Assembly (NCBI GenBank): GCA_008080745.1
Contig: SHMX01000003.1
Span: forward strand, 180,001 to 212,000
DNA: 32,000 nucleotides
Source: Candidatus Thorarchaeota archaeon
GTDB lineage: Archaea > Asgardarchaeota > Thorarchaeia > Thorarchaeales > Thorarchaeaceae
Direction of reading: 5' to 3'
Shown: positions 1 through 32,000 of the stretch, in pieces
Layout of the letters: each line of letters opens with the position of its first letter
How positions within the stretch are numbered: position 1 is the stretch's first letter
Position numbers and translations under genes: made by a program
The notes under the pieces: generated by a model
The model's input: the letters and a program-made list of their open reading frames with translations, nothing else
Databases searched by the model: none
What the model was told of the DNA's origin: nothing

Positions 1-693
1 CTTTGGAAGACTATCAAGTTCGGGGATATTATAGAAGGATGAGAGATCTGCTAAGGAAGAATCTTCTGGTACAGGTAATCCAGCGAGCTTAGAGAATTCA
101 GCAATCTTAGAATATGCTTCATCAATCGCTAACGGTGTGAGTAGATGTTTTGCTTTAGTAGAAGCTCTAACCGACTTGGTGATACCTCTCAACCGTCCAA
201 GTTTAGATTCAATTTGTCGAGCTGCTTTACCTCCGCGTATCTTCTGTATTATAACAGCAAAATCTGCTCCTTGTTCAATCCATCTTGTTCTAACCCTTCT
301 CAGAGAAGATACACCAACTTTGATAGCACCCGTTTTGAAGACAGCTGAATACACTGCATATTCAGTATTCTTGCATCGTTCCCAACGCTCTGGTTGAGCT
401 TGACACACTCGACCATCACAACGAATACAGGCATCAATATAATCCATGGCTGAACAAGGTCCGCAGCGAATTTTTGACTTAGAGATGCTCTGTGAATCAG
501 GACAAGGATTTAGTCGCATATCCCGGTCAAGATATCCTACACAAGTCTTTGGACCTCGGATAGTCCAAGCAATTCGCTGTCCTTTCTCAAGTTTTAGAAA
601 ATACGGTTTCTGTTCTCCACTTGACCAGGTATGCAGTCCTCGTTCAAATTCACCCTCGGGGGTTTCTCGCCAGAGAATGTTGGAAACGTGCAT
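1..693 (-). CDS. DUF2797-family protein (Cys-rich Zn-binding region plus GIY-YIG-like core); 3' end runs off the window; absent from the ORF track
   Basis: Manual translation: ATG at 693 preceded by GAGGT, frame open to base 1. MHVSNILWRETPEGEFERG...TCVGYLD...CPDSQ...RCGPC...CIRCDGRVC...RC...YAVYSAVFKTGAIKVGVSSLRRVRTRWIEQGADFA matches the DUF2797 pattern YxVY-x-KVG-x-RWxxQGA. Confidence 0.8.
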   Translation of the reverse strand, partial: MHVSNILWRETPEGEFERGLHTWSSGEQKPYFLKLEKGQRIAWTIRGPKTCVGYLDRDMRLNPCPDSQSISKSKIRCGPCSAMDYIDACIRCDGRVCQAQPERWERCKNTEYAVYSAVFKTGAIKVGVSSLRRVRTRWIEQGADFAVIIQKIRGGKAARQIESKLGRLRGITKSVRASTKAKHLLTPLAIDEAYSKIAEFSKLAGLPVPEDSSLADLSSFYNIPELDSLPK

Positions 694-702
694 TCTCTAA
701 CC

Positions 703-1746
703 TCAGAAGAAATGTCGACCAGTTCCCTGTCCCATCCATTTGACTCCAGCAATATTAAGATCAGCTCCGCAGTCAGGACATTTTCCTTCCTCATTGAGAT
801 TATTCTTCTTCAAATAAACCGAATATCTCTCAATTGCCTTATAGCCACAGTTGGGACAATAGGTATTCTCATGATCGTCACCAGGGATATTCCCGGAATA
901 GATGAATTCTAGACCAGCATCTTTTGCAATATTGATGTGGCGTCTGAGTGTTTCTGCATTGGTGCGAGGAATATTAGTCAGTTTGTATGTGGGAGAGAAT
1001 GCAGTGATGTGTAAAGGGGTTCGAGGTCCTAGATTATCTACTATCCAATTAGCAAGATGTTCAGTGTCTTCCTTGTGGTCACCCACCTGAGGAATTATCA
1101 GATTGGTTATTTCAATGAATATGCCTTCTTCTTTGAATTTCTTTAGAGCAGTAAAGATTGGTTTGACCTTAGGTACACCCATATACTCCTGATAAAACTC
1201 CTTGTTTCCACTTCCTTTGAAATCAACCGTTACTGCGTCAAGGTAAGGTGCAATGAACTCGATGGCTTCAGGGGTTTCATATCCATTTGTCACGAAGGTA
1301 TTATAGAGTTCATTCTCTTTTGCAATCTTTGCAGTATCATATGCAACCTCCATGAAAATAGTAGGTTCTGTGTAGGTGTAACTAATCCCATCACAATTAT
1401 TTCTGATAGCCATTTTTACTATCTCATCTGGAGTCATATCACGACCCGCAGGTTCTTCTCTTTGAGATGAATGATAGTTCAGGCAAAATTGACATCTAAA
1501 GTTGCATGATGAGGTGCTTATTGAGAAAGCACGAGAGCCAGGGGCGAAATGAAATAGAGGTTTCTTTTCGATTGGATCAGCGGCCATTCCATCTATTTTG
1601 CAATAGACTTTCGTATACAAGACACCATCTTTTAATGTTCGAACTCGACAAAAACCAGTTTCTCCCTCTTTAATTACGCATCTTCTTGCACAAAGGTCAC
1701 ATCGAACTCCATCCTTGAGTTTTGTATACAGCACCGCTTCTTTCAT
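703..1746 (-). CDS. amrS: AmmeMemoRadiSam-system radical SAM enzyme (PflA-like)
   Basis: Start reassigned to MKEAVLY (ATG 1746). N-terminal CDLCARRC...GFCRVR, DPIEKKPLFHF, radical SAM motif CNFRCQFC, YTYTEPT, TNGY and a C-terminal CPNCG...CPDCG zinc ribbon. Confidence 0.9.
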   Translation of the reverse strand: MKEAVLYTKLKDGVRCDLCARRCVIKEGETGFCRVRTLKDGVLYTKVYCKIDGMAADPIEKKPLFHFAPGSRAFSISTSSCNFRCQFCLNYHSSQREEPAGRDMTPDEIVKMAIRNNCDGISYTYTEPTIFMEVAYDTAKIAKENELYNTFVTNGYETPEAIEFIAPYLDAVTVDFKGSGNKEFYQEYMGVPKVKPIFTALKKFKEEGIFIEITNLIIPQVGDHKEDTEHLANWIVDNLGPRTPLHITAFSPTYKLTNIPRTNAETLRRHINIAKDAGLEFIYSGNIPGDDHENTYCPNCGYKAIERYSVYLKKNNLNEEGKCPDCGADLNIAGVKWMGQGTGRHFF

Positions 1747-1854
1747 ATCAGATAGAGAACACAAAGGGTTTCTTATTCCTCTTGTGGTATAACAGCGACG
1801 TGAATATATGAAACCATTAAAAGGAAATAGCACTATTTACAAGTGGTCTGTCCC

Positions 1855-2301
1855 ATGCCAACCAGAGAAGAGCTAAAAAAGATACGGGGGTTGCTAGAGA
1901 CTCTTACACTTCGCAAGCATCCCTTTCTTGAAAAATGTGCAACCGCTAAAGTGTTGGCATTCTCTGATTTTGATGGGGCAATCAAACAATATCGAAGTTT
2001 AGCAAATCAAGCTATATTTGGCCAACAATTCCAGAAACAGACAAATGGCAACTGTACAAGTTCTATTGAAGAAGTGAGGAAAAATCTGGATGGAGAATCA
2101 TTTGGAAAAGAATTACTCGGCGCTTTAAAAGGTCTGAAAAAAGATTATCTTGAACATGTTTTACAACCAGCAGTCAAGACGTATATCACTCAAGACTTAC
2201 CTCGCTCAGAACTCGAAATACTATATGAATACGCCCTCAATATCGATGGGCTAATTGAGGTTTACCAATTCTTTTCGAAGATGAGAAAAGACTCATTCTA
2301 A
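1855..2301 (+). CDS. Hypothetical all-alpha protein
   Basis: ORF of about 148 aa filling the gap between oppositely oriented genes; ATG 1855 preferred over GTG 1843; no recognisable motif. Confidence 0.7.
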
Positions 2302-2306
2302 GTTAT

Positions 2307-3773
2307 TTATTCTATACCTTCTTTTTTCTTCCCTATTGTAGCCACGAGGGTGGTTTCATCAATCAGTTTCGCAATCCCTAATCGTTCATAATCTCCAGCC
2401 CAATCCATTACTACTGCAGGACTAACACCAACCGATCGAGCAACTTCACGGACAGATAGTTGGCCAGTATCTTCAACCATCAGAAATGCCTTGGTTTTTT
2501 CAGTATTCTGCATAAGTGCCATGTATGATTCAATACGAGCTATGGTATTGTCCAAATCATGACGCATCTCGACATATTCTTTCGACATTCTCTCAAGATT
2601 TGCTTGAGCACGATCCAGTTCAGTTTTAGTTCTATCAAGTTCTCGGATAGTATCTCCTGATTCAAGAGTGCGAATTTTTGTCTTCAGTTCATCCAATTCA
2701 GACTTCACATCTGAACTTTGTTCGATTTCTTGTTCTAATTGCCGAATTTTTGCTTTTGCTTCATCAATTTGAAGGTCTTTCTCGGTTAGCTGAGACTTCG
2801 CGTGACGTACTTCCTCTTTAGCAGCCTCTACACGAGACTCAGCATCGTTTACCTTTTGCGATAGAAGATCCCTAGAGGCTTCAATACTTGTTATCTTCAT
2901 CCTCAACTCCGAAACATCTACTACATCACTTGGAGTCGATTGTGCCTGGGCTAGCTGATCTTCAAGCGCATCTATTCTCAATTTAGATGTAGAGAGATCC
3001 ACTCGAAGTCTTTGGATGTCGGTCTCTCTATTTTCTACTTTCTGCTCTGATAGTTGGAGATCCCTTTCTAACTCCTCCACTCTACGTTGGAGGTTTTTCA
3101 TATCCTCTTCAACTTCTTTAGGAACTTCAACACGTGGTTTCATGCTCAAAGCTTTGACGAGGAATTCCATCTCGGTAGCTGTTTTTTGCATATAATCATC
3201 AAAATTTGCTTTTAAGTTAGACAGATCATCATAAGTACTACGCACATCTTTTTTCAAGTCTTCAGCAACATCACGTACCTTTTGTAAAACAGGAGTAGAC
3301 ATTCCCGATGTTAGAGATTCTTCAATTTCAGAAAACTCAGTTTCCATTATTTCTCGAATCTGATTCTCGACATAATTGGCTTGCAAAGCTGTCTTTGCCT
3401 GTCTCTTGCCTTTCTGAATAACTGAATTACGCAGATTCACTAATTTGCCCTTCAATCCCACTAAGAACGATAAGACAACAGGGATAATATCACGTTCAAT
3501 ACCATCGACCGTTTCTTCAGTAGAAATTAATGCTCTTTCAACCAGATGAAGCGTTTCCCGCAGTTTATCACTACTCTTCTCAATCTCGATTCTACGTCTG
3601 ACTTGGTCTGCACTCTCAACACGAAAGACATCGCCCTTGAGTCGGCCAGAGTCCACTAGTTCTTGTTTCATCTCTTCGTCGACACCGAGGTCAGCGAGTA
3701 ACTTTCCAACTACACTATCAGTATCATCTGCATCAAATCGTTCATCTGATGATTTTTTCTTATCATCGGCCAT
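2307..3773 (-). CDS. Long coiled-coil protein with a C-terminal winged helix-turn-helix domain (488 aa)
   Basis: Start MADDKKK at ATG 3773 with an AGGTGG ribosome-binding site. About 200 aa of heptad-rich E/K/R/L sequence, then KAFLMVEDTGQLSVREVARSVGVSPAVVMDWAGDYERLGIAKL (wHTH pattern). Confidence 0.8.
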   Translation of the reverse strand: MADDKKKSSDERFDADDTDSVVGKLLADLGVDEEMKQELVDSGRLKGDVFRVESADQVRRRIEIEKSSDKLRETLHLVERALISTEETVDGIERDIIPVVLSFLVGLKGKLVNLRNSVIQKGKRQAKTALQANYVENQIREIMETEFSEIEESLTSGMSTPVLQKVRDVAEDLKKDVRSTYDDLSNLKANFDDYMQKTATEMEFLVKALSMKPRVEVPKEVEEDMKNLQRRVEELERDLQLSEQKVENRETDIQRLRVDLSTSKLRIDALEDQLAQAQSTPSDVVDVSELRMKITSIEASRDLLSQKVNDAESRVEAAKEEVRHAKSQLTEKDLQIDEAKAKIRQLEQEIEQSSDVKSELDELKTKIRTLESGDTIRELDRTKTELDRAQANLERMSKEYVEMRHDLDNTIARIESYMALMQNTEKTKAFLMVEDTGQLSVREVARSVGVSPAVVMDWAGDYERLGIAKLIDETTLVATIGKKKEGIE

Positions 3774-3879
3774 TGCGTGCCACCTACGTCTTAGTGATAT
3801 TGATAGAGAGGTCCCGACAACACATAAATCTATTCTGATAAAATTTTGAATCGTAAAACCAGAACAGGGGTAGAAATCT

Positions 3880-4716
3880 TTGAGACTATTAGTTGAGATG
3901 GAAGCCAATATTCGCAATAGAGGTTCATCCAAAATTAGAGATGGAAAGATGATTTGGCATCTTTTCACGGATATGGATAACCAATTTGTTAGAATGTTCG
4001 ATGTGTTTCCACCAGCTAGAGTGGTTGAAAAAGCTGAGAATAATATGGTTGCAATCATCAAAGTTCCTGAGCTAAGTCCTGGAGAGAGTTTCCAGCCTAC
4101 TGCAATTCTCAGAATGGATACAACCACAAGAGACTGGCTCATGGAGCCTCAACTCACTACAAAAACTGTATTGAGGAGAACTATAGGACAGTTCTGTTCA
4201 ATGAAACAATATTGGGAGACCGAGGATCCTGTTATTCAGAAATTATCTGAACGTATTGCAGAAAGTAGCAATAATGATCTAACATATACAAAGATAGCTT
4301 TTCAATTAGTTCGAGAACAAGTCAAACTCAAGACACATCTTGATGAAAGACTTGGAGCAGCCTTGGCTGCCGCAAAAAAAGAGGGGGATTGTGACGAGCA
4401 TGCAGATCTGTTTATTGCATTGACACGCGCAGTCAAAATCCCATCAAGACGGGTAGTCGGGCATTACTTTAGAGGGCGTCATGAACCCGAACCCCATGCA
4501 TGGGCCGAGGTGTTTCTTGAAAATGTCGGATGGATTCCTATCGATCCAGCCCTAGGAAGGTTTGGTACATTGAATGAGAATTATTTCTCTCGGATTAGAG
4601 AGGGACTGGTGTCGGAGAGACCTACTTTACAGATGAAATGGTCCAGAAGTTCACCTGAGAGACCATTAATTGAAGAAAATGTAACCATGTCGCTCTATAA
4701 TAATGGGCAAGATTAG
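3880..4716 (+). CDS. Transglutaminase-like (papain-fold) cysteine protease/transamidase domain protein
   Basis: Catalytic triad motifs GDCDEHADLF (Cys), HAWAEV (His) and WIPIDP (Asp); beta-rich N-terminal region. TTG start, position uncertain. Confidence 0.88.
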   Translation: MRLLVEMEANIRNRGSSKIRDGKMIWHLFTDMDNQFVRMFDVFPPARVVEKAENNMVAIIKVPELSPGESFQPTAILRMDTTTRDWLMEPQLTTKTVLRRTIGQFCSMKQYWETEDPVIQKLSERIAESSNNDLTYTKIAFQLVREQVKLKTHLDERLGAALAAAKKEGDCDEHADLFIALTRAVKIPSRRVVGHYFRGRHEPEPHAWAEVFLENVGWIPIDPALGRFGTLNENYFSRIREGLVSERPTLQMKWSRSSPERPLIEENVTMSLYNNGQD

Positions 4717-5450
4717 AGTCCAACGATATTATTGGTCATCTCAAGGGTTACAAATAAATCTGAGTTAAATTTCCAGCACGAGTGCGTATCGAAAATACAA
4801 CATTCAACCTTAGGAAGTAATGGTGCCTCCAAAGCACTTCTAAGTGTCTGAGCAAGATGATGTGATAACATCTCACCATAAGAGGCAACTTGAGGAATCG
4901 AATCCAGAAAGCGTCTTGCAACATTATCGAGGGGTCCAGGTTTATAGTCACATACTTGAATTTTATCATCAACAAACCGAATCAGGTCAATATGACCAGA
5001 AATCTTGTAATGATCCGACCATACCGGAATCTCAATGGCTAGTGCACTAGAATCTTCATACAAGAAATCTTGAAGAATGCTATGGTCGGCTCGGAAGGAA
5101 TGATCATTTCGTGCAATATGAAAATCACGAAGGAATGTAACAAGAGATGAAGAAACATCCTTAACAATGACCCCATTACGTATCAATTTTCTTCGAAAAG
5201 CTACTTTTGCACGTGTATTCATTTTAGGTAGTTTAAGAGTTGACGAACGACCATAGAAAGGGTCTCTAAAGGGTTCTTCTGGAATCTCACCATTCTTAAC
5301 CATAAGTAGATGTGCCCAGAGTGATGCAAGATCACCTTGTGTATTGCCCAACTCTTTATGATGACTCATATTCCATTGAAAACCATATGCAATCTTTCCA
5401 TGTTTAAAGTCACGTCTGACGATATTATCATGTTCCAAATCCATTACCAT
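4713..5450 (-). CDS. PD-(D/E)XK nuclease-family protein (RecB/Cas4-like core, no Fe-S cysteines)
   Basis: Motifs EIPVW...GHIDLI...VCDYKP...QVASY. The stop codon overlaps the convergent transglutaminase stop at 4713-4716. Confidence 0.8.
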   Translation of the reverse strand: MVMDLEHDNIVRRDFKHGKIAYGFQWNMSHHKELGNTQGDLASLWAHLLMVKNGEIPEEPFRDPFYGRSSTLKLPKMNTRAKVAFRRKLIRNGVIVKDVSSSLVTFLRDFHIARNDHSFRADHSILQDFLYEDSSALAIEIPVWSDHYKISGHIDLIRFVDDKIQVCDYKPGPLDNVARRFLDSIPQVASYGEMLSHHLAQTLRSALEAPLLPKVECCIFDTHSCWKFNSDLFVTLEMTNNIVGL

Positions 5451-5517
5451 TCAAAAATATCCCATGCGCGAATCTTTTTTAGTCCACCGAACCCATCATC
5501 AACTAGGTGTACACGAA

Positions 5518-5823
5518 ATGACCTATGCATTCTTAGTGTTCTATAGATACAAATTGATGGAAGAAAAGGAAGCTCAAGAAGCAAAAGAATTCTGGGTGAA
5601 ATTCTCAAAAGAGAGTTGGCCCAAAGAGATAACAATTGTAGGAGATTATCGGTACGCCTGGGGAACTGAATGGAGTGGTTTTCTAGTGGTAGAAACCGAG
5701 AGTCCGCAGCTCTTCTTTGAATTTTGGCCATTATTCCGAGATAAGACACGATGGTATATTGAAAATACTCGAACTGTTATTGGAATGAAAAGACATCCAA
5801 CACAATGGATGGAATCTCAATAA
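5518..5823 (+). CDS. Small ferredoxin-like-fold protein (GYD/DUF3303-like dimeric alpha-beta barrel)
   Basis: ATG 5518 after AGGTG; beta-alpha-beta-beta-alpha-beta pattern with WSGFLVVETESPQLFFEF; aromatic-rich. Family assignment is tentative. Confidence 0.55.
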   Translation: MTYAFLVFYRYKLMEEKEAQEAKEFWVKFSKESWPKEITIVGDYRYAWGTEWSGFLVVETESPQLFFEFWPLFRDKTRWYIENTRTVIGMKRHPTQWMESQ

Positions 5824-5867
5824 GTCCTTATCATCTGAGGAGATAAGTAGGTAGGGATGACCTATCG

Positions 5868-7208
5868 ATGGGAAGGGTATCGCTATACCTGCAAAAGAGT
5901 GATGGTACTCGTGAAACAGTTCATATCTACTCAAATCAAACAGTACTTGACCTATCAAGTCAACAGATTGAATCAATAGATCTGTCAGGTCTCGCTTCAA
6001 ATTATAATATACGAGAAATACTACTTTCGAATAATGATCTTAGTACATTAGATATTGGGGCTCTTAAATACTGTTCAAGTCTTGAGAAACTAGACCTAAG
6101 TGGAAATCAGCTGAAGGCAATTAATTTAGACCCACTAAAGTACATAGGTTCTCTTCGAATACTTCGTTTGAATCGCAACCAATTGAAAGTCCTAGACCTA
6201 CGTGCTTTGCAGAATTGTCATAATCTACGCGAGCTAATCATATCATCAAACAAAATCAGACAATTAGATTTAGCCCCACTTTATGAGCATGGAGAGTTAC
6301 AGTTGCTGGACCTTGGAAACAACAGTCTCACAGATATAGAATTAGAACCTTTGCTTACATGTCATTCTTTGAGAGATGTTTCTCTAGGTGAAAATAAGTT
6401 TCATTCGGTTGATATATCCCGATTTCTAATTCATGAACTAGATACAGAATTCACAGGTATTAGAAAACGCGCCTTAGAAGTAATTGATCGTAAAATGTTT
6501 CAAGAAAGAGATATCCAGTTTGATGTACGGTGGGATAGGTCTGATTTGCAAAGACCTTCTATTCACCAAGACTTTAGACAAGCTATAAAGAAATTTGCTA
6601 TTTTCAATCCAGAATATTCTGAATATTACAAATCAAGTCAATTTCCAAAGGATAATAGAATACTTCATGCTTCAGCTCTCATTCTCAGATCATATGGTTT
6701 GGGTTACTTCATTGGTTATGAAGGCGATATTGTCAATTATTTAAACAATCTACCAAGTAGTCTAAGCGCAGAACAAATTAGAAGAGAATTGCAGTTATTC
6801 CTATTAGAAGAAGTTGGAACTCAGATTGATAATAATGGACTGACGGTTCTTTTTGATATAGAAGAGATGGCAAACGACTGCGGAGACTGCGTATTTCTTG
6901 TAGAAAAGATAATTCAACGACGAAAAGAGGAAATTGAAGAAACTGTTCTACTGCATAATGGTAAAACAATCAATGTACGTCCTCTATACTTCACGGCTTA
7001 TGGACATCATATACTAAAGAAATTAGACAGAGATCAACGTAGAACGATGAGATTAAGCGAGTTTAAAACTATAAGATATGCCTTTAGGGAGCTTGATATC
7101 CACATTAGAACTACAACTAATCCCTCTCAAGCGCAATTTCTGGTAAAGGTGTCAAATCAGATGGCAACCGCACTAGACTCTTTGATGAAATTGAGAGATA
7201 GTAGCTAG
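5868..7208 (+). CDS. Leucine-rich repeat protein with an uncharacterised C-terminal domain
   Basis: Regular LxxLxLxxNxLxxIDLxPL repeats in the N-terminal half; no signal peptide evident. Confidence 0.9.
   Translation: MGRVSLYLQKSDGTRETVHIYSNQTVLDLSSQQIESIDLSGLASNYNIREILLSNNDLSTLDIGALKYCSSLEKLDLSGNQLKAINLDPLKYIGSLRILRLNRNQLKVLDLRALQNCHNLRELIISSNKIRQLDLAPLYEHGELQLLDLGNNSLTDIELEPLLTCHSLRDVSLGENKFHSVDISRFLIHELDTEFTGIRKRALEVIDRKMFQERDIQFDVRWDRSDLQRPSIHQDFRQAIKKFAIFNPEYSEYYKSSQFPKDNRILHASALILRSYGLGYFIGYEGDIVNYLNNLPSSLSAEQIRRELQLFLLEEVGTQIDNNGLTVLFDIEEMANDCGDCVFLVEKIIQRRKEEIEETVLLHNGKTINVRPLYFTAYGHHILKKLDRDQRRTMRLSEFKTIRYAFRELDIHIRTTTNPSQAQFLVKVSNQMATALDSLMKLRDSS
5943..6425 (+). repeat. Six complete 24-aa LRR units plus one partial unit (72-nt period)
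   Basis: Examples: KYCSSLEKLDLSGNQLKAINLDPL / KYIGSLRILRLNRNQLKVLDLRAL / QNCHNLRELIISSNKIRQLDLAPL, each counted as 24 aa. Confidence 0.9.
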
Positions 7209-7251
7209 AAAAATAATAAGAACGGGGGAGGGCCACCAAGGCCCAACCCGT
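7209..7251 (-). terminator. GC-rich stem-loop between convergent genes, with a U-rich tail on the minus strand
   Basis: ACGGG(7222-7226)..GGGCC(7230-7234)-ACCAA-GGCCC(7240-7244)..CCCGT(7247-7251), followed on the minus strand by TCTTATTATTTTT. Confidence 0.55.
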
Positions 7252-7254
7252 GTT

Positions 7255-8040
7255 TTAGTTGTGCTCCAATGAAGCATTTTCCATCAGCGTCACAATATAC
7301 TCTAAATCCATCTCGTGGATACCATCACCACTTTTGTAAAGCATGATGGAGCCGTTCTCAGCATTCACAGAAGTGGTTAGGAATGCACCACTTGGATATG
7401 CAAATGCGCCTCTGAATCGAGTAATTTCGCCCTTGTATCTACGGGTATACATACCAATTTCCTCTTCAGTGTTGATACCTGCACCTCTGAACTCAACTTG
7501 GGAAAGATTCCCCTTGTCAATTCCAGATACAAGAACTGATGCGATTTCTGCTGCCTCATCGTAGAGTTTCTTTGTTCCACCATTCAGATTCATGGGGAGA
7601 ATTTCTCCACCTGTCACATCTTCAAGAATTCTGCGGAACTTGTTTGCAATTCTCTGTGATCCTCGAACCTCAATAGATCCACGATCCAGCTTAATTAATA
7701 CGGTTCCTTTGTCAACACTAACATAATGCTGAGGAGTCAGCATACCATTTTCGTCGTAGGTTAACACAGGCACTCTGAAGCCAGCTACGAACTCTGCTGT
7801 GATGATATCTCCAGAACGTTTTACTTTTGTAAAGCCACTCTGAATATCTTGATCATCTGCAGGTTCGTAGGATATCTTTCGAAGCTCACGAGCCAAAGCA
7901 GTACTAGTCTGGCTAATGCCATTGTACTTGAATAGCTTGATAGCCATTCCAATTCCCCGTGTCTTAATCACGGTGGATTGCTTTGACTTCTTTTTGCGTT
8001 TCTTGGATGAACCCTTGGTGGTTGATTTCCTTTTGGACAA
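7255..8040 (-). CDS. Hypothetical protein with a Lys/Ser-rich N-terminal tail; possibly RdgC-like alpha/beta fold
   Basis: TTG start after ATGAGGA; tail MSKRKSTTKGSSKKRKKKSK; the segment VLIKLDRGSIEVRGSQRIANKFRRILEDVTG loosely resembles RdgC. Fold assignment is weak. Confidence 0.6.
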   Translation of the reverse strand: MSKRKSTTKGSSKKRKKKSKQSTVIKTRGIGMAIKLFKYNGISQTSTALARELRKISYEPADDQDIQSGFTKVKRSGDIITAEFVAGFRVPVLTYDENGMLTPQHYVSVDKGTVLIKLDRGSIEVRGSQRIANKFRRILEDVTGGEILPMNLNGGTKKLYDEAAEIASVLVSGIDKGNLSQVEFRGAGINTEEEIGMYTRRYKGEITRFRGAFAYPSGAFLTTSVNAENGSIMLYKSGDGIHEMDLEYIVTLMENASLEHN

Positions 8041-8070
8041 ATTTCCTCATCTCGTGGTTGTTGGATGACC

Positions 8071-8124
8071 GAGGTAACTTACCTCTGTTTCCTATGGAGA
8101 ATAGGGGGTTTTCAGTATATAAAA
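8071..8124 (-). promoter_or_regulatory. Putative TATA box with two downstream inverted repeats upstream of the 7255-8040 gene
   Basis: TTTTATATA on the minus strand (8124-8116), CCTAT-N5-ATAGG (8091-8105) and GAGGTAA-C-TTACCTC (8071-8085). Confidence 0.4.
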
Positions 8125-8301
8125 GTCACATACAACCCACCGATAGGCCAGATATGTATGAGGATATTACACACATACTTGTCTAGGTATCAACTAAGAA
8201 TAGAAAATCCAAAAGGGGACAGAACACAATTTCAGTTTCGCGCCAAACATGTAATAAAAGACAAGCTCTTGTAAAATTACCATCGACAGAAACGAATTTC
8301 A

Positions 8302-8763
8302 TTATTCATGTATTCCTGTGAGAAAATCAATGATTCTTTTATGAACCGTAGGTGGATTGGGTTTGAAAGGTGCAAAGGTTTTTGATCTCGCCTCATCGAT
8401 GCATTGAGGTAAACGCTCAAGATTTTTGCACCAGATAAGATGGCCTCGCGATTCGAGTTCGCCAATTAGCTCGGATTGATGCCCCTCCATCAAACTTGTA
8501 TTTTCGACCGAAACCAAATTGAGACCTCTAGATACACATTCCAAGGTGGTGCCCGCACCACCAGTACTAACAATGACTTCCGCTTTATCATATGCAGCAT
8601 CGAGGGACTCTATAAATCTGAAATATCTCATGTTCTTTGGCTCATACTCACCAAGACCAATCTGAGCAATAACAGAGTCAGATATTTTACCAGATCCCAC
8701 GTGGCGATCCATTGCTTTAATCAGTATATCGTAACTAGATGTTGCTACTGTAACGAATATCAT
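8302..8763 (-). CDS. alg13: Alg13/PssE-like glycosyltransferase catalytic subunit (GT28 C-terminal domain)
   Basis: MIFVTVAT, VIAQIG, IVSTGGAGTTLE, VENTSLMEGHQSEL; ATGA overlap with the upstream alg14. Confidence 0.85.
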   Translation of the reverse strand: MIFVTVATSSYDILIKAMDRHVGSGKISDSVIAQIGLGEYEPKNMRYFRFIESLDAAYDKAEVIVSTGGAGTTLECVSRGLNLVSVENTSLMEGHQSELIGELESRGHLIWCKNLERLPQCIDEARSKTFAPFKPNPPTVHKRIIDFLTGIHE

Positions 8764-9239
8764 AGAATCAAACCTCCATACTCTATTTCGGAATGTTTCT
8801 CAGCTAATTGAGACCATTGAGAAAAGAACAGGTCGGTCTTACCTAAAAGCAACCTTCCGGTTCCGGATAGTGTTTCAACGCGTGCGATACTTTCTACATA
8901 GATTGTCTTTATGCTGAGAATTCTCGCTGCTTGGAAGACAGGAATCGTAAGACCTGAACCGCAACTGATTACGGCTCTTGGACGATATAGTAATAGGAAT
9001 ACTAAAGCTAGTGCAAACGAAGTCAGAGTGCGAATGACAGATAGAATCCGAGAGTCGGACGGGAGGTATCTTGGGATTAACAGGGGGAGAATAGTGCCAG
9101 GATATCGAATCTTCTTCTTGACTAATCTATCGAGAATGTCAATGAAATAGATATACTCGAAGAAGCTCCCTAGAAGATTTACCAAACCTAGCGTTTCAGT
9201 GGTGTGACCACCACGACCCAGAACAACGCCCAATTTCAT
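8760..9239 (-). CDS. alg14: Alg14/PssD-like glycosyltransferase acceptor/enhancer subunit
   Basis: VVLGRGGHT, PRAVISCGSG, IYVESIARVETLSGTG, FFSQW motifs. Confidence 0.88.
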   Translation of the reverse strand: MKLGVVLGRGGHTTETLGLVNLLGSFFEYIYFIDILDRLVKKKIRYPGTILPLLIPRYLPSDSRILSVIRTLTSFALALVFLLLYRPRAVISCGSGLTIPVFQAARILSIKTIYVESIARVETLSGTGRLLLGKTDLFFSQWSQLAEKHSEIEYGGLIL

Positions 9240-9351
9240 AATTCAATCACTACAGAAGATACGTTTCATCAACTAGATAAAGAGTTCTGATAATGGTCAA
9301 TATCGTTGACTACTTATAGTGCATTTTATTTGCAATACAAGAGGCCTGAGA

Positions 9352-10776
9352 ATGAGTATCATTAAGTCGTCTCAAACTCACCCGCTCTATAAAGACCTCG
9401 TCAAAATCGTTGGCGAAGATCGAGTGAGTGATAGCCGCGTAGTAATGTCCGCGTATAGCAAAGATGCATGTCATCTGACCGCTGAACGTCCGGAAGTTGT
9501 AGTCATGCCTGAAACTCTTGACGAGATTAAGAGCATTGCAAAAATCTGTAATAGTACCAAGACTCCATTGGTTCCAGCGGGTGGACGAAATGGTATATGT
9601 GGAGCATGTCTTCCACGAATAGAGGGGGCAGTCATGCTAGACATGGTGAAGATGGACGAAATTGTCGAAATCAACGAAGATGTCATGACCGTTACAGTAG
9701 AAGCAGGCCTCAGATGGGCAGAACTAATTCATCGTCTTGATGAAAAGGGATACAAGCTTGGTTTTCGCGGTCCATATGGTGGTAATGCTGGTACTGTGGG
9801 AGGTTCAGTTAGCATCAACAGCATTGGTTACGCAGCTTCGAAATTCGGACCTTCAACTGAGGGTGTTGTATCATTGGAGGTGGTTCTTGCAAATGGTGAT
9901 GTTATTACAACTGGATCAGGCTGGAACAAAGATGCACCAATCTTTGCTAGATACACAACCTACAATGATATTACTGGGCTGTTTTTGGGCGATCATGGAA
10001 CACTGGGTGTCAAGACAAAAGTGACTCTGAAAATTTACCCAAAAGCTGACTATTTCACTTATGGAGACTTTGGTTTCACAAGCCTAGAAGACGCATCTCA
10101 AGCATTTCTTGAAGTTCAAAAATTAGGATTTACTGAAGAGCTTAATCTTTTAGCAGATAGACAATCCACCGATACATTCTTCCCTGGGTTTTTGGATAAG
10201 CATCCTGAAATTAAATCCATGTTTGCTTCTGTTGTCCAAGAAGTAGATGCTCAATTGGCTCAGAGGAAGATGGAAATAATTAGAGAGATTGCGCTCAAAC
10301 ATGGGGGTAAGGACCTCGGTAACTTTGCTTCACAAATGCATTGGTCAGAACTATTTAATCTAGTTCAACCACTATACAATAATGGTTTTTGGCTCAACAC
10401 ATGTCACCTTAGACCAATTCCAAAAATACCAGCATTAATGGATCGAATGTGGGCAATTTTTGAGAAGTACCAACTTCTTGAAAATGGTATCAAATGGATT
10501 GCAAGTTGTCTTGGTGCTGAAAGGGCCTATGCAACGGGTTGGGTAACTATCTTTGCCCCAAACAAGGAAAAAATGGAACTGGCTCTAAAGGCATGGAATG
10601 AGATGTTGGATAGTGTCATTGAAACTAAGGGATGTCCGTACTGGAATGGCCTACTCTGGGAAAAGAGAGCATTGAAGCAGACAGATCAAAAGTTTCTTGA
10701 TACATATTGGACTGTGAAAAAGGCCCTTGATCCCGAGAATATCCTAAGTCCACATGTCTTTGAAGGAGGTTTCTAA
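9352..10776 (+). CDS. FAD-binding oxidoreductase of the GlcD/D-lactate dehydrogenase/alkyl-DHAP synthase (VAO/PCMH) superfamily
   Basis: PEVVVMP, PAGGRNG, VEAG, TVGG, GDHGTLGVKTKVTLK and C-terminal KKALDPENILSP; start moved to ATG 9352. Confidence 0.88.
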   Translation: MSIIKSSQTHPLYKDLVKIVGEDRVSDSRVVMSAYSKDACHLTAERPEVVVMPETLDEIKSIAKICNSTKTPLVPAGGRNGICGACLPRIEGAVMLDMVKMDEIVEINEDVMTVTVEAGLRWAELIHRLDEKGYKLGFRGPYGGNAGTVGGSVSINSIGYAASKFGPSTEGVVSLEVVLANGDVITTGSGWNKDAPIFARYTTYNDITGLFLGDHGTLGVKTKVTLKIYPKADYFTYGDFGFTSLEDASQAFLEVQKLGFTEELNLLADRQSTDTFFPGFLDKHPEIKSMFASVVQEVDAQLAQRKMEIIREIALKHGGKDLGNFASQMHWSELFNLVQPLYNNGFWLNTCHLRPIPKIPALMDRMWAIFEKYQLLENGIKWIASCLGAERAYATGWVTIFAPNKEKMELALKAWNEMLDSVIETKGCPYWNGLLWEKRALKQTDQKFLDTYWTVKKALDPENILSPHVFEGGF

Positions 10777-12348
10777 ATGGAATACAATAACTTATCCGAA
10801 TACGAACAAGACCTATTCCTCTGTGGAAGATGTGGAGATTGCTCCCTCGCTGATAAGATAGTTGCTTCAGGGAGAGATGTGTTTCACCCGTGTTCTGTAA
10901 AAAATGTGCTTGGATTTGAGGTATTTGCATGTAGAGGTCGTATTATGGTACTAAACGACCTACTAACTGGTGAACTTGAAGTCGATGATGATATAATTAA
11001 TTGGGCATATACCTGCACAACTTGCCGGAATTGTCAAGAAACCTGTACAGCTACAGCTGATGGTATTAGATTACCAGAAATCATGGAAGCTTTCCGTAAA
11101 GACCTAGTTGAAGCTGGTTATCAGCTTGAAAAGCATGAAAAAATTGAGAAATCAATTAATGAATTGGGAAATCCATACAAAGAACAACACGACAAACGCT
11201 TGGAAGTATTTGGGGATCGAGAATGGCCGGAAAAAGCTGATGTCGTCTATTTTGTGGGTTGTACCAGTGCATATCGGGAGAAGGAGATAGCTCGCACCAC
11301 GGTAGATCTTCTCGATAGATCTGGCGTGAATTATACAGTGTTGGAAGATGAACGTTGTTGTGGTTCTGTTCTACTACGAGTTGGAAGAACTGATGCTTTT
11401 GCAGCTCTTTCTCAACACAATATAGAGAAAATTAAAGAATCGGGAGCTAAAACTGTCGTTACATCATGTGCAGGGTGTTATAGAACATGGAAAGTTGACG
11501 TTGTTGAACAAGGACATGAATATGATTTTGAAATTCTTCATATCACAGAATACTTGGATAAACTAATTCAGGATGAAAAATTATCTTTTGAAGCACCTGA
11601 ACCTATCAAAGTCACATATCATGATCCTTGTCACTTAGGACGTCATGCAGAAGTCTATGAAGCCCCTAGAAGAGTGATTCAAGCCGTTGAGAATGTGGAA
11701 CTAGTTGAAATGGAAACCAACAAACGTTATGCACATTGCTGTGGTAGTGGTGGTGGTGTGAAGAGTTCCTTCGGTGAATTGGCTAATAAAATAGCAGCGG
11801 ATCGAGTTCATGAAGCAGAAGATACAAAAGCTGAGATACTTGTAACTGCATGTCCATTCTGCCACAAAGGACTTGTCGATGGTGCCAAACATTCAGCAAG
11901 TTCAATGAAAATTCTAGACCTACCTGAGTTCTTGATGGCGTATGTCAAAGAAGGGAAGAAAAAATCAAAGGCTGCTGAACACCCGTTAAAAACAAAATTC
12001 ATGAAATATCTTAGAAAACATCCTTTGATTTTTGATGGACTGAAGAAAGATGCAATCATCGACTATGAAATTGAGGGGGAGCGATTCCATGTCCATGTAT
12101 TGGATAAAGGAGAGATAGAAGTTGTACCTCGAAGATCTGAAAATCCGGATGTTGAGCTAATATTTTCACCCGCAGCTGTCGAAAAGCTTACCTCTTTCAA
12201 GAATGAGGAGGAATATGCAGCTCAATTTGGGCTTTTCTTCAAGGAACCAACCGAGGAGGAATGGATCAAATTCAATCTAAGGCGAAACATAGTAAAACTA
12301 CTAATGAAGGGCTACAGAAAGTTCGCACAAAAAGCAGGGCTTATCTAA
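10777..12348 (+). CDS. HdrD/GlpC/GlcF-like Fe-S protein (2x[4Fe-4S] plus two CCG domains) with a C-terminal SCP2-like domain
   Basis: CGRCGDC...C, CTTCRNCQETC, FVGC, RCCGS, TSCAGC, YHDPCHLGR, HCCGSGGG, TACPFC; extra ~120-aa tail. Translationally coupled to the FAD gene (TAAATG). Confidence 0.88.
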   Translation: MEYNNLSEYEQDLFLCGRCGDCSLADKIVASGRDVFHPCSVKNVLGFEVFACRGRIMVLNDLLTGELEVDDDIINWAYTCTTCRNCQETCTATADGIRLPEIMEAFRKDLVEAGYQLEKHEKIEKSINELGNPYKEQHDKRLEVFGDREWPEKADVVYFVGCTSAYREKEIARTTVDLLDRSGVNYTVLEDERCCGSVLLRVGRTDAFAALSQHNIEKIKESGAKTVVTSCAGCYRTWKVDVVEQGHEYDFEILHITEYLDKLIQDEKLSFEAPEPIKVTYHDPCHLGRHAEVYEAPRRVIQAVENVELVEMETNKRYAHCCGSGGGVKSSFGELANKIAADRVHEAEDTKAEILVTACPFCHKGLVDGAKHSASSMKILDLPEFLMAYVKEGKKKSKAAEHPLKTKFMKYLRKHPLIFDGLKKDAIIDYEIEGERFHVHVLDKGEIEVVPRRSENPDVELIFSPAAVEKLTSFKNEEEYAAQFGLFFKEPTEEEWIKFNLRRNIVKLLMKGYRKFAQKAGLI

Positions 12349-12366
12349 ACAATATGTGAAATTCAG

Positions 12367-12400
12367 GCTGGTTTTCTATTTTGAAAGCCAGCTTTCTTTT
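12367..12400 (+). terminator. Stem-loop plus U-tract terminator of the FAD/Fe-S operon
   Basis: GCTGGTTTTC(12367-12376)...GAAAGCCAGC(12383-12392) with one G-U pair that works only on the plus strand, followed by TTTCTTTT. Confidence 0.65.
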
Positions 12401-12504
12401 CGATTGTGTATATCAATTAAGAATCTATCACGATAATAACGAAACCTTGAATAACCTAACAGAAGGGCATTTTGCAGAACTACTTGAAATCGGAGTAAGA
12501 TGAA

Positions 12505-13626
12505 TTGAAAATCCTCCACATCTCAGAATATGGTTTGCCTGATCCAAGAATCGAAAGACTTGCAATCATGTCATCATCTTATACCGAGTCTCATTTCCTG
12601 GGTGGACTAGGACATGAAATCAAGTTATTTGAAAATGCGTTTGAATCTATAACCAATACAGACTTTTTTACAACTGCAGGAAAATCAGGAATACCATATT
12701 ATTACCAAAAAATGAAAGAAAGTATACTAAAGGAAGTCGATAGGATTGATCCCGACATCATATATGCTCATAATGTGATTGCAGCAAAAATTGTATCAGA
12801 TCTTCCGAAGCCATTTATCTATGATGACCACGAGTATTGGTCTAGACAGGTGTTGATTAAACGAGTCAAAAACAAGTCATTCTTTGATAAGCTAAAAAAC
12901 CGATTGAGATATTTTTGGTTACCTAAAGTATATAGGAAATGGGAAAAAAAAGTACTAGCAAAAGCAGCATCTGTAGTTACTGTTAGTGAAGCCATCGCAC
13001 TAGAACATAGAGAGAAAGCAGGATTCTGTTATGTAATTCCTAATTTTCCTTTAAGGCAGGAGATAGGAGAACATCACAAACCAAAAGCGCATTCTGGAAA
13101 TCCAAAGGCAATTTGTCTTTCGTCAGATTTCGGGGGTTTCCTTGAGCATAGAAATCCAGGTACTAATCTTGAAGCCATTCAAAGTGTAGGAGGAGTTGAA
13201 GTGGATTGGGTCGGGCGTCCACCAAAACCGGAACTGACTTGGTTCAAACATCGGGATTGGATTGAACCCTCTTCACTACTAGAGGTCTTGACCAAAAACT
13301 ACCAGTTTGGTCTGATACCATGGATAGACTATTGGTATCATCGATATTCAATGCCAAACAAGGCAGCGACATATTCCCATGCAGGATTAATCTTTGTTTT
13401 GAATAAAGATTTCAAGTCTATAATCCACATGCTACCAAAATACGGATATTATACATACGAAAATCAAGAGGAACTAAAGGTAATCATTAGAAAATTGAGG
13501 GACCTTGATACCCAGGAACTTCTCAAAAGAAGAGTCAATCTACAAAATTGGGCTAGAGAAAACGTTGTTCTTGATAAATATGCAAAGACGCTCAGAAGAG
13601 CTATTGAACATGCAGGAGTCAAATGA
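12505..13626 (+). CDS. GT-B fold glycosyltransferase, GT4-like (divergent)
   Basis: MKILHI, DPRI, PDIIYAHN, FIYDDHEYW, KAASVVTVSE, and PNKAATYSHAGL (variant of PNKLFEYMAAG). Confidence 0.8.
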   Translation: MKILHISEYGLPDPRIERLAIMSSSYTESHFLGGLGHEIKLFENAFESITNTDFFTTAGKSGIPYYYQKMKESILKEVDRIDPDIIYAHNVIAAKIVSDLPKPFIYDDHEYWSRQVLIKRVKNKSFFDKLKNRLRYFWLPKVYRKWEKKVLAKAASVVTVSEAIALEHREKAGFCYVIPNFPLRQEIGEHHKPKAHSGNPKAICLSSDFGGFLEHRNPGTNLEAIQSVGGVEVDWVGRPPKPELTWFKHRDWIEPSSLLEVLTKNYQFGLIPWIDYWYHRYSMPNKAATYSHAGLIFVLNKDFKSIIHMLPKYGYYTYENQEELKVIIRKLRDLDTQELLKRRVNLQNWARENVVLDKYAKTLRRAIEHAGVK

Positions 13627-13633
13627 AGTGAAT

Positions 13634-14620
13634 TCATTCTAACAATATATCAATGCTATCTCGTCCCGAGAACCATGATTCAACTGCTGATTTCAATTTC
13701 TCCCATTCTGTATCAGTAATTGTCTGCCGATTTCTATTTTCGAAACTTTCAGGAATTCGATTCATAATTTCTTCCGTAGCAGAAAGACCAGCTAATTGAA
13801 GTACACTACGTATCTGTGCGTGAGGATTACCAATGAGGTCTGAATGATCGATGATCACATATTCGGTAGCACTCAAATCTGCAATTGCATTGCCAATAGC
13901 TTTGAGAATGTAGTAAACTTGCCCAGCAACCTGTTCATATGGGCTTTTCTTCACAAGTTCGTAATATTCTGGAGGTTTCAATGAAAACCAACCAGAGTAA
14001 TCACCAAAGAATGCTTTCCTTCCCAGAAGAATCGATTGAGCTTGATAAAGAGGATCGCGAGTGCATATCACGAATTTTGATTTTTTCAGAGTTCTCCGAA
14101 GAAAGGGAATCTGTAATCCACAATACAGGCTCTTGAAGACCATTGGGGCTTCGAACACACTCTCCAAAGCTGCTATTTCCTGACGGAAGACGACTTGATC
14201 AATACAGTCTATGATTTCGGATTTCATCTGATGATCTTCATCATACCGATACCATTTTTTCCAAAAATAATTGAACTGGTGAGGTTCATACCAACCGCTT
14301 GTTCTACCATAATCTGATTGATAACTCATATCTTTCTTTGTTCTAATATTTAGTGCTTTTTCCTGAAGTGCTCCGATATAGGGAGCTGCCCAGAATCGAG
14401 CAAGATAATTGGAAATATATCCAAATACACCAGTTTCAGCCACGAGTTGATGTAGTAGAGTAGTAGCGCCTCGTGGGGGGCCTATAATAAAAAGCGTTTT
14501 TTTTAGTGGAGAGTCAAATCTTTGAATCTCCTTGATTTCGAGGGGTTCCAGAATTCTATTTATCTTCTCAAGAATATTCTCTTGTTCCTGGTCCTTTCGG
14601 TATTTATCAGTACGTTCCAT
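13634..14620 (-). CDS. PAPS-dependent sulfotransferase (Sulfotransfer_3-like)
   Basis: 5'-PSB-like FIIGPPRGATTLL, VFKSL, FVICTRDPLYQAQS (3'-PB) and a late IDHSDLIGNP motif. Confidence 0.82.
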   Translation of the reverse strand: MERTDKYRKDQEQENILEKINRILEPLEIKEIQRFDSPLKKTLFIIGPPRGATTLLHQLVAETGVFGYISNYLARFWAAPYIGALQEKALNIRTKKDMSYQSDYGRTSGWYEPHQFNYFWKKWYRYDEDHQMKSEIIDCIDQVVFRQEIAALESVFEAPMVFKSLYCGLQIPFLRRTLKKSKFVICTRDPLYQAQSILLGRKAFFGDYSGWFSLKPPEYYELVKKSPYEQVAGQVYYILKAIGNAIADLSATEYVIIDHSDLIGNPHAQIRSVLQLAGLSATEEIMNRIPESFENRNRQTITDTEWEKLKSAVESWFSGRDSIDILLE

Positions 14621-14682
14621 TGGATATTAGACCCAAAATACCAACAAATTTGTTCTGTATTTATCATTATGGATGCTTAATA

Positions 14683-15348
14683 TCACCAGAATTTTTTTGG
14701 TCCTTCATTCATTAAATAATCAATAATGGAGAGGTTTGGAATGAAATCACCAAATTGCTGCTCGTAAACAGGATGGCTGAAATCAAGGAATTCAACTGAG
14801 ATTCCAGATTCTTGAAAAGAAGACAACTCAAGATAATCGCGTCCTGACTCACCTGAAAGATATTTATCAGCCTCAAGTTTTTTGCAGATTTTGAGGATTC
14901 TTTGGTTTCCATCCTCAGCTATAATATCTAAGTTGGAGCTGAATACCATTTTAGTCGTAATACCTAATAATTCGAAACACAATTCTAAGAGATCAATATT
15001 GAATTCTGCAAGGTATGTGTATCCCTTATCATATATCTCCTGAAATCGCGGGATAATAATCTCATAATAATCAGATTTACCATACATATGTTTGAGTGTC
15101 TTCAAATGTTTTTCTTGCCATTCAACATGATCGGCAATTCGAATTTCATTTATTGGAGCCATCCTATCTCCCGTTATGGGAACAGTGAGCCAAATAGTGC
15201 CATTTGGCTTCTTAATCTTATTACGGTTTGTATATCCTCTTGGTGTGAACTGAACATCATCAAATATTACAAAGATATCAACTTGGCGAGCCTTGTCAAA
15301 ATATCCTAAATATGGAAGAAAATTGGGTTGATGAACGGCGATTTTCAC
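14683..15348 (-). CDS. wbqC: WbqC-like family protein (putative aminoacyl/glycyl transferase in glycan synthesis)
   Basis: AVHQPNFLPYLGYF, FDDVQF, TNRNKI, WLTVP, YLSGESGRDY, LSIIDYL. Confidence 0.92.
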   Translation of the reverse strand: MKIAVHQPNFLPYLGYFDKARQVDIFVIFDDVQFTPRGYTNRNKIKKPNGTIWLTVPITGDRMAPINEIRIADHVEWQEKHLKTLKHMYGKSDYYEIIIPRFQEIYDKGYTYLAEFNIDLLELCFELLGITTKMVFSSNLDIIAEDGNQRILKICKKLEADKYLSGESGRDYLELSSFQESGISVEFLDFSHPVYEQQFGDFIPNLSIIDYLMNEGPKKFW

Positions 15349-15510
15349 TCTAAATACTCCTAGTCATTACAATGTTACTGTCTGAAATGACATAGATAAA
15401 AACTCTTAGAAAGCAGATTAATGAGTAACAAGCGGGATATCTAACTAGGAACGACCAAAATAAATATCTTGGATATGAATTCTAAATTCAAGAATACTGG
15501 AGATTCAATC

Positions 15511-16164
15511 ATGAGATTTGACGCTAAAAGTTGTTTGATATTATCGCCACACACAGATGATATTGAGCTAAGTGCAGGTGCAACAATAAGAAAATTCATT
15601 GAAAATGGATGTCGGGTAAAATCATTGGTCTTTAGCGATTGCAAGAAGAGTGTCGATACATCCAGATATGAGCAAGATGTCCTTGTTAAAGAGTGCAGAG
15701 CTGCTGCTAAACATCTAGGTATTAATGAGTTGGAAATCTTGGAATATCCAGTTAGAGAATTTCCTAAATACCGACAAGAGATTTTAGAAAAAATATACTC
15801 GATCAGAAAAGAAATGAAACCAGAGCTAGTAATTGCACCCTGGGAAAAGGATTTGCATCAAGATCATCAAACAGTAGCAAAGGAAGCTCTGCGGGCATTC
15901 ATGAGAACCGATACTAGTATTTGGGCATATCAAGTTCCTGGAACCTGTTCAGGATTCACCCCTGATATTTTCATCTCCATAACTGAAAGCGAAATCGAAC
16001 AAAAAATCGAGTTACTATATAAATATGAGAGTCAAGTGGTCAGAAGAGATTACTTTCAACCCAATAAAATCCGAGGTATGCTTAGTTACTTTGGAACATT
16101 TATTGGCTTGCCATATGCAGAAGGATTCATGAATTGTAAATCAGTTCTTAATCTGGACATCTGA
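15511..16164 (+). CDS. PIG-L/LmbE-family N-acetylhexosamine deacetylase
   Basis: SPHTDDIELSAG (HxDD metal motif) and HQDH; ATG 15511 follows GGAGA. Confidence 0.88.
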   Translation: MRFDAKSCLILSPHTDDIELSAGATIRKFIENGCRVKSLVFSDCKKSVDTSRYEQDVLVKECRAAAKHLGINELEILEYPVREFPKYRQEILEKIYSIRKEMKPELVIAPWEKDLHQDHQTVAKEALRAFMRTDTSIWAYQVPGTCSGFTPDIFISITESEIEQKIELLYKYESQVVRRDYFQPNKIRGMLSYFGTFIGLPYAEGFMNCKSVLNLDI

Positions 16165-17485
16165 TTTTAGAAGGTCTACCAATAGCTAAATATGAAAATC
16201 CTTTCTCAATACAGATTTCTGAGTTCAGTACATTTCTTCCATCAACTATGATAGGAGTTCGCATGATGGATTTAATTCGGTCTAAGTCCAGGGTAAAATA
16301 CTCTTTATGTGCTGTTGCTAAAGCGACGCAATCTGCTCCTTTTATAGAACCATAAAGGTCTTCTTCGATAGGCAAAGTGGTAGAAGATTTTACCTTCGGA
16401 TCATGGATAGTTGTTTCAACGCCTAAAACCTCTAGACTTCTTTTTAACGGGAGAGTAGGAGAGTTTCTTGTATCATCAGAGTTTTCAAGATAGGCGACAC
16501 CAAGAATAGTCACTTTACTTCCATGAATAGTTCCGCGAACTTTTAGCAAAGCATCTTCACAAAGATCACTCATATGTAATGGCATTGAATCATTGATATC
16601 CCGTGCCATGGCAATCAATCGGGGTTCGTATTTTCCCCGAGTTCCAAAGGCAAGAAGCCATGAATCCTTTGGTAGACAATGGCCACCAACTCCAGTTCCC
16701 GGATAATGCATATTCCTATTTGGGGACTTGTTTACTAATTCTCTAACAGTCCATACATCAACACCGATATTTTCACATAATAAAGCAATTTCATTTGCAA
16801 ATGCAATTTGTACATCTCGATATGCATTCTCTGTAGTCTTGACTACCTCAGCAGTCAGAGCATCTGTTGGATAGAGCTTACCCTTTACGATATGGCTGTA
16901 TAATTCGATAGCTTTCTTTGTACTTTCCTCATCGATACCTCCTACAACACGATCGAGATTAACCAAATTATAGAGTAACTTACCAGGCATAACGCGCTCT
17001 GGTGCAGTGGCTAAAAGGAAATCATCACCAGCCTTTAGACCCGATTCTTGCTCGATAATGGGTTTCACTATTGTATCTATAGTTCCAGGTGCTAAAGTGG
17101 ATTCTACTACAATTAAAGTTTCTTTCTTAAGATGTTTTCCAACATCTTTTGAAGCAGATCTAAGTGCAGAGTAATAGGGTTTGTAAATTTCTTTTTCGAA
17201 AGGGGTTTCTACAATGATAAGAACATATTCCGCTGACTCGATACTTTCGTAGCTCTTTTCAGCTTTCAGCCTTCCCGCCTCAACAACCTTTCGAACTAAT
17301 TCGTCTAATTGAGGTTCATCTCCCTCTATATGTGAAATTCCAGAATTTGTGGCTGTTATCTTATAATCATCCCTATCAATACCAACCACATTAAATCCAG
17401 CTTCAGCGAATTTAGCTGCAACTGGAAGACCCACATAACCAAGACCAATTACAACAAGATCTCCAAGAGTCAATACTAATCCCAA
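16148..17485 (-). CDS. wecC: Nucleotide-sugar dehydrogenase, UDP-N-acetylhexosamine 6-dehydrogenase (WecC/WbpA clade)
   Basis: GLGYVG Rossmann motif, VESTLAPGT, PERV, KTTENAYRDVQIAFANE, GVGGHCLPKD (catalytic Cys), VDGRN. Exact substrate is not determinable from sequence. Confidence 0.88.
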   Translation of the reverse strand: MGLVLTLGDLVVIGLGYVGLPVAAKFAEAGFNVVGIDRDDYKITATNSGISHIEGDEPQLDELVRKVVEAGRLKAEKSYESIESAEYVLIIVETPFEKEIYKPYYSALRSASKDVGKHLKKETLIVVESTLAPGTIDTIVKPIIEQESGLKAGDDFLLATAPERVMPGKLLYNLVNLDRVVGGIDEESTKKAIELYSHIVKGKLYPTDALTAEVVKTTENAYRDVQIAFANEIALLCENIGVDVWTVRELVNKSPNRNMHYPGTGVGGHCLPKDSWLLAFGTRGKYEPRLIAMARDINDSMPLHMSDLCEDALLKVRGTIHGSKVTILGVAYLENSDDTRNSPTLPLKRSLEVLGVETTIHDPKVKSSTTLPIEEDLYGSIKGADCVALATAHKEYFTLDLDRIKSIMRTPIIVDGRNVLNSEICIEKGFSYLAIGRPSKIRCPD

Positions 17486-17890
17486 GCTGGCGAAGTGATA
17501 GCATCCTTTAACTCTTTCTTAACAATAAGATAGGAACTACTGAAATCCAATTATAGAGAAAGAATATGAGAACTCTAGATTATACATATAGATAAAGTCC
17601 TATTCAACCAATTCTATTCTTCTGGAGATTCTTAGTTGTTCCATAAATTAGCATATTCTTACTGGAGTTACAACAAGACTTTGAAAAACATCAACTAGAC
17701 CAAAGACATTCTACTTATCAAACAGTTTCAAATCCATAATTCATCTATGATAGTGGAATCTATCTTCGCCATATTTCTTTTAATCATTCAATTACATTTG
17801 CTGATTCGCATAGCAAAAAATTAGATAGAAAGGCACAATTTTTCAACTGCGGAAAACTTTATGTAACAATTATTTGCCGCCTGAATTGAA

Positions 17891-19561
17891 ATGACAGACC
17901 AACATGAGGAGTTAATTCGCCGTGACACGGTTAGCAGAAATTTCCTCTTCGAGTCTATATCACGTATGTTGGTCTATATCGGAGGGATAGTTTCCTCAGC
18001 TCTCTTAACACGTTCCCTCGACATAACAACAGCTTGGACGATTGTCGACTATGCCAATCTTAAAGTCTTAATGAATTGGAGCAATGTTGTTGCAGTATTT
18101 ATTACATTAGGTATTTCAACATCGATAATAAAATCAGTATCAGAAAATGCACGAAATCGAGAGAATGTTGGAAGAATAATAACAATCTCTCTGATAACTG
18201 TGACTTTTACATTCGTGCTTGTGTCTTTTATTACTGTTTTCTTTGCAGAACCTCTAAATTTCTTGGTCGAGTCCACCCCTGAAGCTACAAATGAAATGAG
18301 ATTTCTATGGATACTTGTACTACTCTCGTTTCTTCCCACTGCGTATACCCGGATAATATATTCAGTCTTTTCAGGTGTTCAAAGGAGAATTAGAATTCTT
18401 ACAGTGGATATCATTTTCAATTTATCAAGAATCATTTTGATTGTATACCTTTTTCTATCAAGTAGCCTAACTATTTTCTCAATTATTATTATGTTTCTCA
18501 TCACAAATTTGATAGCTTTCATTCTTGCTGGGATAATTCTGGTACGGCTAGTGCGTATTGAAAATATCAAATTAGGTATTGAGGGTTGGAGAAAATCGAT
18601 GGGTCAATTCTGGAACATCTTTTTCGTGTTTGGATTTCTCTCATTCATATCAGTCTTCTTCAATTTTGTTACACCATTATTTGTTGATGCTCTAGGTACT
18701 GATTTGGATATGGCAAGGTATTCATGGAGCCAAAATACAGTATATACAATTCGAAACTTCATTTCCGCTCCATTTGCAGTATTACTTCCAAATATAGCAG
18801 CATATTATGCACAAGGGAGAATAAGAGAATTGAAAGATAGATTTGATGAAAGTAATCGAATAATTATTCCTACACTTCTTTTTGTTGCAATTTCAGTGTT
18901 TATATTTGGGGATGCGGCGTTGGGCACAATTTATGGTATTAGAGCATTGGACTCAACGGGGGGATATTCTGCATTTCAGTTCATGCAGATTATGGCACTA
19001 AACTTGTTTTTTATCCCTCTGTCAACCCTATATGGTAATCTTCTTACAGCATTGGGAAGACTAAGATTTCTCCTTGCTGCTGGGTTGATCTCGGTGATTT
19101 TGCAGGCACTTTGGATTATTCTACTACAACCAATCTTTGGAATTATTATAATTGCACTATCCTGGATTATATATATTCCAGTGTTTTTAGGACATCATAT
19201 ATATTGCAAAAAGAGGTTAGACCTTACCATATCAACAAATCTCCTAAAGAAAACAGCTCTACTTGCCATAATTCTCGTACCCTTAGCAGTAATCTTTTCC
19301 AATGCGTCCATTATTACCCTTGAAATACTTGGTTTCATACCTCTTTTGAAATATACAACATTCTATTCTCTTGGTCGAGCTCTCTTCATAGTGCCTATGT
19401 GGTATCTTTTCATAGGAATATGTATTTCATTAGGTATTCTGAAGCCTTCAGATATGGAGAGCTTGAAAAGATTCCTAAAGAAAATTCCACCCATTTGGTG
19501 GGTTTCAAAACCCATTTTGCGGATAATGGAGAAAGCTCTAAAGAGGACTAATACAATTTGA
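17891..19561 (+). CDS. Polysaccharide/oligosaccharide flippase (Wzx/MOP superfamily)
   Basis: About 14 hydrophobic segments; RDTVSRNFLFESISR N-terminus, LLPNIAAYY, LLTALGR; located in a glycosyltransferase cluster. Confidence 0.85.
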   Translation: MTDQHEELIRRDTVSRNFLFESISRMLVYIGGIVSSALLTRSLDITTAWTIVDYANLKVLMNWSNVVAVFITLGISTSIIKSVSENARNRENVGRIITISLITVTFTFVLVSFITVFFAEPLNFLVESTPEATNEMRFLWILVLLSFLPTAYTRIIYSVFSGVQRRIRILTVDIIFNLSRIILIVYLFLSSSLTIFSIIIMFLITNLIAFILAGIILVRLVRIENIKLGIEGWRKSMGQFWNIFFVFGFLSFISVFFNFVTPLFVDALGTDLDMARYSWSQNTVYTIRNFISAPFAVLLPNIAAYYAQGRIRELKDRFDESNRIIIPTLLFVAISVFIFGDAALGTIYGIRALDSTGGYSAFQFMQIMALNLFFIPLSTLYGNLLTALGRLRFLLAAGLISVILQALWIILLQPIFGIIIIALSWIIYIPVFLGHHIYCKKRLDLTISTNLLKKTALLAIILVPLAVIFSNASIITLEILGFIPLLKYTTFYSLGRALFIVPMWYLFIGICISLGILKPSDMESLKRFLKKIPPIWWVSKPILRIMEKALKRTNTI

Positions 19562-20751
19562 AACGCATGCGAGTGTTGACCATCTCCAATCCGAATAGTG
19601 TTCATACAAAAAAGTGGATAGAAGGGTTAAAAGAAAAGGGGCTAGATGTATTACTCATCTATGTAGACAAATGGTTTCAAGTTAGTAAAAGGAAACCAGG
19701 AAATTTAGGTGTGAAAACAATTATTCTGAAGGATCCTACCATCACTCAAATCATTACAGAACTTCCAAAACCACATCAATTTTCCAATGTGATAAAAGAC
19801 CTGAAGGGCGCCACTCTACTACATCAGAAACTACCTATTCTAGGTAGACAAGTAAAAGAAATATCTGAGAAGAATGAGGTTGATATAATCCATGGCCATG
19901 GAATGGCAGCAGCAGGTCTGCTAGCATGGGCTAGTAATTTTCACCCATATAGTGTATCGGTTTGGGGATCAGACCTCTATTTGGCACCAAAAAAATATCC
20001 ATATGTTAGAAGCCTGATCCAGAAATCGTTTGAAGGGGCGGATTTCATACAAGTTCATAGTGAATTGGCTGCAGAACGTGTCAGAGAGCTCGCTCAAGTT
20101 CAACCCGATAAGCTAATGATTAGTACATGGGGAGTGGATACTGAATATTTCACACCTAGAAAGAGCAATCCAGAGGTCTTCACAAAATTTCGCATACCTA
20201 CCAAAAGATACCTCCTCAGTTTTAGATCATTAGAAAAGCTCTACCAGATTGATAAAATTATACAGGCATTTGGAAGAATATATCATGATTTTCCTGATAC
20301 ATCTCTGCTGATATCAAATGAGGGGAAAGAAAAACCAAAATGCATTGAACTTGCAAAAGAGCTGGGAATTAAAGATAGAGTCATTTTTCCAGGGTTCATA
20401 GAGTATGATAGTGATGATAGGCCAGCTATGATTGCATCTGCATATTGTGTTGTACAGTGTCCAATGTCAGATGGGGTGTCGATATCAGCATTGGAATCTT
20501 TGGCATCAGGTCAACCAATAATCTCTTCAGATGCAGGTGAGAACCGGATAATAATTAAAGATGGCAAAAATGGTTTTCTGGTCAATCCGCCTTATGAAAA
20601 AAATTTAGCAGATGCAATACGAGAATTACTATCAAATCCAGATCTAAGAACACAAATGGCTCATGCCGCAAGAGAAAGTGCAGTAAAATATTATAATCAA
20701 TCAAAATTTTTTGAGGAGTATATCACTAGAGCAAAGATGAGTAGAAATTGA
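19558..20751 (+). CDS. GT4 glycosyltransferase
   Basis: VDIIHGH, SVWGSDL, SFRSLEKLYQID, SDGVSISALESLASGQPII, NGFLV; overlaps the flippase stop codon (TTGA). ATG 19567 is an alternative start. Confidence 0.9.
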   Translation: MKRMRVLTISNPNSVHTKKWIEGLKEKGLDVLLIYVDKWFQVSKRKPGNLGVKTIILKDPTITQIITELPKPHQFSNVIKDLKGATLLHQKLPILGRQVKEISEKNEVDIIHGHGMAAAGLLAWASNFHPYSVSVWGSDLYLAPKKYPYVRSLIQKSFEGADFIQVHSELAAERVRELAQVQPDKLMISTWGVDTEYFTPRKSNPEVFTKFRIPTKRYLLSFRSLEKLYQIDKIIQAFGRIYHDFPDTSLLISNEGKEKPKCIELAKELGIKDRVIFPGFIEYDSDDRPAMIASAYCVVQCPMSDGVSISALESLASGQPIISSDAGENRIIIKDGKNGFLVNPPYEKNLADAIRELLSNPDLRTQMAHAARESAVKYYNQSKFFEEYITRAKMSRN

Positions 20752-20774
20752 TACTAATCACCTACAAACTTTCG

Positions 20775-22016
20775 TTATTTATCAATCAAAAAATCTAAAA
20801 TTCCAGCTAGTTTACGAGTCTGTGATTTTCTACTAAATTTTTCGTAATATTCTGGTGATGGTCCTTCAATATCCTTTCCTTGTAGAAACTTGTCAAAAAA
20901 CCCAATTATTCTATCTGCTCCTTCTTGCGGGTCATCACTATCAACAGTGAAACCAAATTTATTGGATTTGATATACTCTTGATGGATTCCCTCCTTGCCA
21001 AAACTCAAAGTTGGTCTCTCTGAAGCAGCATATTCAAACATTTTCATAGCTATAGCATTAGGAAGAACTACCGCACCAAAAAGGAGTAGTACGTGTGATT
21101 TTTGCATTAATTTTAATGCTTCTTGATGAGGCTGGAATCCAACAATATCTATCAAATCTGAAACACCATATCGAGCTGCTTCCTTCAGAAGTCTTAGTTT
21201 TGGCGTGTTGCCCATAAAAACAACCCTACAACGATTCCTCATTTGAGGGCGTTCTTGGAGAGCAATAGAGAGCGAAGCGAAAAATGGCTCTGCTGTTAGT
21301 TTTCCATATATTGATCCAACATACCCAAATAAGAAAACATCATTATTGGGGGTATGGTTAATGGATTTGAAATCATCAGGGTCGTATCCATTTGGAATCA
21401 CAGACACTTTGCTTTGACTGATACCCATTTTATCTGTGATGTCATCTTGCATAAGACGATGAACTACCACGACATGATCGAATTTCCTGAGAATTTTTGA
21501 TTCATATATCCGATAGAACTTATGATGAAATCTCGTGGGCCAGTTGATATGTTCGTTTGCGGAGTAAGGATCCCTCAAATCAGCTATGATAGGAAGTCCA
21601 GTTTTCTTCTTCAAAGCAATAGCAATTCGGAGACTAGAGTAAGGAGGAGCAGTAGCATATATTGCATCGAACTTATTTCGTTCCACTATACTTTTTCCTA
21701 AATTAATTGCTCCAGGAACCCAATCAAAAAAAGAATCTACAAATGTGAAGAATGAATGATAACGATAAAGTCCCTTTCTCAAAAATTTCCTTATGACAGA
21801 GAAAATCGGTATCCTGAAGGAACGGAATATTTGCTGGCCTTGTGGAATCTGGGATATTAAACTAGTATCACGACTAAATGTTTGGTCATTAGCAACAGTC
21901 AGAATGGAACTAGTCCATCCGAATTCGGGAAAATATTTCGAGAATTTTAGAGGTCTCTGTGCTGCAACGCCTCCAATAGGAGGATAATGATAGGCAATCA
22001 TTAGGATTTTCTTCAT
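20775..22016 (-). CDS. GT4 glycosyltransferase
   Basis: MKKILMIAYHYPPIGGVAAQR, YATAPPYS, DLRDPY, IPNGYD, KMFEYAAS. Confidence 0.9.
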   Translation of the reverse strand: MKKILMIAYHYPPIGGVAAQRPLKFSKYFPEFGWTSSILTVANDQTFSRDTSLISQIPQGQQIFRSFRIPIFSVIRKFLRKGLYRYHSFFTFVDSFFDWVPGAINLGKSIVERNKFDAIYATAPPYSSLRIAIALKKKTGLPIIADLRDPYSANEHINWPTRFHHKFYRIYESKILRKFDHVVVVHRLMQDDITDKMGISQSKVSVIPNGYDPDDFKSINHTPNNDVFLFGYVGSIYGKLTAEPFFASLSIALQERPQMRNRCRVVFMGNTPKLRLLKEAARYGVSDLIDIVGFQPHQEALKLMQKSHVLLLFGAVVLPNAIAMKMFEYAASERPTLSFGKEGIHQEYIKSNKFGFTVDSDDPQEGADRIIGFFDKFLQGKDIEGPSPEYYEKFSRKSQTRKLAGILDFLIDK

Positions 22017-22297
22017 TCTAACACAAAATGATGAAACCTCGAGAATAAATGAGTGTATCGGAAAATGAAACTAGACTTGTTAATTCATGATATATCATTG
22101 ATAAAATTTTGAATGAGAAAATTATAACATCAGTAAAAAGTAGCATATTCAATACGTAATTGAAAAGTTAACGAGGAAACTATAGTCAATGAAACCATAG
22201 TTATTTTCTTTATACTTTTTTCTGTAAAATATGCACATCAAATAGTCATATCCTCAAAGCCTTATGAGAAGGCGCTCTTTGATAAAGCAACAAATCA

Positions 22298-23077
22298 ATG
22301 GTTCATGAGGAAATCATATTGACATGGAGATTCATTGATACACACTGTCATTTAGAACAAACTGAATTTAACCATGATAGAGCTGCAATAATCAAAAATG
22401 CTCTTGATTCCAAAATCGCCATGATAACATCGGCCATTAGTGAAGATTCTTGGAATTCTGGTATCGAATTAACAGAAAAGTATGATGGCATTTTTACCTC
22501 TATTGGACTGGATCCTACAGGATACGAAAAATGTGAAAATGCAATCGGTTTCATCAAACAATATTCCTCAGACATTGTTTCTATTGGAGAAGTTGGTTTG
22601 GACCATTATAGAACCCGTGATCATTTAGAGAGAGATAGACAAGAGGAGGTATTTCGTAGATTTATCAAATTATCAATAGAATTGAATCTACCAATCCAAA
22701 TTCACTCTAGATCAGCTGGAAAGAAAGCGATAGATGTGTTAGATGATATGAGTGCAGGTGCGGTGCATATGCATGCCTTTGATGGAAAATCAAGTTATGC
22801 TAGAACAGCCTCCCGAGACCTTGGTTACTATTTTTCTATACCCCCTTCTGTTGTCAGATCCCCTCAAAAACAGAAACTTGTGAAGGCAATCGATCTGGAA
22901 AAATTACTTCTCGAAACAGACAGTCCGGTTCTAGGACCAGAAAGAGGTGTAAGAAATAATCCAAATAATATAAGAGTTGCACTGCAAAAAGTTTCCGAAA
23001 TATTGGGTAGAGACGAGGAAGAATTGAGGAAAATAATCATGGAAAACACTCTAAGGCTCTATACCAAAATAAGATGA
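22298..23077 (+). CDS. tatD: TatD-family metal-dependent nuclease
   Basis: DTHCH, IGEVGLD, IHSR, HAF and ETDSP motifs. Confidence 0.92.
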   Translation: MVHEEIILTWRFIDTHCHLEQTEFNHDRAAIIKNALDSKIAMITSAISEDSWNSGIELTEKYDGIFTSIGLDPTGYEKCENAIGFIKQYSSDIVSIGEVGLDHYRTRDHLERDRQEEVFRRFIKLSIELNLPIQIHSRSAGKKAIDVLDDMSAGAVHMHAFDGKSSYARTASRDLGYYFSIPPSVVRSPQKQKLVKAIDLEKLLLETDSPVLGPERGVRNNPNNIRVALQKVSEILGRDEEELRKIIMENTLRLYTKIR

Positions 23078-23092
23078 TTTAGAGGGTGTAAA

Positions 23093-23734
23093 ATGGTTAA
23101 ACTAGAAGAAAGATTAGAAGAAATTGTTTCAAGGTCCACCTATCAAACAGCTAGAAAAGAATGGATTTCGAGTCAGATTGATCATGAAAAACCTCTATAC
23201 AACTATAGGTTAGATCATGTGAAAGAGGTCGTTAGAGTTGCGAAAATTCTTGTAGAGCATGAAGATGGCGATAAAGAAGTTGTAATTCCTGCTGCTTGGC
23301 TTCATGATGTAGCAAAACCAGGATTAGGTGGGGTGAAAAAACATGGTATAAAAAGTGCTGAAAAGGCCAGGGAAATATTAAAGGACATCGGAATTTCAGA
23401 CGACCTAGTTGAAAAGATTACAGTAAGTATTGCTAAACATGTGGGGCTTTTTCTTGATTCACCATTGGACCCATTGGAAGCACAAATACTATGGGAGGCA
23501 GATAAATTGGTAAAATTGGGTTCTACCGGCCTAATCCATTATTTTATCAACTCCATCAAAATTTGGCCTGGAAGAACTTTATCCGATATTAAGAAGGGTC
23601 TTGATGAATACACAATAACAGCTAGAAAAATCGCTTCCAGTATGCACACGACCACAGCAAAAGAGATGGCAAAGATTCGACTACAGACAGTCGAGTCCTT
23701 TGTAACATCACTCTCAGAGGAATTAGGGATGTGA
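23093..23734 (+). CDS. HD-domain phosphohydrolase
   Basis: RLDHVKEV...AAWLHDVAK...H...KH...ADKL. Confidence 0.88.
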   Translation: MVKLEERLEEIVSRSTYQTARKEWISSQIDHEKPLYNYRLDHVKEVVRVAKILVEHEDGDKEVVIPAAWLHDVAKPGLGGVKKHGIKSAEKAREILKDIGISDDLVEKITVSIAKHVGLFLDSPLDPLEAQILWEADKLVKLGSTGLIHYFINSIKIWPGRTLSDIKKGLDEYTITARKIASSMHTTTAKEMAKIRLQTVESFVTSLSEELGM

Positions 23735-23735
23735 A

Positions 23736-24548
23736 ATGAACCAAGAACAAATGATTGCAGGAATTCTTTCTATTGGTGATGAAGTACTAGATGGATTAGT
23801 CTTAGATACCAATTCAAACTGGATTGAACTTAGACTAGCAATGCTTTCTGTAGAAGTGAAAAGATTGGTTTCTGTAAGAGATCAAGTAGATGAGATTGGA
23901 CAAGCATTGGATTTTCTGATGGATTCCTGTGACATCATCATCACATCAGGGGGGTTAGGACCAACTCATGATGATCTAACATTACAAGCTATTGCAAACA
24001 AGTTTGAAAGAGGACTTGTTGAAAATCCCGAAGCTCTTGAGATAGTAAAACGACAATATCGATCGTTCTATGAGAGAGGGATTATAGATAGCCCAGAGAT
24101 GATCGAGAGTAGAAGAAAAATGGCATCAATTCCCGAGGGAAGTATACCATTAGATAATCAGGTGGGAGGTGCTCCAGGGGTAATGATTGAAGAAAAAGGA
24201 ACGACAATTTTTTGCTTACCTGGTGTGCCACCTGAGTTGAAATTCATCTTTGATAATTCAATAAAACCATGGATTGAAGAGCGTGTTCCCAACACCTATT
24301 CAGAATGCATTGTTGAATTTCCATTTAGAGATGAATCGGTATTTGCTCCCTATCTTGATAATACCATGAGTGAAATCAATGGGATTTACTTGAAATCCAT
24401 GCCTAAAAGGTATGGAACAGCTGCGGTTTTGAGAGTGTGGATATCCGCTAGGGGAGAAGAGAAAGACATACTAGATGAAAAGGTGGAACAAGCTATAGTT
24501 ACACTTGAGAAGCTTTCAGGGAAAAGAGCAAAACGAATTGAGAGCTAA
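23736..24548 (+). CDS. CinA N-terminal-like molybdopterin-binding-domain protein (putative nucleotide pyrophosphatase)
   Basis: SIGDEVLDG, DTNS, SGGLGPTHDDLT, GGAPG, LPGVPPE; lacks the C-terminal PncC domain. Confidence 0.88.
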   Translation: MNQEQMIAGILSIGDEVLDGLVLDTNSNWIELRLAMLSVEVKRLVSVRDQVDEIGQALDFLMDSCDIIITSGGLGPTHDDLTLQAIANKFERGLVENPEALEIVKRQYRSFYERGIIDSPEMIESRRKMASIPEGSIPLDNQVGGAPGVMIEEKGTTIFCLPGVPPELKFIFDNSIKPWIEERVPNTYSECIVEFPFRDESVFAPYLDNTMSEINGIYLKSMPKRYGTAAVLRVWISARGEEKDILDEKVEQAIVTLEKLSGKRAKRIES

Positions 24549-24627
24549 AATGACCAAATCCGATAAGTATATGGTTAGGTTTCGCAGGCATATGAAATCG
24601 GAGAGCTGAATCTTGCAGGTCGAATTT

Positions 24628-25383
24628 ATGATTACATTTGAAGACATAATTGTCTATTTCATTGCAGTGCTCTACGCTGTAACTGTATTGACTGTTGCAG
24701 ATGTTGCAAGAAGAAAGTTGAATATGGGTTCTGATTTTACACGAAAAATAGTTCATCTATTTGCAGGTGCAGCAATTTGGACAGTTCCATATTATCCCCA
24801 TCCGTGGGTGGCAACCCTTGTAGCACTAACGTTTGTGATTATGTTGGGGATGGCAAGCTCTCATCGATTTGAGAGATTTTTCCATGCTATGGCAAGAAGT
24901 GAAGATGAACAGAGTGATTCAGTAAGGGGTCCATTCTGGTACGCGGTATCTATTACAGTACTGACTGCAATATTCACATTTACTGGAAATGATGCCTGGT
25001 ATTTCATAGCTGCTGCTGCAATTCACATCATGATGCTAGGTGATGGTCTCTCTGCACCAATAGGGATGAAATGGGGGGTTAATCATTGCATAGAAATCAA
25101 AGGTTCAAAAAGAAGTCTTCATGGTTGCTCAGCACTCTTTATCTTTGGATTCATTGGCTCTCTGATAGCATTCTGGTTCTTTGGAGTTGTTAACTATCAG
25201 GTCTTTGTTAGTGGAGGACAAATCCTCTTCATTGAGATGATAATTTTAGCACTAGCCGGAGCTGTAACTGCCACACTTGTGGAACTAGTTAGTCCAAAAG
25301 GCACCGATAATGTAACGGTTCCAATGATTTGCACTGTTGTCATGTTCTACATCGCAATTTTACTTGGAATAATCGTGATATAG
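24628..25383 (+). CDS. CTP-dependent polyprenol kinase (dolichol/phytol/farnesol kinase family), integral membrane protein
   Basis: RKIVHL, GDGLSAPIG, KRSLHG, ELVS...DNVTVP motifs; multiple TM segments; ATG 24628. Confidence 0.85.
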   Translation: MITFEDIIVYFIAVLYAVTVLTVADVARRKLNMGSDFTRKIVHLFAGAAIWTVPYYPHPWVATLVALTFVIMLGMASSHRFERFFHAMARSEDEQSDSVRGPFWYAVSITVLTAIFTFTGNDAWYFIAAAAIHIMMLGDGLSAPIGMKWGVNHCIEIKGSKRSLHGCSALFIFGFIGSLIAFWFFGVVNYQVFVSGGQILFIEMIILALAGAVTATLVELVSPKGTDNVTVPMICTVVMFYIAILLGIIVI

Positions 25384-25384
25384 A

Positions 25385-25960
25385 TTATCTCTTTGAATCA
25401 ATTACCAAACGATAGTAATATGTTCGACCTGCGGTTTCACTAGCACGTTCAACACGAATGACTTGCCCAGTTCGTGCTCCAAGAACTCTAGCTGCGGGAT
25501 CATCGCGGCGTATTCGAGGAAGATGGGGTTTGTCAATTCCATAATGATCGAGAACAAGATCTACTTCATCTTGATCAGCAATTGTATGTTCTGGGACCAA
25601 ATCATGCCCGAAAAGATCAAATGAGGCATAATTACCCTCGACTAGTTCTATGCTATTCTTACGTGAGTGCTTTTTAGCTGCTGGTGTAAATCGAGCGCCT
25701 CCCACAATCATCCCGCGTGTCGCATCTTCCAATTCCATATCCCGTTGGATATCACGAGCCACAGCTACACCAACTACTTTGGGTTCTTTCAAGACCCATA
25801 CAATCATTTTGATAGTGATTCCCTCATCATTAGTTCGAGTGGGATGCATCACATAACGATTCTCATATTCAAATAACTCATCGACCTCATAACCCCTTAA
25901 AGTTAGGAGAGATCTTGTCTTCATTACGACTGTGGGAAATTCAACCAAAATACTCAACAC
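25385..25960 (-). CDS. rpoH: DNA-directed RNA polymerase subunit Rpb5/RpoH, two-domain (jaw plus assembly) form, paralog 2
   Basis: C-terminal HDLVPEH...LPRIRRDDPAARVLGA..G.VIRVER.SETAG..YYR; N-terminal RGY, EPKVVG and TPAA align with eukaryotic Rpb5. The true start may be TTG 25948. Confidence 0.92.
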   Translation of the reverse strand: MLSILVEFPTVVMKTRSLLTLRGYEVDELFEYENRYVMHPTRTNDEGITIKMIVWVLKEPKVVGVAVARDIQRDMELEDATRGMIVGGARFTPAAKKHSRKNSIELVEGNYASFDLFGHDLVPEHTIADQDEVDLVLDHYGIDKPHLPRIRRDDPAARVLGARTGQVIRVERASETAGRTYYYRLVIDSKR

Positions 25961-25972
25961 CAGAGCTAATTA

Positions 25973-26002
25973 CAACTCTCCGAGTTGAGGATATAAGGTT
26001 TC
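25973..26002 (-). promoter_or_regulatory. Putative internal promoter (BRE-like plus TATA) and palindromic operator for Rpb5 paralog 2
   Basis: Minus strand GAAACC-TTATAT (26002-25991), then CAACTC-N3-GAGTTG (25973-25987), about 30 nt upstream of the start codon. Confidence 0.45.
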
Positions 26003-26023
26003 TTGAATGGCTATGCCGACTAT

Positions 26024-26581
26024 CTATCTTGCACCATCAACTACCAGACGGTAGTAGTACGTCATACCAGCAACTGGACTTTCGCGTTCTATTCGAACAA
26101 TCTGGCCGGGTCTTGCTCCCAAGACTTTTACAGCTGGATCTTCTCGGATTATCCGAGGTAATTCAGACCGGGTGATCCCATAATAGTCCAGTAGCATATC
26201 AATTTCATCTTCATCTGCAATCCGATGTCGTGGTACAAGATGATGTTCAAAAAGATCAAATGAAGCATAATTGCCTTGAATAAGCTCCACCCGAAGCCCC
26301 CGAGCACTCTTTTTCGCCGCTGGAGTGAATCTCAAACCTCCAACCAGCATACCAATACTAGCATTTTGTTCTTGCATCTCGAGATTGAGGTCTTTCACAA
26401 CCGCGATTCCTATCACAGAAGGCTCTTTGAATATCCATACTACCTGCTTAATCTCTGCACCATTTTTCTTACGTGTGGGATAAAGGGCATATCGATTTTC
26501 ATATTCAAACATCTGAGATACTTCGAAACCACGCATGGTCAATAGGTTTCTTGTCTTGATTATGATTGCTGGTAAATCCAC
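26024..26581 (-). CDS. rpoH: DNA-directed RNA polymerase subunit Rpb5/RpoH, two-domain form, paralog 1
   Basis: GTG start with GAGGTG; HHLVPRH...LPRIIREDPAVKVLGARPGQIVRIERESPVAG..YYR; N-terminal RGF, EPSVIG, TPAA. Confidence 0.92.
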   Translation of the reverse strand: MDLPAIIIKTRNLLTMRGFEVSQMFEYENRYALYPTRKKNGAEIKQVVWIFKEPSVIGIAVVKDLNLEMQEQNASIGMLVGGLRFTPAAKKSARGLRVELIQGNYASFDLFEHHLVPRHRIADEDEIDMLLDYYGITRSELPRIIREDPAVKVLGARPGQIVRIERESPVAGMTYYYRLVVDGAR

Positions 26582-26583
26582 TA

Positions 26584-26654
26584 TTTGTCACCTCGACAAA
26601 GAAATTCAGAGCCAGCGACTGTAATTTGCTAATAAGTATTGTCAATATTGACAA
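26584..26654. promoter_or_regulatory. Two TTGTC...GACAA inverted repeats upstream of Rpb5 paralog 1
   Basis: Perfect 16-bp palindrome TTGTCAATATTGACAA (26639-26654) and TTTGTC-ACCTC-GACAAA (26584-26600), the latter enclosing the ribosome-binding site. Confidence 0.5.
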
Positions 26655-26694
26655 AGAAGTAATAATAACGGCACTGGCGAAAAACCAATGCCAT
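26655..26694 (-). terminator. Stem-loop downstream of the desulforedoxin-like gene
   Basis: Minus-strand AUGGCAUUGG-UUUUUCG-CCAGUGCCGU, a 10-bp stem whose G-U pairs work only on the minus strand, followed by UAUUAUUACUUCUUU. Confidence 0.5.
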
Positions 26695-26703
26695 TTTGAA
26701 TAA

Positions 26704-26829
26704 CTAGTCCTCTTCTTTGTATAATCTCATGGGTTGTCCACAACAAACCAAGGTCCCAGGACCAGATTTCTGAACAACAACAATTTGCTGACAAATATCA
26801 CATACATAAGTTGCGCCTTCTTTCGCCAT
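26704..26829 (-). CDS. Stand-alone desulforedoxin-like Fe(Cys)4 mini-protein (41 aa)
   Basis: MAKEGATYVCDICQQIVVVQKSGPGTLVCCGQPM: CxxC...CCGxPM signature; GGAGTG before ATG 26829. Confidence 0.88.
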   Translation of the reverse strand: MAKEGATYVCDICQQIVVVQKSGPGTLVCCGQPMRLYKEED

Positions 26830-26951
26830 AGTAGTCACTCCACAGGTTAATCGTTTCAAAATAATATTGCACAGATTTATGGTTTTCTTCATGACCAAGT
26901 ATTCAAGTAGACCTTTGTAATCACTTCAAGACCAATATGGAGAACAAATAG

Positions 26952-27836
26952 ATGGATGAAAAAAATCAAGCAAAATGCCTCATGCTTATTTCAGCGATTA
27001 TCTGGGGCACATCATTTGTCGTAGGTAGAGTGGGGGTGATGTATATCGAACCCCTTACATTTAGTATGATTCAGAACTCCATCGGTTCATCTGTTCTCCT
27101 CTTGGCGCTTCTATGGTTTAGCAGGGGCTCTTCAATAAGAGAAGCATTGGAGGGTTTTTCAAAACCCTCAATAATTATGATTGGAGTTTTCAATGGTCTA
27201 GCATACGCAATGCAATATGTTGCATTAACTCTTACAACAGCAGGAAAAACGAGTCTATTGGTTAATCTTGGCATTGCATTTGTGCCGCTGTTTGGTTTAT
27301 TGATATACAAAGAAACAGTTCAAAAAAACAATGTAATAGCTCTTATTCTTGGTCTGCTTGGTGCATTTCTGATTACGACGGAGGGAAATATCAGCCTTAT
27401 TTTTTCTGGAGAGGTGATGGGAGATTATCTTGCCATGGGTGCGGGTCTTATGTGGGCCTTGTGGATTGTACTTGCTGATCAAGAGCTCAAACGAACCGAC
27501 CGAGCCATAAGGATAGCAGCTCCAAATGCTGTGATAACTTCAATATTACTATTCATCTTTGCATCATTGATGGGGTCTCTAAATCAGCTATCAACAGCCC
27601 CAGTTGAGATGTGGTCTGCTGCCGTATACTTAGGTGTCTTTTCAATCGCAATTGCATACATTCTATACTATGCTGGTCTTCGAATTCTTGGAGGAACAGT
27701 ATCAGTGGTATATCTATTACTTCAAGCCTTAATTGCGGTAATTCTTGGAATCATCCTTCTCGCAGAACCAATCTCTTTGATGCTGGTTACAGGTGCTTCA
27801 TTGATTTTAGTGTCTTTAGTTATTGCAAAAGAGTAG
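26952..27836 (+). CDS. EamA/DMT-family transporter (10 TM)
   Basis: IIWGTSFV, TTAGKTSLL, GDYLAMGAGLMWA, AYILYYAGL, LLAEPIS; two-fold EamA repeat. Confidence 0.92.
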   Translation: MDEKNQAKCLMLISAIIWGTSFVVGRVGVMYIEPLTFSMIQNSIGSSVLLLALLWFSRGSSIREALEGFSKPSIIMIGVFNGLAYAMQYVALTLTTAGKTSLLVNLGIAFVPLFGLLIYKETVQKNNVIALILGLLGAFLITTEGNISLIFSGEVMGDYLAMGAGLMWALWIVLADQELKRTDRAIRIAAPNAVITSILLFIFASLMGSLNQLSTAPVEMWSAAVYLGVFSIAIAYILYYAGLRILGGTVSVVYLLLQALIAVILGIILLAEPISLMLVTGASLILVSLVIAKE

Positions 27837-27906
27837 GATTATATGGTCCAAATAGATAAAAGGAAAGGCACCACATCTCATAAACGAGAGTTTGGAGGTA
27901 TAACAG

Positions 27907-28335
27907 TTGGCTGCCGGACTAACCAAGGGAATGATTGCGGATATTCGCAAAAAAAGAGATATCAAGCTTCCAGAAGAGTTCTTTGCAAATCCAATGCTCA
28001 AAGACATGAAAGCTGCAATGGTGATATACTTTGAACGATCAGGCGAGGTCAAGTTATTCCCCATGATGCGAAAAAGTGGTGCGAGAATCCGATTAGAAGT
28101 CGAGAAAGTTCATCGAGAATTAATGGAAACTATGACAAAGCTATTCAAGGAGAAGAATCTCAAAGTCTTGTTCTCAACAGGATTTTGTTTTGAACAAAAT
28201 AGATGCATATACGAAGTATACTTTTCCTCAGATGATATAAAACCGAAGGAAAAAGCAATCAGGGATACCTTAGAAAGTATTCCAGGTCTCTTTGAAAGCG
28301 AATTTGAAATTTTACAATTAGGTGAAGAATGGTAG
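27907..28335 (+). CDS. Putative AbrB-like plus ACT-like domain regulator
   Basis: TTG start after GGAGGT; N-terminal IRKKRDIKLPEEF...VIYFERSGEVKLFP has AbrB spacing; C-terminal beta-alpha-beta-beta-alpha-beta ACT-like pattern. Confidence 0.55.
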   Translation: MAAGLTKGMIADIRKKRDIKLPEEFFANPMLKDMKAAMVIYFERSGEVKLFPMMRKSGARIRLEVEKVHRELMETMTKLFKEKNLKVLFSTGFCFEQNRCIYEVYFSSDDIKPKEKAIRDTLESIPGLFESEFEILQLGEEW

Positions 28336-28363
28336 GATGTTTATTGTCCTACCAGACTCTTGT

Positions 28364-28924
28364 TCATTTTATGATTTTCAAAGCAACATTATCTTTAACA
28401 TTGGTACCCATTAATTCCAACTTTACATCGAGCAAGGTTTCAAGGTAGCCCTGGATGAATGGAGGGGGATAAAAGGGACTTGCAATAACAATCAGGTCAT
28501 CTCGAAGATTGAATGACCCCCATCCATTTTCTTGTAAAAGCGTAAAAACCAGTTCTCGTGTATCAGGATCGGTAGGATCCTCACCATGGAATAATCGAAC
28601 AACATCAGCAAATGGTGCCTGGCTCCCTGCAGTTCTACCCAACTCATATTGGTCAGTTGGAGTTAGTTTTGAGAAGAAAAGAGATGATAATGTTTCAGAT
28701 TCTAAAATAATCCTAAATGAATCAATATAGATTCCCCGCTCAGTCCATTTATACACTGTACGATCAAGATACCATCGAACCGCGTCCTCTATCAATTGTG
28801 CCCGTGAACGTGCTACACGATCTTGTACCAAATCATCAATTCGATCTACTAATGACTGAGATACAGTGACACTGATAATTTTCTTCCTATCGCCAGATTT
28901 GTCATCATCAGACGTGCTTACCAA
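28364..28924 (-). CDS. CopG/ribbon-helix-helix regulator fused to a V4R-like ligand-binding domain
   Basis: TTG 28924 after GGAGGT; IISVTVSQSLVDRIDDLV...SRAQLIEDAVRWYL (RHH); C-terminal YELGRTAG...LQENGWG...FIQGYLE (V4R-like). Confidence 0.7.
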   Translation of the reverse strand: MVSTSDDDKSGDRKKIISVTVSQSLVDRIDDLVQDRVARSRAQLIEDAVRWYLDRTVYKWTERGIYIDSFRIILESETLSSLFFSKLTPTDQYELGRTAGSQAPFADVVRLFHGEDPTDPDTRELVFTLLQENGWGSFNLRDDLIVIASPFYPPPFIQGYLETLLDVKLELMGTNVKDNVALKIIK

Positions 28925-29157
28925 TATTTTACCTCCTCGAAATCCACGCATGTAGAATAGAATATATATTACCAATTATGATTATTGGTTATTCAGTTCT
29001 ACTGATGGCTGTTAGTACCCCTACAAAGATAGTATAAGAACTCTTTGGGACAGACTATTAGCTGTTTTTTCAATCTAACATGAACAAGATTAAGTGTAGC
29101 TAGAGCTAAATAACGCATATCTGTTTCTAAAAACAGAGAAAACACCGAGGTATTCTC

Positions 29158-29427
29158 TTGAGCGAATATTGCGAAATGTGGATGGAAATGCAGAAGAAAA
29201 ATGAATTCAGAGTTGCTCTTTTCATCCCAGAGGGTTTAGATACTCCTGAAGGTATCAATCAGTTAGTTATTGAAAATCCAAGTGAACAACGAAGACTATT
29301 TGTTTCTGATTGGTTCTCTGGAATAATTGATGCAAAGAAATTCATGAATAAAATTGAACACTTCTATAATGGACTCGGTGTAAAATTTTTATCATTTAGG
29401 GAAATTCGAAAACCTCTAGTTTTGTAA
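29158..29427 (+). CDS. Hypothetical protein (89 aa)
   Basis: TTG start after GAGGT; fills the gap between minus-strand genes. Confidence 0.65.
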   Translation: MSEYCEMWMEMQKKNEFRVALFIPEGLDTPEGINQLVIENPSEQRRLFVSDWFSGIIDAKKFMNKIEHFYNGLGVKFLSFREIRKPLVL

Positions 29428-29456
29428 AAAGAAAGAAACGAGGGGGAAATCCCCTC
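29423..29456 (-). terminator. Stem-loop plus U-tract terminator for the 29462-30121 gene
   Basis: GAGGGG(29440-29445)-N5-CCCCTC(29451-29456), followed on the minus strand by GTTTCTTTCTTTTT. Confidence 0.6.
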
Positions 29457-29461
29457 AAGTT

Positions 29462-30121
29462 CTACGGAGTTGGCGCTGGCCATGGTATGACTAGTCCAAC
29501 TAAGCCTGGGGCAACAATCACAATGATACCAACTGCTATTGCTGCAAGACCAATCAGAACACTCACAGGTGTAGCTGAAAAGATCTTACCAATAAGCTGG
29601 ATCAATTTGATGACTAAACCACCCAGAACATATACCACACAGAAGATGACGACACCAATTACAGCCATCCACTTCAATGAGATAACCTGTTCAATATATT
29701 GACCAATAAATGGGTCACTAGCATAAGGTGCCAAAGCACCATAGAGTGTGAAAGTACCAAAAGCTGCTACTGCAACGGCAAACACCAAAGCCAATGGGAA
29801 CTTGGATAATAACCGCATAACCAAAGAGAATCCGGTAATCACCAATACTGCAGCAACGATAATTCCTTCAGGATTAGTAGCCCAAACCACGTAACCAACT
29901 AACATATCCAATATGCCAACGAAAAAGCCGACATATGTACCAACTTTAATGAGAATATCAAATATTGTTCCAAGAAGGGGTATTGGGTCAGTTATGTTCT
30001 CAAGAAGCCATGCTGCTGCAATTATTCCTGAGGCAATTAATACCCAACCAACAACCCATGGGTCTTGGAAGAATAGCATGATCTCATCCAATGTTAGATC
30101 AAAGATTCCTAAGCCTTGCAT
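29462..30121 (-). CDS. Hypothetical polytopic membrane protein (about 6 TM)
   Basis: ATG after GAGGTG; almost entirely hydrophobic helices. Confidence 0.8.
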   Translation of the reverse strand: MQGLGIFDLTLDEIMLFFQDPWVVGWVLIASGIIAAAWLLENITDPIPLLGTIFDILIKVGTYVGFFVGILDMLVGYVVWATNPEGIIVAAVLVITGFSLVMRLLSKFPLALVFAVAVAAFGTFTLYGALAPYASDPFIGQYIEQVISLKWMAVIGVVIFCVVYVLGGLVIKLIQLIGKIFSATPVSVLIGLAAIAVGIIVIVAPGLVGLVIPWPAPTP

Positions 30122-30173
30122 CGAATGTGCACCTCATCTAACTAGAGCTCTCAAATACTTGGTGTCATAAAAA

Positions 30174-31703
30174 CTATTGCCAACTGTAGTCAAGACCTAT
30201 AAAACTGGATGTAAGTGCGGAAGTGACCCAGAACAAGAGAACACATATCACAGCAAAGACTCGTGGTCGATCACCAGAAACCATTAGGGTATTTTGATAT
30301 CCAGAAGATAGGGAAATTATTGCCAAGGATAGGTAGAGTGGCATAATGTCGCTATAGGCAATTATTGATGGGTTCCAAGCAGGACCAGAAGAGAGTATTG
30401 AACCAAGTGAGAGAAATGGAGCAAGCGAAACCAAGAGACCTAGAACTATTGAACTGGTTAGCGTAAGGAGATAGACTTTGAGTTTTTGTGCTGCAATAAT
30501 GCTTTCTCGTTCTTTTGCTACTGCAGAACGTTCTACTAAACGAGCAGCAATCCTGGTGATTCGTTCTCCAGCATCAGAAGACGAAACCTCGGCCATTCGA
30601 GTAATCATCATTATCATATTGGATACTCTTTCTCCAAGTGCGTTGTCAGCAGCCTCTCTCATGGCAGTATGGAGATCTTCCTCTTTCCAGTAAAGAGAAT
30701 GAATTGCCTCGTCAATCAGTCTTTGTACTTCTGTGTCTACATCATCTCTGACTTCAGGTAATGCTACTTCAAGAGTATCACCTGTACTCATTCGTTCACC
30801 CAATAGCATCATGAAGTTCAAAAATTCGTCATATTCCTCAAGAATTTCTTTCTGTGTAGGACCTGTGACTTCCTTATTACGCGGTCTATCAAAATAGGCT
30901 GAGAATTGAGTTGAGAAACGAGAACGGAGGAATACGTTTAGTAAAACGAATAATGGAACCACAATGAAGATTGCAGGATTGGTTGCCCATCCAGCCAAAG
31001 AGGCCGCCAAAGTGAACATGATAGGTACATAAGTTATCAGAGCCGCCACGATGAGAAGTCTACTCTCAAGCTCTAGATTTTTCTGTCGTAAGGTTAAGTC
31101 TGCTTCAAAAGACTCACCTGATAGCATCTCAAGTAAATCTGTTTTCTTTTCCAAGGCAGATAGAATAGCCATGATGTATCTTCTTAGGTCATCTGATGGT
31201 TGATTCTTCGCAAATTCACTCAGACATTCTTCAGGAGGAACTCCTTGATCAATCTTCCAGAGTATCTCTTGAAATGCAGAAGACATGTACTCGTGATCTG
31301 ATTGTGCTATAATTTCGATTGCATCGAAAATTGTTCCACCTGATTCAAAGACAAGTATGAATTGTTCAAAGAGTAAATCAGATTCTTCTGACAGTGTAAG
31401 CTTGTAGTGGTTCATTAAATTAACCGGGTAACTAACAGTGACATAGTAAGCGATAATTCCAATAATCAAGGATAAGGGAACGAGAACAAGAATACTGGAA
31501 CCAAGATAGAACAATACAACAAATAACAGTATAAATGCCAATAAACCAGAAAAATATGCAGCAGAAACTACCCCAACTGCAGAAATCTTCATCAAGGGCT
31601 GGACAAAAATAACAGCCTTGTCCAAATCACGATTATCATATCGTTCCCCCAGTGTTTCTAGTAGGGGTATTCTTCTTGAGAATCGACAGAGTTTCTCATA
31701 CAT
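30174..31703 (-). CDS. Type II secretion system F / TadC-FlaJ-like pilus assembly platform protein with two T2SSF domains
   Basis: Two repeats of TM hairpin, then ESGGTIFDAIE / STGDTLEVAL, soluble helical domain and TM; PSDDLRRYIMAIL. Confidence 0.82.
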   Translation of the reverse strand: MYEKLCRFSRRIPLLETLGERYDNRDLDKAVIFVQPLMKISAVGVVSAAYFSGLLAFILLFVVLFYLGSSILVLVPLSLIIGIIAYYVTVSYPVNLMNHYKLTLSEESDLLFEQFILVFESGGTIFDAIEIIAQSDHEYMSSAFQEILWKIDQGVPPEECLSEFAKNQPSDDLRRYIMAILSALEKKTDLLEMLSGESFEADLTLRQKNLELESRLLIVAALITYVPIMFTLAASLAGWATNPAIFIVVPLFVLLNVFLRSRFSTQFSAYFDRPRNKEVTGPTQKEILEEYDEFLNFMMLLGERMSTGDTLEVALPEVRDDVDTEVQRLIDEAIHSLYWKEEDLHTAMREAADNALGERVSNMIMMITRMAEVSSSDAGERITRIAARLVERSAVAKERESIIAAQKLKVYLLTLTSSIVLGLLVSLAPFLSLGSILSSGPAWNPSIIAYSDIMPLYLSLAIISLSSGYQNTLMVSGDRPRVFAVICVLLFWVTSALTSSFIGLDYSWQ

Positions 31704-31763
31704 TGCTGAATTTTCCTCAGAAAATTATGAAGTAATAGCTCTCATAAATTGCGCGAATTTTAG

Positions 31764-31792
31764 AAAAAAAAGTCCGACCAGAAGCCGGACTT
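31764..31792 (-). terminator. Stem-loop plus U8 terminator
   Basis: AAGTCCG(31770-31776)-N9-CGGACTT(31786-31792), followed on the minus strand by an 8-nt T run that overlaps the stem base. Confidence 0.7.
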
Positions 31793-31813
31793 GTTAGATT
31801 AGTATATGGATGA

Positions 31814-31999
31814 TTATCTTCTTCGTAAGACTACAGCTACGGCAAGTAATGCAATAATACCGACAGCAGCAATCAATAACAGGTTTCTACCACCTAAGAC
31901 TTGTTCACTAAGGTTGGTATATGCTGTATATACAGGGTCCTGCTGCACACGATAACCGTTCCATTCCGGAAATGTGACCGCATACCACCACTGCGAATT
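31814..31999 (-). CDS. C-terminal fragment of a membrane-anchored extracellular protein (5' end outside the window); absent from the ORF track
   Basis: Manual translation NSQWWYAVTFPEWNGYRVQQDPVYTAYTNLSEQVLGGRNLLLIAAVGIIALLAVAVVLRRR*: C-terminal TM helix plus a basic stop-transfer tail. Confidence 0.75.
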   Translation of the reverse strand, partial: NSQWWYAVTFPEWNGYRVQQDPVYTAYTNLSEQVLGGRNLLLIAAVGIIALLAVAVVLRRR

Positions 32000-32000
32000 A

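Follow-up and report, generated by a model that had tools for sequence, protein, structure and literature searches.

Tandem Rpo5 genes with a jaw-like domain are retained in one family of Thorarchaeia and may provide two forms of a single RNA polymerase

The window, the whole stretch of 32,000 nucleotides analysed here, comes from a Thorarchaeia (Asgard) genome and contains two tandem Rpo5 genes on the minus strand. This raises the question of why an archaeon keeps two genes for one polymerase subunit, and whether two forms of its RNA polymerase could be built from them. Reviews describe one RNA polymerase for all archaeal genes and an archaeal RpoH without the N-terminal domain of Rpb5 (PMC7289017, PMC6690254, PMC3906176), and the locus bears on both statements. 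Both frames are intact in the ORF listing, and the genes are built up by the following parts:

26024..26581, minus strand: rpo5 copy A, the upstream paralogue, 185 aa (GTG start at 26581, stop at 26024-26026), defined by ORF and HMM matches
26267..26581, minus strand: N-terminal jaw-like domain of copy A, residues 1-105, an apparently dead PD-(D/E)xK / Mrr-type fold with a TPAA motif
26027..26266, minus strand: C-terminal RpoH/Rpb5_C assembly domain of copy A, residues 106-185 (PF01191 over residues 108-180, E 3e-24)
25385..25948, minus strand: rpo5 copy B, the downstream paralogue, 187 aa (TTG start at 25948, stop at 25385-25387)
25628..25948, minus strand: N-terminal jaw-like domain of copy B, with a Mrr_cat match and alignable with copy A throughout
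25388..25627, minus strand: C-terminal RpoH/Rpb5_C domain of copy B (PF01191, E 1.3e-24)

The longest ORF of copy B is 25385-25960 (191 aa, GTG start at 25960), and the start was set at TTG 25948 by alignment with 35 orthologues beginning M-V/I-E-F/L-P. The original prediction described two adjacent two-domain genes of about 186 aa with 107 of 186 residues identical by hand count. This description holds: both genes match the Rpb5_C and RpoH HMMs, and BLASTP gives 108/186 identities (58%) with one 1-aa gap and E 2e-88. The motifs it listed (RGF/RGY, EPSVIG/EPKVVG, FTPAA, RKKNGAE versus RTNDEGIT and SPVAG versus SETAG) are all present. The pair sits well inside a 548-kb contig and constitutes the sole Rpb5_C genes of the genome, which is 98% complete with an estimated contamination of 4.8%. 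Canonical archaeal RpoH is encoded by a single-copy gene, usually the first in the rpoH-B-A'-A'' operon. The source genome has one RpoB match and one rpoB-A'-A'' operon, with rpoH absent from the operon and from the region upstream of rpoB, and the rpo5 pair is unlinked from this operon. Because there is one rpoB and one rpoA'/A'' set, any polymerase variants would have a common core.

The C-terminal domain is that of a regular archaeal Rpo5. PF01191 (Rpb5_C) matches both copies end-to-end with 84.9 and 86.2 bits (cut-off 23.5; E about 1e-24), and the NCBIfam RpoH equivalog NF007129 gives 90.9 and 88.9 bits (cut-off 83). Superposition of the AF2 model on chains of archaeal Rpo5 gives a target-normalised TM of 0.87-0.91 and an rmsd of 1.2-1.6 A. 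Canonical archaeal RpoH/Rpo5 proteins of 75-90 aa (8cro_H, 4qiw_H, 2waq_H) thus correspond to this domain with a TM of 0.9 on target, and Thermococcales Rpo5 shares 53-55% identity with the C-terminal 78 residues. The canonical proteins, however, lack the N-terminal domain that both Thorarchaeia copies have (PMC3906176, PMC6690254).

The predicted Rpo1''-binding surface is as well conserved in both copies as in single-copy orthologues. Complex modelling covered copy A, which with Rpo1'' gave an ipSAE of 0.75 against 0.01 for the best control, a mark that 58 of 80 solved complexes and 2 of 110 mismatched pairs attained; a like complex has already been solved, so that this score speaks for likeness only and may derive from known RNAP structures, which the prediction resembles. 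Contact agreement between runs was at least 74% and the partner pLDDT at least 79. The predicted interface lies entirely inside residues 104-184 of copy A, and 25 of its 36 residues are identical in copy B. Agreement with the single-copy consensus at the predicted interface is 81% for upstream copies, 83% for downstream copies and 84% for the single-copy proteins themselves, while non-interface positions have diverged more in the paralogues (65-67% versus 73-75% match). Loss of the Rpb1-contact residues had been named as evidence against two working subunits, and the corresponding predicted Rpo1'' contacts are kept in both.

The N-terminal domain was originally read as the jaw of eukaryotic Rpb5, and this stands in part. 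Pfam points to the Mrr nucleases: Mrr_cat (PF04471) matches copy B with 25.7 bits (cut-off 21) and copy A with 20.9, just under the cut-off, and it matches 58 of 58 relatives at E <= 1 (best 8e-9), whereas Rpb5_N (PF03871) matches none of the 58 at the same threshold. The inactive-REase family NA-iREase1 (PF22722) also matches 53 of them. In contrast, a profile built from 49 N-domains only, searched against all PDB sequences, gave 11 matches at E <= 10, and eukaryotic Rpb5 accounts for every one of these, with human Rpb5 ranking first (E 1.7e-5, query 38-92 on residues 63-116). Foldseek with the full-length model likewise returned Rpb5-family polymerase chains as its top 34 matches (32 eukaryotic and two from the ASFV RNA polymerase). 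Both domains superpose on eukaryotic Rpb5 with a TM of about 0.77 (TMq up to 0.78) over about 200 columns at 24-28% identity, and human RPB5 gives an unbroken phmmer alignment over residues 46 to 180. The N-domain of copy A modelled alone (AF2 pLDDT 92) is less selective, with a TMq of 0.58-0.69 and rmsd of 3.1-4.8 to Rpb5, a better E-value for the Mrr-type endonuclease EndoMS (E 7e-5, TM 0.61), and AF1548 (1y88) and MspJI matching about as well as Rpb5 does.

The domain appears to be a dead nuclease fold of Mrr type and not an active Mrr, because the nuclease triad has not been kept. Among the 49 N-domains, neither the acidic residues nor the lysine of D...(D/E)-x-K reach 90% conservation; the invariant residues are only R17, G58 and T86, and P87 is at least 90% conserved. 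The position two residues ahead of K52, which from HMM coordinates and the family consensus we take to be the probable catalytic-lysine position, is hydrophobic (I/V). Mrr enzymes thus differ from the Thorarchaeia domain, which is without their conserved acidic-acidic-lysine triad and is fused to a polymerase subunit. A Mrr match better than that of Rpb5_N had been held to speak against the jaw; it is found in Pfam, though in a domain that has not conserved the triad.

Eukaryotic Rpb5/RPABC1, the subunit shared by Pol I, II and III (1dzf, 5xog_E, 7vba_E), likewise consists of a dead PD-(D/E)xK jaw and Rpb5_C. The TPSA motif of the eukaryotic protein corresponds to TPAA in Thorarchaeia, and the EP(S/K)V-G block with the first jaw proline is present; the roles of these jaw motifs (DNA-facing TPSA; yeast P118 and P86) are taken from PMC6690254. 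KEPSV/KEPKV is found in copies A and B, and in three genera (g4, g6 and g15) the downstream copies have another residue in place of the proline. The Thorarchaeia N-domain is about 25-35 residues shorter than that of eukaryotic Rpb5, on the N-terminal side, and it belongs to a subunit that serves a single polymerase core and occurs as two tandem paralogues. Together these comparisons support homology of the domain to the jaw half of Rpb5. Its sequence lies between the Mrr nucleases and Rpb5_N, which suggests an origin for the eukaryotic domain. A single-sequence phmmer search with the N-domain in a library of 1.8 billion representatives gave only 15 matches, for which names were not carried; most of these are small proteins of 62-190 aa, presumably Rpo5 of the Thor type or pieces of it. 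Two more, 2,122 and 2,976 aa long, match the query in part and more than once.

The tandem pair was found in 36 genomes from five of the family's 16 genera (g1, which is the source genus, g3, g4, g6 and g15), always in tandem, with intact frames, on long contigs and in the same slot. The gene order in these genera is TatD-HD-CinA-membrane gene, Rpo5 and desulforedoxin, and the single-copy genera have one gene there. The other 11 genera have one Rpo5 copy each, and in two genomes of one g6 subclade (G055 and G077) the downstream copy is lost and an unrelated ORF is found instead. The contamination estimate of the bin and this loss are what could be said for mis-assembly, contamination, transient redundancy or pseudogene decay, which we regard as having next to no probability. 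The spread of the conserved arrangement and dN/dS values far below 1 in both copies effectively refute these readings, in agreement with the earlier view that the pair is not an assembly repeat.

In the Rpo5 tree each genus has one starred clade of upstream copies and another of downstream copies, which shows that the pair is older than the radiation of each genus. Paralogues are 58-74% identical and orthologues across genera about 60-64%. No sign of recent gene conversion was seen, with 62-69% nucleotide identity between copies and 92% in the most similar 60-nt window of any genome. The backbone of the tree is a polytomy, as are the genera in a species tree based on RpoB+A'+A'' (2,255 columns). 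A single clade of all downstream copies is not rejected by the AU test (p 0.41). The best tree unites all g6 copies in one clade (75/94), and the paralogues come out as sister copies in g6 and, weakly, in g3. There is also a weak orthology signal, in that downstream-downstream identity exceeds upstream-downstream identity in 9 of 10 genus pairs by 1-5 points. The arrangement may have arisen once or, to judge from the gene tree, more than once. The duplication lies within one Thorarchaeia family and does not imply orthology to the eukaryotic paralogues. An unrelated Asgard genome (G310) also has the long form in two copies, which are dispersed, one of them adjoining a TFB gene.

Both copies are under strong purifying selection. 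In g3, g4 and g6 the dN/dS of either domain in either copy is 0.06-0.16, which excludes neutral evolution of one copy. In the source genus dS is saturated; here copy A is the faster-evolving paralogue and copy B the more conservative (dN 0.147 versus 0.055, a 2.7-fold difference), and identity to the orthologue in the sister genome is 78% for copy A, 95% for copy B and 98% for RpoB. This asymmetry is confined to g1, and branch lengths are alike in g3, g4 and g6. Among 81 family-conserved positions, defined as at least 90% conserved in single-copy genes, copy A keeps 69 and copy B 78; over all genera, upstream copies keep 89% in the N-domain and 94% in the C-domain, and downstream copies 87% and 94%. 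The sequence data thus support the original proposal of an old duplication, retained in a conserved slot in five genera, widespread in the family and kept by selection on both copies.

The paralogues do not carry a common mark. The N-domain net charge in the source genus is +5 versus 0 between the paralogues, and differences in jaw charge and between SPVAG and SETAG had been proposed to distinguish the two. These differences are specific to the source genus and fail in the other four. A paralogue-defining residue, charge or loop signature was rejected, as SPVAG/SETAG, jaw charge and the first jaw proline all depend on the genus and not on the copy. The missing signature counts against a specialised role shared by all genera, because such a role predicts one.

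Each paralogue appears to have its own TATA-like element and ribosome-binding site:

26630..26645, minus strand: TTGACAATACTTATTA, BRE/TATA-like promoter element 54 nt ahead of the copy A start, a motif match only
26589..26594, minus strand: GAGGTG, putative ribosome-binding site of copy A, 7 nt upstream of the GTG start, read from the sequence
25991..26005, minus strand: CAAGAAACC-TTATAT, BRE/TATA-like element of copy B, 48 nt upstream of TTG 25948
25958..25961, minus strand: GGTG, putative ribosome-binding site of copy B, 9 nt upstream of the TTG start

The element of copy B falls in the 75-nt spacer separating the two genes. A TTGACAAT-N-TTTATAT motif is located 50-58 nt upstream in 35 of 35 upstream copies and in 25 of 25 single-copy genes. 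All 35 downstream copies, from five genera, have a TATA-like hexamer 49-69 nt upstream, and those of g6 still have the complete ancestral promoter motif, TTGACAATGTTTATAT. SD-like elements are found within 30 nt of 29 of 35 upstream copies, and as GGGTG/GGTG in the equivalent position in 33 of 35 downstream copies. The start codon is ATG in 32 of 35 upstream copies and TTG or GTG in the downstream copies.

The explanation we lean towards, at somewhat better than even odds, is that both genes encode working versions of Rpo5 that are incorporated alternatively into one polymerase core. The C-terminal domain would dock on Rpo1'' at the single Rpo5 site of the enzyme and the N-terminal domain would sit by the downstream DNA; alternative entry of the two proteins is expected because the enzyme has a single catalytic core with a single place to dock. 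The result would be two populations of the same polymerase, distinguished by nothing but the lower jaw, which is exposed, and the part of the Rpo5 surface outside the interface. Promoter and gene would have been duplicated together in tandem, so that each gene was left with a ribosome-binding site and a promoter-like element of its own. Because the upstream copies mostly begin with ATG and the downstream copies with TTG or GTG, the proportion in which the two forms are made could be controlled. Both copies would be expressed and assembled. The two forms may also work differently, perhaps in how they open promoters, contact factors or resist inhibitors that bind the polymerase, and the idea of two polymerase variants with different tasks is plausible. 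What counts against this reading is that the second form is dispensable, because 11 genera manage with a single copy and the downstream copy has been lost in part of g6.

A possible but less probable explanation is that the two proteins do the same job and that promoters and start codons only divide their expression, as in duplication-degeneration-complementation, with functionally neutral drift on exposed surfaces. The separate promoter-like elements and the systematic start-codon difference are what this would predict, the divergence is mostly outside the predicted interface, and no residue signature of either paralogue is common to all genera. Neutral drift agrees poorly, however, with the low dN/dS of the N-domain, which shows that the exposed jaw is constrained in each copy, and simple extra dosage is not obviously favourable in that excess Rpo5 lowered growth of M. 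maripaludis (PMC13556214). It is improbable, though not negligibly so, that one paralogue has left the polymerase or moonlights as a regulator, an assembly chaperone partner or a decoy competing for Rpo1'', a jaw-binding factor or a viral inhibitor, with TFS4 in Sulfolobales as a parallel. Paralogues of polymerase-associated proteins have become regulators elsewhere (PMC7289017), and copy A of the source genus, besides its faster evolution, has lost three family-conserved glutamates (to glutamine) and one arginine (to leucine). However, the faster rate is limited to that genus, all 12 changes of copy A at conserved positions are conservative, and its predicted Rpo1'' interface is kept with a model score far above the control, for a type of complex that is already solved.

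A diverged second Rpb5-family subunit that selection maintains alongside the canonical one is also known, as NRPD5/NRPE5 of plant Pol IV/V and as RPB5z of trypanosomatids (PMC6690254). These eukaryotic paralogues go with different catalytic cores, whereas the Thorarchaeia genome has one rpoB and one rpoA'/A''. Archaeal paralogues of TBP and TFB (haloarchaea, Sulfolobus TFB3) and TFS1/TFS4 also diversify or regulate a single polymerase (PMC7289017), but they are dissociable factors and Rpo5 is a subunit of the enzyme itself. The source genome has about six TFB genes. TFIIB-repeat matches number 9-15 in two-copy genera and 8-14 in single-copy genera, ranges that overlap among related genomes. 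In the literature searched, which was incompletely covered, no description of a two-domain or duplicated archaeal Rpo5 was found, nor any report of a retained paralogue pair of any archaeal polymerase subunit. The new part is the long-retained duplication of a polymerase subunit with both copies constrained and each with a promoter-like element.

The jaw half of Rpb5 is already found in Asgard archaea, as an apparently dead Mrr-type domain fused to RpoH. Paralogues of shared subunits contributed to the rise of specialised polymerases in eukaryotes (Pol IV/V, trypanosome Pol I). As a tentative proposal, one Asgard family might swap paralogues of a eukaryote-like jaw subunit under separate promoters and so make two versions of its RNA polymerase, a prokaryotic precedent for the subunit-paralogue route taken by eukaryotes (Pol I/II/III/IV/V). 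If the copies are interchangeable, a housekeeping gene has simply undergone a regulatory duplication that persisted for a long time. Methods for recombinant reconstitution exist for archaeal polymerases, and an archaeal case would open the first step of polymerase specialisation to study with one catalytic core.

Two tandem genes for Rpo5 (the RpoH/Rpb5 subunit of RNA polymerase), an upstream copy A and a downstream copy B, are found in this Thorarchaeota archaeon:

26024-26581, minus strand: rpo5 copy A, ORF of 185 aa with a GTG start at 26581 and GAGGTG 7 nt before the start
25385-25960, minus strand: rpo5 copy B, longest ORF, 191 aa
TTG at 25948, minus strand: placed start of copy B, giving 187 aa, with GGTG 9 nt before the start

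The start of copy B was placed by alignment with 35 orthologues beginning M-V/I-E-F/L-P. The original prediction of two adjacent, about 58% identical Rpb5-type genes is borne out almost to the residue, with 108/186 identities (58%, E 2e-88) and one single-residue gap by BLASTP. Both copies match Pfam Rpb5_C across the full model (E about 1e-24) and exceed the NCBIfam RpoH equivalog cut-off, and the named close homologues in databases are from Thorarchaeota and Lokiarchaeota. Copies A and B are the cell's sole candidates for subunit H because the whole genome (3.16 Mb in 19 contigs, 98% complete, 4.8% contamination) has no other Rpb5_C genes and no rpoH ahead of rpoB in the rpoB-rpoA'-rpoA'' operon. 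There is one RpoB and one such operon (rpoB-rpoA'-rpoA''-L30e-NusA-S12-S7, on a different contig from the pair), and so a single catalytic core.

The pair is not confined to this assembly. Among 86 genomes of the family, tandem pairs are found in five genera (g1, that of this genome, g3, g4, g6 and g15) and one gene in 11 others, throughout in one syntenic slot with TatD, HD, a CinA-like MoCF protein and a membrane protein on one flank and desulforedoxin, a 142-aa ORF and an RHH protein on the other. The desulforedoxin gene (26704-26898, minus strand; Pfam Desulfoferrod_N, E 8e-13) immediately precedes the Rpo5 gene or genes on the same strand, has a conserved core that begins at an internal Met, and is found at that slot in most genomes of the family with 58-98% identity. 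The 256-aa membrane protein (24613-25383, plus strand), convergent on copy B, and the 142-aa ORF (27907-28335, plus strand), beyond an EamA gene, are conserved in the family with 55-92% and 63-92% identity respectively, and neither has a Pfam match.

In two g6 genomes (G055 and G077) the downstream slot is filled by an unrelated 152-aa ORF (L081:3711-4169 in G055), probably a membrane protein, and the downstream copy has clearly been lost secondarily; an additional methyltransferase-like ORF lies upstream of the surviving copy. In G077 (locus L088) and another g6 genome, G065 (L089), the roughly 4 kb that follow rpoB showed no rpoA', and the operon may carry an insertion or rearrangement; rpoA' is near rpoB in all other family members for which the sequence examined extended far enough. 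Beyond this family, the wider Asgard survey found second copies in G285 and G310 only. G310, of a different family, has two visibly alike long-form rpo5 genes (L115:1775-2341 and L116:1843-2397) 100 kb apart on one contig, one of them in head-to-head arrangement with a TFB gene. As this duplication belongs to another family and is dispersed, not tandem, it is probably separate from the Thorarchaeia pair.

A maximum-likelihood tree of 103 Rpo5 sequences places the upstream and downstream copies of each genus in separate, strongly supported clades, and the pair therefore arose before g6 (28 sampled species) and g3 diversified. The copies of g1 and g15 group according to position, with 77/85 for the upstream and 90/47 for the downstream copies, the latter also sharing a one-residue insertion. 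The deeper backbone of the Rpo5 tree is a polytomy; in the best tree the two g6 copies are sisters (75/94) and those of g3 weakly so, and a single clade of all downstream copies is not rejected by the AU test (p 0.41). In a tree based on RpoB, A' and A'' (2,255 columns), g16, g5 and g11, all single-copy, are the first to branch and the genera form a polytomy. Paralogue identity within genomes (58-74%) is close to orthologue identity between genera (about 60-64%), and same-position identity exceeds cross-position identity by 1-5 points in most genus pairs. Nothing points to recent gene conversion between the copies, whose overall nucleotide identity is 62-69% and reaches 92% in the closest 60-nt window of any genome. 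One old duplication followed by losses and several parallel tandem duplications are both possible.

The N-domain, the ~105-aa half beside the Rpb5_C assembly half, had been predicted to be an Rpb5 jaw. Taken alone, Pfam contradicts this: Mrr_cat matches 58/58 relatives (best 8e-9; 25.7 bits for copy B and 20.9 for copy A, cut-off 21), NA-iREase1, an 'inactive restriction endonuclease' family, matches 53 of them, and Rpb5_N matches none at E <= 1. However, PDB searches and the structural model lead to Rpb5. Copy A gives an unbroken phmmer alignment to human RPB5 at residues 46 to 180, spanning the domain boundary. All 11 matches of a profile of 49 N-domains to PDB sequences at E <= 10 are eukaryotic Rpb5 (best human, E 1.7e-5), with the EP-x-V-G block and the TPAA/TPSA motif aligned. 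For the whole-protein AlphaFold model (pLDDT 87.5) the best 34 Foldseek matches are all Rpb5-family polymerase chains, 32 from eukaryotic and two from ASFV RNA polymerase, and the eukaryotic ones reach a TM of 0.78 across about 200 columns with both domains superposed. Folded alone (pLDDT 92), the N-domain resembles both Rpb5 (TM 0.58-0.69, rmsd 3.1-4.8, 17-24% identity) and nucleases, including EndoMS (E 7e-5, TM 0.61, rmsd 7.3, 12% identity), AF1548 and MspJI. No conserved acidic-acidic-lysine triad was found among the 49 N-domains, in which only R17, G58 and T86 are invariant. In our reading, sequence and model suggest a dead Mrr-type PD-(D/E)xK fold homologous to the Rpb5 jaw, which in sequence space would be placed between Mrr nucleases and Rpb5_N.

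In yeast Rpb5, residues P86 and P118 as well as the 'TPSA domain' are directed towards the downstream DNA (PMC6690254), and the N-terminal domain is described as absent from archaeal RpoH (PMC6690254, PMC3906176). Across 301 Asgard genomes, many families have a long Rpb5_C-bearing frame (about 180-250 aa) and others a short one (81-125 aa). In G039, from a different Asgard family, an Rpb5_C match (C63:11510-11713) lies inside a 465-aa open frame.

By motif match, a TTGACAAT-N-TTTATAT-like element followed by a GGGTG-type ribosome-binding site is found 50-58 nt before the N-terminal codon of every single-copy gene and every upstream copy. A TATA-like hexamer, likewise a motif match, lies in the short spacer 49-69 nt upstream of 35/35 downstream copies, 33 of which have a ribosome-binding site. 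Because the motif precedes every downstream copy, with the full ancestral form still present in g6, the duplicated unit was probably promoter plus gene, with a second promoter-like element retained. The start codon is ATG in 32/35 upstream copies and TTG or GTG in downstream copies. An inverted repeat (CAACTC-GGA-GAGTTG, 25973-25987, minus strand) lies just downstream of the TATA-like element of copy B, and the spacer of the sister genome (L023, G001) has a different palindrome, CCCCAATTC-A-GAATTGGGG, at the same place. Because the symmetry is retained while the sequence changes, a structural element, putatively a hairpin in DNA or where the copy A transcript ends, fits better than a fixed operator.

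Neutral evolution of one copy is not seen: in g3, g4 and g6, orthologue comparisons (Nei-Gojobori) give dN/dS values of 0.06-0.16 for each copy and each domain. In g1, where dS is saturated, copy A has a dN of 0.147 and copy B one of 0.055. Identity to the sister-genome orthologue is 78% for copy A, 95% for copy B and 98% for RpoB. Of the 81 columns in which 23 single-copy genes show at least 90% conservation, copy A retains 69 and copy B 78; the 12 substitutions in copy A, three of them E-to-Q, are without exception conservative. Family-wide, the upstream and downstream classes retain about 88% of the conserved N-domain positions and 94% of those in the C-domain. Decay or artefact is a very improbable explanation of the pair. 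The predicted complex of copy A with Rpo1'' (the rpoA'' product and presumed docking partner of Rpo5) from its own genome has an ipSAE of 0.75, with 0.01 for the best control, which is a likeness to complexes already solved and no proof of binding; the ipSAE mark is reached by 58/80 solved complexes and 2/110 mismatched pairs. Contacts shared between runs amount to 74% or more, and the pLDDT of the partner is 79 or higher. The predicted interface consists of 36 residues, all within the C-domain. Predicted Rpb1-contact residues have not been lost, since the predicted interface matches the single-copy consensus at 81% in upstream and 83% in downstream copies versus 84% in singles; at non-interface positions the match is 65-67% in paralogues versus 73-75% in singles. 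Because the predicted interface is kept while other positions are more diverged, divergence after duplication would have affected exposed surfaces and spared the docking face. A role for one copy as a regulator or decoy outside the polymerase is unlikely.

Three points fit poorly with a simple picture of polymerase specialisation, one being the single catalytic core. In addition, no residue, loop or charge feature that splits upstream from downstream copies in all genera was found; the SPVAG/SETAG loop and the jaw charge (+5 vs 0), both originally put forward as paralogue differences, proved to be confined to g1. In g4, g6 and g15 the downstream copies have another residue in place of the first jaw proline, which those of g1 and g3 keep. 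Lastly, one copy suffices in 11 genera and one g6 subclade. A purely regulatory partition between the two copies is conceivable but doubtful.

The searchable literature yielded neither a description of an archaeal Rpo5 with two domains nor one of any archaeal polymerase subunit kept as a pair of paralogues, and reviews treat paralogues for TBP, TFB and TFS only (PMC7289017). We class the pair as a known subunit family in a paralogous arrangement without report in that literature. This genome (G000) has 12 TFIIB cyclin-repeat matches (including C5:12641, C1:425957, C4:168874 and 169923, C5:29025 and 30262), equal to about six TFB paralogues, some in tandem; there are 4-7 across the family, a large repertoire of basal factors for an archaeon outside the haloarchaea.

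For the pair itself, we lean towards the reading that both copies are working Rpo5 subunits that compete for one site. The cell would then have one polymerase in two populations that differ in the exposed jaw, and their ratio might be regulated.
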